NCBI GenBank assembly: GCA_020632095.1
Contig: JACKGF010000001.1
Location: 605,366-669,365 of the forward strand
Length of the DNA stretch: 64,000 bases
Reading direction: 5' to 3'
DNA from: Candidatus Nomurabacteria bacterium
GTDB taxonomy: Bacteria > Patescibacteriota > Minisyncoccia > Phycocordibacterales > UBA918
Part shown: piece by piece, positions 1 to 64,000 of the stretch
How positions within the stretch are numbered: position 1 is the first letter of the stretch
Layout of the letters: each line of letters opens with the position of its first letter
Made by a program: the position numbers and the translations under genes
The notes under the pieces: generated by a model
Seen by the model: the letters and a program-made list of their open reading frames with translations, nothing else
What the model was told of the DNA's origin: nothing
Databases searched by the model: none

Positions 1-305
1 CCTGCCACGCACTGTCTCGATGTGGTTTTACCACACCGGTTAGAGACTACCAAAATGAAGGGAAGTATTTCACTGGCGACTCCACGGTACCCGAAAGCCC
101 GCTTCAAAGTCTTCTTCCTATGCTACGCATCAAATCAATAGCCCCAATACGAAGCTACAGTAAAGCTCCTGGGGTCTTTTCGTCTAACTGCAGGTACCCG
201 GCATCTTTACCGGGATTGTATTTTCACCGAGCAGGTCCTCGAGACAGTTTCCCACTCATTACGCCATTCGTGCACGTCGGAACTTACCCGACAAGGAAAT
301 ACGCT

Positions 306-525
306 CTATATTTCCTTCTCCTACAACTTATTTGTAGACATTTCACAATAGGACTCTATCTTAACCCGTTATTCCGAAGAACACTTGGGTCTGCAACATT
401 TGGTCTCTTGTTGGTTGCATTTGGATTATGTTTACATTTCTGCAAACAAGGTAACTATGGCTAGGCTGTTTAACCTATAACCGTTCCAATCCGTCGAGCG
501 CACTATTTATTGGATAATGTGCTCG
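306..525 (-). other. 220-nt insertion in 23S exactly after the U equivalent to E. coli U1931. Candidate small ORF-less group I intron or intervening sequence.
   Basis: rRNA-sense flanks read TAATCGTTCTAAGGT | insert | AGCGTATTTCCTTGTCGGG, against E. coli ...CGGUCCUAAGGU AGCGAAAUUCCUUGUCGGG. The upstream exon ends in U and the insert ends in G (...GGAAATATAG), as a group I intron would. L1931 is a known rRNA intron site. Confidence 0.5.
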
Positions 526-731
526 ACCTTAGAACGATTATAGTTATCGCTGACATTTACCGGGGCTTATACAGTCCAGCATAACAATCCGAAGATCATT
601 ACACCCCCCGTATTTAACCTTCCGGCATAGGTCAGGCGTCACCCCCTATACTTCCACTTTCGTGTTTGCAGGGAGCTGTGTTTTTGTTAAACAGTTGGCA
701 GGAAATCTTTCGCTGCGGCCCAATACACCAC

Positions 732-1029
732 TTTAGTCTCAACCAGGTTTGATTTTTAACTAAAGTACAAATCGTTGCCTCAAACTAAAACCTTGATTCA
801 AATTTCAGTGTGACAACATCAATAGTTCCGCCGGATTCAATATGCTTTCCAGTCAAATCTCCCAAGGGAGAGATATCTGCAGTAAAGCGAAACTCACAAC
901 TATCGCCATTGGCATCTACGCCACTAACGATGAATGTTCCGTTCGGATTGTCGAGACTTCCTTGCAATAAAGTTATCTCGACTGACCCTATTATTTTCAA
1001 TTTCATTCCACTTTCTCCTTTGTTGAGAA
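732..1029 (-). other. Expansion/insertion of about 300 nt in the 23S domain IV region (E. coli ~1700-1760, helix 63 area), closed by a long-range stem.
   Basis: Flanks 713-731 (ctgcggcccaatacaccac) and 1030-1048 (gtggtgtattgggcagacc) are inverted complements. Conserved 23S sequence resumes on both sides. E. coli has about 80 nt here against about 350. Confidence 0.55.
785..1006 (-). CDS. 73-aa ORF inside the 23S insertion, preceded by a canonical Shine-Dalgarno sequence. Function unknown; coding status uncertain.
   Basis: Minus-strand sequence upstream of the ATG reads aaaGGAGaaagtggaATG. The ORF lies fully within the insertion and on the same strand as the rRNA. No homing-endonuclease motif recognised. 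Confidence 0.3.
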   Translation of the reverse strand: MKLKIIGSVEITLLQGSLDNPNGTFIVSGVDANGDSCEFRFTADISPLGDLTGKHIESGGTIDVVTLKFESRF

Positions 1030-1573
1030 CAAAGTGGTGTATTGGGCAGACCTTATCCCTAAGTTACGGTCGCTTTTTTGCCGAGTTCCTTGAGGACCTC
1101 TCACTCGTTCGCCTTAGTCTTCTCGACTCTACCACCTGTGTCGGTTTGCGGTACGGAACCATTATGCTTAACCCAAACGAAGTTTTTCTCGGAAGCGTGC
1201 TCCCCACATCGGATCGGCCGTAGCCTCACCTTCAGACCCTACTCGGACTTGTGCCTCCCGGATTTACCAAAAAGACATCCTCATAGTTCCAACTCCAATC
1301 CAATAAGGAGCTGCGGGTACAACGCTCCGTCCCTCCATAGGAACATAACAGTGTGCAGGAATATTAACCTACTATCCATCGGGTCCCCCATTCGGGATTC
1401 CCTTAGGACCGACTAACCCTTCGCTGATCAACATCGCGAAGGAAACCTTGGTATTTCGGCGGGCAGGGTTCTCACCTGCCTTGCGGTTACTTGTGCCGGC
1501 ATTCTCACTCCTCCTCGCTCCACCGCGGCTCTCGCCTTGGATTCATCGCAGAGAAGGACGCTCTCCTACCACT

Positions 1574-1737
1574 CGTAGGCTTCATTGAGGATTCAAGCAT
1601 TGCTTGAATCAAGAAAATATTGATGAGGTAGATGGAATCGAACCAACGACCTTTACCTTTACAGGGTAACGCTCTACCGTCTGAGCTATACCTCGTCTAA
1701 TATTTTCTCAAAGAACTTTTCCTCAATGAAGCCTACG
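1574..1737 (-). other. Helix-45-type intervening sequence in 23S. An 18-bp stem encloses about 130 nt and replaces the short E. coli hairpin at ~1170-1190.
   Basis: Arms 1574-1591 (cgtaggcttcattgagga) and 1720-1737 (tcctcaatgaagcctacg) are perfect inverted repeats. Flanks align to E. coli CTGCGG / GGTAGGGGAGCG. Helix 45 is a classic site for RNase III-excised intervening sequences. Confidence 0.6.
1623..1695 (-). ncRNA. tRNA-like cloverleaf (anticodon GUA, class I-like with a 5-nt variable loop) inside the helix-45 intervening sequence. No encoded CCA.
   Basis: Sense CGAGGTA-TA-GCTC-AGACGGTA-GAGC-G-TTACC-CTGTAAA-GGTAA-AGGTC-GTTGG-TTCGATT-CCATC-TACCTCA-T. Canonical D-arm (A14, G18 G19). U33 and purine 37 present. 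Perfect T-loop TTCGATT. Acceptor 6/7 bp and T-stem 4/5 bp. Confidence 0.4.
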
Positions 1738-1821
1738 AATCCGCAGTTTCGGTAATATACTTGAGCCCCGATCATTTTCGGCGCAAGGACTCTCGACCAG
1801 TGAGCTATTACGCTATCTTTA

Positions 1822-1856
<35 letters not shown>

Positions 1857-2417
1857 TGAGGAATCCTCACCTCCTCATTTTGCACTGAGTATATATTTTG
1901 GGACCTTAACTGGCGATCTGGGCTGTTTCCCTTTCGACCAATGGAGCTTCGCCCCCATAGTCTAACTGCCGCGTTCTTGACCTGCTGGTATTCGGAGTTT
2001 GATAAGAAAGACGAGATTTCTCCCTGTTCTTTCTTTCCAGTGCTCTACCCCCAGAGGGAACACGCGACGCCAACCCAAAAGCTGTTTCGGAGAGAACCAG
2101 CTATTACGGAATTCGATAAGCTTTTCACTCCTTACCACAAGTCATCCGATGATTTTGTACGGTCAACCGGTTCGGGCCTCCACGACCTATTACAGTCGCT
2201 TCACCCTGCTCATGGCAAGCTCATCCCGCTTCGGGTCGTACCCCTACCCTATATTCGCGCTATTCACGCTCGCTTTCACTACGCCTCCGTGGGTTGCCAC
2301 TTAGACAAAGGATAAAGGTACACTCGCCGGCTCATTCTTCAATAGGCACGCCGTCGCCCCGCAGGGCTTCGACTCCTTGTAGATGTATGGTTTCAGATCT
2401 ATTTCACTCCCCTCTCC

Positions 2418-2463
<46 letters not shown>

Positions 2464-3013
2464 TTCAAGAATATTTAGCCTTACCAGTTAGTACTGGCAG
2501 ATTCACCCGAGCTATTCATGTCTCGGGCTACTCAGGAGTAGAACCAAAAGAGTCAGATACATTTCGAATACAGGGCTATTACCTACTGGGGCCACGCTTC
2601 CCAACGTGTTTTCCTATATATCTGTTTTGTAACTCTCCGCAACTAAATGCAGATTCTATCCTACAACCCCATACATATAAATACGTATGGTTTGGGCTTC
2701 TCCCGTTTCGCTCGCCGCTACTTAGGGAATCGCAAGAACCTTCTTCCTGATTATAATGGCACAACCGAAGTTGTATCTAATCAGAAAGAAAATTCCGTTT
2801 ATTGCTTTCTATTCCTACAGGTACTGAGATGTTTCACTTCCCTGCGTACGCTCCCTCATACAAGGGTCACTGCCGATGACAGTGGGGTTTCCCCATTCGG
2901 ACATATCCGGGTCAAAGGTTATTTGGCACCTCACCGAATCTTATCGCAGCCATATCACGTCCTTCATCGCTTCTTGAAGCCTAGGCATCCACCATACACC
3001 CTTTGTTCCTGTA

Positions 3014-3057
3014 AGGAACGTTGAACACCATCGCTACAGCGATGGTGTTCAACGTTC
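3014..3057 (-). other. Perfect 20-bp hairpin immediately 5' of mature 23S (leader / processing element).
   Basis: ggaacgttgaacaccatcgc-tac-agcgatggtgttcaacgttcc. Confidence 0.5.
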
Positions 3058-3792
3058 CTTGCTTTGTTCGCTCGCTCGATCATGGAAGAGTAAACTCTTC
3101 CGCGATTCTCGCTCGCTCCAAAGTAAGGAACAACACCATCGACTGTAATAAGGTTATTACGTTCCAAACAAAAACGCTGTGCACCGCTGCACAATTTTTG
3201 AGTGTCGTCCGGAGACTATCGCGTTACAAACATAGTCGGCTGACGCCTTCTTGTTTGTGTAACGCTCCGCATAAGTAAATCATAGTCGAGCAAAGCTCTC
3301 CTTGATTTTCTAATATATACTCCGGACTCATTCGTACTGCACTAGACGCTTTTGAAAATCTAGGGCAGTACTGTGTTTTGTTTTGATGTGTGTCGGGGAC
3401 GAAAAGACCTGTCCGAAGACAAACTCTAACCCGACACACTACCTACTCTGTACATCACTCACTTGCGTGCGTGATGTACAGAATTTGCCTACCGGGCGTC
3501 GATTCCACGGTAGGACTTTGCGAAGTGGGTCTTATCAACCCCACCTCAGTCCGAAGACTGAAGTGCTTTACTTCTGAATATGCGATTGTATGGTCAAGCC
3601 ATACAACCCCCATTCGTTCGGTCATACGAAAGTAAACTTTCGTGCGACGCTCACTCATGGGAATTGTCAAATATCGCGTACCTCCTTGAGTCTGAATAAA
3701 AAAGCCGCAATCTCGCGGCAAGTCACATCGCTAATGCGAATCTCTTGCTACGAAGCTTTCTTTTTTCTCAAACTCATAAATACGTGATGGCC

Positions 3793-3820
3793 ATAATATA
3801 GAATTTGAAATAAAAGTCAA
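3793..3820 (-). promoter_or_regulatory. Candidate sigma70-like promoter (TTGACT-N16-TATTAT) facing the 23S leader. A hairpin plus T6 about 95 nt downstream (3697-3720) could make a short leader or small transcript.
   Basis: Minus strand reads cTTGACTtttatttcaaattctaTATTATgg. Minus-strand hairpin gccgcgagattgcggc followed by tttttt at 3697-3720. Confidence 0.2.
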
Positions 3821-3872
3821 GCATTATCTCTGGATAATTATCAATGATTTTGTCCACAGTTTTTCCACAGAA

Positions 3873-3903
3873 AAAACCGGCGCTAGAAGCACCGGTTTTA
3901 AGG
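3873..3903 (-). terminator. Rho-independent terminator after the L,D-transpeptidase-like gene.
   Basis: accggcgctagaagcaccggt hairpin. The minus strand is followed by ttttttctg. Confidence 0.55.
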
Positions 3904-3930
3904 TCAAAATCGACCAGCTGTGGACAATCA

Positions 3931-4722
3931 TCATTCGTAAGGAAGAACGATAAACACTGGACTCAATTCCTGCTGTTCTTGAGTTAACCACCCAAATTCT
4001 TTCTTCCCTACCACTCTTCGAATGTGTTCACTCAATCTCTTTGCGTCTCTGGAAAACATTCCAACACAACCATGACTAGCATTTTTACCCGGCGCAGGGC
4101 GGTCATGAAAACCTAGTCCACCCTCAGTTAGGCGTGTAAAGTAGGGCATCTTCGCACACCTGCCGCGACTTATAATATTGCCAGCACTATCTTTCTGAGC
4201 ACAGCCAACTGGATACGCACTGGAACGTCGATTCGGACCAGCCACTTCAATGAAATGATATATGCCTTCCGTGGTTCGACACCTTCGACCGATATCTGGA
4301 CACCAATCTTTACCACCTACTGCCGGCCCCCAGGCCACTAGCTTGCCTTGCAAGTAATGTCCCCACGCTAATTCTCGGGGAGAAAAAACTATCACGTCGC
4401 TTGAGTCTACTGTGTACCCCAGAAAAACTAAGTACTCAGGCAGTGGCGATAGATCCATCCAGTTAGTCTCTGTCGGAGGCAACACCAGATGCTGCCTTCT
4501 CCTAAGTGGTGTGTTCTGGCGGTTATATCGTTGTACGAAGTATCTATAGGACTCGTCGTCGGCCAAGTCAGGGATATTATTCCAACTCTGCCCTTTTTTG
4601 ATAACCAGACACCGCCAACCTACCCCCAATTTTCCCTCGCAAACCTTCTTAGCAAACTCATTGGCTGAAGCAGGGGATGTGAAAAAACAAAACGAAAGAA
4701 CAACCACCAACAATCTAAACAT
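3931..4722 (-). CDS. Secreted L,D-transpeptidase (YkuD-like) domain protein.
   Basis: N-terminal signal peptide. H-x14-SHGC catalytic-type motif (FHDRPAPGKNASHGCVGM). Confidence 0.5.
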   Translation of the reverse strand: MFRLLVVVLSFCFFTSPASANEFAKKVCEGKLGVGWRCLVIKKGQSWNNIPDLADDESYRYFVQRYNRQNTPLRRRQHLVLPPTETNWMDLSPLPEYLVFLGYTVDSSDVIVFSPRELAWGHYLQGKLVAWGPAVGGKDWCPDIGRRCRTTEGIYHFIEVAGPNRRSSAYPVGCAQKDSAGNIISRGRCAKMPYFTRLTEGGLGFHDRPAPGKNASHGCVGMFSRDAKRLSEHIRRVVGKKEFGWLTQEQQELSPVFIVLPYE

Positions 4723-4871
4723 TTCCTTCTCCTAATGTTTATGTTTATTGAACCTACTTAGAGATTAACTAAAAAAATATAAATTGCAATCAACTTACCC
4801 AACGTCATTTATACAAATCAAAAATCTTCCCGCTGGAAGATTTTTGATTAACAAATCATTAATAAATTAAA

Positions 4872-5546
4872 TTAATGTTTCTTAGTAACATCATCTATGT
4901 ACCGTGCCGCCGCGTCTTTCCCTCCCAAACCAAACGCCAGTCCAGTCGCCAAAGCTAAAGCAAATACGATACCAGTAAATAATGTGTTAACTAGTTCATC
5001 AGCAATCTCCAACTGATTTAAAGCAGCCATAATCGCGAAAGCAATCACCAGGTAGTACGCAATCCGGCCAAACAATTCTGGCTTCTTACCACCACTTGCC
5101 CGCAATGAAGCTTCGAGAGTCGTACGAGCCAAACTTGCAATCACAACTGCTGCAAACAAAATCAATACTGCAGCGAACACCTTTGGTAAGTAGCCAAAGA
5201 CTACGTCGTGCATAAAGACATTAACTTGTGACAAGCCGAGAATATCAAATGCCACCATCGCGAATGCCAAAATAACAAACCACTTAACCAACGCTCCCAC
5301 AAAATTACCAGGCAAAAACTGATGACCAGCCTTCTTTGATAATTCATCCACTCCTGCCTTGTCTAAAGCTTCATTAATCTTAAATGTCCGAAATAGTTTT
5401 CGAACTGCACCTCCAGCAATTCCGCCAATAATCCAACCTACAATTAATACCAGTACGGCCACGGCAATCTGAGGTAAAAATTGGTTTGCTCCACCCCAAA
5501 GGTTTCCCATCGATTCACCTAAGGGGCCATATATGTTATATCCCAT
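4872..5546 (-). CDS. Integral membrane protein, hypothetical.
   Basis: Multiple hydrophobic helices with repeated GxxxG-rich segments. Confidence 0.5.
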   Translation of the reverse strand: MGYNIYGPLGESMGNLWGGANQFLPQIAVAVLVLIVGWIIGGIAGGAVRKLFRTFKINEALDKAGVDELSKKAGHQFLPGNFVGALVKWFVILAFAMVAFDILGLSQVNVFMHDVVFGYLPKVFAAVLILFAAVVIASLARTTLEASLRASGGKKPELFGRIAYYLVIAFAIMAALNQLEIADELVNTLFTGIVFALALATGLAFGLGGKDAAARYIDDVTKKH

Positions 5547-5737
5547 AATATTATTTACTTAGTTTATCTACTAATAATATAAGTTTACTATTACTTGAAG
5601 GTTTGTCACCCTGTATTTAATAAGAACAAGGACATTTAGGGTGGTGTAAAATCATTTACATTATGTTAATCATAAGGCACTATGCTGGTTGCAAAAAATA
5701 AAGTTTTTTCTAACTGTGTTTTTTAGGGAGGGGTTAA

Positions 5738-5920
5738 ATGAGCAAATTTATGATATACAGCCTGACGGTTTTGGGAGGGTTCGCAATCGTTTCACTAATT
5801 GCGATCCTGATAATGTACCTCTTCGGAGCTGACATCCCCAAGATGTTCAGCTGGGCTTGGCTGACCCGTGACTACGGGCTGTGTGCGATGCCCACGAATA
5901 TGATTTGTCGATTGCACTAA
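5738..5920 (+). CDS. Small (60 aa) membrane protein.
   Basis: Strong SD (tagGGAGGggttaaATG). Single TM helix. Followed by a hairpin plus T7 terminator at 5949-5981. Confidence 0.45.
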   Translation: MSKFMIYSLTVLGGFAIVSLIAILIMYLFGADIPKMFSWAWLTRDYGLCAMPTNMICRLH

Positions 5921-5948
5921 TTTAGACAACAAGGGTCTAAAAATCACG

Positions 5949-5981
5949 GGCTAGTCTACCAAGACTGCCCGTTTTTTTATA
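5949..5981 (+). terminator. Rho-independent terminator.
   Basis: cgggctagtct-acca-agactgcccg followed by ttttttt. Confidence 0.55.
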
Positions 5982-5994
5982 TTTAAACTGGGGT

Positions 5995-6466
5995 GCATTC
6001 ACCCCAAGAGTACTTCCATTTTTATAGTCGACTGACGTCTCCTTAAAAATTAGGGCGCGCATAGGCCCTGCTGAAGTTGGTTTTTGTTGGAGATGGTTGG
6101 TGGTGCGCCGATATTTTGCCCTAGGAAAGGGGCAAAATACTGGCGATGCATTCACCCCAAGGGTACTTCCATTTTTATAGTCGACTGACGTCTCCTTAAA
6201 AATTAGGGCGCGCATAGGCCCTGCTGAAGTTGGTTTTTGTTGGAGATGGTTGGTGGTGCGCCGATATTTTGCCCTAGGAAAGGGGCAAAATACTGGCGAT
6301 GCATTCACCCCAAGGGTACTTCCATTTTTATAGTCGACTGACGTCTCCTTAAAAATTAGGGCGCGCATAGGCCCTGCTGAAGTTGGTTTTTGTTGGAGAT
6401 GGTTGGTGGTGCGCCGATATTTTGCCCTAGGAAAGGGGCAAAATACTGGCGATGCATTCGCAATAG
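5995..6466. repeat. 153-bp tandem repeat, three near-identical copies plus a partial fourth start.
   Basis: Copies start at 5995, 6148 and 6301 with one mismatch in total. Each unit holds hairpins ttttgccc-tagg-aaa-ggggcaaaa and agggc-gcgcatag-gccct. The minus-strand ORF 5937..6368 simply reads a 51-aa peptide three times. Confidence 0.9.
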
Positions 6467-6488
6467 GCCCTTTGGGCCTTTGCTCATG

Positions 6489-7124
6489 CTACATTCTATA
6501 GCTGTTGGAGGTGACTTCGTCTTTTGCTCCGATTTTATCGATTAGGACTTGGTGATTGTAGTCAAAGAAATCGCGAGTTAGTTTGTCGTACATACCAATC
6601 CGATACATTAAATCTTCGGAAGACATCGCGGCAAAGCGAATTTCCATGCCGATTTCAGCTTCGAGTGAACGGATAGCTTTATCTACATGCGACTGAGAAA
6701 ATTTCTTCATCGCCAAAAGGACATCAAGCCTTTGTTCAAAATCGCGCACAAACACTCCCGCTATCCCAACGAAGTCCAACACCCCCGCTTGGCGTAGGTG
6801 CTTCAGTAGATTCTTGCCGTCTATCGGTGCGGTTTCAAACAAGAAAGTCTGGAGCGCTTGAAGCTCCGGAAAGTCTTTATTAACGCTGTAGCCGAGCGCT
6901 TTGAGCTTCTTGTCACTATCTGGAACATCTAAATAGATAGTCTTCTGCTTTATTACCCCGGCTTTTTCAAGCGAAGTAATTTCGGTCCGAGCAGTGCGTC
7001 GCACCAACTTGGCCCGCTTGCTAATATCATCAAAAGAAAACTCCTTAGAAGGATTAAATAGGAAAAAACGTAGTAATTTTACTCTCGCTTGACTACCAAA
7101 CAGAATTGAAAGTGGGTCAGACAT
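6489..7124 (-). CDS. Hypothetical protein with an N-terminal winged-helix-like segment (putative regulator).
   Basis: ORF with no overlaps. N-terminal RVKLLRFFLFNP...FDDISKRAKLVRRTARTEITSLEKAGVI resembles a wHTH. Confidence 0.45.
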   Translation of the reverse strand: MSDPLSILFGSQARVKLLRFFLFNPSKEFSFDDISKRAKLVRRTARTEITSLEKAGVIKQKTIYLDVPDSDKKLKALGYSVNKDFPELQALQTFLFETAPIDGKNLLKHLRQAGVLDFVGIAGVFVRDFEQRLDVLLAMKKFSQSHVDKAIRSLEAEIGMEIRFAAMSSEDLMYRIGMYDKLTRDFFDYNHQVLIDKIGAKDEVTSNSYRM

Positions 7125-7206
7125 ACCTGTGTGCGCCGATTATATCACAGATATTGAATAGACAGCTAAGTCTAGAAATGTTGTAAATTGTGCAATATAT
7201 AAAGCC

Positions 7207-7241
7207 AAAACCGGCGCGGACCAAAGGTCCGCGCCGGTTTT
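7207..7241. terminator. Strong GC hairpin, bidirectional terminator-like.
   Basis: aaaaccggcgcggacc-aaa-ggtccgcgccggtttt followed by gtcttttt. Confidence 0.5.
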
Positions 7242-7257
7242 GTCTTTTTATTGAGAT

Positions 7258-7281
7258 TACTTAAGGGTAACCTTAGCTCCG
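7258..7281. repeat. Duplicated copy of the rplL 3' end (24 bp).
   Basis: ttacttaagggtaaccttagctcc at 7258, against ttacttaagagttaccttagctcc at 7466-7489 (stop codon region of rplL). Confidence 0.6.
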
Positions 7282-7435
7282 TCACGAATCACTAAGCTGA
7301 TTCGCTCGCTTCACTCGCGAATCGGCTAAGTGTTCTCTACCCCGCCTCACCGCTCGCGAAAAAACAGTCTCCCAGACTATTTTTTCTGATACGCGCTTCC
7401 GGCCCTGAAGCTAAGGTAATTCTTTTTTGTAATTA

Positions 7436-7463
7436 AAAAGACCGTCTAGGCGACGGTCTTTTT
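7436..7463 (-). terminator. Rho-independent terminator of rplL.
   Basis: aaaaagaccgtc-tagg-cgacggtcttttt. The minus strand is followed by tttttaatt. Confidence 0.6.
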
Positions 7464-7465
7464 AA

Positions 7466-7954
7466 TTACTTAAGAGTTACCTTAGCTCCAGCTCCTTCGA
7501 GCTTGGCTTTTAGTTCTTCAGCGTCTTCCTTCTTTAGACCAGCCTTCACTTCTGCTGGCGCTCCGTCTACCATTTCCTTAGCTTCCTTAAGACCTAGTCC
7601 GAGCACTTCCTTAACCACCTTGATAACAGCAATCTTCTGCGCTCCAGCTTCTGTTAGTTCAACAGTGAACTCTGACTGCTCTTCAGCAGCGTCACCGCCA
7701 GCAGCTGGACCAGCTACTGCAACAGCAGAAGCAGATACACCAAATCGCTTTTCTAACACCTTCACAAGTGAATGTAGTTCCAGTACTGACATGTTTTCAA
7801 CTTGCTCGATAAGCTTCTTGAATTCTTCAGGCACTTCTACTGATTCATCAACGTCTGATACAGCTTCTTCTTTTGCAGCTTCTACTACTGGAGCCGCTTC
7901 TTCTACTACTGGAGCAGTCTCTTCGACTACTACTGTTTCTTTTTCATCACTCAT
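7466..7954 (-). CDS. rplL: 50S ribosomal protein L7/L12.
   Basis: C-terminal [27 protein letters not shown]...[11 protein letters not shown] is the canonical L7/L12 CTD. Acidic/Ala-rich N-terminal extension. Confidence 0.9.
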
Positions 7955-8215
7955 AGTAATTTTGTTTAAGTTTTGCCAGAGTGTTCTAGCAATTTCCTCT
8001 AGGAAACGAGGAAATTGAGAACTAAATTCAGAATAGTCGCTCGCGCTCCTTTCTTTATTTATCGTCTGACATATTAATATTATTAGTTTAATCCTGAGTC
8101 TTTTAGAAAGTGGAATTTTGCTTTAGACACGCGAAGCACAAGGAAATTTTTGTGAGCCGTACAAGTGTACGGTGAATAAAAATTTCTGCAGTGCGCCAAA
8201 GTGAATGAAGTGAAA

Positions 8216-8701
8216 TTACGCTTTCTTATCGGCGATAGCGTTTAGCCCGATAACTAGACCCTGAATCGGAGAATTGATAACGTTTACAAACATACCTCGT
8301 AGTACTTGTAGTGGTGGGATTGAAGCAATCTCAGTCATTTCACTAGCGTTCTTGTATACGCCTTGGAAGATTCCTCCAGCGATAGCAAGATTGTTCTTGT
8401 ACTTAGTGGTAAATTCTTTAATTTGTTGCGCTGGAGCAATTGCGTCTGCACTGTATGCAACCGCGATTTCTCCGTCTAGAGCGGGCATTTCGCCTTCGTA
8501 GGCACCATCAAACGCTCGCTTCATCAATGTCTTCTTGGCCACAAAGTAACCAACATTTTCACTTCGCAACTTAGTTCGCATCGCAGTTGTATCAGCCACG
8601 GTCATCCCGTTAAACTTAACAAACACGATTGATTCAGAGTCATTTTTAACTCCAGCGAGTTTATTTAGAATCGTTTCTTTTTTTGCTTTTGTAATTGCCA
8701 T
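8216..8701 (-). CDS. rplJ: 50S ribosomal protein L10.
   Basis: L10-like sequence immediately upstream of rplL. About 270-nt leader upstream (8702-8970). Confidence 0.88.
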   Translation of the reverse strand: MAITKAKKETILNKLAGVKNDSESIVFVKFNGMTVADTTAMRTKLRSENVGYFVAKKTLMKRAFDGAYEGEMPALDGEIAVAYSADAIAPAQQIKEFTTKYKNNLAIAGGIFQGVYKNASEMTEIASIPPLQVLRGMFVNVINSPIQGLVIGLNAIADKKA

Positions 8702-8924
8702 GATTGTATAAAATCATTGGATAAAAACAGGCCCATCATATATATGAGGGGCTCGACCACGTATCCAAAGAGGAGTACGACCTCGGCCGGCGAAGCTTTT
8801 GCTTCATTACCGCACTTAACCGTGCGACCGACTGTCATGAGCCTGTTGCTGGATACTTTAGCAGAAATACTTAAAAATACAACTGTTTGTCTAAGTAGGT
8901 GATAAAAATGCTGTTTAATCCGAA

Positions 8925-8958
8925 CAAAGGCCGGCTTCCTACGGAAGCCGGCCTTTGT
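8925..8958. terminator. Strong hairpin terminator after the 8971..9447 gene.
   Basis: caaaggccggcttcc-tac-ggaagccggcctttg followed by ttc. Confidence 0.6.
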
Positions 8959-8970
8959 TCTAAGTTCCTT

Positions 8971-9447
8971 CTACCCTACCTCATTTTTCGCCTGCTCTGC
9001 CTTATGTCCAATCAAATTGGCAATAATCTGCATAAAAGTCGCCACACTAGACAAAGCCAAGAAAACCACCGGATAAATCGCATACGGCGTTATCAAATAG
9101 AAAAACATCACCATCGCTGTCGCCCAAATACCAAAACACCAAGGACAAGACATCAAGTCAGCAATAGTCCGGCGCGGCCCAGTCACAGGCTTTTCTAGCT
9201 TATAGCCCCGCCCTACTTTAACCAAATCCCAAAACTGCTCCCGAATAAACTTTGTAATCGCGTCATACAGAAACAAACGCACCACCCGCCACGAAGCCAG
9301 TGTTATCAGTACATAATCAACTAATTCAAGTTGTTCCAAAGGAATCCGAGCTTCAGTCTCAAGGATAATCGCCCCCATAATCACCAGCACAATGAAAAAC
9401 ACCGAAAAAACAAAATTCCAAAAATACTGGTCCGTAATCCGAATCAT
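8971..9447 (-). CDS. Membrane protein with a conserved SCPWCFGIW motif (possibly DUF1360-like).
   Basis: 3-4 TM helices. CxWC motif. Confidence 0.45.
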   Translation of the reverse strand: MIRITDQYFWNFVFSVFFIVLVIMGAIILETEARIPLEQLELVDYVLITLASWRVVRLFLYDAITKFIREQFWDLVKVGRGYKLEKPVTGPRRTIADLMSCPWCFGIWATAMVMFFYLITPYAIYPVVFLALSSVATFMQIIANLIGHKAEQAKNEVG

Positions 9448-9509
9448 AGTAAAACTATTATACCACCCCCACCAATCTCACCAACCCTAAGCAAATCGAA
9501 CAATCACTC

Positions 9510-9580
9510 TCCCTATTTAGAGACTCCCTAAGCCGGTCTTAGGGAGAGTAGTTACTTTCCCTAGGAAGGACCTAGGGAAC
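9510..9580. repeat. Two adjacent hairpins built on CCCTAGG / CTTAGGGAG motifs.
   Basis: ctccctaag-ccggt-cttagggag and tccctagg-aagga-cctaggga. Confidence 0.5.
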
Positions 9581-9992
9581 CCCCTTTATGCCCCCTATAA
9601 ATCTGAATTGTCGAACCAATTACAAACACTGAATATAAAATCACAAGCTCAATCAAACTAACTTGATCTTCTATACTAAACCAACCTCCACCATTAGGGT
9701 TGGATTTTAGATTTATGTAAAGTGAAATTAAAAAAATAACTGGAATAGCAACCCTTGCAAACTTCCACCAAGCATTAAAAACACTGTCTTTTAGTTTAAA
9801 TGTGAGCAGAGAGAAGAATAAGATGAAGGGGAAGAAAATAGAAAAATTAAAAATAACCTCAGAAGTTAAACTACACGCTATCGCATCAGAATTCTCATAA
9901 CAAATTTTAGGAATAGGAATTATTCTTAAAATAAACAAGTAAACCGTCCCTAACAACGAACCCCATATGACTATTCTTTTTAATTTATACAT
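9561..9992 (-). CDS. Membrane protein, hypothetical.
   Basis: 4 predicted TM helices. Directly downstream of the large secreted protein gene. Confidence 0.45.
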   Translation of the reverse strand: MYKLKRIVIWGSLLGTVYLFILRIIPIPKICYENSDAIACSLTSEVIFNFSIFFPFILFFSLLTFKLKDSVFNAWWKFARVAIPVIFLISLYINLKSNPNGGGWFSIEDQVSLIELVILYSVFVIGSTIQIYRGHKGGSLGPS

Positions 9993-9996
9993 ACAA

Positions 9997-12561
9997 TTAC
10001 TTATTATCTAATAATACACCGACAACTTCTTCCAACTCTAAATTTTCTTGAGCTGAAATAAATCTCAAACGCTCAAATATACTAGCTTGTCTTAATAAAA
10101 GTTTAAGAGCAATTCTTTCCCTTAAAACAAATTTTTCATTCTTTAGAGATTTTTTATAAGCTTTTTCAGCAGACTTAACCAATTTATGCATTAGTAAGTT
10201 AGGTAACTTATCAAGTTCAAAACCTTCAACTATTTGATACAAATCTTCATAGGTTATCTTTTTAGATTCTTTTATAGCCCCTTCAGTATCATAAGACACG
10301 TCTTCAGCTCCATCATTATCATAATCAACTACCAACACAGTATCCGAAATTGGTACTTCATTGCTTATTTCTAAAGTAACTTTTGTCCCTTTTGTAGACG
10401 GTATAGCTGAATAGGTATGCCTGGTAAATGACTCCCCTCTGTTTTCTTCCTCAACATCTAGAGTAAATGAGCCAGTTGCCTGACCATCAAGCATGAGGGT
10501 GAATTCCTCATTACTAGAAATAGAAATATATTGCAGTTCCCCATAACGTCGGTAGGTGGCAGAATCTACTTCGTTGGTAGAACTACTAACTTTTTTACCA
10601 GACGAGGTAACTAGTGACATATCCAGAGGAGAGTGTAGCTGAAAAACTAAACGCTCACCCTTAACGAGTACTGGTTCATTATCAGTCAAATAATCATAAG
10701 ATTTGTCTGACCCAGAATCAATAGTGTTAGCAACAAAATTTACTACATCAGGAACTTCTAAAATATTGTTATGTTTTCTGTCTATGTTGAATCTATTGTA
10801 AGCAGATAAATTCAACCACCACCGCTCCACCTTATCACCTGTCGCCAAAGTCAAGGCACTTGGTACTGTCACCGTCTCATCTCCATCAATAGTCATGTTT
10901 ATTCGGTAACTAATCTTAGGCTGGTATTCATTGCAGATAAATAGAGTCCTAGAAACACACTCTCGGTCAGAAAAGTAAGTTAGACTAGAAATGGTCTCTA
11001 ATCCAGTACCCCCTATTTGATAAACTTTCATCCCCTCACTTGGTGCAAAATTTTTCTGTACTATCTCTGTAGTTTCTGCATAATCAAACAGAAAATTATC
11101 TACTGTTTCAGGAGCTTCTAAATCTTCAAAATCTGGTTTAACACGCCCACTGTCTTTACTCAAAAATTGATAGAGTTCATCACGACTAGAAATATTTTCT
11201 CCATAAGTTTCAATCCATCCATTTGTAGCTTCTCCTGCCTCAAAAATTATTAACGGTGTTTCCACTGAATCAAAATAACTGGTAACTGGTAACAAATGAC
11301 GTGAAAAAGGCATAGTATTCATCAAACGTCTAACAACAGACTGTGGCATTACAGGATCTAAATCATCACCATGTAAAATCCCCAGAGCCGCCTTAGGTGA
11401 ACCTATTTGCGGCACAGCTACCAATATAACGTTGTCTATCTTATTCAAAAGCGGATCATTTGAATATTGTAGATTACTTATCAGTTGTTTTATTACTAAA
11501 CCGCCATTTGAATGAGCAACCACTGTCACCTTACCATTATCTGACCTCTCTGCTAAATCACTTAAAGTTTTGTAAAGAAGACCATCCTTTATGGTTTCCG
11601 ATTCCCCTAAAAATATATCGTCTGTACCGATTCTATAATTAGACTTGATTATGTCATCAAGCCTACCGCGCCAATCATAAGAAAATGCCACATAATCATC
11701 AATTAACTCGTTGTCTTTCATCTCTTTCAATTTTTTGATAAAAGATTTGTAAAGATTTAAACCTACCGCCTCATCTAATATACCCTCCGCGCCAAACTTT
11801 GTATAAACCTGATTAGTGCTTTGTCCGATAAAATTTGTTGTGAGACGAAGTTGTTGGCATTTATTGAAAGAAAACCAGAGTTGTCTTTCAGAATTAGATT
11901 TTTCACAAAATTCTCCCTCTTCATACAACCTAGAACCCATAATCCCCGGTAAAAACAAAACGCTCGAAGCTCCAGTTGGAACCGGACTTTCATATTCAAC
12001 AGTGAAGGGAATGGCCACTACTTCAGTGTAATCTGGATAGAAAGCATAAGCTGTTAGGGGTAGAAAAACGGCTTTAATCCACTGCTTCCAGAGCGGTTCG
12101 GCAGATGACTGTAAAATGGGTAATTCATACAATAAAACAGCCACGTACTCCCCTTCGGATAGAGGTGCTAGCTCAAAGTTATTCGCGTGGACAGTTGCCA
12201 CCTGTCGGTAGTCATCTCCTTCATGTTTAAATATTTGTAAAGGGTTAAAAGTAAAGTTATTAGGCTTATCTATAGAAAAAGAACCAGATACTAGCTCAGC
12301 TTCTGGCACCGATATAATTGAATTTGCAGTTACAGTTTGTCCATTGATAGTTACCGCATAGGTAAATGGAACGGGATCATCAGCATTAAAAGGGTTATTG
12401 CAGTCTACTATCGGATCTCTTTCTTCGACTAGACCTTCCCCGTAATCATATTCAGTAATAAAGTCACCGCAGCTGGCGTGAGTGTATAAAACGAAACTTA
12501 AGAAGAAGAATGTTATTGGTACTAAATATTTTATAAATGAAAGAGCTGATACAAATCTCAT
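9997..12561 (-). CDS. Large secreted protein with an alpha/beta-hydrolase (lipase/esterase, PGAP1-like) domain.
   Basis: N-terminal signal/TM. Nucleophile elbow VTVVAHSNGGLV. Confidence 0.55.
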   Translation of the reverse strand: MRFVSALSFIKYLVPITFFFLSFVLYTHASCGDFITEYDYGEGLVEERDPIVDCNNPFNADDPVPFTYAVTINGQTVTANSIISVPEAELVSGSFSIDKPNNFTFNPLQIFKHEGDDYRQVATVHANNFELAPLSEGEYVAVLLYELPILQSSAEPLWKQWIKAVFLPLTAYAFYPDYTEVVAIPFTVEYESPVPTGASSVLFLPGIMGSRLYEEGEFCEKSNSERQLWFSFNKCQQLRLTTNFIGQSTNQVYTKFGAEGILDEAVGLNLYKSFIKKLKEMKDNELIDDYVAFSYDWRGRLDDIIKSNYRIGTDDIFLGESETIKDGLLYKTLSDLAERSDNGKVTVVAHSNGGLVIKQLISNLQYSNDPLLNKIDNVILVAVPQIGSPKAALGILHGDDLDPVMPQSVVRRLMNTMPFSRHLLPVTSYFDSVETPLIIFEAGEATNGWIETYGENISSRDELYQFLSKDSGRVKPDFEDLEAPETVDNFLFDYAETTEIVQKNFAPSEGMKVYQIGGTGLETISSLTYFSDRECVSRTLFICNEYQPKISYRINMTIDGDETVTVPSALTLATGDKVERWWLNLSAYNRFNIDRKHNNILEVPDVVNFVANTIDSGSDKSYDYLTDNEPVLVKGERLVFQLHSPLDMSLVTSSGKKVSSSTNEVDSATYRRYGELQYISISSNEEFTLMLDGQATGSFTLDVEEENRGESFTRHTYSAIPSTKGTKVTLEISNEVPISDTVLVVDYDNDGAEDVSYDTEGAIKESKKITYEDLYQIVEGFELDKLPNLLMHKLVKSAEKAYKKSLKNEKFVLRERIALKLLLRQASIFERLRFISAQENLELEEVVGVLLDNK

Positions 12562-12571
12562 AAATTAGACA

Positions 12572-12724
12572 TTAAGTTGTGGTGATACCAGCGATTAGAA
12601 TCACTACCAAAACAGTAGCCACCACTGCCACAAAACTAAAAAGGAATTTATAAAAAGTCTTGTTAAGGAGCTTGGAATTAGCATCACTTGGACGTGGAGG
12701 GATTTGAGGTGACCATTGACTCAT
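12572..12724 (-). CDS. Small (50 aa) membrane protein ORF upstream of the large secreted protein.
   Basis: ATG...TAA. C-terminal TM helix FVAVVATVLVVILIAGI. Below the ORF-track size cutoff. Confidence 0.25.
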   Translation of the reverse strand: MSQWSPQIPPRPSDANSKLLNKTFYKFLFSFVAVVATVLVVILIAGITTT

Positions 12725-12792
12725 ACTGGTCAGTATAGCAGGTGATTAAAGAGGGTTTGGGAAAGTATTAACAGGTAACATGTCTCTGAGGC

Positions 12793-12835
12793 GGAGGTCG
12801 GTCCTCCGGAAAATTAAAGTGTGGTGTAATTTCAC
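12793..12835. repeat. Left terminal inverted repeat of the transposase unit, containing a REP-like hairpin.
   Basis: Its reverse complement attacaccacactttaattttccggaggaccgacctccgc nearly equals the right-end unit 13526-13567. Confidence 0.75.
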
Positions 12836-12849
12836 ACTTTCGAGCCTAA

Positions 12850-13527
12850 TCAATCTTCCACTTCTGTATAAGAAAGCCATTCTTCCATTTCGTCGTCGTA
12901 ATCTTTCTTATCTAGAAAATACTCTGGGAAGTTTTCAGTATTTAGAATTTTGGATTCTGGTCGCACAATACTATGGTCTAAATAACTAGAGTGGCTGTAA
13001 TTTCTAAGGTATTCTAATACTTCTGCCTTATCTTTTATCCCCTTCTCTCGCCAATCACTTTGAATCAATTTCACTGGATTCAAGTGAATATAGGAAAATA
13101 AATATTTAAGATACCCATCATCGTCAACGTGCTCCGACTTATACCTTCCTTCAAACAATGATCCAGTACGAAAGTTCTTCTTGTTAAAATACATCGAGTA
13201 ACCAGTTGATAATTTCTTCAAAAAGGCAGTCACTCCCCCATCAACTAGTGGTGTGAGCAGTATATGGAAATGATTTGGCATTAAGCAATACGCGCCGATC
13301 GCGACTTGCTGTTGACCTCTGTTAAAATCAAAAACTTTATCTTTATCAATATCTCGAAACTCAAACGAGGTAGTTCCATTCGAAATATATAATAACGCAC
13401 TAAATCTAGCGTAATCATCACTTGTGAGGAAAATTGCTTGTCGGGAGTTTCCTCTATTATATATATGATAGTACTCTCCTTCAGCAAACGGAATTTTTCT
13501 TCCTGACATCACTGGATTATACCACAC
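12850..13527 (-). CDS. Y1 HUH tyrosine transposase (IS200/IS605 TnpA-like / REP-associated tyrosine transposase).
   Basis: HUH motif CLMPNHFHILL. Tyrosine-containing YIHLNPVK motif. N-terminal YHIYNRGN. Flanked by inverted REP-like units. Confidence 0.75.
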   Translation of the reverse strand: MWYNPVMSGRKIPFAEGEYYHIYNRGNSRQAIFLTSDDYARFSALLYISNGTTSFEFRDIDKDKVFDFNRGQQQVAIGAYCLMPNHFHILLTPLVDGGVTAFLKKLSTGYSMYFNKKNFRTGSLFEGRYKSEHVDDDGYLKYLFSYIHLNPVKLIQSDWREKGIKDKAEVLEYLRNYSHSSYLDHSIVRPESKILNTENFPEYFLDKKDYDDEMEEWLSYTEVED

Positions 13528-13567
13528 ATTATTTTTCCGGAGGACCGACCTCCGGAGTTAGAGTACC
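13526..13567. repeat. Right terminal inverted repeat of the transposase unit, with a REP-like hairpin (ccggagg-accga-cctccgg).
   Basis: attataccacacattatttttccggaggaccgacctccggag. Confidence 0.75.
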
Positions 13568-13753
13568 TGGAGAGGGTTATTGGGATTCGGGGGTGATTTT
13601 CATGCGATTGCCCTGGTTATAGGGGACATTAGGGATTGGAGAAGACTCGAAGTTGCACTTTTTAAAAAAGACTGTACTATTATAAATACAAAGTGCCGCA
13701 AGGCTCCGAGAAACCCCGCGAAAGCGGGGTTTCGACTTTTCTACCCAATTCTT

Positions 13754-14158
13754 TTACGGACTCAGAAAACTTCTTAACTTCTCTTTAATCTGATTGAGCG
13801 TTGCCTGTGGTATTTCATACAACTTTCTATTGAACCGACGCACACTCACTAATTTCATCTGCGCTAGAATTACCGATACTTTCTGCTCGTGTATATCCAT
13901 GAAGTTAAAATAGAAATCTAAATTTTTTTGCTTTGACGATAAGGGAACACACCAGAACATATGATTGTTGAATTTTTTAATGACAAGCAGTGGTCTTGAA
14001 AAATTGCTTCCACCTCCATTTTGTTCATATCCAATATTCTTACCAACGGCAGACATCCAAACCTCTCTTTCCTTAGGAAAGAAGCCCACTTCAGCAGTGT
14101 CTGATTGGATCTTCTTTTTTAATGAATTCCAACCATCAAACTCTTTCAAATCGTCCAT
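13754..14158 (-). CDS. PemK/MazF-family toxin-like endoribonuclease with no obvious cognate antitoxin ORF.
   Basis: EVWMSAVGKNIGYEQNGGGSNFSRPLLVIKKFNNHMFWCVPLSSKQK matches the MazF/PemK core pattern (GxEQxGxRPxLVxS...VIxxPxTS). Confidence 0.55.
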   Translation of the reverse strand: MDDLKEFDGWNSLKKKIQSDTAEVGFFPKEREVWMSAVGKNIGYEQNGGGSNFSRPLLVIKKFNNHMFWCVPLSSKQKNLDFYFNFMDIHEQKVSVILAQMKLVSVRRFNRKLYEIPQATLNQIKEKLRSFLSP

Positions 14159-14189
14159 ATAATTAATAATAATATTGTATCACGCAAGA

Positions 14190-14470
14190 AAAACTACACA
14201 GACCTGTCTTTTGTAGACGTTATTACACCACACATTATTTTTCCGGAGGACCGACCTCCGGAGTTGATCTTTGTAGACGTTATTACACCACACATTATTT
14301 TTCCGGAGGACCGACCTCCGGAGTTGAAAACTACACAGACCTGTCTTTTTGTAGACGTTATTACACCACACATTATTTTCCGGAGGACCGACCTCCGGAG
14401 TTGATTTTTTCGGAGGACCGACCTCCGGAGTTGTTATTTTTTTCCGGAGGACCGACCTCCGGAGTTGTTT
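14190..14470. repeat. Array of REP-like palindromic units: five copies of the 19-nt hairpin ccggaggaccgacctccgg and three copies of a ~60-bp composite unit.
   Basis: Hairpin copies at 14243, 14303, 14380, 14410 and 14444. The longer unit gtagacgttattacaccacacattatttttccggaggaccgacctccggagttga occurs three times. ORF 14180..14371 is a translation of the repeats. Confidence 0.85.
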
Positions 14471-14483
14471 GTTTGGGACACCA

Positions 14484-14510
14484 AAAAGCCCCGCGGAGGC
14501 GGGGCTTTTT
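14484..14510. terminator. Bidirectional rho-independent terminator.
   Basis: aaaaagccccgc-ggag-gcggggcttttt. Confidence 0.6.
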
Positions 14511-14629
14511 GTGGCTTGGGCTTGCGCTTTGGCCGTTAGGTCTACAGTTTAGACAAGAATCTTAGCTGTATGAAATCTAAATGGATTAGATTTCAAGAGC
14601 GTCAGTTTCGAAGTCTTCAACTGGTCGAG

Positions 14630-16620
14630 CTACTTGTTGAGCTGTTGATTTCCAGCAGTAGTCTTGTAGTTCAAGCCATATACTCGAACTCCGTAGAATC
14701 CAGCTGTGGTTGGGTCTAGACTTACAGTAAGAGTGAAAGTCTTAGTCTCACCTTCTGAAACCTTGTATTGTGTACACAGTCTTAGCGTCTGAAGACAGTG
14801 ATTGTGTTGGAGTACCAGCATTTACTACTGTTCCTGAGCCATCTGTTACTTGGTAGTTAACACCAACAGTTCCCATTGCAGTTCCTGAAGCAGCTGTCTT
14901 GTTGATGAACAAGTCAGTATCAAACGCTGTTACATCAAACTTAAGAACGAATGTTCCTGAATCGTCTGTAGTGGTAGCGTCACTGTTTAGCTTCAATGTT
15001 TCAGTTGAGCTAACGAATTCGATTACAGCACCTTCAGTTCGAAGAGTGTGTTCGTCTCCTGTAGCTGTACCAGTTGAGGTAACATCATCAGCACCTTCAC
15101 CGTCGATATCACCGTCAGCATTAACGTAAGCTTGAACAGTTGTACCTTCGTTTCCAGCAGCTAATGACTTGAAGGTTAGAACCAATTCAACCTCAACTCG
15201 ATCTCCTGCGTCGATAACCACGTCACCATCTACGTTGAAAGTAAGAATTGCAGTAGAAGAAGCATTTCCTTCAACATCAACATCACTTATTTTAACGCCG
15301 TCGATAACAAGTTCTGCATCGTCAACGATGTTACCGTAAGTTGATGAAGAGACGTCAACGTATACAACAACTTCTGTAAGTTCGATGTCATTTGTACTGT
15401 CATCTGTATCGATATCAAATGCGAATACAGTGAAGTCATCTGATTTCTTGTTTGTTTCAACCTTTAGAGTAGTAGCGTCTGGGTCGTTTGATGAAGTCTT
15501 TACAATAATTTCATCATCAGCACCAGCTTCTTCTAGTGTGAATTCTGCAGTTTCGTTGTCTACAGTAGTATCTGTAGTTGCAACGCCATCAGCATCGAAG
15601 AATCGCATTGATTCTGTAGTTACAGTCCAAGTTGAAAGTTCTTCAGCATCAAGGTTTCCTTTGTACAGAAACTGCTACTGTGATTTCCACAGCTTCATCT
15701 TCCATAGCGATGATGTCTAGACCTGAGAATCGGATGATTCCGTCATCTTCGTCACCTAGGTAATCCTTCTTTGAATTTGCATCCTTTTCAGCCACTTTGT
15801 CACCGTCTACCCATAGAGAGACAGAATCAAAAGCGTCCCAAGCGTGTGCATTTGCATCATCACTTACGAAAGCAACGTCAAGTCGTGAGATTGAAGCGTC
15901 ACCACTAGCAAATTCAGCGGTGAAAACAGCAGCTTCTGCATCTTCAGCTCCTTCACTGATAGTGTCGTCTGAAGCGTCATCTGCTTCGTATGAATCTAGA
16001 TCAGCTTCTCCTGAAAGAGTAACTGTTTCTGAATCTTCTTCGTCCATGTCTTCATCTGTTGTGTCTTCTGGTGTCTCTACAACTGGGGCTGTTACACAAA
16101 GTGAGTTAGCCTTAGCTCGTGAAGATGGACCAAAGTATCCAGTTGGATTTACAAGTGCAGCTGGAGACAGGATGTCTGCTCGGTACTTAACTTGTAGCTT
16201 TGAAACAGCAGCTGCAGTCGCAGGACCGTAGAATTCTGTTTCCATTCCAGCTGAACCAGCGCCTTCAACTGCCACTCGTGTGTCAGCGTCAGCGTTTAGG
16301 AATTGCTGTAGCTTCATTACGTCTGCTCCCTTTGCGCCTGAAGACAGGTCACGTGTCCATGTGTATGGACATACTGATGCTGCAGAAGTACCACCTTGTC
16401 CAACTTGTGATTGAAGTGAGGCTACTTGTGCAAGCAGGTCATTGATCATTTTTTGTAGATCTTCGCTTGATTGTGCTCGCGCTGCTGGAGCGTAAGCTGC
16501 GAAAATCATTGAAGTTGCCACCGCAGCTACTGCTAGCTTTGAGACAACTGATTTTGTGATAGTAGTCATAACTATAATTATCTGTAATTTTGTTGTGCGT
16601 TTATTAATACGCATGCTCAC
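14630..16620 (-). pseudogene. Secreted peptidoglycan-binding acidic surface protein, interrupted by two frameshifts (three ORF pieces).
   Basis: Signal peptide plus PG_binding_1-like segment (DVMKLQQFLNADADTRVAVEGAGSAGMETEFYGPATAAAVSKLQ). D/T/V-rich low-complexity remainder continues through 15649/15608 and 14821/14748 in shifted frames. Confidence 0.45.
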
Positions 16621-17282
16621 TTACGTGAGCTTTATTTTGATAAGTCTAATAATATGAATTAATTCATATTCGTAAACGGCTTATCAGGCTACTTACGTAA
16701 TATCACTAACTCCATACCCGAGAGCATGAAGGTTAGCTGCGAAATGAGTCTGTGTGTCTGTGGGGCAGTCAGGACGGAAAAAGGTAAAGCGGGACACAAC
16801 CAAAAGAAATTGGGTGTGGATTTGTTTTGTTTTATATATATGGAGAGACTTAACATAAGAAAGCGTTAACTTATCCTGCGAAAGTAGGTCCAGCGATTCT
16901 CCCTAGGAAAGGTCGAATCGGGACATAAATTCGTAGTAGTCGCTACGCTCGTCTACTCATTTATCAAAGAACGTTACAACACCCTGTGCTTAATCTAGGT
17001 AGATGGAGCTTGCAGGTACTGCCTGTTTGCGTCCGCTCGACTTAGAAAAAAAGCGCACATGCGCGTATCTAGATAATAACACAAATTAAAGAATTCGTAG
17101 AGTTCACAGACTGTGGATACATGTTGTTATAAGATAACTAAATGTAAACGTAAAGACCGTAAACCTCTCATTTATACTTTAAAAAATATCATCTCTATCT
17201 GCTGTTTATGACGATACATCCTGCCAGTTCTTACCGAGTAAAATATTACAATACAATTTTTTAAGGTGGCAAGTTTTGTTTG

Positions 17283-17325
17283 GGCAGGGGTTTGGTGGGA
17301 CAAAGTCCCCACCAAACCCCTGCCC
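17283..17325. other. 17-bp perfect-stem hairpin.
   Basis: ggcaggggtttggtggg-acaaagt-ccccaccaaacccctgcc. Confidence 0.5.
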
Positions 17326-17470
17326 TGTCTCAGAGAAGTATCAGCCACTTTGAAGATGTAACAATGTCTCATATGAATGACAGCTCGTCTGTGTCAAAGT
17401 ACTTTATCTCTAAAATCTTGTCTGCATTATTTTTGTCTTATATTTAAAAGACGACAAACAGTATCAGACA

Positions 17471-18208
17471 TTACCTACTAACCGAATACCTAGACCAACG
17501 TCTTTCTCCTTCCCTAACAACTTGTCCTTTTTCTATGAGACTATTAAGCTCCCTTTGAATTGTCTTTTCGGAAACATCAGTGATAATTTCTGAAATGTCT
17601 TTAATCGTGGCTTGCGGTTTGGCTTCAAGGACTGTCTTTATTCGCTCCGATCTATCGGTCAATTGGCTATGGACCAGATAGGCATCAGTACTAATGTCCC
17701 CAGCTGGGACATTTACTCGGCGGCGACGCACTTGGCTTGATGTTCTCGTCTTGTCTCCAGCCAAATGTTGCGATGAGGTATACGGAGTTTCAACCAACTC
17801 TTCGACAGCAATACCTTTGTTCTGAAGATAGTGATGATTCAAATACCGCAGGACGGAGTCGAGTTGGTCAGCCAACAAGAGGAAAATATCTTGCGGAATG
17901 ACCCCCGCCATCTGGGCGACTCTGAGTGTACTCTCAAGGGCAACTAGTCCGTATTGGAATTGTAAAAGACCCTCACTTTGTTCGTGTGGTTGCAATGCTA
18001 GTGTCCTTAATGACAACTCATGAGTCTTTAATGCTCTGTCCTTTATTATCTGAATATGTGTCTCTATGTTGGCGTTATTTCTTGTCTCAGACAAAATGTA
18101 GAAAGTAACAGACACAATCTTCTCTGTCTTCTTAAAGACATTGTTATAGTAGTCTGTATCGTCTGAGAGTCTTTTAATTTTTATTGTTTTGTCTTTTTCG
18201 GTTTCCAT
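17471..18208 (-). CDS. Hypothetical protein with a C-terminal HTH/winged-helix DNA-binding region.
   Basis: C-terminal ATIKDISEIITDVSEKTIQRELNSLIEKGQVVREG. Confidence 0.45.
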   Translation of the reverse strand: METEKDKTIKIKRLSDDTDYYNNVFKKTEKIVSVTFYILSETRNNANIETHIQIIKDRALKTHELSLRTLALQPHEQSEGLLQFQYGLVALESTLRVAQMAGVIPQDIFLLLADQLDSVLRYLNHHYLQNKGIAVEELVETPYTSSQHLAGDKTRTSSQVRRRRVNVPAGDISTDAYLVHSQLTDRSERIKTVLEAKPQATIKDISEIITDVSEKTIQRELNSLIEKGQVVREGERRWSRYSVSR

Positions 18209-18346
18209 ATCTTGACTGTTCTTTAGAATGTATTAAAGACTAATTCTTAGTTGTACTTAATACCACTATAAAGACATCTGGACAACTTTGCAAGGGGTGT
18301 CTTTTTAGGATTTTAACCTTGTCTTTTCTGAACTAAACCTTGTATC

Positions 18347-20626
18347 GTGATATTATGTTGGTACCGATTACTGAATATATGTACGTACGAATTAGCTATT
18401 ATGGCCCGTAAGAAATTAAAAAATAAAATTGATAAAAAACCGATGTTTGACGATTTGTCGCCCCACGCCAAGCAGGCTATTTGGGCGGTCGTGATGGGGG
18501 TGTTAGCGATGTTCTTTTTGCTGTCACTACTCGACTACGCTGGTCCAGTGGGTGGCTACGCTGAAGTGACTTTAAGGATACTATTTGGGACAGGTGCTTG
18601 GCTGGCTCCCTTGGTGTGTTGCATCTATATATATGTACTACTAAATCCAAAAGAAGATGATAATGAAGTTAGTCTCTCTAAAATAATTGGGACTGTTCTT
18701 TTGTTCATTTCTCTTCTCGGAGGTCTGGAGTTATACAAGGAGGACTTAGGTGGATTTATTGGATTAATGTTGGCCTGGCCACTGTCTAGCCTCCTTGGTA
18801 ATGCACTAGCCGGAATTTTAATTTTTGGCTTAGTACTGATTTCGATTTTTCTACTATTCAATACTGGCCTACGGATGCCGTTCAAAAAATCTGACTTGAC
18901 TCCAGCTGACGACGATAGTGACTTAGAGACTCTGGAGCTACCAGAAGAATCAGGTCAGGAAGCCGAGGAGGAAGAGACAGAGGAAGAGGAAAGTAGCCCG
19001 ACCGGATTTGCCGCTGTGACCAAAAAGATGGCCGGACTGACCAAAATTGCTCCCAACAGCATCATCGTTAAAAACTTCAGCGGTACATATATTGCTCCGG
19101 CTATATCACTTCTTAATAAGGAAAAAGGTAAAGCGCAGATTGGCGATGTTAAAGCCAACGCCAACATGATCAAACGAACACTGCGGGAATTTGGTATTAG
19201 TGTCGAAATGGACGCAGTTGAAAGTGGTCCAACTATCACCCGCTATTCACTCAAGCCAGCGCAAGGGGTTAAAATTTCAAGGATTGTGGGACTGCAACAA
19301 GAACTCCAACTCGCTCTTAAAGCCAGCTCAATTCGAATCGAAGCACCGATTCCGGGTAAGTCACTGGTCGGTATCGAAGTACCAAACCAAATTCGAGCAA
19401 CTGTCGGACTAGCCTCTATGCTCGCTACCCCAGAGTACACAGACTCACCTCATCCACTGATTGTTGCTCTTGGAAAGGATGTGACCGGACACGTGCATTT
19501 TGCCAACATCGCACGTATGCCACACGGCTTGATTGCGGGTACTACTGGCTCTGGTAAGTCAGTGGCTATCCAAAATATCATTATCTCTCTCCTCTACCGC
19601 AACTCACCCGACCAGCTCCGCTTCATCCTAGTCGACCCAAAACGAGTTGAACTCACTCTATACAACAAAATTCCTCACCTCCTCACCCCAGTTATCACCG
19701 ACGCCAAAAAAGCGATCCGTGCCTTATCTTGGGCAGTGAAAGAAATGGAACGCCGGTACGACATTCTAGAATCAGAACAAGTACAAAACATCACTTCCTA
19801 CCACAAGAATGTCTACCAAACCGCCAAGAAAGCTTGGGAAGACGCTGGCTCACTGGAAGAAGAACAGGCCAGCCTGCCGGAAGCATTACCATACATAGTA
19901 ATCATCCTCGATGAGCTCAACGATCTCATGCAAGCCTACCCACGCGAGCTAGAAGCCTGTATCGTCCGACTAGCTCAAATGAGTCGTGCGGTTGGTATTC
20001 ACCTCATACTAGCCACCCAGCGTCCGTCGGTAAACGTTATTACGGGTACCATCAAGGCCAACGTACCGACCAGAATCGCCATGGCGGTAGCTTCCCAAAT
20101 CGATTCGAGAACCATTATCGACACCGTCGGGGCCGAAAAGCTACTGGGTGCAGGAGATATGCTTTACTTGTCTTCCGATAGTCCAAAGCCAGTCCGACTC
20201 CAGTCTGCCTACGTGTCAGAGGAAGAAATCAAGAAAGTAGTTGAGTACTTGAAGCAACAAGACGCTCAGCTAGACACGCTAGACCTCGACACCGTTCATG
20301 AAGGTAGTAACGACGCTATCTACAGCTCCCTAACTGGCGACAAGGATGAAGCGGAGGATGAACTCTATCAAGACGCCAAAGCAGCTGTGATGGACGCTGG
20401 TAAAGCCTCCACCTCGTATATCCAACGAAAGCTACGAGTTGGTTATTCACGAGCGGCCAGACTGATGGATCTACTGGAAGAAAATGGAGTGATTGGACCA
20501 GCCGACGGCTCCAAAGCCAGAGAGATTCTATCGCATGGCAAGGTCCCGGATTCAGAATCATACGATGACGACTCTGATGAAGATTTTGAGGAAAATGAAG
20601 AAGATGACGACACAAGACGATACTAA
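18347..20626 (+). CDS. ftsK: DNA translocase FtsK/SpoIIIE. An alternative start at 18401 is possible.
   Basis: N-terminal TM helices. Walker A GTTGSGKSV. HLILATQRPSV. C-terminal gamma (winged-helix) domain. Confidence 0.9.
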   Translation: MILCWYRLLNICTYELAIMARKKLKNKIDKKPMFDDLSPHAKQAIWAVVMGVLAMFFLLSLLDYAGPVGGYAEVTLRILFGTGAWLAPLVCCIYIYVLLNPKEDDNEVSLSKIIGTVLLFISLLGGLELYKEDLGGFIGLMLAWPLSSLLGNALAGILIFGLVLISIFLLFNTGLRMPFKKSDLTPADDDSDLETLELPEESGQEAEEEETEEEESSPTGFAAVTKKMAGLTKIAPNSIIVKNFSGTYIAPAISLLNKEKGKAQIGDVKANANMIKRTLREFGISVEMDAVESGPTITRYSLKPAQGVKISRIVGLQQELQLALKASSIRIEAPIPGKSLVGIEVPNQIRATVGLASMLATPEYTDSPHPLIVALGKDVTGHVHFANIARMPHGLIAGTTGSGKSVAIQNIIISLLYRNSPDQLRFILVDPKRVELTLYNKIPHLLTPVITDAKKAIRALSWAVKEMERRYDILESEQVQNITSYHKNVYQTAKKAWEDAGSLEEEQASLPEALPYIVIILDELNDLMQAYPRELEACIVRLAQMSRAVGIHLILATQRPSVNVITGTIKANVPTRIAMAVASQIDSRTIIDTVGAEKLLGAGDMLYLSSDSPKPVRLQSAYVSEEEIKKVVEYLKQQDAQLDTLDLDTVHEGSNDAIYSSLTGDKDEAEDELYQDAKAAVMDAGKASTSYIQRKLRVGYSRAARLMDLLEENGVIGPADGSKAREILSHGKVPDSESYDDDSDEDFEENEEDDDTRRY

Positions 20627-20628
20627 AC

Positions 20629-20997
20629 ATGTCTGAAAACATTTCTTTCCGCACCATCATTAAGTTTGTTTCAGGTTTAGTCTTATCATTATTAGTATTA
20701 ACTTACGTCACTTTTCAAGCCAGATATTTAATTATTGGCCCCCAAATTATCCTCACTGAAGACCAAGAAGTTACGCAAAACCAAAGACAGATATTTCTAG
20801 TCGGACACGCCTACAATATCTCTCACTTGTGGTTAAATGACCGGTCTATATACACCAATGCACAAGGGGATTTTAAGGAAGCATTAGTCCTCGAAAACGG
20901 CTATACTGTAGCTACCCTCCGAGCAGAAGACCGGTATGGACGCGAAACCAAAATAATCAGATCATTCGTCTACACCCCAGCGTGTTTTATTAAATGA
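20629..20997 (+). CDS. Small membrane-anchored hypothetical protein.
   Basis: Starts 3 nt after the ftsK stop. N-terminal TM. Confidence 0.4.
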   Translation: MSENISFRTIIKFVSGLVLSLLVLTYVTFQARYLIIGPQIILTEDQEVTQNQRQIFLVGHAYNISHLWLNDRSIYTNAQGDFKEALVLENGYTVATLRAEDRYGRETKIIRSFVYTPACFIK

Positions 20998-21073
20998 AAA
21001 AACGAGCGTAGCGACTATTTTGAATTTACATCTTTTCTCAGCCTTTCCAAGCTGAAAAAATATGTCAGGGCTC

Positions 21074-21159
21074 AAACGCTGCAGGTTGTCTCTCTTCCAG
21101 AAATAACCTAGCGAGCTGCTAAGTACCCTAAACGCCACAGGTTATCTCTATTCCAGAGA
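21074..21159. promoter_or_regulatory. Two ~31-bp imperfect direct repeats upstream of recA (candidate regulator binding sites).
   Basis: caaacgctgcaggttgtctctcttccagaaa (21074-21104) and taaacgccacaggttatctctattccagaga (21129-21159). Confidence 0.3.
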
Positions 21160-21216
21160 AAGCACGTAGCAATCACTAATAGTCCACCCGCTCATTAATA
21201 CCCCCAACATTCACCT

Positions 21217-22299
21217 ATGGCAGCAAAACCAAAGAAAAAAGCAGAAGTAGTTGACATTGATACTACTGAAACAACTAACACAAATGAATCAAAAGAAATC
21301 CTCGAGACTATAAGAAGTATCAAAACCAAGTTCGGTAACGAGTCTATTATGACTCTCGACCAAACTAAAAAAGTCGATGTGGAAGCCATCCCAACTGGCT
21401 CTATTGGTCTGGATGACGCACTCGGTATTGGCGGTTATCCTCGGGGTCGAATTATTGAAATCTATGGTCCTGAGTCTTCTGGTAAAACCACCCTATCTCT
21501 ACATGCCATTGCCGAAGCACAAAAGGCTGGCGGAATCTGTGCTTTTATTGATGCTGAACACGCCATGGACCCAGTCTACGCGGGAAATTTGGGAGTGAAA
21601 CTAGACGAACTCCTTTTCTCACAACCAGACAACGGGGAGCAAGCTTTGGAAATCGTTGAATCCCTAGTGCGGTCAGGCAAAATTGACGTGATAGTGATTG
21701 ACTCTGTCGCAGCCCTTACCCCGCGTGACGAAATCGAAGGCGAAATGGGAGCACACCATGTAGGTAAGCAAGCTCGTTTAATGAGTCAAGCCCTACGTAA
21801 ATTGACTGGTATCGTATCAAAATCTAAAACAGTAGTTATCTTCATTAACCAAATCCGCATGCAGATTGGCGTCATGTTCGGTAACCCCGAAACCACCCCT
21901 GGTGGAAAAGCTCTAAAATTCTACACTTCTGTCCGACTAGACATCCGCCGCATCGCCCAAATCAAGAAGGGTGATGAAGTGGTTGGTGGGCGTCACCGAG
22001 TGAAAGTAGTGAAGAACAAAATCGCTTCCCCTTTCCGTACCACCGAATTCGATCTTATATATGGAGAAGGTATTAGTAGTGAGGGTGAATTGTTGGCGCT
22101 AGGTGAAAAGTATAAGCTAATTGCCAAGGCCGGCTCTTCCTACTCTTATACCCCACCTGGAGGAGACGAATCTTCTATCGTGAAGCTTGGTCGTGGTTAT
22201 GACGCTGCGCGCAAGGCTTTGAAGGCTGACAAAAAGCTAATTACTGAGCTGCTCAAGCATATTCGTAAAGCAATGAAAGTCGAAGCTGAGAAAGCTTAG
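21217..22299 (+). CDS. recA: Recombinase RecA.
   Basis: GPESSGKTT Walker [29 protein letters not shown]. Confidence 0.95.
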
Positions 22300-22336
22300 G
22301 TTATTTCATTGAAGTACCTACTCGGTGTACCGGGTC

Positions 22337-22372
22337 ACAAAAAGGTGCGGACTGCGTCCGCACCTTTTTGTG
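22337..22372. terminator. Bidirectional terminator between recA and the convergent gene.
   Basis: aaaaaggtgcggac-tgc-gtccgcaccttttt. Confidence 0.65.
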
Positions 22373-22403
22373 ACCACCCTCTTTCCAAAACAAACCCCCT
22401 CCT

Positions 22404-22751
22404 CTACGCGTGAGCTGAAAATCGATGTTGAGATAAAGCCAACTGAGCCAGTCTAGCCAATCGGTACCCGCAAGAAACAGCCACACCCACCGCTAAAACA
22501 AAGACCAGCACGGTCATAAATTCACCATGAGTAGCCGCCCCTACGAAAGCATTGGCCACATAGCTCGGGGCTCCCCCTACCGGTACTGCCAGCAAGTTAT
22601 TTACAATACTAGCCACAAACAACCACTTAGCTAACAGATAAGCTGAGATACTAAGAAAGGCCCCTTGCCAAAATATAGGCATCGAAACAAGGCTAATAAA
22701 ATAGCTGTAGTAGACACGGCGCATAATAGCTTTTTGTATACTTGGATTCAT
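22404..22751 (-). CDS. Membrane protein downstream of the ECF sigma factor (possible anti-sigma partner, unverified).
   Basis: 4 TM helices. Co-directional 60 nt downstream of the sigma gene. No zinc anti-sigma motif seen. Confidence 0.4.
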   Translation of the reverse strand: MNPSIQKAIMRRVYYSYFISLVSMPIFWQGAFLSISAYLLAKWLFVASIVNNLLAVPVGGAPSYVANAFVGAATHGEFMTVLVFVLAVGVAVSCGYRLARLAQLALSQHRFSAHA

Positions 22752-22813
22752 ATACCTACTTATACAAAACTATTCCTAAAAAAGTTACATCCCCACCATC
22801 AAATCCAAAACTC

Positions 22814-23404
22814 CTACAAAAGCGCTTCCGCTTCACCATCTTTCCCTTCCTTACGAAAAGCGGCTTTGGCACGGTGGATTCTGGCTTTGACGGTGCCGAC
22901 ATTTTCACCAGTTTCTTCCGCAATAGCTTGGTGGGACCAGTGTTCTAGGTAATGTAGTCTGAGTACGTAAGCAAAATGCCCCGGTAATCGCGCCAAAATC
23001 CGCTCGATACCATCTTTCCTTTCTTCAAAACCACTATGCTCTTTCATCTCACCAAACATTTGCTCGTATTCTGGATCAATAGCCGTGTAGCGTTGACCAT
23101 CTTTAATTAATTTCTGATACCGTGTAAAAGCCGTATTTAAAAGAATTCGATACGCCCAAGAAGAAAATTTAGCGCCAGCTTGTGGTTCGTATTTCTCCGC
23201 ATTAACGTAGATTTTGGTAAAAGCATCTTGGACCACCTCTTCGGCATCCAGTGGATCCCGTATGATTCCTCGTGTCTTACGCATAAAAGGTTCTTGGTAA
23301 CGCTTGACCAAAATCGCAAACAGCCAAGGTGAAGACTTCGAACGCAACAAAACATCTTCATCAGTCCAGTCTTCTGCCTCATTATTGGTGGTAATTCCCA
23401 GCAT
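22814..23404 (-). CDS. RNA polymerase sigma-70 factor, ECF subfamily.
   Basis: Region 2 and region 4 (ETGENVGTVKARIHRAKAAFRKE) recognisable. Confidence 0.8.
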   Translation of the reverse strand: MLGITTNNEAEDWTDEDVLLRSKSSPWLFAILVKRYQEPFMRKTRGIIRDPLDAEEVVQDAFTKIYVNAEKYEPQAGAKFSSWAYRILLNTAFTRYQKLIKDGQRYTAIDPEYEQMFGEMKEHSGFEERKDGIERILARLPGHFAYVLRLHYLEHWSHQAIAEETGENVGTVKARIHRAKAAFRKEGKDGEAEALL

Positions 23405-23616
23405 ATCTTAGTTGCCATCCTACCACTTTTACAACGCTACGAAAGTTGCCCTTTGGTCATTTTTGAGGTGAATTACTCCCACAACAACCTGGAATAACTA
23501 TTACTTCTTAGCATCCTATTCCCAATAGATAATTTCATTCAATATTTAAATAATTGCAATTAATCAAAGATAAACCTATAATCACAGCGCAAATTTACCA
23601 CTAACGAAAAAATAAA

Positions 23617-24192
23617 ATGGCAAAAGTAGAATATAGTCAGGTATTACCAAAAAAGACCGTCGAAATGGACGGTGATCCTTACTTGGTCCTCTCATCTAAT
23701 ATTTCTAAAAAAGACCGCCAAAAAGCTAGTAATAACGTGCGGATGAAAAATCTGCGTACCGGAAATGTCATTGAGCGCACCCTTCACCAATCTGATGTCC
23801 TCCAAGACGCTGATATCGTCAAACAGGAAGTTAAGTTTTTGTATGAAAATCGTGGTGAGTTTTGGTTTTGTGAGGTTGAAAATCCTAGCCAGCGATTTAA
23901 TCTAAGCGCCGAAATAGTTGGCGACCTAGGTAAATTCGTGATGAGCAATAGTGTGGTTGAAGCACTATTGTTTGATGACGTGATTATGAGCATTTTGACT
24001 CCGATTAAGGTTGAGCTGAAGGTCAAAGAAGCGCCAGATGCGGTCAAAGGCAATACTTCCAGCGGTGCCACCAAGGAGGTAATGTTAGAAACTGGGTTAT
24101 TAATACAAGTACCGCAGTTTATCAACCAAGGCGACATAGTCGCGGTTAATACCGATACTGTTACCTACTCGGAACGGATAAGTAAGGCGTAA
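23617..24192 (+). CDS. efp: Translation elongation factor P.
   Basis: 191 aa with three OB-like segments. KNLRTGNVIERT and LETGLLIQVPQFINQGDIVAVNTDTVTY patterns. Confidence 0.8.
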   Translation: MAKVEYSQVLPKKTVEMDGDPYLVLSSNISKKDRQKASNNVRMKNLRTGNVIERTLHQSDVLQDADIVKQEVKFLYENRGEFWFCEVENPSQRFNLSAEIVGDLGKFVMSNSVVEALLFDDVIMSILTPIKVELKVKEAPDAVKGNTSSGATKEVMLETGLLIQVPQFINQGDIVAVNTDTVTYSERISKA

Positions 24193-24456
24193 GTAGATTA
24201 CAAACATAAGAAAAGCCCGGCGATGATACATGCCGGACTGTGGTGGCACGAGGCCCATCAAGTATAGTTGTGAGCAAGGTACATCAGTACCATACCGAGC
24301 CCAAAACCGAGAATATCCATCCTCAATTCTTTGAACATATGCCGCAAGTATGTAAACGGCTTCTGTCCCAGAACCAAACGAACATTTTGCATCTTTTCCA
24401 CCTTTTAGTGTACTTAAGATATGTGTATTATGGCACGAAATTATAATAAAAGCAAG

Positions 24457-24489
24457 AAAAGGGGTGGGTGCAAAGCACCCACCCCTTTT
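24457..24489 (-). terminator. Rho-independent terminator of the rpsF-ssb-rpsR operon.
   Basis: aaaaggggtgggtgc-aaa-gcacccacccctttt. Confidence 0.65.
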
Positions 24490-24508
24490 CTCTGTCCCCT
24501 TTATCAAC

Positions 24509-24760
24509 CTATCGATTGATATAAGGTAGCAAAGCCATAAATCTTGCTCGCTTGATCGCTTGTGCGAAGTTTCGCTGTCCCTTGGCAGTAAAGCCGGTTC
24601 GCTTGCGACTCATCATTCTAGCGTGTGGATTCACATGATTTTTAAGTCTAGTGATATCCTTGTAGTCGATGTGATGCAATGGTGCATTGACTGTCTGTTG
24701 TGTTTCCATTGAGTGAAAATTAGTGTAGCAAAGTTTGAATCTGATTCTAAAACCGCTCAA
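24509..24760 (-). CDS. rpsR: 30S ribosomal protein S18.
   Basis: FRIRFKLCY...IDYKDITRLKN...AKGQRNFAQAIKRARFMALLPY aligns with E. coli S18. Confidence 0.88.
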   Translation of the reverse strand: MSGFRIRFKLCYTNFHSMETQQTVNAPLHHIDYKDITRLKNHVNPHARMMSRKRTGFTAKGQRNFAQAIKRARFMALLPYINR

Positions 24761-24797
24761 CCTCTATACTACTGGGTTAATAATTAATTATTCAAGA

Positions 24798-25244
24798 TTA
24801 GAAAGGAATGTCTTCCGGATTGATTTCTTCTTCTGGGTAAGCCGGTACTGAAGGGGCTTTATTATCGTCGGCTGGAGCTGCTTGCTCATTAGCCGGTGCT
24901 CCACCACCGCTAGTACTACCTCCCTTGGGACCAAATTGCACTCTGTCAGCGATAATTTCTGTCCGATAGTGCTTCACCCCATCCTTCTCCCAACTATTAG
25001 TTCTTAGGCTACCTTCTACATAAGCACTGTTACCCTTCACTAGATACTTGGCGCAGTTTTCTGCTTGCTTGCCAAACACAGTAACATTGTGATAATCAAC
25101 TGCTTCCTGACGCTTGCCGTCTCGGTCGTTATAGACACGATTAGTAGCTAACGACATTGAGCAAACTTGCATACCGCTTGGTAACGCTTTCATTTCTGGA
25201 TTACGAGTTAGATTCCCGTAAATCATTGCCTTGTTAAGATACAT
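24798..25244 (-). CDS. ssb: Single-stranded DNA-binding protein.
   Basis: OB-fold SSB pattern. Gly-rich linker. C-terminal acidic tail ending DIPF. Confidence 0.9.
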   Translation of the reverse strand: MYLNKAMIYGNLTRNPEMKALPSGMQVCSMSLATNRVYNDRDGKRQEAVDYHNVTVFGKQAENCAKYLVKGNSAYVEGSLRTNSWEKDGVKHYRTEIIADRVQFGPKGGSTSGGGAPANEQAAPADDNKAPSVPAYPEEEINPEDIPF

Positions 25245-25276
25245 AATTAGTTAAATCTTTAGACGGATATTCAATA

Positions 25277-25819
25277 TTATACCTTGTCTTCTGATTCTTC
25301 TCCATCCTCATCCAACTTTTCATCTGATTCGTCAATATCTTCAGAATCAACTTCTTCCTCTCCTTCCACCTCAACCTCTTCATCCAAATCAATAGTCTTA
25401 ACCTTTTGGTCAACTAATGCTTCGTGGAAATTGAAAGGATTAGCTTCTTCGACTTTAGTTAACTTAACTAAAATATGTCGGAGTAATTCAGGCATTGCTT
25501 CCACAGCCTCACTCAGATGAGCCACAGCTGAAGGTTCAGCTGTAAATCGCACCCAACCAAAGTAGGCACTCGTGAACTTGCGGTTACGACCTTCAAGATA
25601 CTTGATGATTTCGTAAGCAAGGTCAAATCGAGAGGGAGCTTCTTCGACAGTGATGACAGCACCAACTTTAGTAATTTTGTCTTTCAAACTTTGAAAAACA
25701 GTTGCAACTTCCCCTTCAGCAACCGTTGGAAGTACGTGGAAAGCTAGTTCGTAACTTACTCGCTCTGGAGCATCAGTTACTACTTCAGCTTCGGCTGCTG
25801 GCATTTGTGTTTCTGACAT
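25277..25819 (-). CDS. rpsF: 30S ribosomal protein S6 with an acidic C-terminal tail.
   Basis: Position in the rpsF-ssb-rpsR operon. S6-like N-terminal domain (YELAFHVLPTV). Confidence 0.8.
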   Translation of the reverse strand: MSETQMPAAEAEVVTDAPERVSYELAFHVLPTVAEGEVATVFQSLKDKITKVGAVITVEEAPSRFDLAYEIIKYLEGRNRKFTSAYFGWVRFTAEPSAVAHLSEAVEAMPELLRHILVKLTKVEEANPFNFHEALVDQKVKTIDLDEEVEVEGEEEVDSEDIDESDEKLDEDGEESEDKV

Positions 25820-25940
25820 TGTATTTTTTTCTTATGAACTAAAACCTAGGCTTTTCGTCCACACTGATAACGCGTGAACATTACCACAACTTTTAACACT
25901 ATTCAATACAGCATTAGTAGGCTCGTGCTAGAATACAGCC

Positions 25941-26867
25941 ATGAAATGGTCGTCTACCGTCGCAACATACATTCTGGGAGCTATTGCTGTGCTTGGCATT
26001 ATTGCCTCAAGCTACTACGTAATAAAATCTGAAGACCAGCAAGCTAAAATCGAGATGTTGTTGCAAGAAAGAAATACTTTCTCTAACGAAAGTAAGGCTC
26101 GTGGTAATGCTTTGAAGGTAGCCAGCACGACCATAGAAGGATTGGAAATCGAACTAGAAAACATAAAAAGTGACCTTAATGATTTAGCCGATGATTATCG
26201 CGACGAAAAAAACCGTAACGAAGACTTCGAAAAACAAATCCGCGGTTTGTCAGGTACCTTGGGCGACTTAGATAAGTTGGCCAAGACAGATAAAGAACTA
26301 TTACAGAAATATTCAAAAGTATACTTTTTAAACGAAAACTATACCCCGACTAAACTTAAAGAAATTGACAGTAAATACATTTTGAAAGGTAAAAAAGACC
26401 AATACTTCCATGCGGAAGCGATTGATCACCTTGATGACATGCTCAAGGCCGCTGCTAAGGATGATATCGATTTGAAAGTAGTCTCAGCTTACCGCTCATT
26501 TGATGAGCAGACTGATCTAAAAGGACAGTACACGCAAGTGTACGGTAGTGGAGCTAACACTTTTTCAGCCGACCAAGGCTACTCCGAACACCAGCTCGGC
26601 ACTGCTCTAGACCTGACCGTCGAAAGCGTTGGCGGTACTTACCTCAGTTTTTCTGAAACAGAAGCCTATAAATGGTTACAGAAGAACGCCTACCGCTACG
26701 GATTTATTATTTCCTACCCCGAAGGTAATAATTTTTACATCTTCGAACCTTGGCACTGGCGCTTCGTCGGCATTGATTTGGCTCGCGACTTAGACCGCAA
26801 AAACAAAACCTTCTACGAAATGGACCAACGTGATATCAACGAATATCTACTTGGATTGTTTGATTAA
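25941..26867 (+). CDS. Membrane-anchored D-alanyl-D-alanine carboxypeptidase (peptidase M15B / VanY family).
   Basis: N-terminal TM, coiled coil, SEHQLGTALDL and EPWHWRF motifs. Confidence 0.7.
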   Translation: MKWSSTVATYILGAIAVLGIIASSYYVIKSEDQQAKIEMLLQERNTFSNESKARGNALKVASTTIEGLEIELENIKSDLNDLADDYRDEKNRNEDFEKQIRGLSGTLGDLDKLAKTDKELLQKYSKVYFLNENYTPTKLKEIDSKYILKGKKDQYFHAEAIDHLDDMLKAAAKDDIDLKVVSAYRSFDEQTDLKGQYTQVYGSGANTFSADQGYSEHQLGTALDLTVESVGGTYLSFSETEAYKWLQKNAYRYGFIISYPEGNNFYIFEPWHWRFVGIDLARDLDRKNKTFYEMDQRDINEYLLGLFD

Positions 26868-26893
26868 CTCCCCGTCCCCAAAGACCCCAAAAA

Positions 26894-26930
26894 AACCTTT
26901 CGGTTAACCGAAAGGTTTTTTAGTTTTTTC
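26894..26930. terminator. Bidirectional terminator.
   Basis: aacctttcgg-ttaa-ccgaaaggtt followed by ttttagtttttt. Confidence 0.65.
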
Positions 26931-26939
26931 GACTTCTCA

Positions 26940-27932
26940 CTAAGCCATTTCTTTCAATACTCCTTCGATATCTATCTCCAGAATATCTACTCCCAACTTC
27001 TCAACCACTTTGGCAGACAATGATGAGCCTAGTCTTCCGGATTTTTCAGCGCTCCAACCGTGAGTTAGTCCATACAAGAACCCAGCCGCGTAAGTATCAC
27101 CAGCACCAGTAGTATCAACCGCTACGGTTTTAACCGCATCAATTTGTATTACTTCACCCATCATTGATACTAAGGAACCTTTTTCTCCTAGTTTCAATAC
27201 TGCAATATCCACCATCTTAGCCATTTCTTGCAAGGCTTCCATTCCCTTCTTACCGGTAAAAGTCTTAGCCTCAGTCTCATTGGCAAACAAGATATCTATA
27301 TCGCGACTGACCACCTCTTTAAACAAAGCTAAATTACGCTCAATTAAGAAAGCTTCAGCCAAATCAATTGAGATTAAGGTCTGATGTTTTTTTGCCAAGT
27401 CAATCGCATGCAGTACCACATCCTGAGTTGGACCCTCTAACTGAAAGGCTTCTAAATGCAATATCTTACTCAACCTAATATCTTCCTCGATAATATCCTC
27501 CTTCCCAAGTGTCAGTGCCGCTCCGAGATGAACCGAAAAAGTCCGTTCTGCGTCGGGAGTAATAAATGTAAGGGCGTGTCCAGTAGTGGAAGTATGCTTT
27601 CCGATTCTAGACTTTACACCATGCATCTCTATTGCTTCAATATACGCATTTCCATGGCCATCTTCACCCACCTTAGCAAACAAGACTGATTCACCGCCGA
27701 GTGCAGCTACTCCTTTAATTGTGTTAGCAACCGCTCCGCCTGGTGAAGTCTTCAACTTGGTGTCTTTCAGACCAACCAAAATCTTCTTAGCACTCTCTTC
27801 ATCAACCAAACACATACTGCCCTTGGTTAGTTGAGTTGCAGTCAGCAATTCTTCATCCACTTCCACCAACAAATCCATTAGGGCATTACCTAACCCTGTT
27901 ACATCAATAGTTTTTTCAATTTTAAAATCCAT
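26940..27932 (-). CDS. PfkB-family (ribokinase-like) sugar/nucleoside kinase, possibly adenosine kinase.
   Basis: DTTGAGDTYAAGFLYG signature. Adjacent to ahcY. Confidence 0.75.
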   Translation of the reverse strand: MDFKIEKTIDVTGLGNALMDLLVEVDEELLTATQLTKGSMCLVDEESAKKILVGLKDTKLKTSPGGAVANTIKGVAALGGESVLFAKVGEDGHGNAYIEAIEMHGVKSRIGKHTSTTGHALTFITPDAERTFSVHLGAALTLGKEDIIEEDIRLSKILHLEAFQLEGPTQDVVLHAIDLAKKHQTLISIDLAEAFLIERNLALFKEVVSRDIDILFANETEAKTFTGKKGMEALQEMAKMVDIAVLKLGEKGSLVSMMGEVIQIDAVKTVAVDTTGAGDTYAAGFLYGLTHGWSAEKSGRLGSSLSAKVVEKLGVDILEIDIEGVLKEMA

Positions 27933-27934
27933 TC

Positions 27935-29329
27935 TTAGTATCGGTAATGATTTGGCTTGTAAGGACCTTCTTTAGGAATACCTAGGTATTTTGCCTGACT
28001 GTCAGTCAACTCTTCAAGCACTACCCCCAGCTTAGCCAAGTGCAGTCTAGCTACTTCTTCATCAAGCTTCTTAGAGAGAACATGCACACCCACTTCGTAA
28101 TCTTCATTCCATAAGTCTAGCTGTGCCAACACCTGATTTGTAAAGCTACTACTCATCACAAAACTCGGATGTCCAGTACCACAACCTAGGTTCACTAAGC
28201 GACCTTCAGCCAAAACAAAGATTTCCCGACCATCAGCAAAGGTATACTTGTCATACTGTGGCTTAATTTCTTCCTTAACCGCACCCGACTTAGTATCAAG
28301 CCATGCCATATCAATCTCGTTATCGAAGTGACCGATATTAGACACAATCGCTTGATTTTTCATGGCTTTAAAGTGTCGGTCGACAATAATGTCTTTGTTT
28401 CCAGTGGTAGTGACAAAAATATCCCCGATTTTTACCGCCTCATCCATTTTCATTACAGTATAACCTTCCATTGCAGCCTGCAGGGCGTTAATTGGGTCAA
28501 TTTCGGTCACAATCACGCGACAACCGTAACCTTTAAGTGACTGAGCTGATCCCTTACCAACATCACCGTAGCCGGCCACGACCGCTGTCTTTCCAGCCAG
28601 CATCACATCCGTTGCTCGCTTAATACCGTCCACCAACGACTCGCGACAACCATACAAGTTATCAAACTTAGACTTGGTCACTGAGTCATTAACATTGATA
28701 GCAGGAATCAGCAATTCTCCCCGCTCCATCATTTGGTATAGACGATGCACTCCAGTAGTCGTCTCCTCTGATACTCCCCTCATTTCCTTCACTGTGTTTT
28801 GCCAAAATGACTTATCTTCAATTTCGGTCAACATCTCATTCACAATCCGTAAATCTTCGTTACCTCCGTCGTCTTTTAGTATAGAAGCGTCCTTTTCTGC
28901 GGCCACGCCACGGTGGACCAACAATGTTGCATCTCCGCCATCATCCACAATCATGTTTGGACCCTTCCCTTCAGGGAATTTGAGTGCCTGCATCGTGCAC
29001 CACCAATACTCTTCCAAGGTCTCACCCTTCCAAGCAAACACCGGCACTCCAGATTCTGCAATTGCCGCTGCGGCGTGATCTTGAGTTGAGAAAATATTAC
29101 AAGATGCCCAGCGTACATCGGCTCCCAAATCTACTAAAGTCTCAATCAAAACCGCTGTTTGAATGGTCATGTGTAATGAGCCAGTAATACGTACATCTTT
29201 CAGCGGTTTTTGACCAAGGTATTTTTCCCGCAGTGCCATTAAACCTGGCATTTCTTCTTCAGCGATTTTAATCTCTTTTCTCCCCCATTCAGCTAATTTT
29301 ACATCTTTAATTTTATAGTCGTTTGTCAT
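27935..29329 (-). CDS. ahcY: Adenosylhomocysteinase (S-adenosyl-L-homocysteine hydrolase).
   Basis: NAD-binding [13 protein letters not shown]. Conserved [25 protein letters not shown]. Confidence 0.9.
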
Positions 29330-29791
29330 AATTTTATGGAACCTATTGTCTCGTTCCTAGCCAGAAAAGTCAATTTCAAAATGTTGTTTAATTGACCAAA
29401 AATTACGCCAAGTACTAGGAAGTCCGGCGCAAACGCCGGACTTTTTCAATTCAATTTGACTTCACTAAGCCCTACTGTATGATCAATTTCAGGACATTAA
29501 AGGGAGAAACTAGAGGTGAAATATACTCTCAAAAGTTTTTTAGTTGAATTTGCAAATTCAGGCACGGTGATATTTCTTTTATCACTAAATATTATTTTTG
29601 TGATACTGATGTGTTTTGCTACTTTTATAGTCACAGAAGCTTTATGTGACTGGTGGTTAAACTCAACGCTATCACTTGCTACAAGCTTAAAACTCAGTAA
29701 TATTTTGAGTTTACCCCAATAACATCATACTGAACATTCTCACCAACTCCAAAAACTTCACCCTCGCTAGCCTTACAAGCCGGCGAGATTT

Positions 29792-30655
29792 TTATATTGA
29801 AATTCCGTAAAACTTTTGGGCATTTTTAAGAAGCTGTAGCCTAACTTCTTCTTCGTCCAAACCCTTAATATTAGCGATGGTTTTATAAACTTCTTGGACC
29901 ATCCAGGGCTCGCAGCGCCGGCCCCGGTACGGGGCCGGCGCCACAAACGGACAATCTGTCTCTCCGTGGATGAGTTCGAGTGGCGCGTTTTTTACCAACT
30001 CGACGTAATCTTTAGCAAAGGTAATTACACCCGTAAACGAAATTGTCCCGCCGAGCTCAAAAAAACGCGCCGCTTCCTCCATCGTCCCAGCATAAAAATG
30101 CACGTTAAACGGCACTTTGGCGTATTGTTTAAGAGTTTCGTAGACATCGGTGTAAACACTCCGCCCCGTCGGACTAGCTATCCCAGGCTTGGGACCACGA
30201 GTATGGATCATCAACGGTAAATTCAACTCATTTGCCAGCTTAATCTGCGCCACAAAAGCTTCCTCTTGCACTGCATAGCTATCGGCCTCCGTATGCCAAT
30301 AATCAAAGCCACACTCACCTATTCCCACCACTTTAGCATTCTTTGCTAACTCACGATAAAATTCCAGATTAAACAATTCCCCGCGACTCTTAAAAGGCTC
30401 ACCGCCTTCCCCAATCTCATCCTCGTCATGCATCCCTGGCACCGTCTGAATCGGGTGCAATCCAATAATGGCATAAAGATTTTCGTACTGTTCCGCTAGC
30501 TCAACCGCTTTAGCACTAGTAGTTTCCTTAGTCCCCACATTAATCACCGCCACCCCATCAGCGACACATTTTTCCACCACCTCACCCACATCCTCCCGAA
30601 AAGCCGCCAGATTTAAGTGCGAGTGAGTATCTATATATTTATATTTCATTTCCAT
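29792..30655 (-). CDS. TatD-family metal-dependent hydrolase.
   Basis: IDTHSHL N-terminal motif. GECGFDY. Confidence 0.7.
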   Translation of the reverse strand: MEMKYKYIDTHSHLNLAAFREDVGEVVEKCVADGVAVINVGTKETTSAKAVELAEQYENLYAIIGLHPIQTVPGMHDEDEIGEGGEPFKSRGELFNLEFYRELAKNAKVVGIGECGFDYWHTEADSYAVQEEAFVAQIKLANELNLPLMIHTRGPKPGIASPTGRSVYTDVYETLKQYAKVPFNVHFYAGTMEEAARFFELGGTISFTGVITFAKDYVELVKNAPLELIHGETDCPFVAPAPYRGRRCEPWMVQEVYKTIANIKGLDEEEVRLQLLKNAQKFYGISI

Positions 30656-30792
30656 ACTTATAGTAGTGTTAAGACGAAGCTAAAAATTAACCGAGTGCTC
30701 TAGTGCTCTGTTGCGAAATGTATTCATCACTCTGTCTTTCATTCCAAAATCCTACCATATATCAAAATTTCCACACCACCAAACTTCCCCTA

Positions 30793-30812
30793 TAGTACGA
30801 TTAATCGTACTA
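30793..30812. promoter_or_regulatory. Perfect 20-bp palindromic operator overlapping the TATAAT -10 element immediately upstream of the TrpR-like gene.
   Basis: tagtacgatt|aatcgtacta, then TATAAT at 30811-30816 and ATG at 30820. Confidence 0.55.
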
Positions 30813-30819
30813 TAATCCT

Positions 30820-31227
30820 ATGACTCATGTTTCAAAACAACAACTTGAACCGGAACACCTGGACCAATTATTCATTCAGTTGAGTAGTTCCGCATCTTTG
30901 CTGACCAAAAAAACTGCATCTGGTTTCTTAGATGATTTACTTGGCCATGAAGAGAAGATTATGCTAGCGAAGCGCCTTGCCGCTATTGTAATGCTGATTG
31001 AGGGAAATTCTTCATACCGTATTTGGCAACTACTTAAAATGAGTCCCTCCACCACTGACAAGATTCGCCTGAACTACGAAATTGGTAAATATAAAAATAT
31101 TGAAAGAATAATTAAGTCCAACAAAACCTCTTATGAACAATTCTGGAAAACTTTGGAGATAATCCTCCAAGCCAACATGCCGCCCATAGGCCGCGGAAGA
31201 TGGAAATCAGTGTTAAAGAGAATTTAA
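30820..31227 (+). CDS. TrpR/YerC-family DNA-binding protein (putative repressor).
   Basis: LLGHEEKIMLAKRLAAIVMLIEGNSSYRIWQLLKMSPSTTDKIRLNY resembles the Trp-repressor-like fold (YerC/YecD). Confidence 0.5.
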   Translation: MTHVSKQQLEPEHLDQLFIQLSSSASLLTKKTASGFLDDLLGHEEKIMLAKRLAAIVMLIEGNSSYRIWQLLKMSPSTTDKIRLNYEIGKYKNIERIIKSNKTSYEQFWKTLEIILQANMPPIGRGRWKSVLKRI

Positions 31228-31228
31228 A

Positions 31229-31248
31229 TAGTACGATTAATCGTACTA
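31229..31248. promoter_or_regulatory. Second identical copy of the 20-bp palindrome, immediately after the stop codon of the TrpR-like gene.
   Basis: tagtacgattaatcgtacta. Confidence 0.55.
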
Positions 31249-31309
31249 TTTAGATTTTGTGGGAGTTGCTGTGTGAGGTTGGGCGTGAGTTTCAATACAT
31301 TTGTAGTTC

Positions 31310-32755
31310 CTAATAATTAAGACCTAAGCGTCCAAACAAATTTTCGGGTTTTTGGTTGGCTAGGATGGCTTCTTTTATGATTAAATTTGTTTCAGGCATG
31401 AGTGGGTAGAGCATGCGGGCGATTAAGTATAAATCGTGTACTAGTTCCTTAATGATTACTACGCCAGCCTCCTTATCATTTTTTACCAATTTAAAAGGCT
31501 CGGTAGCAGTAATTTTTTCATCAAGTTCACCTACTTTACTCCACACAAAATCACTAGCCCCTTGAAAATCATATCGATCAAGAGCGCTGATGTACTTTTC
31601 ATCGAAACCACTCACTGCTGGTTTTTCGATTGGACCGTCTAAGTGAGTTTCCGCCATCTTCATGATTCTAGCTGTCAGATTACCTAAGCCATTCACCAGG
31701 TTAGCGGTATACCACTCATCCATTTTTTCCCAGGTTAAATCGGAGTCATCGGTGGGATGAACGTGACGGAGCATGATGTAGCGGGTGGCATCGGTACCGT
31801 AACGCTCTACCAGTGCGTAAGGGTCGATCACATTGCCGAGCGACTTGCTCATTTTGAGTCCACCACTATTGATAAAGCCGTGGTAGAAAATTTTGTCTGT
31901 TGCTTTTATTCCAGCACTCTTAAGCATCGCTTGCCAGATAATAGACTGGAAACGCACCTGGTCTTTACCTGCCAACTGCAAAGTTTCTCCCTGCTCCCAA
32001 AATTTAGCAAATTGACCGCTCTTATCCTCTGGCCAACCAAGGGTGGAAATATAATTGGTCAAAGCGTCAAACCAGACATACATGACGTGATTGTTGTCTC
32101 CCGGCACCGGCACTCCCCAATCCATGCGGGTTTTTTCGCGCGAAATACTCAAATCCTCCAAGCCACCAGCGACAAAATTGAGCGCCTCTTTTCTACGCCA
32201 TTCCGGCAAAACCGAACCTTCCTTACTTAAATATTCCTCTAGGTAAATTTGGTAATTGGACAGTCGAAAAAAATAATTTTCTTCTTCCACTTCTTCTGGA
32301 GCCACTTGATGGTCTGGGCACTTGCCGTCTACCAAATCAGACTCAACCTTGAAAGATTCACAGCCCACACAATACAAGCCGGTATATTTCTTTTTATAAA
32401 TATCCCCCGCCTCATCACACAGTCGCCACATTTCTTGAGCGGCAAATTTGTGTTCGGGGCTAGTAGTACGGATGAAGTTATCATACGAGAGATTGAGGGC
32501 GGTTTTTAGATTATCAAATTCAGCCGCGTATTTATCGACGTACGCTTGCCTATCAACACCAGTTTCATCGGCCTTACGCGAGACTTTTTGCCCATGCTCA
32601 TCAACCCCAGTATTAAAAAACACCTCTTCTCCCAAGAGTCGCCAATACCGCGCCAAAGTATCCGCCTGCACAAATTCCAACGCATGCCCCATATGCGGCG
32701 ACGCGTTTACATAAGGCAAAGTGGTGGTGATGTATTTTGGGGATTTTTCAGTCAT
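31310..32755 (-). CDS. metG: Methionyl-tRNA synthetase.
   Basis: HMGH motif (PYVNASPHMGHALE). KMSKS. Zn-knuckle CPDH. Confidence 0.9.
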   Translation of the reverse strand: MTEKSPKYITTTLPYVNASPHMGHALEFVQADTLARYWRLLGEEVFFNTGVDEHGQKVSRKADETGVDRQAYVDKYAAEFDNLKTALNLSYDNFIRTTSPEHKFAAQEMWRLCDEAGDIYKKKYTGLYCVGCESFKVESDLVDGKCPDHQVAPEEVEEENYFFRLSNYQIYLEEYLSKEGSVLPEWRRKEALNFVAGGLEDLSISREKTRMDWGVPVPGDNNHVMYVWFDALTNYISTLGWPEDKSGQFAKFWEQGETLQLAGKDQVRFQSIIWQAMLKSAGIKATDKIFYHGFINSGGLKMSKSLGNVIDPYALVERYGTDATRYIMLRHVHPTDDSDLTWEKMDEWYTANLVNGLGNLTARIMKMAETHLDGPIEKPAVSGFDEKYISALDRYDFQGASDFVWSKVGELDEKITATEPFKLVKNDKEAGVVIIKELVHDLYLIARMLYPLMPETNLIIKEAILANQKPENLFGRLGLNY

Positions 32756-32853
32756 AGTTAAAATACTGTATCATAAATACGCTGGAATAAAATAAGGTGG
32801 CAATGTTTTAAAAACTTGATTAAACCTTAATCCCAAGAATTATAATTTTTAGA

Positions 32854-33363
32854 TTAATTAGCACCTGCATTATATGCCGCTTCTTCAGCGTCAGCATCAG
32901 CCTTAGTAAAAAATGACATCCCATCCTTAAGAGTAAAGGATATTCCATCACCATTGGCAAATCTATAAGAGAAGGAGCCATTTCTCAGACTTCTTTTTTT
33001 AGCAATTTCCTGTACCTCTCCATTTATTGTCACCGTGTCACCATATGTGTTTCCTGGAGTAATTTCACCCCTTCTATCATTATAGATAGCTATCTCTAAC
33101 GTACCGAGCTTTGCATGTTCTACAGTAACTACAATTCTTGGTTGTCTAGATTCTTCTATTGAATGTGTAGTTCCACTATCAATATGTTGAGCCTGGTCAG
33201 CTGCCATACTATCCGTAGGAGAAACAGCTGCCATAGAAGCCGCAAAAATAGCGGCTGCATGCAATGGAGTTTTTTTGTTTGGTCCTAAATTATCATTACT
33301 CGGCTCTGATTCTTGAGAACTAAATTTAAATGATTCAAATTTCATATCCTTAAAGTTTAGCAC
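32854..33363 (-). CDS. Hypothetical secreted protein.
   Basis: Ala-rich signal-like segment. No recognised domain. Confidence 0.4.
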   Translation of the reverse strand: MLNFKDMKFESFKFSSQESEPSNDNLGPNKKTPLHAAAIFAASMAAVSPTDSMAADQAQHIDSGTTHSIEESRQPRIVVTVEHAKLGTLEIAIYNDRRGEITPGNTYGDTVTINGEVQEIAKKRSLRNGSFSYRFANGDGISFTLKDGMSFFTKADADAEEAAYNAGAN

Positions 33364-33381
33364 GACTATGTCCCCTGAGAC

Positions 33382-34779
33382 TTAATTTGCTGACAAATAC
33401 CCAACCAATTCAGTAATCGCTACTCTCTCCTGCTCGCCTGTGTCGCGATTACGGACAGTCACAGTGTCAGCCAACTCTGGCTTTTCTTGACCGAGGGTTT
33501 CAAAGTCGATAGTGACACAGTGCGGTGTTCCAATTTCATCTTGACGACGGTACCGCTTGCCAACATTACCATTATCATCAAATTCTGCCCGCATCTCAGC
33601 CGACAACAAAGCAAAAACTTCTTCTGCCTTAGCTACTAACTGTGGTTTATTTTTGAGCAACGGGAAAACGGCGACTTTTATCGGAGCTAGTTTCTTTGGG
33701 AAACGCATCACTACTCGAGTCTCACCACCCAGTTCATCCTCGTCATAAAATTCAGTCATGACCGCTAGGAAAGTTCGATCAACTCCCACCGACGTCTCAA
33801 CTACATGAGGAACATACTTTTCGTTTGTATAAGGATCTAAATACTCCATAGAAACACCAGAGAATTTTTGGTGTTGTGAAAGGTCATAATCACCACGAGC
33901 ATGTACTCCTTCCATTTCTTTAAAACCAAATGGGAAATTGTATTCAATATCGAAGGCTGCTTTAGCATAAAAAACCAAGTTCTCATGTTCATGCCAACGC
34001 AAGTTTTCAGCTTTGAAACCAAGATCTAGATAATATTGCATCCGCTTCTCTTTCCAAACTTCATAAACTTCCATCTCCGCTTCAGGCGCCACAAACATCT
34101 GCATTTCCATTTGTTCAAATTCGCGCTTGCGGAAGATGTATTGTCGTGGAGCAATTTCGTTACGAAAAGCCTTACCAATCTGAGCAATTCCAAAGGGCAC
34201 CTTCACTCGAGTACTATCTAAAACATTCTTAAAGTTGATATAAATTCCCTGACAAGTTTCACCGCGCAAATAAGTTGGTTCTTTGGTCCAGTCTTCAGAA
34301 AAATTACCAAGGTTGGTTTGGGCTAACAGATTAAATTGTCTAACTGACCCGAAGTTTTGCTTACCACACTGAGGACACTTGAGCTTAGATCTATTTTCAT
34401 CAAAAACACCATTTATTTCCTCTACTGTCATTTTTTCGTCAGCAAATACTTCAATTGCCTCCAAAAGATGATCAGCTCGAGAACGAGTATTACAGTCTTT
34501 ACACTCTACCAATGGATCAGAAAAACCACCAACATGACCAGAGGCTTCCCATACGCGCGGATGAGTAACAATAGCTGAATCTAGACCAACAATATCCTTC
34601 TCTCGATTCACCATTGCCTGCCACCAAGCAGACTTGATATTCTGGGCTAATTCAACACCATAAGGACCGTAATCAAACGCACCAACAAATCCCCCATAAA
34701 TCTCACTACCTTGAAATACAAAACCGCGGCGCTTAGCCAGCGAAACAATCTTCTCCATTTTGTCTGTTGATTTTTCCAT
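33382..34779 (-). CDS. glyQS: Glycyl-tRNA synthetase (class II, alpha2 type).
   Basis: FQGSEIYGGFVGAFDYGPYG N-terminal signature. Class II motifs. Confidence 0.85.
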   Translation of the reverse strand: MEKSTDKMEKIVSLAKRRGFVFQGSEIYGGFVGAFDYGPYGVELAQNIKSAWWQAMVNREKDIVGLDSAIVTHPRVWEASGHVGGFSDPLVECKDCNTRSRADHLLEAIEVFADEKMTVEEINGVFDENRSKLKCPQCGKQNFGSVRQFNLLAQTNLGNFSEDWTKEPTYLRGETCQGIYINFKNVLDSTRVKVPFGIAQIGKAFRNEIAPRQYIFRKREFEQMEMQMFVAPEAEMEVYEVWKEKRMQYYLDLGFKAENLRWHEHENLVFYAKAAFDIEYNFPFGFKEMEGVHARGDYDLSQHQKFSGVSMEYLDPYTNEKYVPHVVETSVGVDRTFLAVMTEFYDEDELGGETRVVMRFPKKLAPIKVAVFPLLKNKPQLVAKAEEVFALLSAEMRAEFDDNGNVGKRYRRQDEIGTPHCVTIDFETLGQEKPELADTVTVRNRDTGEQERVAITELVGYLSAN

Positions 34780-34799
34780 AATTTAGATAACTTTAACTT

Positions 34800-36755
34800 C
34801 TATTGCTCAACCGTACCATTACCCTTACTGAAGCCCATTTCGGTTGAGAGTTCATTTGTAACAGCTGACGCTCTATCTTGCAAGAGTTCGCCGGTAAACC
34901 GATCATTTGCCCGGATTGTTTGACCATTTACCAAAACTGGGATTTGTCCTACTTGTGAAATACTTGGCTGAATACTTATTTGAAAAGTCAGTTCTTTCTT
35001 ACCTCCAGTAGGAATATCTCCCACTGCCCATTGAATTTTCTTGGCAACAGAATTATAGGTTACAGAACCTTCAGCTTCATATCTATCAAGCCATTCTACA
35101 TATAAAGGTAAAGATGTCTCAACCACAGCACTAGTCATATCATTAGCTCCAGCTTCAGCAATTAGGGTCACAGAGTAAGTAGTAGTTTCTCCAACCTTAG
35201 GTGGAATTGGTCCTGTATCAGTAAATTTACCAACATTTCTACCGGCTTGTCTACCTAGCGACACACTGGATGAATATTTACCTTCTGACCTTGCTGTACC
35301 AATCAGAGTTTCTGCGGCACTACTTTCTGCTACTCGTCTTGCATAGACATTGACCACTAAGTCAAAAGATGAAGTTGTTTTGTCTGAATTTGGCTCAACG
35401 CTAAATGATAAGGAACGAGAGTCTCCCGGAATAACTTGACTGAAGGTTTTATTATTGGACACCTCCCATCTAATAGTTCCAGTGTTTGAATCATAAAATC
35501 CACTACCGCCTCCTATAGAATCTCCATCTAGAGCATTTCCTCCTGGCACCACTTCCACCACCATATCGTAAATAGTTTCATCAAGCGTATTCTTTATATC
35601 AACCGTAATATTTGGCTTGGTAGACTCAGGCAGAACAACCACTTTATCTTTCTTTCCGTTGATAGCGACTGAAACATCAAGGAAAGGCTTTTCGATTGTA
35701 AAGTTTGCACTAGCTTCTGCTAAGACCGAGCCGACTATATATTGATTATCTGGTTCAGCCGGACCAGCGCTGAAATTGATTCTAAATGTCTCTTCATTTT
35801 GACCACTAATGACTCCCTTTAATTTAATAGTTTCAGAAGAATCTGGTTTTAATTCTTTAATCTTCCAGACATTTTTACCAAACACTGGTTCTGGTTCTGA
35901 TTTCTCAAAAGTGAAACCATTTGGATACGAAGCACTAATTAAAACATCATTAAGAACTGATGGTGCGTTTGAAACTATTTTAAGATCCACATCAATTATC
36001 TGACCAGAAGCAACTTTATTTACACTTTCAACTTGTATTACTAACGGCGATGAACTAATTCTAAACACTAATGGGTCTGACTCTTTGTAGAAAGTTCCAT
36101 TTGAGCCTTGAATACGATACTCGATAGTAGCTGTTATATTTTTCTCAGTGTTTTCTTCCCCAAATATGACAGCCTGGAACGACATATTTTCAACCCCACC
36201 CGGCTGAATATCATCAATCGGTATTCTTTCTTCAAATAAATTCTTCGGAGAATCTCCAACAGAACGTGTCCCCGGTGGATATTTAACAATTAAGGTAGCT
36301 GACTCTATCGGAACGGTATTTTGATTGGTGACTCCTACTTGTAATGACATCACTTCACCACCACCAATCGAAAAAGGTCCTTGAACAGCAACCTTAATAT
36401 TTTCACTGGAAATTTGATTCCCACCGAAATACAAGAATAATGATGAGATACCAGCTACTAAAACGAAAATTATTATACTTCCAATCAAAACAAAACTTCG
36501 ATAACGACGTTTTTTAGGCTTTTTCTCCTCCGCCTTTGGCTCTACCACTAATACTTCAGGCACAGACTCAGCAACCACTCCCTCTCTTAAATCAGAAACT
36601 TTAGTTGTTGTTTTGGTGTTTGCAGCCCAATCTCTTGAAACATCAATCTTAACATCAGTCAATTTATGCCTGACACTTTCACCAAGATTAGCTCCACGGT
36701 CATATAGTCGCTTGCGCATTTCATCTATTTGCTCCTGCGAATACCCGTCTTTCAT
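34800..36755 (-). CDS. Large membrane-anchored extracytoplasmic protein, hypothetical.
   Basis: Cytoplasmic N-terminus, single TM (SFVLIGSIIIFVLVAGISSLFLYF), about 540-aa beta-rich ectodomain. Confidence 0.5.
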   Translation of the reverse strand: MKDGYSQEQIDEMRKRLYDRGANLGESVRHKLTDVKIDVSRDWAANTKTTTKVSDLREGVVAESVPEVLVVEPKAEEKKPKKRRYRSFVLIGSIIIFVLVAGISSLFLYFGGNQISSENIKVAVQGPFSIGGGEVMSLQVGVTNQNTVPIESATLIVKYPPGTRSVGDSPKNLFEERIPIDDIQPGGVENMSFQAVIFGEENTEKNITATIEYRIQGSNGTFYKESDPLVFRISSSPLVIQVESVNKVASGQIIDVDLKIVSNAPSVLNDVLISASYPNGFTFEKSEPEPVFGKNVWKIKELKPDSSETIKLKGVISGQNEETFRINFSAGPAEPDNQYIVGSVLAEASANFTIEKPFLDVSVAINGKKDKVVVLPESTKPNITVDIKNTLDETIYDMVVEVVPGGNALDGDSIGGGSGFYDSNTGTIRWEVSNNKTFSQVIPGDSRSLSFSVEPNSDKTTSSFDLVVNVYARRVAESSAAETLIGTARSEGKYSSSVSLGRQAGRNVGKFTDTGPIPPKVGETTTYSVTLIAEAGANDMTSAVVETSLPLYVEWLDRYEAEGSVTYNSVAKKIQWAVGDIPTGGKKELTFQISIQPSISQVGQIPVLVNGQTIRANDRFTGELLQDRASAVTNELSTEMGFSKGNGTVEQ

Positions 36756-36785
36756 AAAACTAGTATACCACTGTATTACATAAGC

Positions 36786-37364
36786 TTATAAATGACTAAC
36801 TGTAACTGCCTGTGTATAGAGTTTTTCAATTTGTCTATATATATCATCAGAATATTGTTTAGACACATCATCTGGATCAACACTCTGTAAGTTAGCAGGG
36901 ATATTATTTATATCAACATAACCTAACTTAGCTAAGATATGCACTTGCAGTGCCATTTCTAAAAAATTTCTTTCTGTATGAACTTTGATTAATTCTTCTA
37001 AACTAGCCAAAGTGTAGTTAAATAATTCTTGAGCTTGCTCTTCTCCTTTTAGAAAGCGTCTCAGTAGTCGAAACAAACTTACCACGCTACCGCGGGATTC
37101 TTTGTCTCTGGCTTCATGATAGTAGTTTTTCTGCGCTTCGATACTACCAATTTTCCAACTATTCTTACCCTTAACCAAAGACACCCGAACTAGAGAGAAT
37201 TCCTGTAGCGCGTAACGCTGACGCGAACGCTCTTCGCGCACACTGCGGGCGTCTGCATAAAGCATGCCAGCTTCGCGGGTGAAAAGTAGGTACGAACGGT
37301 CAGCAGTGTTGCGATTGAAGACACCGCACACCAACGCCTTGGTTGTGTACGTCAGGTAAGCCAT
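36786..37364 (-). CDS. recO: DNA repair protein RecO-like (short form).
   Basis: N-terminal OB-fold pattern ADARSVREERSRQRYALQEFSLVRVSLVKGK. Confidence 0.5.
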   Translation of the reverse strand: MAYLTYTTKALVCGVFNRNTADRSYLLFTREAGMLYADARSVREERSRQRYALQEFSLVRVSLVKGKNSWKIGSIEAQKNYYHEARDKESRGSVVSLFRLLRRFLKGEEQAQELFNYTLASLEELIKVHTERNFLEMALQVHILAKLGYVDINNIPANLQSVDPDDVSKQYSDDIYRQIEKLYTQAVTVSHL

Positions 37365-40300
37365 TATTGCTTAGCGATAGTGAAGCTAAATTGGAAGTCA
37401 CCGGCCGTTAATTCTTCCCCTTCGGTAACCTCGGCAAAAGTGACAATTGGAGCACCGACGGTTTTGGTCAACATTTCTTTATAATCATTGACCGCTTTTT
37501 CTCCGGCTTCATTAGTACTAATAGTGAGAGTTATTTTATCCTGCGGTTCCAGACCGGCAGTTTTGCGCTGCCCCTGCACCGCCCGCATCAGTTCACGTAC
37601 GGCGCCTTCGGTTATTAATTCTGACGTAAGAACAGTATCAATCGCTATTAACTCAGATACTTTATAGGACTTTGCGTTCAACTCATCGAGCACAACTTCC
37701 TGTAAATCTGGAGACAATTCAGGACCAGACACACTAGCAATTGGTTGTCGGACTTTAATATTAGCTTTAGTACGAGCTTCGAGTGCAGTCGTCACTAATT
37801 CCCTGACCACCTGCATTTCTTCGGTTATTACCCCGTCAACTTCCTTATTCTCTGGCCACGCTGCCAAATGTACGCTTTCAGCATCACCCTCTTCCTTCAC
37901 CGCTCGCCACAAATAATCAGCGTAAAAAGGCATCACCGGTGCCATCACTAGCGCGAGTGTCTTCAGTGTATAGCGAAGAGTCGACAAAGCTAAAGCTTTA
38001 TCAGCCACATCATCTCCTTTCACTCGGTCACGCGAACGACGCAAATACCACACTGACAAATCATCTATGAAGTCGGTAATTGGTCGAGTTGCTTTGTCGA
38101 GTTCGTAGTTTTTATAACCAGCAGTTGTTTCATTGATCAGCTCGTTAAGGCGCGCGACAATCCATCTATCAAGTACATGACTGGAATTGTCGCGCGCCTT
38201 TGTCCCATCCGCAAACATCTCATACATCGCCAACACATTGTGTAGCCGACCGAGGTTTTTACGCTGCTGTTCAATTACTTCCTTTTCAGTAAAGTTAAAA
38301 TCCTCACCTTTTACTGCTGTCGACGACAATAAGTAAAAGCGCATAGCATCAGCTCCAGCTGTATGTGCCACGTCCATTGGGTCAGGATAATTCTGCAATG
38401 ACTTACTCATTTTACGACCATCCTCTGCAAGAACAGTTCCGTTTACTACTACGTTCTCAAAAGGTGACTTACCGAACAACGCAACACCCAATACAATCAG
38501 CGAATAAAACCAACCGCGGGTTTGGTCGAGTCCTTCGGCAATGAATTTGGCTGGAAAATTTTGCTTAGTAAACTCGGCTTCATTTTCACCCATGTAATGA
38601 TGTTGTCCATAAGGCATCGAGCCACTCTCAAACCAGCAATCAAACACATCTGGCACTCGCTCCAACTTCACCCCTCCTTCAAACAGTTTAACCTCATCAA
38701 TGTACGGCCGATGAAAATCAAGCTCGAAGTTATCGTTGCGGGGATACGGCGTATACCCGAGTGGACGCACTTCTGCGTTACCTAGGTAAGCATTCCGACC
38801 GTCAAAGTATTTTTCGGCTTGCTCAGCATCAAAGCCCCAAGCTGCACACTCAAGGGCAAACATCGGCCCAGCATGACTCACAATCAATATTTTCTTCCCT
38901 TGGTAAGTCCTTTCTAAATCCAGCAAGAATTCTCCCATCCGCTTTTGCACATCACGCCGATTTTCCGAACCAGGTAGATTCTTAGTAAACCGCTCGGCCC
39001 AATCAGCAAACTGATCGTTGTATTCCGGCCACTTCTTCCCTTCCAAATCGTCTGCCAAATCTAATTCTCTAATCCGGTCATCCTCAATTATTTCAGCTTG
39101 TGGTAACTTTGTCGCCACTACTTCGGCTGTTTGTTTGGTACGCTTAAAGCCAGAATGGATGATGATGTCGATGTCTTTAGTGATAGCTTCAGTCGCCAAC
39201 AAGGCTTGCTCTTGCCCCAACTCAGTCAAATTATCGTCATTGTCCTTATTGCAACTAATCACATCAGCGATGTTACTTTCACTTTGTCCGTGACGCATCA
39301 TTAAGTAGGTATTGCCACCTTTGGGTACAAATTTTTGCAAATCAGCGAGCGAACCAATCACTTTGTATTCTTTGGTTTCCGGATTACGCCAAATCGGTAA
39401 CGGTGCGCCCCAGTAGCGCTGACGACTTATCGCCCAATCGCGTGCGCCCTCCAACCACTTACCAAAGCGATTGGTTCCGACGTGATCCGGCACCCAGTTC
39501 ACTTTATTGTTGGCCGCCACCAAATCCGCTTTAATTTTGGTCACCTCCACAAACCAAGACGTGGTGGCGTAGTTCAAAAGCGGAGTATCACACCGCCAAC
39601 AGTGCGGGTAGCTGTGCGTGATATTTTCTTTCTTGAGAATTTTTCCAGCCGTTTGGAGGGCTTTAAGGATTTCAATATCAGCATCTTTATGATTGACTCC
39701 AGATTCCTCATCGTCTTTTGGCTTTACCAACTGCCCAGCAAAGTCAGTCACAAAATCCATAAAATGCCCCGCTTCGTCAACGTGATGAATTATCGGCACA
39801 TTGTGTGCTTGCGCCAACTTCATGTCGTCATCACCGTAAGCAGGAGCAATATGGACCGCCCCCGTTCCTTCTTCGCCCAGCTCAACATAGTCAGCATGGT
39901 AAATAGTCCAAGCGTTTTCTTTGCCTTCGAAGTCTTGGTTCTGCAGGTATGCAAACGGCGGTTGGTACTTTTTGCCAACTAATTCGGAGCCTTTGAAAAT
40001 TATTCTTTCATCTTCTTTCGGTAATCCAGCTATTTGAACCATTCTGTCTCTTGCTATGACAAAACTTTCTCCAGCATTAGCATTAATTTGAGATATGACA
40101 TTTCCATTTTCAATAGTCCCAGATTCATAACCAGTAGCTACATCTTTTACAGTCACCTTTACATAATCAATTTCATTATGAACCGCAGCAGCCATGTTGC
40201 CAGGTAGTGTCCATGGTGTTGTTGTCCATACAAGCAAAAAGGTGTTGTTATCAGTTACAAAATCACTAATCTGTTGACCAGCATCAAGCTTCAACTTCAC

Positions 40301-40966
40301 CGTCACCGCAATATCTTTGATATCCCTGTACCCTTGATTAACCTCAAAGTTTGACAAAGTCGTCCCACAACGTGGACAAAGGTGCATACTTTTGAAACCT
40401 TCATACACCAAACCTTTTTCGTGTAGCGACTTAAAAACCCACCAGACACTTTCGGTGTAGGTGCTATCCATGGTTTTGTAATCGTTCTCCATGTCGGCAA
40501 AGCGGCCCATCCGCGGGATGATACGCTTCCAGTCGTCGGCGTATTCCATCACGGCGTCACGTGCTTGTTCATTAAAATTCTTGATACCGTACTCTTCGAT
40601 ATCGCGCTTAGTCGCCAAACCAAGCTTTTTCTCAATCAGGTTCTCGAGGGGCAACCCATGACAATCCCACCCCCACTTCCGCCGCACACGGTAGCCATTC
40701 ATCGTCCAAAAACGCGGAATCGCGTCCTTGATAGTTCCTGCTAAAATATGCCCGTAGTGTGGCAAGCCAGTCGCAAACGGTGGCCCGTCATAAAATACAA
40801 AATCTCCCTTCGGCTCCACTCCCGCTGGAGCCGCCAAACTTTTATTAAAAATATCCGCCTCTTCCCAAAAAGCCTGCACCGCTTCCTCGCGCAAAGCGAC
40901 GTCGGACTTCGGTGTCTCAGCTACTACTTCGACGCTATCATTTTCTCGATGGTGTTGTTTTTTCAT
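37364..40966 (-). CDS. ileS: Isoleucyl-tRNA synthetase with an inserted histidine-phosphatase (PGAM-like) domain.
   Basis: HYGH class I motif. WGWDCHGLPLE. WAISRQRYWGAPLPIW. KMSKS. A ~170-aa domain with LMMRHGQSESN ... IVSHAGP lies between the Rossmann core and the VFDCWFESGSMPY segment. Confidence 0.85.
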   Translation of the reverse strand: MKKQHHRENDSVEVVAETPKSDVALREEAVQAFWEEADIFNKSLAAPAGVEPKGDFVFYDGPPFATGLPHYGHILAGTIKDAIPRFWTMNGYRVRRKWGWDCHGLPLENLIEKKLGLATKRDIEEYGIKNFNEQARDAVMEYADDWKRIIPRMGRFADMENDYKTMDSTYTESVWWVFKSLHEKGLVYEGFKSMHLCPRCGTTLSNFEVNQGYRDIKDIAVTVKLKLDAGQQISDFVTDNNTFLLVWTTTPWTLPGNMAAAVHNEIDYVKVTVKDVATGYESGTIENGNVISQINANAGESFVIARDRMVQIAGLPKEDERIIFKGSELVGKKYQPPFAYLQNQDFEGKENAWTIYHADYVELGEEGTGAVHIAPAYGDDDMKLAQAHNVPIIHHVDEAGHFMDFVTDFAGQLVKPKDDEESGVNHKDADIEILKALQTAGKILKKENITHSYPHCWRCDTPLLNYATTSWFVEVTKIKADLVAANNKVNWVPDHVGTNRFGKWLEGARDWAISRQRYWGAPLPIWRNPETKEYKVIGSLADLQKFVPKGGNTYLMMRHGQSESNIADVISCNKDNDDNLTELGQEQALLATEAITKDIDIIIHSGFKRTKQTAEVVATKLPQAEIIEDDRIRELDLADDLEGKKWPEYNDQFADWAERFTKNLPGSENRRDVQKRMGEFLLDLERTYQGKKILIVSHAGPMFALECAAWGFDAEQAEKYFDGRNAYLGNAEVRPLGYTPYPRNDNFELDFHRPYIDEVKLFEGGVKLERVPDVFDCWFESGSMPYGQHHYMGENEAEFTKQNFPAKFIAEGLDQTRGWFYSLIVLGVALFGKSPFENVVVNGTVLAEDGRKMSKSLQNYPDPMDVAHTAGADAMRFYLLSSTAVKGEDFNFTEKEVIEQQRKNLGRLHNVLAMYEMFADGTKARDNSSHVLDRWIVARLNELINETTAGYKNYELDKATRPITDFIDDLSVWYLRRSRDRVKGDDVADKALALSTLRYTLKTLALVMAPVMPFYADYLWRAVKEEGDAESVHLAAWPENKEVDGVITEEMQVVRELVTTALEARTKANIKVRQPIASVSGPELSPDLQEVVLDELNAKSYKVSELIAIDTVLTSELITEGAVRELMRAVQGQRKTAGLEPQDKITLTISTNEAGEKAVNDYKEMLTKTVGAPIVTFAEVTEGEELTAGDFQFSFTIAKQ
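38807..39310 (-). other. Histidine-phosphatase superfamily (phosphoglycerate-mutase-like) domain embedded within IleS (aa ~553-720).
   Basis: RHG catalytic motif (RHGQSESN) near aa 558. Downstream SH(A) motif (VSHAGPMFA) near aa 697. Confidence 0.6.
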
Positions 40967-41044
40967 ATGAATTAACTATGTATATCAGACATAAATAAAG
41001 CATGTATATCAGACATGCAAGGCCATAATAGCATAAAAAGAGTT

Positions 41045-41085
41045 ATGGCCCACAATCAAGGATTGTGGGCCATATATTTTTTACC
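41045..41085. terminator. Hairpin plus T-run.
   Basis: ggcccacaatc-aagg-attgtgggcc followed by atatatttttt. Confidence 0.45.
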
Positions 41086-41284
41086 TAAGAAAGCCTTTCC
41101 AGAGCTTTCCTCTCATGAACCACAGCGGCTTGGTCAAGCAGAGCTGCAAGCTCACACGCAGCGAGGTAAGGCATCCTTGTTTCCTGCAAAGCCGCGAGAA
41201 TCCGTGCTCCAAACGGACCAAGTCCGGAAAGGCTCATCTGTGCCACAATGGCATCTGATTTCATTTTTTGACCCTCCGCGAAAG

Positions 41285-41930
41285 TTAAAATCTTAGACAA
41301 TTCAAACTCGAAGTAAACAAATTGAGTTTTCCTTTGATGTAACCTTCTTTGTCGGCCGATTCTGCCAAGCCCTTCTCAAAAGCATCAAGCTCACTTAAAG
41401 GGATTAGCGCGATGATGGTATCAGCTTCTCCACCATCGCAGACGAGCGCCTCTACAATCAAAGACCTGATAGCAGCTTTTTGTAGCTCTCGACTATCTAT
41501 CGACAAAGCACCATTTTTTCTTCCCACCTTAACTCCTTCTTCGAAAGACAAAATGTTATCTTTTCCAGTAACCACCCCGTCCCTTGCGACCTTGCCTATT
41601 ATTCTGATAAGCCCGCTCCCTACTATTATCAAGCTTGGGCTTGGGATATTGTCGAGCAGCACTAGCTTGAGCTTCGCTAAATTTATAGTCAGCAATCATG
41701 AGACGAAAATCTTCCACCTGTCTTTCTAGGGCCCGCAAAGCAAAACCCTTTTCTACACAAGGTAACCGGTTATCCGCCAGTAAATAATACATATAGATTA
41801 CTTTCCCACCGTCAGAGAAGAATACTCGAGTTGCACTACGCAGGCTACGTAGCAAAGCAAGACGAGCATCTCCAAACGAGCAACCAAGGCCCACCAGCAC
41901 AACCCTTGTTTCATTTTCAGGTTCACTCAT
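41285..41930 (-). CDS. Two overlapping minus-strand ORFs (41556..41930 and 41285..41695). Possibly one frameshifted gene; hypothetical.
   Basis: 140-nt overlap in different frames. No domain recognised. Confidence 0.3.
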
Positions 41931-42021
41931 TGATACCCTCCATCGAACAATTTTACCCAGCGGTCAACCGCGAGTTTCTGAGCAAAAGATTACATAATAA
42001 ATACTAAAAAAGCAAAGTGAC

Positions 42022-43098
42022 TTAATCAATCCTTACTTGAAACGGTTGGGGCTGGCCTTTAGTGTCAATTTCTACGATTTCTCTGCCTAAAACTTGCCCG
42101 CGCTTTGTTTCTACTGTACAGCGCCACAATCCACTACGGTAATTCTCTAAACTGGTGTATCCACGGTAACCACCTTCGTTAGCTCCAGAAATTTTATAAC
42201 CAAAGCGAAATTGTTGTTCCCAATCACCATTAGCGTTCTTATATTCCCAACGATGGAAAATTTCGGTCGACAATCTGGTGGGAGCGTAAACGCGGGCAAA
42301 ACAATCCACCGTATCGTATTTAGGATGTATGACCGGCCACAGAAATGGAATTTGTCGGTACCAAGGTTGAGTTTCAAATTCGACTCGATAATTACCATTA
42401 GCTTGTCTATCGACCGACTGCACAATTTCTAGCTCCGTGAGAGACAAAGGAATCGGAGGGATAATATTGGTAAAATAAAGAAAGTTAAGGGTAACAAAAA
42501 TACTACCAATTGAAATAATTATTCTCGTGGTGTTAAGTTGCATGAAATTAGGAATAATTTTATACAAAGTCTGCACCACAAAAGTAACTATCATCAAGGA
42601 AATAAGACTACTTAAAACAAAAATCTCATCCCCCATCCGACCCAGTAACACTGGTAGGACCAATACCACATAAGAAAATAAACCAACGAAGTATAAAGCA
42701 ATATGAAATAAGAGTTTGTCTGAACGCTTAGCTACCAGCTCATTACCCAACACCACCGCCACTATCATTAAAAGAAATGGTGCGCTAGCCAACCAATCGC
42801 CACTCCGACCATAGAAAATCAACATCCCTGATAACAATCCCCCAAAAGCGTACTGCATCAAAATTGGGGCGTAACGCTTTAAAAACCTAGCCAGAAATTC
42901 CGGTCCTCGATCAGCTACCCCAACATATAGAAGTAAAATAGAAACGGTTGCCAATATAGCGTAAAAAAGTAGAACTAAGTTGTCAAACAAATTATCAATC
43001 CGGTTTAGCAGAATGTTGTCAGTAATAAAACCAAGAACAAAACCAAAGGTTAACCAATGATTTTTTATATGTTTATAAATAGTTTTAACTATAGACAT
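42022..43098 (-). CDS. Polytopic membrane protein with a C-terminal soluble domain, hypothetical.
   Basis: About 7 TM helices followed by a ~150-aa hydrophilic domain. Confidence 0.5.
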   Translation of the reverse strand: MSIVKTIYKHIKNHWLTFGFVLGFITDNILLNRIDNLFDNLVLLFYAILATVSILLLYVGVADRGPEFLARFLKRYAPILMQYAFGGLLSGMLIFYGRSGDWLASAPFLLMIVAVVLGNELVAKRSDKLLFHIALYFVGLFSYVVLVLPVLLGRMGDEIFVLSSLISLMIVTFVVQTLYKIIPNFMQLNTTRIIISIGSIFVTLNFLYFTNIIPPIPLSLTELEIVQSVDRQANGNYRVEFETQPWYRQIPFLWPVIHPKYDTVDCFARVYAPTRLSTEIFHRWEYKNANGDWEQQFRFGYKISGANEGGYRGYTSLENYRSGLWRCTVETKRGQVLGREIVEIDTKGQPQPFQVRID

Positions 43099-43186
43099 AT
43101 AGTAATCATAACAAAGTCTAATTATTTAGATACCAAATACCCACCTTAGCTTGAAGCTAAGGTGGGTATTTGCAAGTTCTATATGT

Positions 43187-44455
43187 TTAATTAAATTTAT
43201 CTGGTACCGGAAAAGCTTCACACAAAGCCTGTACTTCTTGTTGGATAATTTTCTTCTCAGTCTCATCGTCCTTAGCTTTGAGTGTCCGAATCATTAGTTC
43301 AGCTAGCTTAGTTGCTTCAGCTTCTTTCATGCCACGAGTGGTCATAGCGGGTGTACCAAATCGAATTCCAGATGGGTCGAGCGCGGTGCGAGTTTCGCCA
43401 GCAATCATGTTTTTATTCAAGGTAATACCCACTTCATCGAGTACTGTTTCCGCTTCCTGTCCAGTGATTCCAAGCGAACCATAAACATCGGCCAGCAACA
43501 AGTGATTGTCAGTTCCACCGCACAACAAGCGAACGTTATGTGCTTTGAAAACTACTTCCATCGCTTTAGCATTTTTTAATATTTGAGCGGCGTATAGTTT
43601 GAAAGAAGGCTGGAGAGCTTCGCCAAAGGCGACTGCTTTAGCAGCGATATTATTCATGTGTGGTCCACCTTGTATACCCGGAAAAACAGTCTTATTGATT
43701 CGTTTCGCAATATCCGCATCCTCTCTTACCAAAATCATTCCCCCGCGTGGACCACGCAGAGTCTTGTGAGTGGTAGTGGTAATAACATCAAACCCATAAT
43801 CAAAAGGGTTTTTAACGGCTCCACCCGCTATCAAGCCGGCAATGTGAGCCATGTCCGCCACAGTGTACGCCCCCACTTCTTTAGCGATGGCAACGAATTT
43901 TGTGTAATCGAGTTCCCGACTATATGCCGAAAAGCCAGCGAGAATAACTTTTGGTTTTTCGCGTAGTGCTACCTCTCGTAATTCTTCGTAATCAATCTCA
44001 CCAGTATCAACGTCCTTCATCTTGTAGCGGACAAAATTGAAGACTTTGTTGATACTGGTAGTTGGGTGACCGTGAGTTAAGTGTCCGCCGTGGGATAAGT
44101 CCATACCGAGTACAGTGTCGCCTGACTCCATCAGAGCGAAGTACATCGCGACGTTAGCGGCTGCACCACCGAGTGGTTGGACATTGGCATAACCAGCCTT
44201 AAAAAGCTTCTTGGCTCGCTCGATAGCTAAAGTCTCAATTTGGTCGGTAAACTCTTGCCCTCCATAGTAGCGCCGGCCGGGGTAACCTTCGGCGTATTTG
44301 TTGGTCAGGACCGAGCCGTTCGCTTCGCGAACGGCTCGCGATACGTAATTTTCACTCGGTATTAATTCCACTCCCCTTTTTTCTCTCTCCTCCTCTCCTA
44401 TCAAAGCTTTGTATACTTCAGTATCTTGGTCTTTAATATATTTATATTCATTCAT
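43187..44455 (-). CDS. glyA: Serine hydroxymethyltransferase.
   Basis: PLP-lysine motif TTTTHKTLRGPRGGMIL. SENYVSRAVREANGSVLTNKYAEGYPGRRYYGG. Confidence 0.95.
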   Translation of the reverse strand: MNEYKYIKDQDTEVYKALIGEEEREKRGVELIPSENYVSRAVREANGSVLTNKYAEGYPGRRYYGGQEFTDQIETLAIERAKKLFKAGYANVQPLGGAAANVAMYFALMESGDTVLGMDLSHGGHLTHGHPTTSINKVFNFVRYKMKDVDTGEIDYEELREVALREKPKVILAGFSAYSRELDYTKFVAIAKEVGAYTVADMAHIAGLIAGGAVKNPFDYGFDVITTTTHKTLRGPRGGMILVREDADIAKRINKTVFPGIQGGPHMNNIAAKAVAFGEALQPSFKLYAAQILKNAKAMEVVFKAHNVRLLCGGTDNHLLLADVYGSLGITGQEAETVLDEVGITLNKNMIAGETRTALDPSGIRFGTPAMTTRGMKEAEATKLAELMIRTLKAKDDETEKKIIQQEVQALCEAFPVPDKFN

Positions 44456-44553
44456 AAAATAGCATTAAATCAGTAATAATTGACCCTCTAGAAACTTGAA
44501 ATATAACCTTAAATCATATAGAAAAATATTTATGAGGTGATTATATCACGCTA

Positions 44554-44585
44554 AAAGGCTGGGCGCGAAGCGCCCAGCCTTTTAG
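44554..44585 (-). terminator. Terminator downstream of dut.
   Basis: aaaaggctgggcgc-gaa-gcgcccagcctttta. Confidence 0.6.
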
Positions 44586-44605
44586 CTCCCACCAGAAAAC
44601 TACAA

Positions 44606-45004
44606 CTAATCTTCCTCCGGACCTCCACTTAAGTCAGCTGCTTCAATCAATTGCATTTTATGAATCTTCTGTACCATTAGTTGCGCCACCTTTTCTCCAG
44701 CCGTAAATGTCACTGCTTCTGAACCTTTATTTTCAATCTCAACTGAAATCTCATCACGATAACCAGAAACCACCATGCTATCAGATACTTTAATTGGGTC
44801 AGTAATTGAAAAGCTATTCCTGCTCCAAACCAATCCTACGTATCCAACCGGTATTGCCATTGCCACTCCAGTTGAAACCACTACTTTCGCCCCCGGTTCA
44901 ACTACCACTTCATTAAGTGAATAGAGATCAATACCTGGGCCAGCCTCACTACTATAAGCAGGTAACTTAGCTTGGTCGTTTAATCGTTTTATTAAAATTT
45001 CCAT
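44606..45004 (-). CDS. dut: dUTP diphosphatase-like (dUTPase family).
   Basis: 132 aa. AGPGIDLY, GYVGLVWSRNS and VSGYRDEISVEIENKG resemble dUTPase motifs 1-4. Confidence 0.7.
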   Translation of the reverse strand: MEILIKRLNDQAKLPAYSSEAGPGIDLYSLNEVVVEPGAKVVVSTGVAMAIPVGYVGLVWSRNSFSITDPIKVSDSMVVSGYRDEISVEIENKGSEAVTFTAGEKVAQLMVQKIHKMQLIEAADLSGGPEED

Positions 45005-45008
45005 AAGA

Positions 45009-45674
45009 TTAATTTGTTATTAAAGGCTTAATAATATCGTGTAGCTCTGCACTAATATCTTCCTTACTACGTAATTTATCATCAACCACACAAGAAACTG
45101 TCAGCCACTTCTCTAACGCAGCAATATGCTTAGCTCCATCCTGCACGGCTCGCTGATACTCTTCATCAGTTTCAGTGTGACCAAGATTTGGTTTTTTTTC
45201 ATCGGTTGTTAGAAGAGCGTGTCTCATCTCAGCTGGCATATCTAAGTAAATAGTTAGGTCTGGACGAGGCATCTTGAAGACATCATATTCGAGTCGCCCC
45301 AACCAAAGCAGAAATGCTCCTCGCTTCTCTGTGTCATTTATCTTAGCTCCTTGATGAAGCATACTGGCGCTAGCATAACGATCTAAAATCACATTTTTGC
45401 CTTCCTTAAGATAACCAGAAATAGTGTCTCTGGTTTCAAACCGATCACCAGCAAACAAGATCGAAGCCAGTCTTGGATCCAGATCAACGAAATTGCCATG
45501 AACTTCATCAATCCATTCTTTAATATAAGAGCCAAAAAATGTATTTTCATAACGCGGAAACTCCATAGTTTCGACCGGAACTCCTTCAGCTTTAAAACGC
45601 TCCCCCAATAACTTAACCTGCGTCGCTTTACCAGCCCCATCCGCCCCTTCAATAACGATTAGTTTTCCTGACAT
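45009..45674 (-). CDS. tmk: Thymidylate kinase.
   Basis: LIVIEGADGAGKATQ P-loop. DRY motif (ILDRYASAS). Confidence 0.85.
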   Translation of the reverse strand: MSGKLIVIEGADGAGKATQVKLLGERFKAEGVPVETMEFPRYENTFFGSYIKEWIDEVHGNFVDLDPRLASILFAGDRFETRDTISGYLKEGKNVILDRYASASMLHQGAKINDTEKRGAFLLWLGRLEYDVFKMPRPDLTIYLDMPAEMRHALLTTDEKKPNLGHTETDEEYQRAVQDGAKHIAALEKWLTVSCVVDDKLRSKEDISAELHDIIKPLITN

Positions 45675-45739
45675 ATTAATTTTTGTTTATTGCGACAATG
45701 TTAACACACTAGTCATTCTTTCTACTCAGTCACGAACAG

Positions 45740-46756
45740 CTAACTTTTTTTGTTTTCGCTGAATCCTCCTATGTTTGCTATGTCTGCCTTTAGTGACGAA
45801 TGAGCTTGATAATTCTCTAAGGTTATATCATCTATTGTAAAACTATCGATATCTTTTATTTCTGGATTTAGCTTTACTTCAGGAAATGGCATTGGTTCTC
45901 GCAACATCTGTTCTTTAACTTGATCAAAGTGATTGGAGTAAATGTGCACATCACCAAAACTGTGAACAAATTCTCCAGGTGGAATATCCACCACTTGAGC
46001 TACCATTTTAAGTAGTAAAGCGTAACTAGCGATGTTAAACGGCACTCCTAAAAACAAATCGGCGGAACGTTGATAAAGTCCCAAATTCAGCTTTCCGTTA
46101 GCTACCTGGAATTGGAACATAGTGTGGCAAAACGGAGGAACATGTGACTTCTGACCTTCACTGGCCATCTCATATATAAAGTCTGGATTCCAAGCACTGA
46201 CCAAGTACGACTTACGATCTGGCTTATTTTTCAACCCTTCAATTACCCAAGCCAGTTGATCAATCTCCCTACCATCTTTAGCTGGCCACTTACGCCACAT
46301 GCGACCATAAATAGTAATAAGATCGCCCCATTTAACCACAAAAGGGTCAGTCGCTGGTAAGTCGGTTAATTTTTTTATAAATGACTCCTGTGTCAGGGTA
46401 CTTTTTTCTTCACCTTCTTCCGCCCACATTTGGTAATGTTTCCAAGCCCATTCGTCCCAAATATGATTATTTACATCGATCAAAGGTTTAATATTTGAGC
46501 TACCAGATAAAAACCACAACAACTCAGTAGTGATCCCCCTCCAAAAAGTTTTTTTGGTGGTAAGGAGAGGAAAACCTTCACTTAAGTCAAACCGAATTTG
46601 TCGACCAAAAACTGAACGAATGAAAGACGGTTCTTCACCTTTATTCTTATATTCCTCCAAAACTACATCATTAAAAAAAAGTTGTTTATCGGCACCGTTA
46701 TCAAGAATATCCTGACATAAATCTAAATATTGATACTCTGGGTGTTTTTTTGACAT
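45740..46756 (-). CDS. thyA: Thymidylate synthase (ThyA type, with insertions).
   Basis: LPPCHTMFQFQV. LYQRSADLFLGVPFNIASYALL. N-terminal FGRQIRFDLSEGFPLLTTKK. Confidence 0.9.
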   Translation of the reverse strand: MSKKHPEYQYLDLCQDILDNGADKQLFFNDVVLEEYKNKGEEPSFIRSVFGRQIRFDLSEGFPLLTTKKTFWRGITTELLWFLSGSSNIKPLIDVNNHIWDEWAWKHYQMWAEEGEEKSTLTQESFIKKLTDLPATDPFVVKWGDLITIYGRMWRKWPAKDGREIDQLAWVIEGLKNKPDRKSYLVSAWNPDFIYEMASEGQKSHVPPFCHTMFQFQVANGKLNLGLYQRSADLFLGVPFNIASYALLLKMVAQVVDIPPGEFVHSFGDVHIYSNHFDQVKEQMLREPMPFPEVKLNPEIKDIDSFTIDDITLENYQAHSSLKADIANIGGFSENKKS

Positions 46757-46768
46757 AATATATTTTGA

Positions 46769-47326
46769 TTATTTTTTCTTAGCTTCACTAAAGTGGTTGG
46801 AATTTTCGCTGTCGTATCGCCCTACCCCATCTTTCCCTAGGTACTTCTTGCTTGACTCACTGGTTAGCTGTGCAAACAATAACTGCGCTACTTCCATCCC
46901 AGGTCGGAGAATAATCGGCACGCAGTTGGTGTTTAACAATTCAAAAGTCGGATAAAAATGATGTCCTGGGTTAAATAGCATCGCGGTATTATGGACCACC
47001 AAACCAGCCCTCGCTAAAGAACTCTTACCCGACAAAAGCATCAGATGCTTGTGGTCAACACCAATAAATTCCTTTTGTTTACCCAGTACCGTCTCCCCCG
47101 GATGCAACACAAACTCCTCTCCATCAGCAATTTCTATCCGCCGAGTCTTCGGAAAAATTTTATTAACTGGATCAATCGCAGTGGTATTGTACCGATCTGT
47201 TACCTCAAATTCATTACCTAATGTAACATCATAGCTAGCCAACTGTAGCTTTTTTTCATCAAACGGTTTAATAATAATTGAACCATCTTCTACACATTTT
47301 TTAATATCAATATCGGAAAGAAACAT
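46769..47326 (-). CDS. dcd: dCTP deaminase.
   Basis: MFLSDIDIKKCVEDGSIIIKPF...LASYDVTLG. dUTPase-like fold. Confidence 0.8.
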   Translation of the reverse strand: MFLSDIDIKKCVEDGSIIIKPFDEKKLQLASYDVTLGNEFEVTDRYNTTAIDPVNKIFPKTRRIEIADGEEFVLHPGETVLGKQKEFIGVDHKHLMLLSGKSSLARAGLVVHNTAMLFNPGHHFYPTFELLNTNCVPIILRPGMEVAQLLFAQLTSESSKKYLGKDGVGRYDSENSNHFSEAKKK

Positions 47327-47336
47327 AGTTAGGGTA

Positions 47337-47918
47337 TTACACCTTCTTTATTAAAGCCTCTAATAAATCCTCTGAAAACAAATAGGATTCGATTCCTGCT
47401 GCTCTGGCTGCTGCTAGATTTTTTTCTTCATTGTCCACAAAACAAACTTCTTCACCCGGAAGATTTAACTCTTGCAAAACCGCCTCAAAGAATTTTGGGT
47501 CAGACTTACTAACCCCTAATCGACTGGAAAAGAAAAAGCCATCTAGTACATCTTTCTCTTCTAAAACTTTTTGGATATATTCGGCTCGGTATTGCTCGTT
47601 ATTGGATGCCATAAAACACTCGACTCCTTTCTGTCTCAATTCTTTAACTTGCAACGAAAGTGTTTCATTTATGGTGAAGTCTAGCTCAAACCAATATGAC
47701 AACAACTCTTCAACACCACTCTCCCAATTCCACTTTTCAAGATAAGGCTCAATGACTTCTTTTAAATCGGCTTTTCCTGCCTGACATAAAAGGTACTCTT
47801 TCCGAAAAAATTCAGTAACAGTCTCTTCTGGCACCCCTTGTACTCTAGCCAAATGAATACTGAAGTACTCACCTTTCCCGAGAACCACACCGTCTGCATC
47901 CAGTAGTAAAGCTTTCAT
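47337..47918 (-). CDS. HAD-superfamily hydrolase.
   Basis: N-terminal DxDG motif (LLDADGVV). C-terminal VDNEEKN. Confidence 0.7.
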   Translation of the reverse strand: MKALLLDADGVVLGKGEYFSIHLARVQGVPEETVTEFFRKEYLLCQAGKADLKEVIEPYLEKWNWESGVEELLSYWFELDFTINETLSLQVKELRQKGVECFMASNNEQYRAEYIQKVLEEKDVLDGFFFSSRLGVSKSDPKFFEAVLQELNLPGEEVCFVDNEEKNLAAARAAGIESYLFSEDLLEALIKKV

Positions 47919-47924
47919 AATTTA

Positions 47925-48599
47925 TTACTCAATATTAAAAGTTTTCTCTGTCCCATAATACTCTGGCCAGTTTTCGTTGTAGTGGGCGAACATACGTTCT
48001 AGTCTGTCTTGTGGTAGCTCCACTACTCCAAGCTCCGCCATCAATTCCTCAATTTCTTGTCTGACCCCATCTAGCTGACTTTCATCAGCCACAATCTTTT
48101 CAAATTCAGCTAAATATCCATAACCGGCATTTTTGTCGAAGCAGACATTCGCTCCCTTGTATTCATACTCCTCACGTTCGCGTGACCATTTAGCTTGATA
48201 GGTAAAACCAGACTCCAGCACCAGAGCATCTAATTCATCCAGAGTAATTGACACTGCTTCCTCAAACTCCAAGCGAGAGACCGTGTTGGCACTCGTACCG
48301 CTATCAATCGAAGCTTTCACCACCAACAGCACTTCTTCGTCTCTCTGCCTAGTTCGCACCGAAAAACTAGACCCTTTCTCCGCTATGTGCAAAAACTTGG
48401 CTTGGTTTTCTTCCGAAAAAAGCTGGCTGGTTTTTTTATACAATTCCATCACCTCACCATCCTTAAAATAATGATTGAGTTGTTTGTTGGTCGAAACACA
48501 AGCGCAGTTCGGATCTAGTTCGTTCATTTTAGCTTTTACCTCATCGGCTCGGTCTTTAGCGCCAAGCAAGCTTTTAATTTCAATTTCATAGTGAGCCAT
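47925..48599 (-). CDS. CYTH-domain protein (CyaB-like class IV adenylyl cyclase / triphosphatase family).
   Basis: N-terminal EIEIKSLL (ExExK signature). Acidic residues arranged as in a triphosphate tunnel. Confidence 0.55.
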   Translation of the reverse strand: MAHYEIEIKSLLGAKDRADEVKAKMNELDPNCACVSTNKQLNHYFKDGEVMELYKKTSQLFSEENQAKFLHIAEKGSSFSVRTRQRDEEVLLVVKASIDSGTSANTVSRLEFEEAVSITLDELDALVLESGFTYQAKWSREREEYEYKGANVCFDKNAGYGYLAEFEKIVADESQLDGVRQEIEELMAELGVVELPQDRLERMFAHYNENWPEYYGTEKTFNIE

Positions 48600-48671
48600 A
48601 TATTCACATTATACTATCCCAATTATTAACCACAAAAAGACATAAATAATTCCTTATGTCATAATGTACTG

Positions 48672-49157
48672 ATGAATCACCCACGCATCAGTATCATCGC
48701 CGCTATTGGCCAAAACCGCGAATTAGGTAAGAAAAATGACCTGATTTGGCGTATTCCAGAGGATCTCAAACGCGTCAAAGAACTCACTACAGGCCACACC
48801 ATAATCATGGGCTTAAACACCTATAATTCTATCGGCCGACCCTTACCCAACCGAGTCAATATAGTTATTTCAGATAAAAATAAAGAAATTGACGGATGTA
48901 TAGTGGCCAGTTCTCTAGACGAAGCTTTGGACCTAGCCAAACAAAATGAAGCTGAAGAAATATTTATTTTTGGTGGCGCGCGGGTTTACCACGACGCTAT
49001 ACCGCTTGTGACTAGGCTCTACCTTACTCTAATCAAAGGAACCGACACTGAAGCCGATGTCTTCTTCCCTGATTATTCAAACTTCACCACCACCCTAAAA
49101 TCTGAAGATTTCCCCGATGCAGAAATCCCATTTACCTGGGTGACTTTAGAAAAATAA
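48672..49157 (+). CDS. folA: Dihydrofolate reductase.
   Basis: ISIIAAIGQNRELGKKNDLIWRIPEDLKRVKELTTGHTIIMG. GGARVY. Confidence 0.85.
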   Translation: MNHPRISIIAAIGQNRELGKKNDLIWRIPEDLKRVKELTTGHTIIMGLNTYNSIGRPLPNRVNIVISDKNKEIDGCIVASSLDEALDLAKQNEAEEIFIFGGARVYHDAIPLVTRLYLTLIKGTDTEADVFFPDYSNFTTTLKSEDFPDAEIPFTWVTLEK

Positions 49158-49158
49158 A

Positions 49159-49947
49159 TTAATCCTTCTGGTCGTAAAACGGCTTAAGTAGTGGGTAGAA
49201 AATATCCTCTTTCGGTGCTCGGAAAACTTCGTGCCTAGTATCATTTTTAGTAAATTCCAACTTCGGGACACCACGAACAATAATCAACGGCGTACATTCG
49301 TCGGTCTCTCCGCTGACCGCTCCACTTCCGGCGGCGATACAATCTACAATGTTAGTAGACGCATACACGATTGAACGGCCAAACAAATCTTGCTTGCCTT
49401 TATGGCTTTCTATTGGATGAAAACCCCACCACCCAATTGACACCCCAATCGCTCCAGAACGCATTGGTTGAGAGTGACTATCAGTAATTATGACACCTAC
49501 ATTTTTCAACTTATGAACGCCGGTTAAGTACTGCCAAATACGTTCAGCCTCATCAAACGGTTTATCGGGTAACAAAATACTATGCCCATCTGCGTTCGAT
49601 TCGTCTATCCCCGCCGCATAGAATAGGGCGTGGTGCTTAATCGCCAAAGGCGACATTTGATAGCGCGAATGACCTTCAAGTAAATAATCCGCTTCTTGTT
49701 CAACCAATTCCCGCTTACTCACTTCTCCAATCGGCACACACCGCCCCTGATGAATAGAGACAATCTTCGAAGTAACTAGGAGAATATCGCCGTCTTGCAT
49801 ACCAGACACTGACTCAGCGAGTAGTGAAAATAAATCATCCTGCGGCGGCTGCATAACTCGGGTTTTGATTGGGATATATTGCATCGACACAGTATAGCGA
49901 TTTTTGGGAAAATATAAATAAGGCCGTGGTCTCCTGCGGGAGACCAC
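49159..49947 (-). CDS. CofE-like gamma-glutamyl ligase family protein (F420-0:gamma-glutamyl ligase fold). Candidate alternative folylpolyglutamate synthase.
   Basis: GDILLVTSKIVSIHQGR matches the CofE N-terminal motif. Gene abuts folA convergently. Confidence 0.55.
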   Translation of the reverse strand: MVSRRRPRPYLYFPKNRYTVSMQYIPIKTRVMQPPQDDLFSLLAESVSGMQDGDILLVTSKIVSIHQGRCVPIGEVSKRELVEQEADYLLEGHSRYQMSPLAIKHHALFYAAGIDESNADGHSILLPDKPFDEAERIWQYLTGVHKLKNVGVIITDSHSQPMRSGAIGVSIGWWGFHPIESHKGKQDLFGRSIVYASTNIVDCIAAGSGAVSGETDECTPLIIVRGVPKLEFTKNDTRHEVFRAPKEDIFYPLLKPFYDQKD

Positions 49948-49971
49948 GGCCTTATTTATATTTTCCTCTAA

Positions 49972-50397
49972 CTACCCCTCCACCTTTACCCCCATAGTGA
50001 AACAAGTTCCTTCGACAATCTTCATCGCTGCTTCGATTGAAGCGGCGTTTAGGTCAGGCATTTTTTCTTCGGCGATTTCACGCACTTGAGCTTTAGTAAG
50101 TGTACCAATGAAAGAAGTTCGATTCTTTGAAGAACCCTTATCCTTACCTAGCTTTTGTAGTACCAAACGTGACATTGGAGACACTTTAACCACAAAGTCA
50201 AAACTGCGGTCATCGTAAACATTGATGATAACAGGCACAATTTGTCCCATTCGTTCCCGAGTTTGCTCGTTAAATTGGTTAACGAATTCACCAATATTAA
50301 TACCAGCCTGTCCCAATACTGGACCCAGTGGTGGAGCTGGCGTAGCCTTACCACCCTTAGCTTGTACCTTGATTTGTTTTAATAGTTTTTTAGCCAT
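49972..50397 (-). CDS. rplK: 50S ribosomal protein L11.
   Basis: KGGKATPAPPLGPVLGQAGINIGEFVNQFNEQT. Confidence 0.92.
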   Translation of the reverse strand: MAKKLLKQIKVQAKGGKATPAPPLGPVLGQAGINIGEFVNQFNEQTRERMGQIVPVIINVYDDRSFDFVVKVSPMSRLVLQKLGKDKGSSKNRTSFIGTLTKAQVREIAEEKMPDLNAASIEAAMKIVEGTCFTMGVKVEG

Positions 50398-50500
50398 GTT
50401 TCTTTAGTTAATTTTTTGTGACAAATGCGTTCCATAACCACACCCATCTGAAGCCCGCGTATCGTACAAGAGAAACCGTTGTTTTGCAAGAGTCCGCAAA

Positions 50501-51130
50501 TTAGACCGTAATTCCCAACTTGCCCAAATCAGACCAAAGTTGTTCATTATTTTTATACAAAACTGGAGTGTAACCCAAAACATCTGCACTTTCTAAACTC
50601 TTGGGTGTATCGTCAATAAATACCACCTCGCTTGCCTCTAATTCCAATACAGAAAACAGGGCGTCGAAAGCTTCTTTGCTCGGTTTTTGAAAACCAATTT
50701 CACCAGAAATAACTACCTTATCAAACTTATCCAGCAACCCATTAGCATTTAGAATCTCGCGTAATTGTTTTGTGTAGTTACTAAATACTGCGACCAGATA
50801 ACCTTTTTCCCGCAAAAGAGAAATATTACTAACTAATTCTTGATTAATTACATTGCACTTGTCTCTTTCTTCACTAATTCTTAACACAAAATCCCTTGCC
50901 TCTTGAGAGGCATCGAATACAGCAACCACCTTGAGAAACATCTCGTCCCAGGAATCACTACCTACATTAGCTAAATGATTGTATTTGAAATACTCACTCT
51001 TAAATTCCTCTAGAGGCACATTCAAATAGTCAGCCACAACACCAAGTATACTGCCGTAAGTATTTGTCTCTAAAACTCCACCGTAATCAAAGACAACTGC
51101 TTTGTATTTATTATTGTTTGTAGGGTTCAT
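50501..51130 (-). CDS. HAD-superfamily hydrolase.
   Basis: VVFDYGGVL N-terminal motif. C-terminal FIDDTPKS. Confidence 0.7.
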   Translation of the reverse strand: MNPTNNNKYKAVVFDYGGVLETNTYGSILGVVADYLNVPLEEFKSEYFKYNHLANVGSDSWDEMFLKVVAVFDASQEARDFVLRISEERDKCNVINQELVSNISLLREKGYLVAVFSNYTKQLREILNANGLLDKFDKVVISGEIGFQKPSKEAFDALFSVLELEASEVVFIDDTPKSLESADVLGYTPVLYKNNEQLWSDLGKLGITV

Positions 51131-51149
51131 AGAGATATTTTATCAGTTC

Positions 51150-52225
51150 AATACTTTTCCAAAAAGTGGAGTAAAGAAACTTTTCGGGGCCTATTTAATC
51201 CCCATCTCCTTTAAGTAACTGACTGATAAGCTTATACCTGCGATCTCTTCGCAATCCATGGTGGGCAGCGATTTTCTTTTTAACGGAAGCAAAGTACCCA
51301 TCTATGGTGTTGGTAGTATTTGGAATATTGAGACTAGGATATCTCTGATAAGTGAATAGATTGTATAAATTTGTCTTCAACGAACGAAGCGCTGAACGCA
51401 CTTTTTTATGTGTGTATTGAGGACGATTAAGACCAAGTATAATGGTCTTCTCTTCCAGAAAAGATTTCCATTTATTCTCATAATCCACTAGTGCTTTAGA
51501 GAATGTTGTTTCATTAGTTTTGGTGAGAGTGAGAGCTAATACTCGCAACTCTTTACCGGCCTCTGTCCTTGGTCTCTTGGTGAGGTATTTGGTAACAGTA
51601 TGTAGTTGGTGAAAGTGGCAGACTTGAACTGGTATATCCTTGAAAACATTGGCTAAACCCCGCCTACCATCGATTACTGCAGCCGAGAAAGTCCAACCCT
51701 TGTCTTCCAAGATTTTACAACCGTAGTGATAGTGAGCTACCCGCTCAGAAGCTACTTCACCCCACCATAAGTTTTGTTTTAGATCCCAAGAGCGAAAGAC
51801 ACAAACTCCATAGGAACGACCCCAGAAGGTAGTGTCGGCCACAATAATTGTCGCTTGTGGCGCGAGTTCTCTTGGTAGTGGTACGTTTGTCCTTTCTAGT
51901 AGCTTGCGTACCCACACGTGACTCTTTCCATATGATTCACTCAACTCCTTAAGTGTTTGTTTACCGCTAGAATATTCTTTCCACAGCACAGCTTCTCGTT
52001 TTTTAGTGTTTCTCTTCGCTCTGAATTTCTTTCTACATTCATTACATTGATATCTTTGCACACCATCTTGTTTACCTTTCTTTTTAGTCCGTAGCGACAT
52101 ACAATGCGGACATCTAACCTGTTTTCTAGACATTGGGTTAGATAATCACAAAACCACCGCTCTGTTGAGCGGTGGTTTTGGTGTTTTAGGCCCCGAAAAG
52201 TTTCTTTAGCCCCAAAAAGTAGATA
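51150..52225 (-). mobile_element. IS1-family insertion sequence (~1.07 kb) with ~22-bp terminal inverted repeats and a single fused transposase.
   Basis: IRs taaagaaacttttcggggccta at 51168-51190 and inverted at 52187-52209. Internal hairpin terminator at 52149-52179. Confidence 0.65.
51195..52133 (-). CDS. IS1-family transposase (InsA-like zinc finger fused to a DDE domain).
   Basis: CPHCMSLRTKKKGKQDGVQRYQCNECRKKF closely parallels the IS1 InsA zinc finger (CPSC...RYLCSHCRKTW). Confidence 0.65.
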   Translation of the reverse strand: MSRKQVRCPHCMSLRTKKKGKQDGVQRYQCNECRKKFRAKRNTKKREAVLWKEYSSGKQTLKELSESYGKSHVWVRKLLERTNVPLPRELAPQATIIVADTTFWGRSYGVCVFRSWDLKQNLWWGEVASERVAHYHYGCKILEDKGWTFSAAVIDGRRGLANVFKDIPVQVCHFHQLHTVTKYLTKRPRTEAGKELRVLALTLTKTNETTFSKALVDYENKWKSFLEEKTIILGLNRPQYTHKKVRSALRSLKTNLYNLFTYQRYPSLNIPNTTNTIDGYFASVKKKIAAHHGLRRDRRYKLISQLLKGDGD

Positions 52226-52464
52226 AAGTAAGGTTTGTTGTCGCTACAAAGTAAAAGTGCCACCCTCCTTAGCAACCCGCTACAGCAGATTCTCCCCTTG
52301 GCAGGCCTGAGCCATGCATACAGAGTTTATTGTCCCTGTCCCCTTTTTTTCTGGGGCATTTTTGGGCAAGGCTAGTTACCAACACCTTGTCTACTTAGCA
52401 AAAGCTGTTTGCGGCGATATAGTCTAAATACCTAGGTAATTAAAAACTAGTCCGTAACGATGCT

Positions 52465-53046
52465 TTAGAAGTTATCGTGTGTTGCGGGTGTTCTTTTGAA
52501 TTCGGATAGTTCATTGACATTCTTAATAATCAATTCTTCGTATTGAGGATCAAACGTTGCAAACGGTAATTTTTCTTTCAAATCAGTCATGAATCGTTTG
52601 ATGGTTTCTAGGGAATAGTTAGCTTCACGAACTTGCATGAGTGGGCCGTCGTCTCCGTAGAAGGCCATAAATGAACCAAAGTTAGAAATTAGAATATTCT
52701 GTCTCACCCTCCTAACTTCCTTAACGTTGTGAATTGGTACTTTTTCAGATCCTCTGAAATCAAACTGTCCAGAACTAATCAATTCACTACCCGTGATTTT
52801 AAGCCATGTTTTCTGATCAAGCCACCAAGCTAATAGTAATGGCGCAACTAACAAACTAACAGTTAATGAATCTAGTTCTATATCAAATCCGCCCCGTTCA
52901 AGATAACTAATTAATAGTATTGCTACATGAGCACAGATAATAGTAATTAGAGAAGAATAGTTTGATGAATATTTTTTAGTCATGGTCATCATTCTTTTCC
53001 TCTTCACTACCTCTAACAAATGCTTCAAAGGCTGCCACTTTCGCAC
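52465..53046 (-). CDS. Membrane protein with two TM helices and a bacterial PH-like domain (cargo between IS elements).
   Basis: Two TM helices then a ~110-aa domain with the bPH_2/YdbS-like pattern. Confidence 0.4.
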   Translation of the reverse strand: MRKWQPLKHLLEVVKRKRMMTMTKKYSSNYSSLITIICAHVAILLISYLERGGFDIELDSLTVSLLVAPLLLAWWLDQKTWLKITGSELISSGQFDFRGSEKVPIHNVKEVRRVRQNILISNFGSFMAFYGDDGPLMQVREANYSLETIKRFMTDLKEKLPFATFDPQYEELIIKNVNELSEFKRTPATHDNF

Positions 53047-53110
53047 TTGACTCTGTTATGAGCTGTCCAAGTTTCCCCTCCGAAGGTCCGTCCTTCGGAG
53101 TTATTAACTG

Positions 53111-54259
53111 CTATATATTCTGATTGTCATCACACAAAATATGATCTGGATAGTTGCCTCTGGTATTTGCCTTAGGGAAATACTGAACCATTGATCCAGG
53201 CTCCAAACGTACTACAGTTTCTCTTTCTGAAATTCGAACATCAGGATATACCCCGTCATAGTTCCAACTCTCACTATCACTAATCACATGCATCTTACCT
53301 TTAACAAGTTGCCAGGACCATCCAGTGCTATTTCTCAAATTTGCACTACTTAGAGTGATTAAATCATCAGGTTTCACTCTGACTATCGGGCCACGAGGTT
53401 TTATATTATATTCATAATCAGGTGATGCAACTAGAATATTGCCTGGCTCCAGAAGTCTTTTGTTGTTTAACTCTGCGCTGTCAGTGTATATCTCTCTTTC
53501 ATCTAAAGTTCTACCAACATACTCAGTAAGTGCTTGTAATCTAGCGGGTAATGAATCACCTTGTTTAAAATTGGCTAGATATTCACTTTCTATCCCCTCT
53601 CTATTGACATGACTACTAATTTTGTTAAAAAACTCAACTGAATCTTCCTTGTTAATAATCCGACTAATCACATGATGACATTTCCAGTAGGTATATTTAG
53701 GATTGTTTTCTTCATCAACTTCAGCTGACTCCACTTCATCATACATCTCTTTTACTAAATATCCATCAATTACATAAGTCCCCGTATCGTGATCAGCACT
53801 GTTAGCCGGAGTACTGTCCATAAAAATTGGCACGTCTAGAACTACCCCCTCATAATCTATATCATCAGAGTCCTCACTCAGCTTATCTTTTAGCTGAGAA
53901 ATCGTATTCAATACAGAATCTGGAATAGTATAACCATACATCACACCTTCTTTTGAAGCCAGGTCAGGATTAATTGTCTGATAAAATGATCCCGGACTTA
54001 TCTCCCTTCCAATATCTCTCAAGAAATAACTATCATTATTTGAAACATACTCCCCTGTAGCAATTTTATTTCTTAGTTTTTCTAATGAATAATTTCTTGA
54101 AGACTTTTCTTCTTCAACCATATTATGTAATTCTTTTAAGCCGAGAGACGCAACAGCCTCTTTTCTCTTATCAATCAAATCTATAGAGTCATCAGGGGTA
54201 GATGTAGGTGATGTTTGAGGAATATTTTCTAAACTCATATATAATGGCCCTGTTGCCAA
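53111..54259 (-). CDS. Hypothetical protein (cargo between IS elements). The likely true start is the ATG at 54238.
   Basis: Long ORF. The annotated start is TTG, with an in-frame ATG 21 nt downstream. No recognisable motif. Confidence 0.45.
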   Translation of the reverse strand: MATGPLYMSLENIPQTSPTSTPDDSIDLIDKRKEAVASLGLKELHNMVEEEKSSRNYSLEKLRNKIATGEYVSNNDSYFLRDIGREISPGSFYQTINPDLASKEGVMYGYTIPDSVLNTISQLKDKLSEDSDDIDYEGVVLDVPIFMDSTPANSADHDTGTYVIDGYLVKEMYDEVESAEVDEENNPKYTYWKCHHVISRIINKEDSVEFFNKISSHVNREGIESEYLANFKQGDSLPARLQALTEYVGRTLDEREIYTDSAELNNKRLLEPGNILVASPDYEYNIKPRGPIVRVKPDDLITLSSANLRNSTGWSWQLVKGKMHVISDSESWNYDGVYPDVRISERETVVRLEPGSMVQYFPKANTRGNYPDHILCDDNQNI

Positions 54260-54338
54260 TCATCCCCACCCTCTAACCAATAATCCCCCTCAAAAAATGT
54301 TATAATATGGTCAATTAACCCTTAATCCTAGCCATATT

Positions 54339-55325
54339 ATGCAGACTCCAGCCGACCCAACCACTAAGTTAAACCTTTCCACCGAAGCTGAAGTCTTCGC
54401 TCTCATCATTACTCCGAACCACCCCTTCAAACGCATCAACGACATCATTGATTTCAATACGCTAGCTGAACCAATGCGCGCTACCTATTCCACTATGGGA
54501 GCAGCTGGCATTGACGTTGAGAAAGGCATCAAAGCTTTGTTAATCCAGTTCTGGGAAGACTATAGTGACCGTAACATGGAGAAAGCTCTCCGCGAGAACC
54601 TGGCCGTCCGCTGGTTCTGTGGTTTTGGTCTAACTGACCCCACTCCAGACTTTTCATACTTCTCTAAACTCAGAAAGCGGATTGGCACCAAACGCATCGC
54701 TACCATGTTTCAAGATATTAACGCTACCCTAGAAACCCACGGTCTCTTTGGTAACGTCTTCACCTTCATTGATGCTTCTACCATCATCACTAAAGCCGCC
54801 CTGTGGGAAGAGCGAGATAAAGCGTTAGCTGATGGAGAAAAGAAGCTGAACAACAGCAATGTGCAGAAGTACGCAGCTGACAGTGATGCTAAGTGGGGAG
54901 CAAAGTCTAAGAATAAGATTTGGTTTGGTCACAAGCGACATCTGTCTGTCGACATGCGTCATGGGTTAATCGTCAAGTCAGCGGTCACCAATGCCAGTGT
55001 GCCTGATTTCAAGACTGTGAGAAGTATCCTACCGAAACAAGGAGCGGTCTTTATGGATAAGCTCTATGATACCAACTTCACTAATCAGGTGGTGACCGCT
55101 CAGGGTTGTCACGTCGCTACCATTCAGAAAGATAATCGAAAAGACCGAGACAGGGACCTTAACTCCTGGCGGTCAAAAACTCGCATGCCGTTTGAGAATG
55201 TATTTTCCAAGTTAAACAAACGTGCTCGCTACCGCGGACACGCTAAAGTGACGATGCAAGGGTTTATGCAGGCGATGGTTCATAATTTGAAGAAAGCTTT
55301 GGTTCATATACCACAAACTACTTGA
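54339..55325 (+). CDS. IS5/IS1182-family DDE transposase.
   Basis: InsH-N-like segment (LLIQFWEDYSDRNMEKALRENLAVRWFCGF). FIDASTI. FGHKRHLSVD. C-terminal RMPFENVFSKLNKRARYRGHAK (IS5 YREK-like region). Confidence 0.75.
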   Translation: MQTPADPTTKLNLSTEAEVFALIITPNHPFKRINDIIDFNTLAEPMRATYSTMGAAGIDVEKGIKALLIQFWEDYSDRNMEKALRENLAVRWFCGFGLTDPTPDFSYFSKLRKRIGTKRIATMFQDINATLETHGLFGNVFTFIDASTIITKAALWEERDKALADGEKKLNNSNVQKYAADSDAKWGAKSKNKIWFGHKRHLSVDMRHGLIVKSAVTNASVPDFKTVRSILPKQGAVFMDKLYDTNFTNQVVTAQGCHVATIQKDNRKDRDRDLNSWRSKTRMPFENVFSKLNKRARYRGHAKVTMQGFMQAMVHNLKKALVHIPQTT

Positions 55326-55368
55326 ACGAGGGAGTCCTGGGTCTGGACAAAGAAAAAGAGACATAATT

Positions 55369-55418
55369 ATAACCAAAACACTCTCCACTGAATTAAAATT
55401 CAGTGGAGAGTGTTTTGG
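55369..55418. repeat. Perfect 24-bp-arm palindrome inside the right end of the IS5-like element.
   Basis: aaccaaaacactctccactgaatt-aa-aattcagtggagagtgttttggtt. Confidence 0.8.
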
Positions 55419-55499
55419 TTGAGAGGGCTAGAGTGGAAAGTGGAGTTTGGCAACGGGGCCATAATATCATTAAACTTTTATATGATATTATTATCTCAA

Positions 55500-56050
55500 A
55501 TAATATTGTATTAATCTAGGGCGTAGTGAGTCGCTACGCTCCTTAAACCTTCTTGTCAACCCGCTGCAGCTAGATTCTCACCTTGGCAGGCCTGAGCCCT
55601 GCATACAGAAAATATTGTGTAAATCAAGGAGAGTAGCGACTATGATTTTCATACGACGTAGTGAGTCGATAAGCTCATTATTTTCCAGCAATCTAGCTAA
55701 GCGTCTGCATAAGAAGTTTATTGTGTAAATTAAGGAGAGTAGCGACTATGATTTTCATACGACGTAGTGAGTCGATAAGCTCATTATTTTCCAGCAAAAT
55801 CCTAAGCTTCTCAGGGAAAAAGAAAATTAATTGCGTTCGAGTTTACGTTCCATCAATTTGGCCTAGGACAGGGCCAAATTGGGAACTAAGAAGTTTATTG
55901 TGTAAATCAAGGAGAGTAGCGACTATGATTTTCATACGACGCAGTGAGTCGCTACGCTCGTTAAACCTTCTTGTCAGCCCGCTGCAGGCTTTTTCTCCCT
56001 TGGAGGTCGAAAAATCCTAAGCGTCTGCATAAGAAATCTATAGTCGTAGC
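55500..56050. repeat. Complex repeat field. Three copies of a ~105-bp unit (tattgtgtaaatcaaggagagtagcgactatgattttcatacgacgtagtgagtcg...) plus members of a dispersed ~70-100-bp family (gtcgctacgctc..ccttcttgtcaacccgctgcagc..agattctc.ccttggcaggcctgagcc.tgcatacag).
   Basis: Unit starts ~55609, 55715 and 55895. Family members at 55510-55615 and 55940-56000, also 52258-52330 and 16930-16960. ORF 55721..56020 merely reads through the repeats. Confidence 0.8.
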
Positions 56051-56061
56051 AAAGCTACTCG

Positions 56062-56607
56062 TTAGATCTTCTTAATTTGCAAGAAATCCAATTCTACTGG
56101 GGTTTCGCGGCCGAACATGGAGACTAGGACTTTGACCTTTCCGCTCTCTTCATCTACTCCACCCACCTTTCCTTCAAGGTCTTTAAATGGACCGTCGGCG
56201 ATAATAACCATGTCTCCAGCTGAGAAATCAACCTTATGCTTAACAGTTTCATTAGACATTCGCTTCATCAAAGAGTTGTATTCTGCTTCGGTTAGTGGCA
56301 CTGGCTGTGTTCCACTGCCAACGAATCCTGTCACTCTTGGAGTATTTCTAACCACAAACCATGATTCATCATCAACTACCATTTCCACCAAAACGTAACC
56401 CGGATAAATTCGTTCTTCTTCAACAATTCTTTTACCACCCTTAACCCGGATCTTCTTTTCAGTTGGAACTACGACATCAAAAATCTTATCGTTCATGTTT
56501 AATGAAGCAATACGTTGCTTTAGGTTACGAGTCACAGCGTTTTCGTATCCAGAATAAGTGTGAATAGCGTACCAATGTCTTTCACCTGTACTATGTTGTT
56601 TTGCCAT
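56062..56607 (-). CDS. nusG: Transcription termination/antitermination factor NusG.
   Basis: NGN domain WYAIHTYSGYENAV. C-terminal KOW (GDMVIIADGPFKDLEGKV). Confidence 0.9.
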   Translation of the reverse strand: MAKQHSTGERHWYAIHTYSGYENAVTRNLKQRIASLNMNDKIFDVVVPTEKKIRVKGGKRIVEEERIYPGYVLVEMVVDDESWFVVRNTPRVTGFVGSGTQPVPLTEAEYNSLMKRMSNETVKHKVDFSAGDMVIIADGPFKDLEGKVGGVDEESGKVKVLVSMFGRETPVELDFLQIKKI

Positions 56608-56611
56608 ATAT

Positions 56612-56800
56612 TTAGAAAGTATCGACTACAAATTTGATAACTTGAGAGAAAAGGAAGTCAAATGCGCCCACGTAGAGGGCCACCACAGTAGAAATACCAA
56701 TTACCAATACTGTGTAAAGCATTGCTTGGTGTTGGGTTGGCCATGAAACTTGCTTGAGTTCATTGGCGGTGTCACGAAAATATTTTGTTAGATTGTCCAT
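56612..56800 (-). CDS. secE: Preprotein translocase subunit SecE.
   Basis: 62 aa. ELKQVSWPT motif plus a single TM. Immediately upstream of nusG. Confidence 0.75.
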   Translation of the reverse strand: MDNLTKYFRDTANELKQVSWPTQHQAMLYTVLVIGISTVVALYVGAFDFLFSQVIKFVVDTF

Positions 56801-56934
56801 AATTATATAAATTAGTTGTTTGTGGGTTGTTTGAAGTTGTTTTACTTAGGTTAGAATACCTAAATCTGTCATTTTGCAGCCGGTTTTTGCAGCGGAATTC
56901 GTCCGTCTAGCAATTTGTGGCAGGCTAAAGCCAC

Positions 56935-57055
56935 AAATTGAGACATAAATTCGTAATATGTCCGGTAGACATTTACTCATTTGGTCAGAATTTGCCCAAG
57001 GCAGGACAAATTCTGACATAAATTCGTAATATGCCCTGCGGGCATTTACTCATTT
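56935..57055. repeat. Two tandem copies of a structured repeat (gacataaattcgtaatat-hairpin-catttactcattt) plus flanking 11-bp-stem hairpins. A third copy is at 16926-16970.
   Basis: 56943 gagacataaattcgtaatatgtccggtagacatttactcattt. 57017 ctgacataaattcgtaatatgccctgcgggcatttactcattt. Hairpins caatttgtggc...gccacaaattg and gtcagaatttg...caaattctgac. Confidence 0.7.
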
Positions 57056-57164
57056 AAAAAACGCCTTCGGCGGCGGATTCATATATAATACGCCAAATAA
57101 AACAAAAGTAAAGGGTTTTACGCCTAAGTTCAAGAAATAACCGCAACATATACTACACCACGAA

Positions 57165-57197
57165 AAAAGTCGGGAAAGTTTATCTTTCCGACTTTTT
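57165..57197. terminator. Bidirectional terminator.
   Basis: aaaaagtcgggaaag-tttat-ctttccgacttttt. Confidence 0.6.
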
Positions 57198-57215
57198 GTT
57201 TTAAATTTCACTCCC

Positions 57216-58007
57216 TTACCGCACCTCAAACGTCACATTCACCTGCGCGGTCACGCTCTGTTCTCCGACTGGTAGCTCTGGACCGCTAAATTCTCCTCCA
57301 GCAGAGTCCATGGCCATTACTTTAGATTCGGCGTATTGTGCATAAACTGGTCCAGTTTCCTCATAGTAACTAACCAACCGTACTACTCGTACTCCCAAAT
57401 CACCAGCCAAAACCTTAGCTTTTGTTTGAGCATCTTTAATCGCTTCCGCCAATGACTCAGCCTTTACCGCATCAACATCGTCGACGGTAAACTCTAAACT
57501 ATCTATATTAGTCGCACCCTTATCCCCTACTCCAGAAATAATTTCTCCCGCTTTATCGATATCGCGTACCTTAACGGACACTGTCTGATTCACAGAAAAT
57601 CCGTCTTCCACTCTCTCGCCTGGCGGACAGTATGAGTTAAACCCACAAACTCTTTCTTCATAGCGATATTTTGGGTTCAAACTATAATTTTGTGTCTTAA
57701 TATCTTTTTCATCTATTCCTTGAGCTTTTAAATAGGTAATGATGTCGTTCATCTTAGTTCCTGATTGTTCCTTGGCCACCTTAGCAGTTTCACCATCAGC
57801 GTTGACTGAAAATGAGAACCGTCCAATATCTGGCACCGCCAAAACCTCCCCCTTACCCGTCACTGAGATAGTAGCAGGCATTGGATCCACAAATTCAGCT
57901 TGCTTGAAATTTAATGAAGCGTATGACCCTAGGGCAATAATCACCATCAAAAGTGTTAAAGCGCCCAGGATTCGCATTTGTATGGTATTAAAAAATCCTC
58001 CTTCCAT
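57216..58007 (-). CDS. SIMPL/DUF541-family secreted protein.
   Basis: N-terminal TM/signal then ATISVTGKGEVLAVPDIGRFSFSV pattern. Confidence 0.55.
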   Translation of the reverse strand: MEGGFFNTIQMRILGALTLLMVIIALGSYASLNFKQAEFVDPMPATISVTGKGEVLAVPDIGRFSFSVNADGETAKVAKEQSGTKMNDIITYLKAQGIDEKDIKTQNYSLNPKYRYEERVCGFNSYCPPGERVEDGFSVNQTVSVKVRDIDKAGEIISGVGDKGATNIDSLEFTVDDVDAVKAESLAEAIKDAQTKAKVLAGDLGVRVVRLVSYYEETGPVYAQYAESKVMAMDSAGGEFSGPELPVGEQSVTAQVNVTFEVR

Positions 58008-58019
58008 ATTTATTTTGTC

Positions 58020-58967
58020 TTAAAATTTTGATAAAAATTCGCGAATTATTCGCCGTACTTTTTGACCAGACGACTCTGCCACACCGCAAACTTCATAGTA
58101 GGCTAAAACATCTTCAGTCGATAATAAAGGCTTGTTACTCGTGTCTTCCATTAAATAATACATGACAGATGAGTTACCATCAACGTGTTCGATACCGAGG
58201 GCATGTCCAAACTCATGAGCCAACACCCTCACCAATTCATTATCATTAGAAAACTTATAGACATGAATTGAACCATCTGACTGATAATCACCCTGAGTAA
58301 ATTCATGTTCAAAGCCAAATTCAGCGTTATACTGATTTACCTCACGATTATATGAATCTACCAATTGATTACCCTTTTCACCCAAACGATTAATTTCCTT
58401 AGCTAACTCGTTCAAGTCATTGGCGGCTTTTGTCAAAGCTTCAGCTTCGGCATTTAAATTTAAACGTTTTTTATCAAGCTCAGCAAAGACATCGGAAGGA
58501 GCGCCGCCTCTATCGTTATATTTGTTAACCTCAGCGTTATATTTTGATAAATTTGACTCATACTGACTGGACTTGGTTTGGTAGGCCCTGCTTAAAGCTT
58601 GGTATTCTCGCTGCGCTTTTTCGACCGCGCTCAACACTTGTTCGTTTTGTTCACTTTGTTTATCCAAAGCTTGCCGTTTTTCTTCTTCTAAATTAGCGGT
58701 AGCTTGACGTTCATCAAACACAAAATCAATCACAAAATCTGCCGTTTCATCGTAGACAAACAAATCACGCTTAACATTATCCTCCCAAACAGCTTCGGCT
58801 TCAGTAATCCTATCCTTAGCTACTTCCAGAGATAAATTAAAGGACGGGTCAATATCACCTACTTTGTAGTGTAGCGGAACCGGACAGACACGCTCTCCCG
58901 ACTGATACCAATAAGTACCAGCTATCACCAGTGTTATCCATAAAGCAAAAAAATAAGACTTCCCCAT
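58020..58967 (-). CDS. Membrane-anchored zinc metalloprotease (metzincin, HExxHxxGxxH).
   Basis: LAHEFGHALGIEH. N-terminal TM. Coiled-coil middle region. Confidence 0.7.
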   Translation of the reverse strand: MGKSYFFALWITLVIAGTYWYQSGERVCPVPLHYKVGDIDPSFNLSLEVAKDRITEAEAVWEDNVKRDLFVYDETADFVIDFVFDERQATANLEEEKRQALDKQSEQNEQVLSAVEKAQREYQALSRAYQTKSSQYESNLSKYNAEVNKYNDRGGAPSDVFAELDKKRLNLNAEAEALTKAANDLNELAKEINRLGEKGNQLVDSYNREVNQYNAEFGFEHEFTQGDYQSDGSIHVYKFSNDNELVRVLAHEFGHALGIEHVDGNSSVMYYLMEDTSNKPLLSTEDVLAYYEVCGVAESSGQKVRRIIREFLSKF

Positions 58968-58994
58968 AACTATCAGCTAATCATACCAGAACCA

Positions 58995-59058
58995 AAAACA
59001 CAAAGGGCGCCCAGCGGGGACTGCGTAGTCGCGATACGTAGTCCCTGGTGGGCGCCTG
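58995..59058 (-). terminator. Long imperfect GC hairpin followed by a T-rich tract, after the 59121..59537 gene.
   Basis: gggcgcccagcggggactgcgtag...tacgtagtccctggtgggcgcc. The minus strand is followed by tttgtgtttttggtt. Confidence 0.45.
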
Positions 59059-59120
59059 TGTGAGGCAAGCCTCATATAAAAAAATATGTCCGCAAGAGCC
59101 GAGACTCTTACTTGCCTACA

Positions 59121-59537
59121 TTATACATCACTAGCCAAAAAGTCAGCTGGAGATTTCAACAGTCGACCAGCCTCAGAACCAGCACTTACATCATATAAAT
59201 AAGATGGTTTGATAGTAATTATTCCGTGCAAAGTTCTTTCAGGGAAACGTTCTTTCATTTCTTTGGTATAAGAATCAAACATCTCTCCTGACTCTACATA
59301 ATCTGCTTCACCCTTTATTTGGATACCAGCCAATCCAGACCAAGCGATCAGAGCCACAGTTTTATTTTCCTTTAAATTTTCCACTGTCTTACTCATAAAA
59401 AAATTAAACAGATGAATTTCTGTTTCTGAAACATCAATTACCGAAAAAGGCACCACATTGATACCGTGTGGACCAGTAGTAGCAAGAGCTCTCGCCTCGG
59501 CGTTTTGCAAGGCATCAATTATATCTTTAGTTAACAT
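59121..59537 (-). CDS. Pyridoxamine-5'-phosphate-oxidase-like (FMN-binding split barrel) family protein.
   Basis: 138 aa. GINVVPFSVI...TVALIAWSG pattern. Confidence 0.45.
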   Translation of the reverse strand: MLTKDIIDALQNAEARALATTGPHGINVVPFSVIDVSETEIHLFNFFMSKTVENLKENKTVALIAWSGLAGIQIKGEADYVESGEMFDSYTKEMKERFPERTLHGIITIKPSYLYDVSAGSEAGRLLKSPADFLASDV

Positions 59538-59639
59538 ACCCTCATATTATAACTCTGCTTAAACCATCATTTCAACTAAATAACATGGTGATCTGCTACG
59601 ATATTACGCCTTGGTAATCCCAAACCAACACTATGGCAC

Positions 59640-60098
59640 TTGATCATATTGACCTATAATCTATCTATGGAAAGTTTTTTGACTAACGTAGATCCAAACC
59701 TTATTTTTATACTTAATATCTTCCTCTCCCTGCTAGCCGGACTAGCCATTGGTATCGAACGAGAAACCAAAGGAAAAGACGCTGGAATCAGCACCCATTC
59801 CTTAGTAATCTTGGGGGCAATGTTATTTACCTTCCTCTCTGCTCAAGTTGACCCCGACTCAACCTCTCGCATTGCCTCACAAGTAGTGACCGGAATTGGC
59901 TTTCTCGGTGCTGGATTAATCCTTAAAGAAGGCACTTCCGTCCGCAACCTAACCACCGCCGCCAGCCTGTGGTTCTCCGCCGCCATCGGTATGGCCATCG
60001 GCTTCGGTTACTATGTCCCCGGGATCTTATCGGTACTGGTAGCCCTCCTAGTCCTCCGCATCCCCCGCATCATGAAGAAGAGTCAAAGTCACGATTAG
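59640..60098 (+). CDS. MgtC/SapB-family membrane protein.
   Basis: LLAGLAIGIERETKGKDAGISTHSLVILGAMLF and GIGFLGAGLIL motifs. Confidence 0.8.
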   Translation: MIILTYNLSMESFLTNVDPNLIFILNIFLSLLAGLAIGIERETKGKDAGISTHSLVILGAMLFTFLSAQVDPDSTSRIASQVVTGIGFLGAGLILKEGTSVRNLTTAASLWFSAAIGMAIGFGYYVPGILSVLVALLVLRIPRIMKKSQSHD

Positions 60099-60147
60099 TC
60101 ACGTATCCCAACCAAACATTTCCAATAGGTAACCCTCGGGCAGGATT

Positions 60148-60984
60148 TTACAAAAATTGAAAATATTTTTTTAACTTTTGTTCCATTTTTTTAGCCTTTT
60201 CTTCGGATTTTTCTATTGTTAATTTAAAGATGCCTTTTGTTTGCACGATCTGCTCAATTTCTTTTTGAGCTTCAATTTGCAGTGGCAAACGAGAATGCGT
60301 AGCCACAAACCTATCAAGTTTACTTGCTACTACAGAATCAAATTCGGCTTTAAATATGTATGGACCGAGAAGGTTGTAGTAGGTTGTAGATTTTTGTTTT
60401 AAAGGGTTCTCTCCCATTGTGTATTCAATAAGTTTTCCCAGTTCCTTCTTTCTTGATTTCAACACAACCATATCAAGCACGCCACAGTGAGTTAACAAGA
60501 TTCGCGATAGGCGTTTCGTCTCAAGGTGTTTTTGTATCCAGTATGCGTCTGTTTCCGGACGAACATAAGGATACCAATCGTGAGGTTGAATAGAGTACGA
60601 TGGCGCGGAAATATCAACCTGTTCAGCACACTGGAAATACGAATGGGTCCAAAATAAGTCTATTTCATTGAGAGTATTGAAACTAGTAACCATTTTCTTA
60701 CTCTTCTTTACTTTTGTCAGCTCATCAAAATCAACCGCCGACTTGTAGGCCTGTTCGGCAAAAAGGAGTTTTTCTTTTTCCTGTGCAATCCATATTCCTG
60801 ATAGGGCGATAAACTTTCCATAAACAAACACAACCTCTTCGGCTTTAAGTTTTCGAACTGCTTTATACACTCCTTGCACCGAAACATTTGTCACCGCAGA
60901 AATATACTCGACCAAATCTGCTACCCGCCACGAACCGGTGTATAGTTGATTCAATATTGCTTGTTCAATAATCCCTGTCCGCAT
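60148..60984 (-). CDS. Hypothetical protein with an N-terminal winged-helix-like region.
   Basis: RVADLVEYISAVTNVSVQGVYKAVRKLKAEEVV. Confidence 0.45.
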   Translation of the reverse strand: MRTGIIEQAILNQLYTGSWRVADLVEYISAVTNVSVQGVYKAVRKLKAEEVVFVYGKFIALSGIWIAQEKEKLLFAEQAYKSAVDFDELTKVKKSKKMVTSFNTLNEIDLFWTHSYFQCAEQVDISAPSYSIQPHDWYPYVRPETDAYWIQKHLETKRLSRILLTHCGVLDMVVLKSRKKELGKLIEYTMGENPLKQKSTTYYNLLGPYIFKAEFDSVVASKLDRFVATHSRLPLQIEAQKEIEQIVQTKGIFKLTIEKSEEKAKKMEQKLKKYFQFL

Positions 60985-61086
60985 ATTTAAACTTATGGTT
61001 TAATTTTACCCAATATAATGCCTTTCATTTGCCAATAAGTCAACTTTTGACCTAAACTCCTCTCTAAAACATCTGTTCCCCGTTCA

Positions 61087-61539
61087 TTGACAGGAGGTTA
61101 TATGAAAAATAGTAAACTCAAAACTTTTCTCAAGTGTTTAAAAGTTTTTCTCTTCAAGTACTTTCTGCCCGAATATTTTCTCGTACCTTGGAAAGTTACC
61201 CGAGTACAGGTGGCCGATAAGTACAGTACTATTAACAAACACAAGACGACATACTGTTTGGTTGTTTCCTTAAAAAGAATGAACCAAACAATAGAAGCTG
61301 ATGAAGAATATTGGAGGCAAACCGAAATTGCAGACAACTCTTACATCATCTTCCGGGAAAGTCGAATCCATAACGATGTTATTGGGGGAAGAAAATTCCA
61401 ATTCTATACTAAAAAACAGAATTTTCCCGTAGCATTTATGCACGTAAAATTCTTTATGGAGTTGTATGTATGGCTAGTATTGTTCCGCTATCCCTTATTG
61501 CTTTTGTTTATCCTGTCTTTCCCGTTTATTTTTGGTTAA
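61087..61539 (+). CDS. Hypothetical membrane-associated protein, paralogous to the next gene.
   Basis: Shared N-terminal block EYFLVPWKVTRVQV vs EYFLMPRKIEKVKV. C-terminal TM. Confidence 0.4.
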   Translation: MTGGYMKNSKLKTFLKCLKVFLFKYFLPEYFLVPWKVTRVQVADKYSTINKHKTTYCLVVSLKRMNQTIEADEEYWRQTEIADNSYIIFRESRIHNDVIGGRKFQFYTKKQNFPVAFMHVKFFMELYVWLVLFRYPLLLLFILSFPFIFG

Positions 61540-61581
61540 AACTAAACTCAACTCACTGCCACTGGCAAAAGGAAATTCAAC

Positions 61582-62343
61582 ATGATGTTTAAAAACATAT
61601 TACAACACTGCTTCAATCTGCTGAAAATTGTTCTACTAATGATTCTAAATCTCTGCCGATACTTGGGCTTTATAGACGAATATTTTCTCATGCCGCGTAA
61701 AATTGAAAAAGTGAAGGTAAAAGGTAAAAGTTACCAAGATTGGTCATTTCGGGCAGCCAGTGGACGGAGTCATTTTCTGATTGTTATTGTCGACAATCAT
61801 GTTGCCAAACTATGGCTGACCGAAGAAGATTGGCAAACCTACCAATCGGGTAATGAAATCACTATCAATTATCGATTAAGTCGAGTTAACGACCTTCGTA
61901 AAAACGGTAGGTATTTAGACGGTGAAATCGTCCCAAGTGACACCAAATTGAATCCGGAAGAAGTAGCTAGCGAGATAAAAAAAGACTGGTATACGCAACT
62001 AGAAACCGCGACAATGTATATCCTCCCTATCATTTTTGCTTACACAATTATCACAACTGATTCTGAGTCATCCTCGCAAAATACCAGGTGGAGTTATAGC
62101 GAAACAGAAAGCTCACTCTATACCTGTCTAGAAAGTAAAGAAGAGAGGTGTACAGCGGTTGTATTAAGAGACGACACAACTGCCCCAATAACACCGGAGT
62201 TAAGGGAGGAAATGTTATTATTCTGGAATAATAAAGTGGATTGTGGAAAAGTATTCAAGTGCTCGTACCTGAGGAATGATTTAATCATTCAAATCAAAAG
62301 AATTGAGTTTAAAGAGGTTTCCGATGGAATAAAGAAGGAGTAG
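61582..62343 (+). CDS. Hypothetical membrane protein (paralog of the preceding gene).
   Basis: N-terminal TM. Shared motif with 61087..61539. Internal TM (MYILPIIFAYTIITT). Confidence 0.45.
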   Translation: MMFKNILQHCFNLLKIVLLMILNLCRYLGFIDEYFLMPRKIEKVKVKGKSYQDWSFRAASGRSHFLIVIVDNHVAKLWLTEEDWQTYQSGNEITINYRLSRVNDLRKNGRYLDGEIVPSDTKLNPEEVASEIKKDWYTQLETATMYILPIIFAYTIITTDSESSSQNTRWSYSETESSLYTCLESKEERCTAVVLRDDTTAPITPELREEMLLFWNNKVDCGKVFKCSYLRNDLIIQIKRIEFKEVSDGIKKE

Positions 62344-62347
62344 TGAA

Positions 62348-62500
62348 ATGATACGGAAAATTATATTTTGGTGCTTGAGAAACTTTGGTGTACTTTTAAG
62401 TTTTTCTATGTTGCTTTTTGCTTTTTGGACTGTATACGATTTTTATGTAACAGACCCAGAAAGATTCTGGATTAGCCTATGTAGTTTTCAATCAAAGTAA
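62348..62500 (+). CDS. Small (50 aa) hydrophobic ORF.
   Basis: ATG...TAA. FGVLLSFSMLLFAFWTVY TM segment. Below the ORF-track cutoff. Confidence 0.25.
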   Translation: MIRKIIFWCLRNFGVLLSFSMLLFAFWTVYDFYVTDPERFWISLCSFQSK

Positions 62501-62520
62501 CCCTGAAGACAACCAAAATC

Positions 62521-62560
62521 GCTCGGAGCCTAGGCTCCGAGCAATTTTTATTTTTTTATA
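62521..62560. terminator. Bidirectional terminator between convergent genes.
   Basis: gctcggagcc-tag-gctccgagc followed by aatttttattttttt. Confidence 0.6.
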
Positions 62561-62566
62561 TTCTTT

Positions 62567-64000
62567 CTACACCCCACCATTCTCTTTTTCCTTCTCGGCT
62601 AGACGCTTACGCATCATTTGTTGGGCGGCGTTCATGCTGTGTTGGTAGTAGAGAGACTTTACACCCTGCTTCCACGCTTGGATGTAAAGTTGGTTAATAT
62701 CTTTGACCGGTGTGTCTGGTGCTACCATTACATTGAGTGACTGTCCTTGGTCGATGTATTGTTGTCGCTCCCCAGCCTGCGCCAACACTTTACTCTGATC
62801 TATTTCAGAGAAAGTTCGGTACACTGCTTTCTCATCATCAGACAGGAAGTCTAGATGTTGCACTGAACCATCATTATCACGAATACTATTCCAGACCACT
62901 TTCGTATCCTTCTTCTTTTCTTTCAAAAGTTTAAGCAGCATTTGGTTCTTGATTGGCACCTTCATTTTGGCCACGTCTTTTATGTAGCAGTTGGACCAAA
63001 TCGGTTCAATCCCTTGTGATACCTGACCAAGGATGAAGGCTGATGAGGTGGTTGGAGCAATCGCCATCGTGGTAGTGTTTCGTCGGCCGTAACCCTTGAG
63101 CACTTCTGGCTCGCCCAATTCTTTAGCTAACTTCTTAGATTCAGCATCAGCTTTTTCTTGAATATATTTGAATACCTCACGGTTGATTTCCGCCGCTTCA
63201 TCACTTTCAAACGCCAAACCTTTTGCTTGTAGCAGTGAGTGATAGCCAAGCACACCAAGTCCCAGCGCTCGGTTCGCCTTAGCGAAGTTGTAGGCTCGTT
63301 CCATAAAATCAAAAGCGCGACGCTTTTCTGGACTTTCCGAATCACGCATCACTTCCAACTTCACAATAAAGTCTTCCATTACTGCATCCAAGAAAGCAAT
63401 CATCGTTTCTACCAAATCTGTATCCTTCCAAGCATCGTAATGGAGCAGGTTGATGGAAGACAGACAACAAACAAACGACCAATCGTCCTTGCTCGGTAAC
63501 ATAATCTCACTACACATGTTACTAGCGTAAATCTTTAAATCTTTATCCTTGTAGACATCAACGGTGTTTTTGTTGGCAGTGTCGTTGAAGAGAATATAGG
63601 GATAGCCCATTTCGCCTCTCCGTTGAATAATCCGCGCCCAAATCTTTCTTTTCCCGTCGTCACCAGCAATCATTTCTTCCATCCACTTGTCTCCCACAGT
63701 TACTCCGTGAGTTAACTTTTGGATTGGGTTTCCTTCGGTTCCGATATCGAGAAATTCCATAATATCTGGATGTTCTACTGGCAGATATGGTGAGAAATTA
63801 CCTCGTCTGACTGAACCTTGACTAACTACGTCTACCAAAGTTTCAAACAACTGCATGAAATGAACCGCGCCAGAAGAACTTCCATTATCTCCAGAAATAT
63901 TTGCCCCCCGCTCGCGCACGGCGCCAAAGTAGCCTGAACATCCACCGCCGTACTTACTCATCATCCCCACTTCAGCATTCGTAAATAGAATACTACCCAT
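62567..64000 (-). CDS. Ribonucleotide reductase large (alpha) subunit, C-terminal 477 aa. The N-terminus lies beyond the window end.
   Basis: Active-site SNMCSEIMLP and CCLSSINLL motifs. The ORF runs off the window edge. Confidence 0.8.
   Translation of the reverse strand: MGSILFTNAEVGMMSKYGGGCSGYFGAVRERGANISGDNGSSSGAVHFMQLFETLVDVVSQGSVRRGNFSPYLPVEHPDIMEFLDIGTEGNPIQKLTHGVTVGDKWMEEMIAGDDGKRKIWARIIQRRGEMGYPYILFNDTANKNTVDVYKDKDLKIYASNMCSEIMLPSKDDWSFVCCLSSINLLHYDAWKDTDLVETMIAFLDAVMEDFIVKLEVMRDSESPEKRRAFDFMERAYNFAKANRALGLGVLGYHSLLQAKGLAFESDEAAEINREVFKYIQEKADAESKKLAKELGEPEVLKGYGRRNTTTMAIAPTTSSAFILGQVSQGIEPIWSNCYIKDVAKMKVPIKNQMLLKLLKEKKKDTKVVWNSIRDNDGSVQHLDFLSDDEKAVYRTFSEIDQSKVLAQAGERQQYIDQGQSLNVMVAPDTPVKDINQLYIQAWKQGVKSLYYQHSMNAAQQMMRKRLAEKEKENGGV

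What the first reader, a model, noticed from the sequence alone, without database searches (positions are those of the whole stretch)
306..525. 220-nt insertion exactly at the L1931 intron site of 23S rRNA
Aligning the flanks to E. coli 23S places the insert precisely after U1931, a documented group I intron site in bacterial 23S rRNAs. The upstream exon ends in U and the insert ends in G, as a group I intron would. The insert is short and ORF-less, and I could not convincingly identify P1 or P7 by eye. It may therefore be a minimal intron or a different kind of intervening sequence. rRNA introns are a hallmark of Candidate Phyla Radiation genomes.
Basis: partly seen in the sequence, partly recalled or inferred. 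Interest (0 to 1): 0.55.

Follow-up and report, generated by a model that had tools for sequence, protein, structure and literature searches.

The report
Compact atypical group I intron, 23S L1931
The 220-base insert in this Saccharibacteria-like 23S rRNA gene belongs to a widespread, ORF-less intron family of CPR bacteria that keeps the catalytic half of a group I intron but lacks the usual P4-P6 domain, which explains why standard models and a published survey left such inserts unclassified.

Summary
The 23S rRNA gene lies on the minus strand (window 3015..1). A 220-nt insert (window 525..306) sits exactly between U1931 and A1932; the 5' exon ends in U and the insert ends in G.

It is not a one-off. 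Pattern scans found over 130 homologous inserts (96 unique, 191-306 nt), essentially all at L1931. All are ORF-less, and every genome-assigned copy is from CPR/Patescibacteria.

Covariation across 77 sequences supports a group I 3' half: P3 (5 of 6 pairs covary), P8 and P9.0. P7 and J8/7 are consensus-like, and omega-G is present in every copy.

The 5' half is not canonical:
- P3 encloses only 16 nt, so there is no P4-P6 domain where every group I intron has one.
- The 5' exon is bound by a split guide. P1a (exon -12..-5 with intron 38-45) shows compensatory changes. P1b (AAGGU with ACCUU) is invariant.
- The cleavage-site pair is U-A, not the usual U.G wobble.
- Rfam Intron_gpI scores 14-25 bits on this family (threshold 50), against 80 bits for a canonical L1931 intron.

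Verdict: a group-I-derived, probably self-splicing intron; a new structural variant of a known kind. Splicing itself was not tested.

The parts
526..537 (-). Last 12 nt of the 5' exon (UCGUUCUAAGGU, exon -12..-1), bound by the intron. Positions -12..-5 pair with intron 38-45 (P1a); positions -5/-4..-1 pair with intron 74-78 (P1b).
   Evidence: RNAalifold; pair counts 99.4%; compensatory changes in L173, L200 and L234.
495..525 (-). Hairpin A (intron 1-31). It starts at the first intron base, its sequence varies between copies, and it would stack on P1b.
   Evidence: 11 of 12 pairs show changes on both sides; present in the MFE.
489..492 (-). Helix X 5' strand (G34 G35 A36 U37), pairing with intron 100-103.
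   Evidence: 37:100 is C-G in 41 sequences and U-A in 28; 56 and 31 in the 96-sequence set.
481..488 (-). P1a guide strand (U38 G G A A C G G45), complementary to exon -5..-12.
456..480 (-). Conserved segment Z (intron 46-70, UUAUAGGUUAAACAGCCUAGCCAUA). Its sequence is highly conserved, no covarying helix was found, and some relatives carry an optional hairpin after position 50.
   Evidence: Alignments; no covariation signal.
448..455 (-). Internal guide G71 U72 U73 | A74 C75 C76 U77 U78. Positions 71-73 pair with 3' exon AGC (P10). Positions 74-78 pair with 5' exon AAGGU (P1b), giving U(-1)-A74.
   Evidence: Invariant in 77 sequences apart from U72C, which improves the pair with G222. Complementarity to the ligated junction AAGGUAGC occurs in 2.6% of shuffles.
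430..447 (-). Hairpin H (intron 79-96), 7 bp with a GAAA (GNRA) loop; P2-like.
   Evidence: All 7 pairs show changes on both sides.
423..427 (-). Helix X 3' strand (A99 A100 U101 C102 C103), followed by A104-A106 (window 420-422).
414..419 (-). P3 5' strand (UGCAAC, intron 107-112).
   Evidence: 5 of 6 pairs covary, 99.6% paired.
398..413 (-). The 16-nt loop of P3 (CAACAAGAGACCAAAU). It holds the R-like element and the P7 5' strand: G119, bulged A120, G121 A122 C123 (window 407-403). There is no room for P4-P6.
   Evidence: Rfam alignment, which deletes P4-P6; identical in all 11 relatives found without using it as bait.
392..397 (-). P3 3' strand (GUUGCA, intron 129-134).
363..391 (-). P8 hairpin (intron 135-163).
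   Evidence: 4 of 5 basal pairs covary.
351..362 (-). S-like element AAGAUAGAGUCC: J8/7 (intron 164-171) plus the P7 3' strand (G172 U173 C174 C175).
   Evidence: 11 of 12 bases match the group I consensus. This element was part of both search patterns, so its conservation in the alignment is not independent evidence.
348..350 (-). P9.0 5' strand (U176 A177 U178).
   Evidence: All 3 pairs covary with 217-219, 100% paired.
321..337 (-). P9 hairpin (intron 189-205). Variable between copies and absent in the shortest relatives.
   Evidence: MFE; tails listed.
310..317 (-). Conserved tail AAGGAAAU (intron 209-216), complementary to 3' exon AUUUCCUU (+6..+13).
   Evidence: RNAalifold; 215:227 is A-U in 47 sequences and U-A in 27.
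306..309 (-). P9.0 3' strand (A217 U218 A219) and omega-G (G220, window 306).
   Evidence: The last intron base is G in every copy listed, and G was not part of the metagenome search pattern.
294..305 (-). First 12 nt of the 3' exon (AGCGUAUUUCCU). AGC forms P10; AUUUCCU pairs with the intron tail.

Best explanation
The insert is a member of a compact, ORF-less, group-I-derived intron family found only at 23S position L1931 in CPR/Patescibacteria. Its 3' half (intron 107-220) is an ordinary group I P3-P9 domain. It has the P3/P7 pseudoknot, with the guanosine-binding G-C pair next to a bulged A. It also has P8, a consensus J8/7, P9.0, and a terminal omega-G. Its 5' half (intron 1-106) replaces the usual P1-P2 plus P4-P6 arrangement with a substrate-holding domain. 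The last 12 exon bases are clamped by two separated guide segments: P1a (intron 38-45) and P1b (intron 74-78). Hairpin A stacks on the cleavage site. Helix X ties the segment before P1a to the segment after the GNRA-capped hairpin H. Bases 71-73 next to P1b pair with the first three 3'-exon bases (P10), and a conserved tail pairs with 3'-exon bases +6..+13. The inferred mechanism is the standard two-step one. An external guanosine bound in P7 attacks the U(-1)/C(+1) bond. Omega-G then replaces it in the same site. The freed 5' exon, still held by P1a and P1b, attacks the G220/A221 bond aligned by P9.0 and P10, restoring the H69-H71 region of 23S rRNA. What is shown: the family, the site, the helices listed, and the absence of a nested P4-P6. 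What is inferred: catalysis, the role of P1b, and the idea that losing J4/5 (the wobble receptor in P4-P6) goes with losing the U.G wobble.
For: Site and boundaries. Family: a genome scan with an S element plus 3' exon pattern gave 119 loci, 11 of them of this type, all CPR. A metagenome scan with an exon-free R...S pattern gave 120 loci. Over the two scans the R...S core was found 132 times, 130 of them next to an L1931 exon. Of these, 123 have 12 nt of both exons and 96 are unique, at 52-88% identity to the window copy. Structure counted on 77 sequences: 94.3% of cells are paired against 39-44% when partners are slid, and 647 cells have changes on both sides against about 204 in shuffles. 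P3 has 5 of 6 covarying pairs, P8 4 of 5, P9.0 3 of 3, H 7 of 7, and hairpin A 11 of 12. RNAalifold independently recovered hairpin A, H, P3, P8, P1a and the tail-exon helix. P1a: exon C(-8) goes with G41 in L173 and L200, and L234 carries three compensatory pairs. P1a is in the MFE of 6 of 6 tested members. Core similarity: the Rfam alignment matches the R and S elements and deletes model positions for P4-P6. A canonical L1931 intron (L119) scores 80.2 bits with P4-P6 placed between the P3 strands. L010's P3 (CCAAAC/GUUUGG) has the same sequence as the helix I read by eye as P3 in the canonical Chlamydiae intron L092. Omega-G is present in all copies, although it was not in the metagenome pattern.
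Against: Rfam Intron_gpI is far below threshold: 14.4 bits here and 14.7-24.9 bits in seven relatives, with a gathering score of 50. The cleavage-site pair would be U-A, whereas U.G is nearly universal in group I introns (own knowledge). P1b, P7 and J8/7 are invariant, so covariation cannot test them, and the R and S elements were part of the search patterns. Helix X rests on a single covarying pair. P1a, P1b and X cross one another, and I could not check that they are sterically compatible. Exon complementarity in a single sequence is weak evidence: 22% of shuffles give 8 or more contiguous pairs with the 5' exon. No data on transcripts or splicing are available. The Simkania L1931 intron is reported to stay unspliced (title of Everett 1999, as cited in PMC11270868).
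Confidence: 0.72

Rival explanations
1. It is a canonical group I intron whose P4-P6 domain is present but cryptic. For example, helix X would be P4 and hairpin H would be P5, so only the labelling is unusual, not the architecture.
For: The X 3' strand with its flank (AUAAUCC) resembles the canonical Q element, which is J5/4 plus the P4 3' strand (CAAUCCGCAG in L119). H follows the X 5' strand and precedes the X 3' strand, as P5 does for P4. The AAA after X resembles a J3/4-type joiner.
Against: In every canonical intron, P4-P6 lies between the P3 5' strand and P7. Here the covarying partner of the P3 3' strand lies 3' of X and only 6 nt before the P7 5' strand. The strand order therefore differs whatever the labels. 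There is no P6. Under this labelling the 5'-exon guide would sit inside 'J4/5'. The Rfam model gains nothing from aligning P4-P6.
Confidence: 0.12
2. It is a decayed remnant of a canonical L1931 intron that lost P4-P6 and no longer self-splices. It would either be retained in the mature 23S rRNA, as reported for Simkania, or be removed only with help from a protein or another RNA.
For: The core domain is missing and the wobble pair is lost. The P3 sequence resembles that of canonical L1931 introns, which suggests a deletion. The family has no homing endonuclease. There is precedent for an unspliced L1931 intron (Everett 1999, cited in PMC11270868).
Against: All splicing-specific features are kept across copies only 52-88% identical to the window copy: omega-G in all, covarying P9.0, the P10 guide, and a P1a that tracks exon changes. 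A 220-nt insert next to H69, at the subunit interface, is unlikely to be tolerated (own knowledge). Dependence on a protein would still make it a spliced intron.
Confidence: 0.13
3. It is an RNase III-type intervening sequence or an expansion segment, not an intron.
For: It is short and ORF-less. The same 23S gene carries two insertions of the stem-closed IVS type, at window 723-1045 and 1575-1740. A published survey left such short Saccharibacteria inserts unclassified.
Against: IVSs form one extra stem by pairing their own ends at a helix tip (PMC8708148). Here the two ends do not pair. The site is a conserved junction between two universally conserved bases. The insert contains the R and S core, P3/P7/P8 and omega-G.
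Confidence: 0.03

Closest known systems
Canonical bacterial and organellar L1931 group I introns (Simkania, Thermotoga, Synechococcus, chloroplasts; IC1-like, usually with a LAGLIDADG homing endonuclease gene)
   Same: Identical insertion site. Same R and S core sequences, P3/P7/P8 order and omega-G. The guide ends in CCUU and pairs with exon AAGG. The P3 sequence can even be identical (L010 versus L092).
   Different: These introns have P4-P6 (AUGCGGG...AAUCCGCAGG) inside P3, a G in the guide that gives the U.G wobble, and a size of 250-750 nt, often with an ORF. They score 80 bits on Rfam and occur in many phyla (PMC1995217).
Small ORF-less group I introns of bacterial tRNA genes (Azoarcus tRNA-Ile, Anabaena tRNA-Leu; subgroup IC3)
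   Same: About 200-250 nt, no ORF, a GNRA-capped P2-type hairpin, and a minimal P9 (own knowledge).
   Different: These introns keep a complete P4-P6 domain and the U.G wobble, and their guide sequence is contiguous.
Engineered Tetrahymena ribozymes lacking P4-P6 (the P3-P9 'minimal catalytic domain'; Ikawa, Shiraishi and Inoue 2000; Doudna and Cech 1995; from memory, not checked here)
   Same: They consist of a P3-P9 domain without a nested P4-P6, and show that such an RNA can retain some group I chemistry.
   Different: These are laboratory deletions with weak activity. The present family is natural, conserved, and has its own elaborate 5' domain.
RNase III-processed intervening sequences of 23S rRNA
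   Same: Short ORF-less inserts in 23S genes, and common in CPR.
   Different: An IVS is a single extended stem at a helix tip and leaves the rRNA fragmented. This insert has no terminal stem and has a ribozyme core.
GIR1 lariat-capping ribozyme
   Same: A natural RNA derived from a group I core with rearranged architecture (PMC2219692 abstract).
   Different: From my own knowledge, GIR1 keeps P4-P6, lacks P1, and catalyses branching rather than splicing.

Membership tests
Group I intron (Rfam RF00028 Intron_gpI) | Score at or above the curated threshold of the family covariance model (50 bits) | tested here: not met
   14.4 bits, E = 0.53. Seven relatives score 14.7-24.9 bits. The control, canonical L1931 intron L119, scores 80.2 bits.
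Group I intron | P7 with the guanosine-binding G-C pair next to a bulged A, and a consensus J8/7 (R and S elements) | tested here: met
   AGAGACCAAAUG and AAGAUAGAGUCC align to the model's R and S elements. The pairs are G119-C175, bulged A120, G121-C174, A122-U173 and C123-G172. They are invariant, so the match is at sequence level only.
Group I intron | P3-P7 pseudoknot, with P8 directly after the P3 3' strand | tested here: met
   P3 has 5 of 6 covarying pairs and is 99.6% paired; P8 has 4 of 5 covarying pairs. The P7 5' strand lies in the P3 loop.
Group I intron | P4-P5-P6 domain nested between the P3 5' strand and P7 (the catalytic core lies at the P4-P6 / P3-P9 junction; PMC10964413) | tested here: not met
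   Only 6 nt (CAACAA) separate the P3 5' strand from the P7 5' strand, and the whole P3 loop is 16 nt. The Rfam alignment deletes these model positions.
Group I intron | P1 formed by the 5' exon and an internal guide sequence, with a U.G wobble at the cleavage site | tested here: inconclusive
   Exon pairing is present: P1a has compensatory changes and P1b is invariant. However, the guide is split in two and U(-1) faces A74 in all 77 sequences, so the wobble is not met.
Group I intron | Terminal omega-G, with P9.0 and P10 aligning the 3' splice site | tested here: met
   G is the last base in every copy. All 3 P9.0 pairs covary. P10 (71-73 with AGC) is 100% paired, and U72C improves it.
Group I intron | Guanosine-dependent self-splicing | not testable with these tools
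   This needs an in vitro splicing assay or RNA reads across the junctions.
Mobile L1931 intron with homing endonuclease | Intron-encoded LAGLIDADG ORF | tested here: not met
   There is no ORF of 40 aa or more on the RNA strand in 306-525. Family members of 191-306 nt are too short to encode one.
RNase III-type 23S intervening sequence | The insert forms one extra stem by pairing its own ends at a helix tip | tested here: not met
   In the MFE and centroid structures the 5' end is in a local hairpin and the 3' end is unpaired. IVS definition from PMC8708148.

The most novel reading that the evidence does not exclude
This is a natural, conserved subclass of group I ribozyme that works without a P4-P6 domain. 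A P3-P9 catalytic module would be joined to a new substrate-clamping 5' domain, with a split guide sequence and a Watson-Crick U-A at the cleavage site. The loss of the J4/5 wobble receptor would go together with the loss of the U.G wobble. At about 190 nt for the shortest members, it would be among the smallest self-splicing introns, and it would account for most of the 'unclassified short insertions' in Saccharibacteria 23S genes.
Probability: 0.45. Interest if true: 0.78.

Novelty: new variant of a known kind. Interest (0 to 1): 0.6.

Why it matters
Group I introns are defined by a two-domain core, P4-P6 plus P3-P9. All solved structures and all search models assume that core. A conserved natural family that keeps only P3-P9 and binds its substrate differently would have several consequences.
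1. It would show what is truly indispensable for group I chemistry, which so far has been explored only with engineered deletions.
2. It would offer a very small ribozyme (191-230 nt) for structural work.
3. It would explain why standard surveys call many CPR rRNA insertions 'not introns'. One survey reports that 64 of 66 Saccharibacteria rRNA insertions are short and unclassified (PMC11270868).
4. It would improve rRNA and genome annotation for CPR.

The long exon pairing, 12 nt on the 5' side and about 10 nt on the 3' side, also suggests how an intron without an endonuclease stays tied to a single site.

Tried and rejected
1. Hairpin A extended into the exon as P1 (U(-1)-A32, G(-2)-C33). Rejected: position 32 is U in 12 sequences and position 33 varies.

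2. G60 C61 C62 U63 as the guide, which would give a proper U.G wobble. Rejected: this stretch is not conserved in divergent members (L127, L137, L173, L182, L200), whereas AGYUACCU is invariant.

3. A local GG/CC or UAGG/CCUA hairpin, and a 46-49/68-71 helix, within segment Z. Neither has consistent covariation; A48 opposite C69 is frequent.

4. The X 5' strand (GGAYU) pairing with the S element (AGUCC) instead of 99-103. This pairing is possible, but it does not explain the 37:100 covariation.

5. A pseudoknot between the loop of hairpin A (UCCAAU) and AUUGGA at 36-41. It occurs only in the window's own subclade.

6. A link between position 32 and the 177:218 pair. Only two states are seen, and the minority state was noted only among the short-tail copies, so I do not treat it as evidence.

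7. Looking for the family at other insertion sites, to test whether guide and exon covary. The exon-free scan found it only at L1931. The one clearly different context, L133, is a canonical ORF-bearing intron that appears to lie in a protein-coding region.

8. Chance test of exon complementarity. On its own this is weak evidence: 22% of shuffles reach 8 contiguous pairs with the 5' exon.

9. The Rfam hits RT-6 (E = 0.33) and CRISPR-DR7 (E = 1.6) inside the insert are far below their thresholds and are treated as chance.

10. Literature searches for a P4-P6-less natural group I intron or a description of this family found nothing.

11. A family covariance model was not built, because the pattern scans and the MAFFT/RNAalifold alignment already answered the questions asked.

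Full report
WHAT IS THERE. Rfam places a bacterial 23S rRNA gene on the minus strand, window 3015..1, cut at model position 2265 by the window edge (1660 bits). Read as RNA, the region is ...GCGAUAACUAUAAUCGUUCUAAGGU | CGAGCACAUU...GGAAAUAUAG | AGCGUAUUUCCUUGUCGGGUAAGUUCCGAC. Both flanks match the universal H69-H71 sequence, and only one boundary restores it. The insert is therefore 220 nt, window 525..306 on the minus strand, between the equivalents of E. coli U1931 and A1932. That number comes from my own numbering, anchored on psi1911/1915/1917 and m5U1939. The exon ends in U and the insert ends in G. No ORF of 40 aa or more lies on the RNA strand. Below I number the intron 1-220, where window coordinate = 526 minus intron position.

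IT IS A FAMILY.
- About 79 of these loci are canonical L1931 introns with the P and Q elements AUGCGGGAA and AAUCCGCAGG. They measure 248-750 nt, many about 625 nt, and come from many phyla.
- Eleven loci are close relatives of the window insert. All are from CPR: six Saccharibacteria, Paceibacteria, Paceibacterota, Kaiserbacteria, Nomurabacteria and one unnamed MAG.

A metagenome scan with an exon-free pattern (GAGACCAAATG, then 25-55 nt, then AAGATAGAGTCC) also hit its limit at 120 loci. Over the two scans the R...S core was found 132 times, and in 130 of them an L1931 exon was recognisable on at least one side. Some copies lie in tandem with other introns only 8-11 nt away (L167, L157, L210). 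One exception, L133, is a canonical ORF-bearing intron that appears to lie in a protein-coding region. In total 123 copies have 12 nt of both exons. Of these, 96 are unique, 191-306 nt long and 52-88% identical to the window copy. The window's 23S exons are 92.9% identical to Saccharibacteria MAG CAZWXM010000018 (L010).

STRUCTURE SUPPORTED BY COMPARISON. The analysis used a 77-sequence MAFFT alignment with 12-nt exon flanks (A1). In the model I propose, 94.3% of cells are paired, against 39-44% when partners are slid by 1-3 columns. There are 647 cells with changes on both sides, against about 204 in shuffles (an earlier version is). Helix by helix:
- Hairpin A (1-31): 11 of 12 pairs covary.
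- Hairpin H (79-96, GNRA loop): 7 of 7 pairs covary.
- P3 (107-112 with 129-134): 5 of 6 pairs covary, 99.6% paired.
- P8 (135-163): 4 of 5 pairs covary.
- P9.0 (176-178 with 217-219): 3 of 3 pairs covary.
- Helix X (34-37 with 100-103): one covarying pair, C-G in 41 sequences and U-A in 28.

RNAalifold, given no prior structure, recovered hairpin A, H, P3 and P8, and added two helices I had not seen. The first is P1a, exon -12..-5 (UCGUUCUA) with intron 38-45 (URGAACGR). The second joins the intron tail to the 3' exon (AGGAA with UUCCU; I extend it to 210-216 with exon +6..+12).

P1a is 8 bp in nearly all 96 sequences and carries compensatory changes. Exon C(-8) goes with G41 in L173 and L200. 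L234 has exon GAGUCCUA opposite intron UGGGACUC, which is three compensatory pairs. P1a is also in the MFE of 6 of 6 members tested. In the tail-exon helix, pair 215:227 switches between A-U (47 sequences) and U-A (27).

WHY GROUP I. The Rfam group I model aligns AGAGACCAAAUG to its R element and AAGAUAGAGUCC to its S element, with P8 between them. This gives P7 as G119-C175, bulged A120, G121-C174, A122-U173 and C123-G172. That is the usual guanosine-site geometry, compared by me with the Tetrahymena sequence from memory. The P7 5' strand lies in the P3 loop, which is the canonical pseudoknot. P9.0 places the last base next to P7, and that base is G in every copy, although G was not in the metagenome pattern. 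The invariant G71 Y72 U73 A74 C75 C76 U77 U78 is complementary to the ligated exons AAGGU|AGC, giving P1b plus P10.

WHY NOT CANONICAL.
1. The covarying partner of the P3 3' strand lies only 6 nt upstream of the P7 5' strand. P3 encloses 16 nt in all and cannot contain P4-P6. In the canonical L1931 intron L119, Rfam places P4-P6 between the P3 strands and scores 80.2 bits. L010's P3 (CCAAAC/GUUUGG) has the same sequence as the helix I read by eye as P3 in the canonical Chlamydiae intron L092. The family therefore looks like a canonical L1931 intron with P4-P6 removed.
2. U(-1) faces A74 in all sequences, whereas canonical L1931 introns have GCCUU, which gives U.G.
3. The 5'-exon guide is split into two parts, 38-45 and 74-78, by a conserved 28-nt segment (46-73). 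Of that segment, 46-70 is Z, which has no detectable helix, and 71-73 is the P10 guide. P1a, P1b and X cross one another.
4. Rfam scores for the family are 14.4-24.9 bits, against a threshold of 50.

By the textbook definition, with the core at the P4-P6 / P3-P9 junction (PMC10964413), a defining feature fails. I therefore describe the insert as group-I-derived and working like a group I intron, not as a standard member.

MECHANISM (inferred). P1a and P1b hold the last 12 exon bases, and hairpin A stacks on the cleavage site. External G bound in P7 cleaves after U(-1). Omega-G then docks through P9.0, while P10 and the tail-exon helix align the 3' exon, and the exons are ligated. Hairpin H behaves like the GNRA-capped P2 of small IC3 introns (own knowledge) and may dock on P8. 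Because J4/5 of P4-P6 is the receptor for the wobble pair (own knowledge), losing the domain and losing the wobble are consistent with each other. P1a also sequesters the 3' strand of H69 until splicing.

CAUTIONS. P1b, P7 and J8/7 never vary, and the R and S elements were search bait, so these elements cannot be tested by covariation. Complementarity to the exons in a single sequence is weak evidence: at least 8 contiguous pairs with the 5' exon occur in 22% of shuffles, with the ligated junction in 2.6%, and both together in 0.45%. I have no transcript data, and the Simkania L1931 intron is reported as unspliced (Everett 1999, cited in PMC11270868).

RELATION TO THE LITERATURE. [quoted passage not shown] That survey classified insertions with the Rfam model at E <= 1e-5. 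It reports that 35 of 35 Saccharibacteria 23S genes carry insertions. [quoted passage not shown] The family described here fits that unclassified set. I found no description of it, or of any natural P4-P6-less group I intron, in the searchable library.

VERDICT. The insert is a group-I-derived intron of a previously unclassified, CPR-specific structural variant. Splicing is probable but untested.

Noticed in passing
window 1575-1740 (minus strand); tRNA at 1622-1695: An insertion of about 165 nt sits in the loop of 23S helix 45 (Rfam LSU model position 1218). It is closed by an 18-bp perfect stem (CGUAGGCUUCAUUGAGGA / UCCUCAAUGAAGCCUACG), the form expected of an RNase III-type IVS. It contains a complete tRNA-Tyr(GUA) on the same strand as the rRNA (Rfam tRNA 65.6 bits; also found by ARAGORN). 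It is the only tRNA in the 64-kb window. At 74 nt it has a short variable arm, which is unusual for a bacterial tRNA-Tyr (own knowledge). L163 and L168 carry a homologous IVS with the same basal stem, but no tRNA is recognisable there.
   Followed up: partly
window 723-1045 (minus strand); ORF 785..1006: An insertion of about 320 nt lies near LSU model position 1775. It is closed by a 17-bp stem (CCCAAUACACCACUUUG / CAAAGUGGUGUAUUGGG). It carries a 73-aa ORF preceded by a Shine-Dalgarno-like AAAGGAGAAAG. The ORF has no Pfam match (best E = 0.083).
   Followed up: partly
window ~2720-2790 and ~584-600 (minus strand): The same 23S gene has further small insertions relative to the Rfam model: 68 nt near model position 228 and about 17 nt in the H68 region. 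That makes at least five insertions in the 2.3 kb of the gene that is visible.
   Followed up: no
window 3016-64000: No 16S rRNA gene lies upstream of the 23S gene within 61 kb, so the rRNA genes are unlinked, as reported for many CPR genomes (PMC8172020). The nearest gene, 3931..4722 on the minus strand, encodes a YkuD L,D-transpeptidase domain protein.
   Followed up: no
window 5937-6368 (minus strand): This ORF consists of three near-identical tandem repeats of about 50 aa (MRALIFKETSVDYKNGSTLGVNASPVFCPFPRAKYRRTTNHLQQKPTSAGP...). The repeats continue into the neighbouring ORF.
   Followed up: no
L167, L134/L168/L185, L157/L210: Some relatives have tandem introns separated by very short exons. 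L167 has another group I intron ending 8 nt upstream, apparently at L1923, followed by this family at L1931. L157 and L210 have a canonical intron starting 11 nt downstream of L1931. In L167 the P1a target is complete only after the upstream intron has been spliced, which implies an order of splicing.
   Followed up: partly
L001-L119 (genome scan): Canonical L1931 group I introns, many about 625 nt and so large enough to carry an endonuclease gene (I did not check for ORFs), are far more widespread in MAGs than the older literature suggests. They occur in Acidobacteriota, Eremiobacterota, Proteobacteria, Planctomycetota, Chlamydiota, Nitrospirota and others.
   Followed up: no

Follow-up and report, generated by a model that had tools for sequence, protein, structure and literature searches.

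The window, the whole 64-kb stretch of DNA that was analyzed, opens within a bacterial 23S rRNA gene on the reverse strand. The Rfam model for bacterial large-subunit (LSU) rRNA (LSU_rRNA_bacteria, RF02541) matches it with 1660.6 bits over model positions 1 to 2265 (Table 1). No 16S or 5S gene was found in the 64-kb window. The gene content of the window is typical of CPR bacteria (candidate phyla radiation, or Patescibacteria), and its IleRS has hundreds of homologues at 65 to 72% identity, the named ones labeled Candidatus Kaiserbacteria, Paceibacteria, or Parcubacteria; the source is accordingly a CPR bacterium of Kaiserbacteria/Paceibacteria type. In the Rfam LSU alignment, a 164-nt insert on the rRNA strand takes the place of the loop of helix 45, at the tip of that helix. 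A focused alignment puts the insertion site between model positions 1218 and 1219, within the loop of a hairpin that spans positions ∼1206 to 1226, and the flanks (ACCGAAACUGCGGAUU before the insert, AGUGGUAGGAGAGCG after it) are helix 45 of 23S rRNA. An earlier inspection of the letters without database searches (the sequence-only reading) had described positions 1574 to 1737 as a helix-45 insert closed by an 18-bp perfect stem of RNase III type, and both parts of that description hold. All 18 pairs of this outer stem are Watson-Crick, and in the minimum-free-energy (MFE) fold the pairing continues without a break for 21 pairs, to which the helix-45 base is added. Next in the fold come eight unpaired bases, GUUCU among them, a 13-bp inner stem joining leader to trailer on both sides of a tRNA-like module, the cloverleaf itself, and a small 3′ hairpin that directly adjoins the 3′ arm of the outer stem on its 5′ side. 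Because the region from 1750 to 1565 folds at −77.4 kcal/mol, compared to −42.8 ± 4.1 kcal/mol for 200 shuffles (z = −8.5), the fold of the insert is beyond chance.

Table 1. Features of the 23S rRNA gene and its helix-45 insert in the window, in rRNA order after the gene and insert as a whole
Feature	Position	Strand	Basis or remark
23S rRNA gene, 5′ part (∼77% of model positions)	1..3015	−	3′ end beyond window edge
Helix-45 insert, 164 nt	1574..1737	−	Rfam LSU alignment
Native helix-45 base, 5′ strand (ACUGCGGAUU)	1738..1747	−	Rfam LSU alignment, MFE fold
Outer stem, 5′ arm (CGTAGGCTTCATTGAGGA)	1720..1737	−	18 bp, perfect, with 1574..1591
GTTCTTT motif, boxA-like	1710..1716	−	Mostly unpaired in MFE fold
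Extended boxA-like stretch GTTCTTTGAGA (as RNA, GUUCUUUGAGA)	1706..1716	−	10 of 11 positions of GYTCTTTAANA
Inner stem, 5′ arm (TTGAGAAAATATT)	1699..1711	−	13 contiguous pairs with 1609..1621
tRNA-like module, 73 nt, class I cloverleaf	1623..1695	−	Rfam tRNA, ARAGORN, model R1
Anticodon GTA in canonical 7-nt loop CUGUAAA	1660..1662	−	ARAGORN, Rfam alignment
Inner stem, 3′ arm (AATATTTTCTTGA)	1609..1621	−	MFE fold
3′ hairpin UUCAAGC-AAU-GCUUGAA	1592..1608	−	MFE fold; extendable to 1590..1610
Outer stem, 3′ arm (TCCTCAATGAAGCCTACG)	1574..1591	−	Pairs with 1720..1737
Native helix-45 base, 3′ strand (AGUGGU), then conserved GGUAGGAGAGCG	1568..1573	−	LSU alignment, MFE fold

The element within the helix-45 insert is a genuine tRNA-shaped sequence. 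The Rfam tRNA model (RF00005) matches positions 1695 to 1623 on the reverse strand with 65.6 bits against a gathering score of 29 (E = 5e-12 for the whole window), and this is the sole tRNA match in the 64 kb. ARAGORN calls a tRNA-Tyr (GTA) at 1695 to 1622 on the same strand, and a covariance model built from the 13 compact modules described below (R1) scores the module at 74.6 bits. The D arm is GCTC/GAGC with GG in the D loop, the T loop is TTCGATT, and the anticodon loop presents U33, a GUA anticodon, and A37. Six of the seven acceptor pairs form (the mismatch is C1·A72), as do four of the five T-stem pairs (U50·U64); the variable loop has 5 nt, the discriminator is U73, and no CCA is encoded. 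The Rfam alignment also places U8, A14, G18G19, G53, U54, U55, C56, A58, and C61, the nucleotides of the tertiary contacts, and both the coaxial stack of acceptor and T arm and the nucleotides of the D/T elbow are in place. The cloverleaf proposed by the sequence-only reading is thus supported by both Rfam and ARAGORN, with a clear covariance-model match, and its fine structure (D arm, T loop, U33, purine at 37, GUA, 6/7 acceptor pairs, one mismatch in each of the two stems, no CCA) is correct throughout.

The same reading had offered a functional Tyr-like tRNA as one option, and here the evidence points the other way. Bacterial tRNA-Tyr identity needs a discriminator A73 and a long variable arm (class II). 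All six bacterial tRNA-Tyr genes that we met by chance in other loci are of class II, 81 to 85 nt long, with A73, whereas the window copy is of class I, 73 nt long, with U73. Being of class I, with U73 and the C1·A72 mismatch, it is not a normal bacterial tRNA-Tyr, and a working tyrosine tRNA is unlikely. An anticodon at odds with the class of the tRNA is also seen in two other modules, L160b (Leu-AAG, with G33) and L136 (Ser-ACT); genuine CPR Leu and Ser tRNAs in the studied loci are of class II and 82 to 90 nt long. Compared with a small and biased panel of tRNAs, the body of the window module comes nearest to Thr or Gly, too weak a likeness to assert an isotype of origin.

We searched a genome collection with a pattern that combined the T loop and the 3′ flank of helix 45. 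It returned at least 119 loci; among the matches listed, 4 lie in 23S genes (L008, L031, L034, and L117, all Paceibacterota/Patescibacteria) and 115 are chance matches outside 23S, and the scan is uninformative on whether the feature is exclusive to CPR. The tRNA model matches within helix 45 in these genes, with 67.3 bits in L117 (Trp-CCA), 53.6 bits in L008, 53.8 bits in L034 (6-nt anticodon loop), and 42 bits in L031 (class II-like, with an odd loop). A metagenome scan, for which the pattern consisted only of the 3′ arm of the scaffold and the 23S flank and held no tRNA feature, yielded 58 contigs representing 50 non-redundant loci. The comparison with relatives that the sequence-only reading had suggested therefore finds similar helix-45 inserts in the 4 Paceibacterota genomes and the 58 contigs, on a common scaffold of a conserved outer stem and a 3′ hairpin. 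The core of the outer stem, TTCAT(T/A)(G/C)AGGA / TCCT(C/G)(A/T)ATGAA, is present in nearly all family members, with compensatory variation at neighboring positions; in the window it reads TTCATTGAGGA (5′ arm) and TCCTCAATGAA (3′ arm) and is conserved across the family in sequence as well as in pairing. Across 29 distinct versions of the outer stem, 99.6% of cells pair, compared to 27 to 44% in slid controls, and 9 of the 18 pairs show compensatory changes. A hairpin of 7 to 12 bp stands ahead of the 3′ arm in nearly all members, whatever the cargo. The same architecture recurs in numerous assemblies made independently, two complete chromosomes (CP174360.1 and OZ253947.1) among them.

What the scaffold carries falls into several classes. 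One or two tRNA-like modules per insert are found in 12 of the 50 non-redundant loci, 5 of the 50 being too incomplete for judging tRNA-like cargo. Small open reading frames (ORFs) of 45 to 91 amino acids, each behind a Shine-Dalgarno sequence, are the cargo of at least 15 loci, and none has a Pfam match, the 23S_rRNA_IVP family included. A third class consists of other structured RNA that matches no Rfam family, and the minimal form, in L121, is a cargo-free hairpin of 61 nt. Most family members, then, carry ORFs or other RNA and not tRNA-like modules, and occurrence is sporadic and variable even among close relatives. The closest 23S relative of the window, L135 (94.3% identity over 1274 nt), has a different, non-tRNA cargo, and the next relatives, at 84 to 90% identity, have ORFs. 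Since most of the family and L135 likewise carry other cargo, the tRNA-like module is dispensable to the insert. The turnover can be followed within one sub-clade (L117, L120, L168, L150, and L162), where the 3′ hairpin and the 3′ arm of the outer stem persist, as does the inner stem in the four members in which that region could be aligned. L117 and L120 have an intact Trp-like module; in L168 it has decayed, in L150 it is cut to ∼20 nt, and in L162 it is replaced, a series that fits a dispensable passenger.

Where modules are present, they are shaped like tRNAs. The Rfam tRNA model scores 15 of those in helix-45 inserts above its gathering threshold. When 13 compact modules, the window copy among them, are aligned, the cloverleaf positions pair in 97% of cells (32 to 47% in slid controls), and both partners vary at 17 of the 21 pairs. 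Covariation scores 0.885 in this alignment and 0.24 in shuffles, none of 500 of which reached the observed value. The nucleotides of the tertiary contacts (U8, A14, G18/G19, G53, U54, U55, C56, A58, and C61) are invariant or nearly so across modules. Only eight cells of the alignment are unpaired, and the two stem mismatches of the window copy are among them. Model R1 also detects modules with large insertions (L123, L128, L160a, L008b, and L138), of which L123 has 83 nt in place of the anticodon loop and L138 has ∼28 nt in the D loop. The modules resemble several isotypes: those of L117 and L120 are of Trp-CCA type (G73-CCA), that of L174 is Arg-ACG-like (A73-CCA, and a D loop typical of Arg), that of L138 is Gly-GCC-like with G1-C72/C2-G71/G3-C70/U73, and L177b is of Ala-UGC type with G3·U70. 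An inner stem comparable to that of the window accompanies 12 of the 19 family modules; we do not count it as a universal feature, since only these 12 are clear and low-complexity flanks raise the shuffled controls.

Many modules could not decode. Of the 19 insert modules, 11 have anticodon loops of 6, 8, or 9 nt or carry 14 to 83 nt inserted in the anticodon arm. We considered introns as an explanation for the insertions, but 14 to 83 nt is too short for group I, as judged by the size of such introns, and the group I intron matches reported by Rfam in the studied loci all fall outside the helix-45 inserts. These 11 defective modules nonetheless retain 75 of 77 acceptor pairs and 54 of 55 T-stem pairs. 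Part of this preservation is apparent and due to ascertainment bias, as ARAGORN, the covariance models, and our script all depend on acceptor and T stems for detection, and most of the defective modules may be young, one-hit pseudogenes. Divergence with retained pairing is also seen between L117 and L168, whose 23S genes are ∼90% identical; their modules differ at four of the seven acceptor pairs, and all four are still paired.

A short motif accompanies the modules. The interiors of the family inserts, 13.5 kb in all, contain 20 copies of GTTCTTT, where 0.57 would be expected (∼35-fold enrichment; at most 4 in 200 shuffles). Inserts with a tRNA-like module or what remains of one account for most copies; next to a module, the motif is usually found 9 to 19 nt upstream of the first module base. 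GTTCTTT matches the core of GYTCTTTAANA, the gammaproteobacterial consensus of boxA, the NusB/NusE site of rrn antitermination (PMC5725501), and the bases after the core are not conserved in the family. As a general leader motif it does not hold up: it is found in 2 of 12 23S leaders (L160 and L128) and the others share YTTTGACAA, a different motif that is conserved in most 23S and 16S leaders. Because leaders mostly carry YTTTGACAA and because the boxA match in the window is not significant on its own (14 matches versus 17 expected), we use “boxA-like” only as a label, the function being putative.

Similar tRNA-like units with GTTCTTT are present in three 23S-5S spacers. The L121 spacer has a stem-enclosed motif, a tRNA-like module with a 6-nt anticodon loop, and a 3′ hairpin. 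The L117 unit also has an enclosing stem and a 3′ hairpin, but there the motif comes after the module, and ∼55 nt are inserted in the anticodon arm; in L168 a Pro-GGG module is followed by the motif and a partial second copy. Two of the three spacer units (L121 and L117) thus have defective anticodon arms. The motif is absent from all six 23S-5S spacers that lack a tRNA-like module.

We tentatively read the module as a tRNA-derived, non-decoding handle for processing and clearance within a spacer-like intervening sequence (IVS) of helix 45. The insert would be transcribed within pre-23S rRNA, and RNase III would cut the outer stem and excise it, leaving a mature 23S rRNA composed of a ∼1.28-kb fragment and a 3′ fragment joined by base pairing, as with classical helix-45 IVSs. 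The freed spacer of ∼130 nt could then be recognized at the acceptor/T arm and elbow, by RNase P at the 5′ side and by RNase Z or exonucleases at the 3′ side. The role of the module would be that of a processing and clearance handle instead of an amino acid adaptor, a bacterial counterpart of spacer tRNAs and of mitochondrial tRNA punctuation, and GUUCUUU may, like boxA in rrn spacers, bring NusB/NusE back onto the polymerase. CPR bacteria retain RNase III (rnc), RNase J (rnj), and PNPase (pnp) as their conserved RNases of ribosome biogenesis (PMC12641178). A handle is supported because non-decoding modules keep their shape, because they are coupled to GTTCTTT, and because the spacer units also sit at processing sites; against it, RNase III by itself would suffice for excision. 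We are more doubtful of the broader proposition that Paceibacteria keep non-decoding tRNA-shaped modules with a boxA-like motif, in helix 45 and in the 23S-5S spacer, as RNase P/Z punctuation by which the rRNA precursor would be divided into its parts, an arrangement that would have evolved in a lineage with a reduced complement of RNases. In some members (Trp-like L117, Arg-like L174), the same slot may even hold the working tRNA gene of the genome.

The main rival to a processing handle is a neutral fossil or passenger, which we consider rather unlikely. Here the IVS tip would be a cargo slot that swaps its content by recombination through the conserved arms and now and then takes up part of an rrn spacer or a tRNA gene; one such captured tRNA copy would be the module in the window, with a body most like Thr or Gly tRNAs, now functionless and drifting neutrally. 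The turnover described above is what such a slot would produce, both between the window and its relatives (L135 at 94%, ORFs at 84 to 90%) and within the sub-clade with intact, decayed, deleted, and replaced modules. The diversity of isotypes (Trp, Arg-ACG, Gly-GCC, and Ala-UGC) implies repeated capture, more than half of the modules bear disabling lesions, and the window copy contributes two of the eight unpaired cells in the 13-module alignment. Drift is less easily reconciled with defective modules that hold 75/77 acceptor and 54/55 T-stem pairs, with stems that diverge yet stay paired between 23S genes that are ∼90% identical (L117 and L168), or with tertiary-contact nucleotides that are invariant or nearly so. 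Defective tRNA-like elements are also found in 23S-5S spacers, and the tight coupling to GTTCTTT suggests a maintained unit. Of the three functions raised by the sequence-only reading, processing handle and fossil thus both stay live, and the functional tyrosine tRNA is disfavored by its class, by U73, and by the relatives.

The third possibility in its general form is a functional tRNA gene whose product is released from pre-23S rRNA, given CCA, and charged, and which decodes as a class I Tyr or with another identity. Such a gene would profit from the strong rRNA promoter in the manner of spacer tRNAs, and co-transcription of tRNA genes with rRNA is commonplace. The canonical 7-nt anticodon loop with U33 and A37, the full set of tertiary-contact nucleotides, and the high covariance-model score would all suit it, CPR tRNA genes in the studied loci normally lack an encoded CCA, and L174 (Arg-ACG, A73-CCA) and L117 (Trp, G73-CCA) resemble bona fide genes. 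We nevertheless consider it improbable for the window copy, given the length and discriminator that set it apart from all six tRNA-Tyr genes, the C1·A72 and U50·U64 mismatches, and the 11 of 19 family modules that are unable to form a normal anticodon loop. The nearest relatives are without the module, which therefore is not the sole tRNA-Tyr of the lineage unless it was acquired very recently.

Less probable again is a retained expansion segment, in which the insert stays in the mature rRNA and its tRNA-like fold is exposed on the surface of the 50S subunit, as a docking module at the helix-45 tip. The tip of helix 45 tolerates insertions, the sequence conservation of the TTCATTGAGGA/TCCTCAATGAA core would fit a part of the mature ribosome, and L121 has its 61-nt version free of cargo. 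On the other hand, the same slot accepts cargo of up to several hundred nucleotides, including translatable ORFs with ribosome-binding sites, the cargo is not conserved between close relatives, and the long perfect stem is a classical substrate of RNase III, which CPR bacteria keep. Finally, a chance cloverleaf or an assembly chimera is effectively refuted: metagenome assemblies can be chimeric at rRNA genes, but the Rfam match (E = 5e-12), the fold (z = −8.5), and the recurrence of the architecture in many independent assemblies, the two complete chromosomes among them, speak against both.

The processing handle that we prefer has parallels in several known systems. The mitochondrial LSU rRNA of Tetrahymena pyriformis is reported to be discontinuous, with a tRNA gene between its two parts (Heinonen et al. 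1987, PMID 3102478, cited in PMC2996981). It shares with the present family a tRNA or tRNA-like element between two large-subunit rRNA pieces and differs in being organellar, with rearranged pieces, a functional tRNA-Leu, and another break point. The rrn spacer tRNAs with boxA (16S-23S spacer tRNA-Ile/Ala and distal tRNAs; boxA consensus in PMC5725501) likewise combine a tRNA or tRNA-like element and a boxA or boxA-like motif between rRNA pieces with flanking processing stems, and L177b resembles tRNA-Ala(UGC), with G3·U70. Unlike them, the present units lie within the 23S gene, many copies are non-decoding, NusB/NusE binding is hypothetical, and the leaders carry YTTTGACAA. Mitochondrial tRNA punctuation, the t-elements of plant mitochondria, and mascRNA are tRNA-like processing signals for RNase P/Z. 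The modules resemble these in being tRNA-shaped and non-decoding, with the acceptor/T arm and elbow kept and the anticodon arm free to change; they differ in their bacterial rRNA context, in that cleavage is putative, and in the presence of an RNase III stem as well, with which a handle is not obviously required.

Helix-45 IVSs of 23S rRNA occur in Salmonella, Leptospira, Campylobacter, and Coxiella (PMC2801512, PMC4990558). The family shares with these classical IVSs the site in the helix-45 loop, a long closing stem of RNase III type, sporadic distribution, and turnover of cargo; in both, some inserts carry an ORF and fragmented 23S rRNA is expected. Its distinguishing features are a Paceibacterota scaffold with the conserved core and the 3′ hairpin, cargo that combines a tRNA-shaped module with a boxA-like motif, excision that is predicted, and ORFs that match no Pfam family, 23S_rRNA_IVP included. 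A survey of rRNA insertions in CPR noted numerous short insertions at established IVS sites that are not introns and did not characterize them further; it screened insertions against Rfam to classify them as group I/II introns or not, and ORFs by Pfam (Tsurumaki et al. 2024, PMC11270868). Inserts of the window type very probably belong to the same class as the 23IS4 insertions of that survey, being in CPR, at a known IVS site, and without an intron. What goes beyond the survey, the main text of which does not mention tRNA, is the description of the scaffold, its tRNA-like cargo, and the GTTCTTT motif. Helix-45 IVSs and CPR rRNA insertions as such are known. In the full-text literature, a scope that takes in few subscription papers and so offers no proof of novelty, we saw no report of a bacterial 23S IVS that carries a tRNA or tRNA-like element.

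In one large class of CPR bacteria, a sizeable share of the short, non-intron, ORF-less insertions is built on a common scaffold and carries tRNA-shaped modules with a boxA-like motif, and insertions formerly called uncharacterized now have a described anatomy and a candidate function that can be tested. A practical caution follows for annotation: tRNA finders will give spurious “Tyr,” “Leu,” and “Ser” tRNAs within CPR 23S genes. Should some modules prove to be working tRNA genes, a 23S rRNA gene would contain genes for essential tRNAs; tRNA censuses and completeness estimates for CPR would be affected, and annotation pipelines may mask or miscall such genes. If the modules direct cleavage by RNase P/Z, they would represent tRNA punctuation of rRNA maturation in free bacteria and would exemplify how genomes with few RNases have solved rRNA processing.

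The 23S gene of the window carries a second intervening sequence (IVS), in the helix-63 region, which is closed by a perfect 16-bp stem (CCCAATACACCACTTT/AAAGTGGTGTATTGGG). Within it lie a Shine-Dalgarno sequence (AAGGAG) and an open reading frame of 73 amino acids (window 1006-785, minus strand), whose protein starts MKLKIIGSVEITLLQG. Relatives such as L031, a Paceibacterota genome locus, lack this IVS. Domain I holds an extra 68-nt hairpin with the stem TTCTTTCTGATTA.../...TAATCAGGAAGAA; this hairpin represents an expansion or else a third insert. A perfect 20-bp hairpin, GGAACGTTGAACACCATCGC-TGTA-GCGATGGTGTTCAACGTTCC, adjoins the 23S 5′ end, and another long stem lies upstream of it, in the stretch up to ~3130 on the minus strand; both probably serve in processing of the leader. 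The 23S gene, judged over window positions 1-64000, is unlinked: the 61 kb upstream of it contain neither a 16S nor a 5S gene, nor any further tRNA gene.

Coordinates of features in the window and in 23S-5S spacers of related loci
Feature	Sequence	Position	Strand	Rfam model position
Second IVS of 23S gene, helix-63 region	window	719-1046	-	
Extra 68-nt hairpin, 23S domain I	window	~2735-2802	-	~228
Perfect 20-bp hairpin at 23S 5′ end	window	3015-3058	-	
IS200-like Y1 transposase	window	12850-13527	-	
Isoleucyl-tRNA synthetase gene	window	37364-40966	-	
DDE transposase (DUF772/DDE_Tnp_1)	window	54339-55325	+	
tRNA-like module + GTTCTTT motif, 23S-5S spacer	L121	6560-6760	-	
tRNA-like module + GTTCTTT motif, 23S-5S spacer	L117	7150-7440	+	
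tRNA-like module + GTTCTTT motif, 23S-5S spacer	L168	3100-3330	-	

Elsewhere in the window, the isoleucyl-tRNA synthetase has a histidine-phosphatase domain (His_Phos_1) inserted at residues 555 to 720. This architecture is common to all 120 homologues among the matches listed, and those that are named belong to the CPR.

The helix-45 inserts of relatives carry other cargo. Small open reading frames of 45 to 91 amino acids, each preceded by a Shine-Dalgarno sequence, occupy the inserts of L122, L124, L125, L132-L134, L141, L143, L147, L149, L153, L159, L163, L165, and L175 (all metagenome contigs). Their products include a soluble group with a common 'F.F.a.s.eeA...W'-like motif and a second group of peptides with a single transmembrane segment; none of the small helix-45 frames has a match in Pfam. 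The third cargo type is a structured RNA starting CCTCA(C/A)AG, for which Rfam holds no family; it is found in contigs L148, L129, L158, and L135, the last being the nearest 23S relative of the window.

Among the tRNA-like modules in 23S-5S spacers, those of contig L121 and genome locus L117 are enclosed by a stem and accompanied by a 3′ hairpin, and the anticodon arm is defective in two of the three. Group I introns (Rfam RF00028), previously known from the CPR, occur in the 3′ part of the 23S genes of L117, L121, L130, L136, L161, L168, L171, and L174.

We compared the 23S/16S leaders of seven loci (L123, L174, L031, L117, L130, L160, and L171). They have in common the hairpin AACCGCTT...AGCGGTT with a T-run behind it; 20 to 30 nt farther on comes a conserved YTTTGACAA motif. 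In these bacteria the actual boxA of the leader may be this motif.

Follow-up and report, generated by a model that had tools for sequence, protein, structure and literature searches.

A Y1 HUH endonuclease gene in a Patescibacteria genome with its own low-copy DNA hairpin and a neighbouring antitoxin-less PemK/MazF-family gene

RAYT-type domesticated HUH enzymes are known from large genomes with hundreds of REPs, in which their effects on the host are hard to isolate. A locus within a 64-kb window of a Candidatus Nomurabacteria contig (64,000 nt, the whole stretch analysed) offers a much smaller setting. An initial annotation of this DNA had described a REP-associated tyrosine transposase module with an orphan MazF-like toxin, and the features that it observed are all present where it described them (Table 1). 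What kind of system do they form? We consider it probable that the enzyme represents a CPR-specific clade of domesticated Y1 HUH ssDNA endonucleases, arranged much as in a REPtron or TIRtron, and that it co-evolves with a DNA hairpin of its own.

Table 1. Features of the locus and the dispersed hairpin copy (window positions; CM, covariance model).
Feature	Position	Strand	Details
Downstream inverted hairpin unit	12791..12830	+	Hairpin 12791-12809, then AAAATTAAAGTGTGGTGTAAT; CM R1 36.7 bits; DNA fold -7.9 kcal/mol
Y1 HUH endonuclease gene (TIRYT / TnpA-Y1 subclass 2.1-like, 'RAYT-like')	12850..13509	-	Probably 219 aa, from ATG at 13509
Upstream hairpin unit with promoter-like box of HUH gene	13510..13561	-	CM 48.1 bits
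3' region of mazF segment	13562..13753	-	Two hairpins, one (13710-13733) terminator-like in both directions, the other small (terminator scan)
Intact solo PemK/MazF-family gene	13754..14158	-	134 aa; N-terminal extension of ~30 aa
mazF leader	14159..14230	-	Own extended -10-like box TGATACAAT (14174-14182); imperfect hairpin and T-run (CTACAAAAGACAGGTCTGTGTAGTTTTT)
Direct array of five hairpin units	14231..14470	-	Hairpins at 14243, 14303, 14380, 14410, 14444
Single dispersed, diverged hairpin unit TAACTCCGAAGGACGGACCTTCGG	53068..53106	-	CM 40.5 bits; DNA fold -10.5 kcal/mol

The identification as a Y1 HUH protein was borne out by the HMM search that had been proposed for it, which returned a match to Pfam Y1_Tnp (PF01797; E=1.1e-7; 32.5 bits, cutoff 23) and no other Pfam match at E up to 0.1. 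The protein contains both motifs, MPNHFHILL and YIHLNPVK. In an alignment of 26 sequences, H80, H82, Y140, N144 and P145 were invariant, as was YIHLNP as a whole. This agrees with class 2 TnpA-Y1, defined by Y-x-x-x-N-P where class 1 (IS200) enzymes have Y-x-x-x-Q (PMC6006769). An AF2 model of the protein (pLDDT 83, pTM 0.83) was compared with known structures using Foldseek; the top match was 4er8_A (E 3.7e-4, probability 1.00), the E. coli TnpA-REP bound to a REP hairpin, followed by the TnpA proteins of ISDra2 and IS608. A PDB sequence search with the same protein gave no match. These results identify the protein as a Y1 HUH enzyme of RAYT type (Y-x-x-x-N-P). Its ORF (12850-13527) does read 225 aa from a GTG at 13527, the start chosen by gene callers and in the initial annotation; however, all homologues begin at MSxRK, and so the ATG at 13509 is probably the true start. 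The six additional codons of the GTG start overlap the promoter-like box TGTGGTATAAT.

The protein is closer to one branch of this class than to the canonical RAYTs with which it had been grouped. TIRYTs, the enzymes of TIRtrons (Di Nocera et al. 2013, PMC3733652), correspond to TnpA-Y1 subclass 2.1 (Quentin et al. 2018, PMC6006769) and to the Group 1 RAYTs of Bertels (PMC5581495). BLASTP gave 33-36% identity to listed TIRYTs (E 3e-24 to 1e-26), in alignments ending at about residue 186, against 21% to the E. coli RAYT, and the score against the NCBIfam equivalog REP_Tyr_transpos (NF047646) was 39.4 bits, below the cutoff of 80. NHFH, Y[IV]HLNP and a C-proximal 'SS' are shared with subclass 2.1 (Table 1 of PMC6006769), as is an N-terminal YH(V/I)xNRGN with TIRYTs. 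Furthermore, the gene lies between terminal inverted repeats that are partly self-complementary, as some TIRs are, and its low copy number recalls TIRtrons, whose TIRs often form no genomic families. Unlike in TIRYTs, a distal HTH domain (Bac_DnaA_C, HTH_23 or HTH_28-like) was undetected, the clade having its own tail, and the inverted repeat lacks GGGGWSAS and is built instead on a stable hairpin whose core is AGG...CCT. Subclass 2.1 has been reported without REP-like structures nearby (PMC6006769), whereas REP-like hairpins adjoin the window gene. The host likewise sets it apart: CPR are mentioned in none of the TIRYT surveys (PMC3733652, PMC6006769, PMC5581495), and a full-text literature search retrieved no paper naming RAYT/TnpA-REP together with CPR.

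With E. coli TnpA-REP (RAYT, subclass 2.2; PDB 4ER8), its best structural match, the window protein shares Y-x-x-x-N-P. In both systems, one domesticated gene is enclosed by inverted copies of its cognate palindrome, and the protein co-evolves with the hairpin. The two differ in sequence and in the hairpin, which in the window has no GTAG guide and a perfect 7-bp stem with no bulge. Canonical REPtrons more broadly (subclasses 2.2, 2.4, 2.5, 2.7 and 2.8) have the inverted cognate palindromes in common with this locus, but not the GT[AG]G foot or, over the 64 kb and the related loci scanned, the dispersal. Judged by motifs and pairwise BLASTP, the protein appears nearer to the TIRYTs (TnpA-Y1 subclass 2.1) than to canonical RAYTs.

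The clade to which the protein belongs comprises more than 7,900 protein clusters, all named matches being CPR/Patescibacteria, with a mean column identity of 58% in the alignment. Such a gene had been thought unexpected in a streamlined genome; the family is, on the contrary, extremely common in CPR, and syntenic. Comparison with related genomes revealed the same neighbours at an 80%-identical orthologous locus (L018), and the FtsK / 245-aa / surface-protein ... L10-L12 neighbourhood was kept in at least five relatives of ~50% protein identity (L053, L062, L065, L072 and L073), the HUH gene standing between the surface-protein gene and DUF1360/L10/L12. The window holds one copy, in keeping with the low copy number, vertical inheritance and housekeeping-like behaviour of class 2 TnpA-Y1. 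To judge by these comparisons, the gene is vertically inherited at a fixed chromosomal site, and the clade is very large and strongly conserved in ultra-small genomes.

An active IS200/IS605-type insertion sequence, or some other recent mobile element with mazF as its cargo, is suggested by the Pfam domain name ('Transposase IS200 like'), by the word 'transposase' in database annotations and by the hairpins at both ends. Yet the tyrosine motif is Y...NP, not Y...Q (classification of PMC6006769), tnpB is lacking, and the hairpins are inverted rather than direct. Additionally, the gene is single in the window, its chromosomal site is the same across ~50%-identical lineages, and 2.9 million viral contigs contained no relatives of the protein. 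We find a mobile element of this kind barely credible.

The gene had been placed between two inverted hairpin copies, and it is indeed flanked by an inverted repeat of 39 nt (12792-12830 / 13516-13554), 92% complementary (95% against the array copies), that contains the hairpin CCGGAGG-N5-CCTCCGG. The hairpin CCGGAGGACCGACCTCCGG occurs at 13537, 14243, 14303, 14380 and 14444, and with one mismatch at 12791 and 14410; by chance none would be expected (100 shuffles). Folded as DNA, the unit reaches -9.7 kcal/mol (z = -4.8). Its parts are the foot AACT, a stem of 7 bp closed by a loop of 5 nt, a spacer rich in A, and TGTGGTRTAAT. On one strand the foot reads (C/T)AACT, on the opposite strand TTTTT, and the conserved 5' GT[AG]G tetranucleotide is absent.

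Across the family, flanking hairpins differ from locus to locus. Similarity between the two flanks of a gene, upstream and downstream, was above the 99th percentile of cross-locus comparisons in 35 of 65 loci. An AGG-N3-9-CCT core is present in 41 of the 53 distinct hairpins, each of the four Watson-Crick pair types is represented in the lower stem, and a compensatory G-C to A-T change was found among close relatives. The paralogues in L039 and in L078 each have a hairpin of their own. The cognate hairpin also lies in-frame within the HUH coding sequence itself, at two hot spots, in 14 of 53 genes; the window gene has none inside its CDS. TnpA-Y1 subclass 2.4 (Cyanobacteria, Bacteroidetes) offers a parallel for such in-frame hairpins, partly between the HUH and Tyr motifs, and differs in its YIxNNP motif and its GT[AG]G-footed long or double-foot REPs. 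Most family members therefore have, next to the gene, a hairpin that is specific to the lineage, covaries and contains AGG...CCT at its core.

We also assessed whether the hairpin forms a genomic REP family, as the initial annotation had supposed. With filters off, a covariance model returned over the 64 kb the 7 locus copies, one diverged copy (53068-53106) and one weak match (9518-9556). The diverged copy sits 39 kb from the locus, and its variant, TAACTCCGAAGGACGGACCTTCGG, is the unit that flanks the orthologous gene in L018. The weak match was rejected as a family copy, inspection having resolved it into two different hairpins. In 27 related loci (368 kb outside the gene; ~290 kb in the count of distal copies), only 4 distal hairpin copies were found, this species' array apart. 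A search for the exact hairpin in 185,579 representative genomes, the source genome evidently not included, gave 17 single chance-level matches and no repeat family. The scan covered 64 kb of a genome of maybe ~1 Mb (997 kb being the longest contig with an identical MazF), with which a modest dispersed population, up to a few tens of copies, may be compatible. In E. coli there are hundreds of dispersed REPs; here there are essentially none. That the hairpin occurs only at this locus is nearly true for the 64 kb, and the supposed genomic family is not upheld. As far as these scans reach, the hairpin has multiplied only next door, which makes the locus a low-copy relative of known REP/RAYT systems rather than a repeat family spread through the genome.

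A canonical REP/RAYT system, whose enzyme spreads REPs or REPINs genome-wide and of which the window would show just the REPtron core, could account for the inverted flanks, the Y-x-x-x-N-P motif and the copy 39 kb away. It could also account for the REPIN-like doublets that adjoin some family members (L052, L053, L062, L066 and L081), for a distal cluster of three hairpins in L053 and for the many short contigs of this species that break at the array. We nevertheless hold it to be decidedly unlikely: the full-sensitivity scan found off the locus only the diverged copy and one weak, differently structured hairpin, distal copies are few among the related loci, and the exact hairpin is unrepeated in every representative genome scanned. 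The missing GTAG foot, the equivalog score under its cutoff and the greater similarity to TIRYTs than to RAYTs also speak against it.

The upstream hairpin unit has features of a promoter. On the minus strand it comprises an AACT foot (13556-13559), the hairpin (13537-13555), TGTG (13523-13526) and TATAAT (13516-13521), and 6 nt separate the TATAAT from the ATG, a leaderless-type layout found also in L018. A TANNNT ending 4-11 nt before the ATG was present in 59 of 76 family genes (18.4 expected), and most members have a strong extended -10 box with the hairpin in the -35 position. The upstream copy would thus double as the promoter of a leaderless mRNA, and hairpin binding could therefore also autoregulate the HUH gene.

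The hairpin unit also makes up the tandem array. Its five copies were recovered as first described, all direct, with spacings of 60, 77, 30 and 34 nt. Read on the minus strand, each unit begins CAACTCCGG and the end points differ, giving lengths of 34, 30, 77 and 60 nt and one full-length unit; the 5' boundary, CAACT, is fixed and the 3' ends are variable. At the seven junctions X/CAACTCCGG, X is unrelated and microhomology is absent. In a metagenome contig (L024), an eighth junction joins RAYT coding sequence to CAACT, and in a second sample of the same species the array has 3 units (5 in the window) and one junction absent from the window. A fixed CAACT boundary with variable 3' ends suggests, at the level of sequence, site-specific breakage and joining. 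Partial duplications in L038, L039, L078 and L018 break in or beside the loop, with microhomology, and could be explained by hairpin-stimulated replication slippage without any enzyme. A primary role of the array hairpins as intrinsic terminators was rejected; four were flagged, on the plus strand, but every local gene lies on the other strand, and what look like T-runs are simply the A-rich spacer belonging to the next unit.

Might the hairpins instead serve a housekeeping-like gene, chiefly as regulatory or structural elements at the DNA or RNA level (operator, insulator or terminator)? The array and the partial duplications would then have arisen by hairpin-stimulated replication slippage and unequal crossing-over, and the HUH enzyme would have some other substrate. 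The -35 placement of the hairpin in most members, the loop-proximal duplications with microhomology (L038, L039 and L078) and 39 nt of identity around a junction in contig L025 would all agree with this. However, the hairpin co-varies locus by locus with the protein, it occurs also downstream of the gene and within the CDS at two recurrent sites, the array junctions share one exact boundary yet are without microhomology, and no T-runs follow the hairpins in the gene's sense direction. We consider a mainly regulatory role unlikely.

In the preferred reading, that of a domesticated endonuclease with its own hairpin, the enzyme would, by analogy with E. coli TnpA-REP and IS608 TnpA, recognise the folded hairpin on single-stranded DNA, nick near it through a 5'-phosphotyrosine link and then rejoin the ends. 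The chemistry expected is that of TnpA-REP, which performs cleavage and strand transfer on folded single-stranded DNA (PMC8266576). Joining of the enzyme-linked 5' end to any available 3'-OH would produce the fixed CAACT left boundary and the variable right ends; the putative nick site is placed from the junctions only. The products would be local, namely the tandem array and rare copies elsewhere. With one enzyme and a handful of sites, and a hairpin that is confined nearby and in the family even enters the enzyme's gene, the CPR locus is a minimal setting. It is suited to the study of hairpin recognition, of the nick site and of the role of the system, be it autoregulation, local rearrangement of a variable island of RNase genes, or another.

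The second gene of the locus had been called a PemK/MazF ORF without a recognisable antitoxin, and both parts of that description stand. It matched Pfam PemK_toxin (E=2.2e-8; 34.7 bits, cutoff 23.1) and PHROG 9567, 'MazF-like growth inhibitor' (E=6.7e-15), and scored 19.8 bits against a cutoff of 120 with NCBIfam MazF. Profile matches in the PDB to EndoA/PemK/MazF were weak, and an AlphaFold model was too low in confidence for use (pLDDT 44). Within the protein family, R55-P56 and S74 are invariant and T75 nearly so; like type II MazF/PemK/EndoA toxins, the protein conserves Arg-Pro and Ser/Thr at sites aligned to the core of EndoA. Unlike these toxins, it has an N-terminal extension with F-D-x-W-N-x-x-K-K-x-I, and no adjacent antitoxin. 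The gene is not a degraded fragment: seven contigs of other samples encode the same product at 100% identity, and it has 612 homologues of about equal length. No plausible antitoxin ORF of at least 20 aa lies on either side of mazF, the upstream ORFs all reading through repeats, and no protein antitoxin was found beside the gene in the four genomic contexts examined. ORFs of 63 and 59 aa across the array were rejected as antitoxins because they are repeat translations whose frame shifts with unit length, and a 49-aa ORF that precedes mazF in L029 represents a 5' piece of mazF, copied within a 262-nt tandem duplication. A defence role had been raised for the pair; PADLOC models matched neither protein, giving no support for a known defence system.

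An RNA antitoxin would explain the missing protein. In such a type III-like arrangement, the array would be transcribed into a repetitive RNA that neutralises the MazF-fold RNase, as ToxI does ToxN. The direct repeats do stand immediately upstream of mazF on the same strand, each long unit having a promoter-like box and then a hairpin and T-run ahead of the toxin gene, and the layout is the same in L038 with a different PemK-type gene. Against this, the unit lengths are irregular (30-77 nt), the HUH gene of L018 is flanked by the same hairpin units without a mazF, a tandem array is lacking at the homologous mazF genes of L031 and L034, and the protein matches PemK/MazF rather than the ToxN, CptN or TenpN families. 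An antitoxin function of the array is, in our view, very improbable.

The initial annotation had recommended examining the HUH and MazF-like genes as a unit. A conserved partnership was not found: a PemK-type gene adjoins the HUH gene in only 2 lineages of ~75 loci, and the orthologous locus L018 is without mazF. Thus, mazF is not a conserved partner of the HUH gene. It is an independent, intact, antitoxin-less member of the PemK family from a variable island of small RNase genes. Examining the two together is useful all the same, because PemK-type genes stand between hairpin units in three related genomes, those of the window, L038 and L029, and because metagenome contigs of this species contain a 706-nt circular or tandem form of hairpin unit plus mazF. 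The layout of hairpin units, PemK-type gene, hairpin and HUH gene recurs in two lineages, and in a relative whose island lacks the HUH gene, hairpin relics precede three PemK-type genes.

Evidence for the 706-nt form includes an exact 141-nt terminal overlap in contig L025 and a hybrid junction absent from the window. This junction falls within 39 nt of identity, and homologous recombination or unequal crossing-over explain it equally well. L024 and L025 are both metagenome assemblies, and chimeric paths are therefore possible for them. The mazF gene has come to lie between two direct hairpin units, and in natural populations its segment probably rearranges to a 706-nt form, circular or tandem, which may be the work of the HUH enzyme or of host recombination or slippage. 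The contigs with the rearranged segment suggest that the system is active in natural populations. A bolder reading, which we regard as quite unlikely, is that hairpin units and enzyme form a gene-cassette platform, a single-strand, HUH-driven analogue of the integron, in which PemK/MazF-type genes bounded by direct units are excised as circles and re-inserted at the hairpin site beside the enzyme gene. Were this true, the 706-nt circular contig, the two-lineage layout and the hairpin relics before three PemK-type genes would be its traces.

The sequences on either side of mazF recur as well. Its leader is partly duplicated within the array (14327-14349), and its 3' region is kept downstream of the homologous gene in L031 (shared sequence, repeat family D2/D3).

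The minus strand is the sense strand for every gene at the locus. The objects named in the initial annotation, namely a Y1 HUH tyrosine transposase gene, inverted hairpins, a hairpin array and a MazF-like ORF, were all recovered as repeats, fold and ORFs. The 19-nt hairpin (CCGGAGG-N5-CCTCCGG) is present in seven copies with 0 or 1 mismatch, where chance would yield none, and the hairpin unit folds as single-stranded DNA at about -9.7 kcal/mol (z = -4.8). A 39-nt inverted repeat encloses the HUH gene. On the strand opposite the 3' end of the mazF transcript, window 13660-13735 (+) contains a promoter-like stretch, a small hairpin of GNRA type (GCC-GCAA-GGC) and a terminator-like hairpin plus T-run; this block, which is kept downstream of the homologous gene in the related locus L031, could encode a short antisense RNA.

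Features of the HUH locus in the order of the sense strand
Feature	Position	Strand or placement
Terminator of upstream surface-protein gene	about 14486-14512	minus
Five direct hairpin units	14470-14231	minus
mazF leader, 72 nt	between array and mazF ORF	minus
PemK/MazF-family ORF, 134 aa	14158-13754	minus
mazF 3' region, about 190 nt, with terminator-like hairpin	between mazF and next hairpin unit	minus
Single further hairpin unit	13561-13510	minus
Y1 HUH ORF	13509-12850	minus
Inverted hairpin unit	12830-12791	downstream of HUH ORF

The HUH protein scored over the cutoff against Pfam Y1_Tnp. An AlphaFold model with 26 homologues as input was confident (pLDDT 83), its closest PDB match being E. 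coli TnpA-REP with a REP hairpin bound (4er8), followed by the ISDra2 and IS608 transposases. The superfamily had been named correctly. The Y1 HUH ORF likewise stands, but not at its proposed length of 225 aa: since the homologues all begin MSxRK (26-sequence alignment), translation most likely begins from the ATG at 13509 (219 aa), and an alternative GTG at 13527 falls within the TGTGGTATAAT box. The label of REP-associated transposase survives only as a RAYT-type class 2 assignment, because the protein reached 39 bits against the NCBIfam 'REP-associated tyrosine transposase' equivalog (cutoff 80) and is nearer in sequence to the TIRYTs. It has YIHLNP as its tyrosine motif; Y-x-x-x-N-P is the hallmark of class 2 (RAYT-type), while IS200 transposases possess Y-x-x-x-Q (PMC6006769). 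Within class 2, the NHFH, YIHLNP and proximal 'SS' tail, together with an N-terminal YHIYNRGN, agree with subclass 2.1, which corresponds to Bertels Group 1 and is home to most TIRYTs. BLASTP against TIRYT sequences rebuilt from Additional file 5 of Di Nocera et al. 2013 gave 33-36% identity (E 3e-24 and 1e-26), compared with 21% (E 8e-7) for the E. coli RAYT. The distal HTH-like domain typical of subclass 2.1 was not detectable by Pfam or in the TIRYT alignment.

A complete system of this kind had been considered unexpected in a small streamlined genome. The protein search saturated, with at least 7,993 of the 8,000 candidates scored matching at E <= 0.001, so that the family size is a lower bound; identity was 57-100% in the best 120 of these. 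Among the matches listed, those named by organism were all Nomurabacteria, Paceibacteria or Patescibacteria (CPR), and no relative was found among 2.9 million viral contigs. The 80%-identical orthologue in L018 (GCA_020632035.1) lies between the same two neighbours, a surface-protein gene and an LCAT-like lipase gene, and the neighbourhood of FtsK, a 245-aa protein and the surface protein through to L10 and L12 is kept in L053, L062, L065, L072 and L073, whose proteins are about 50% identical. A DUF1360 homologue was detected only in L018, L072 and L078. Given this synteny and the frequency across CPR, the family is not unexpected but typical of such genomes. RAYTs have been described as housekeeping-like and vertically inherited (PMC5581495); inheritance of the HUH gene is likewise vertical and housekeeping-like, unlike that of an insertion sequence. 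Two paralogous HUH genes lie within a few kb of each other in L039 (2-629, 1517-2189), L078 (1986-2643, 3420-4092) and L104.

Dispersal of the hairpin was assessed with a covariance model, R1, built from 15 units of the window and close relatives and run without filters. Across the 64 kb (about 6% of a roughly 1 Mb genome), R1 recovered the seven locus copies, one diverged unit at 53068-53106 (40.5 bits; a CCGAAGG variant, as flanks the L018 orthologue) and, apart from one weak match, no others. In 27 related loci, scanned over 368 kb beyond the gene +/- 600 nt, 12 distant copies turned up, eight of which are this species' array, and the exact hairpin was repeated in none of 185,579 representative genomes. 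These counts do not bear out the suggestion of a genomic REP family. TIRtrons are RAYT-like genes with private, sometimes self-complementary inverted repeats, often without a genomic family (PMC3733652). Because dispersed copies are few and the hairpin has no GTAG foot, the arrangement fits a TIRtron better than a REPtron. A further weak R1 match at 9518-9556 was ruled out on inspection as a different double hairpin. A long non-coding stretch separates DUF1360 from the lipase gene, and within it window 9518-9585 holds two adjacent GC-rich hairpins of this different type, CTCCCTAAG-CCGGT-CTTAGGGAG and TCCCTAGG-AAGGA-CCTAGGGA, which recall the inverted repeat downstream of the L018 HUH gene (10768-10828).

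We surveyed cognate hairpins in 80 metagenome loci, L018 and the window. Similarity between upstream and downstream flanks exceeded the 99th percentile of cross-locus pairs in 35 of 65 testable genes, with median scores of 34 for self, 17 for cross-locus and 16 for same-locus control segments. What the flanks share is almost always a GC-rich hairpin, placed 10-30 nt upstream of the ATG, often with a second copy at or directly after the stop codon. An AGG-N3-9-CCT core occurs in 41 of 53 distinct upstream hairpins, and each of the four Watson-Crick pair types is found in the lower stem. In the nearest relatives, stem pair 4 alternates between G-C and A-T, both sides having changed in five sequences. 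Paralogous HUH genes of one contig carry differing hairpins (L039 and L078). Moreover, 14 of 53 genes contain the cognate hairpin in-frame within their own HUH CDS, either around residues 52-61 or, directly past the HUH motif, around residues 89-94; in-gene cognate hairpins have also been reported for subclass 2.4 (Quentin et al., PMC6006769). The window's own HUH gene has no internal copy. Taken together, flank similarity, covariation, paralogue-specific hairpins and in-CDS hairpins argue that the HUH protein probably acts on its cognate hairpin as DNA.

The upstream unit also appears to carry a promoter. In the window and L018 it ends in TGTGGTATAAT, which matches an extended -10 box perfectly and lies 6-7 nt ahead of the ATG; the downstream and array copies read TGTGGTGTAAT. 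TANNNT ending 4-11 nt before the ATG was found in 59 of 76 family genes, compared with 18.4 in shuffled upstream sequence. We infer that the HUH mRNA is leaderless or near-leaderless, with the hairpin at the -35 position, where bound enzyme could autoregulate the gene.

Read on the minus strand, each array unit begins CAACTCCGG and the units end at differing points of the full-length unit, after 34, 30, 77 or 60 nt. L022, a same-species contig from another sample, has three units, one of 49 nt with a junction absent from the window, and in a further contig, L024, the HUH coding sequence ...TTTGAAGGAAGGT is fused directly to CAACTCCGG. The left partners (...ATAA, ...AAAT, ...GTTTT, ...AAGAT, ...AACG) show no microhomology to CAACT. 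By TnpA-REP chemistry, the enzyme would nick at a specific site and become covalently linked to the 5' end (PMC8266576), which might then be joined to whichever 3'-OH is available; a fixed right-hand and variable left-hand partner would be the expected product. For the partial duplications in L018, L038, L039 and L078, which break within or beside the loop and display microhomology, hairpin-stimulated slippage is a sufficient alternative.

The initial annotation proposed examining the combination with MazF as a unit for an addiction or defence role. The gene is no degraded fragment: it is intact, 100% identical in seven contigs of other samples, and has 612 homologues (129-134 aa, 63-80% identity; named ones all CPR). 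Its alignment columns are strongly conserved; R55-P56 and S74 are invariant, T75 is nearly so, and these positions align with the EndoA core. As had been remarked, no protein antitoxin is recognisable beside it, either here or in three other contexts inspected. However, mazF is absent from L018, and among about 75 loci a PemK-type gene adjoins the HUH gene only in the window (and L022) and L038; mazF and the HUH gene are not conserved as partners. Relatives without the HUH gene at this site (L029-L033) have a variable island there, made up of PemK-type and NYN genes spaced by direct repeats of 107-113 nt. L029 4300-7800 and L031 3500-6500 represent the same slot as window about 9450-14750, from the surface-protein gene to DUF1360/L10/L12; PemK-type genes there alternate with NYN-domain RNase genes in both orientations, and the repeats between them, which closely resemble one another, include terminator-like hairpins. 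In L029 the 5' boundary of the repeat is again fixed, at GTAATGGGGACAGG, and its left partners vary; among them is a tandem duplication of 262 nt starting inside mazF. In Zambryskibacteria strains (L034-L037, 5405-6400), gene order shifts directly downstream of a homologous mazF-like gene, with three different right-hand neighbours after a 600-950 nt non-coding gap, placing the family at a synteny breakpoint there too.

Hairpin units are nevertheless tied to PemK-type genes by three observations. The window's order (TAACTCCG hairpin units, PemK-type gene, hairpin, HUH gene) recurs in L038, whose PemK-type gene is only 30% identical to mazF; in L029, three PemK-type genes or fragments have degenerate units, TAACTCCGAAGGACGGGCCCACGG, in front of them. 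The third is L025, a same-species contig of 847 nt assembled at k=141, whose ends overlap exactly over 141 nt; it is therefore a 706-nt circular or tandemly repeated sequence, comprising one hairpin unit, mazF and its 3' region. The two direct units bracketing mazF are spaced by exactly 706 nt; the hybrid junction is not in the window, and only 39 nt of identity is shared across it. It may be a free circle or a tandem duplication, and may have arisen through the HUH enzyme or through recombination by the host. A reading in which the HUH enzyme drives a cassette platform for small RNase genes seems improbable to us. The HUH protein is better seen as a domesticated TIRYT/RAYT-like enzyme of a CPR clade; its private hairpin co-evolves with it, has been amplified locally and also appears to carry its promoter. 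MazF is a neighbour that arrived in a variable island, and neither a genome-wide REP family nor MazF as an integral partner in addiction or defence is supported by the data.

The surface-protein gene is a single 678-aa ORF in L022 (204-2240) but in the window (14748-16620, -) it is broken into two ORFs, of 286 aa and 323 aa; the two sequences differ there by about 20 gap openings in 2.5 kb, other stretches being 99.95-100% identical; either the gene is hypervariable or pseudogenised, or one assembly contains indel errors. At window 1-3015 (-), a 23S rRNA match stretches model positions 1-2265 over 3015 nt and therefore contains about 750 nt of insertions. A tRNA-Tyr (GTA) was called by ARAGORN and Rfam at 1622-1695 (-), inside this span; a tRNA-like element in a 23S rRNA insertion is unusual.
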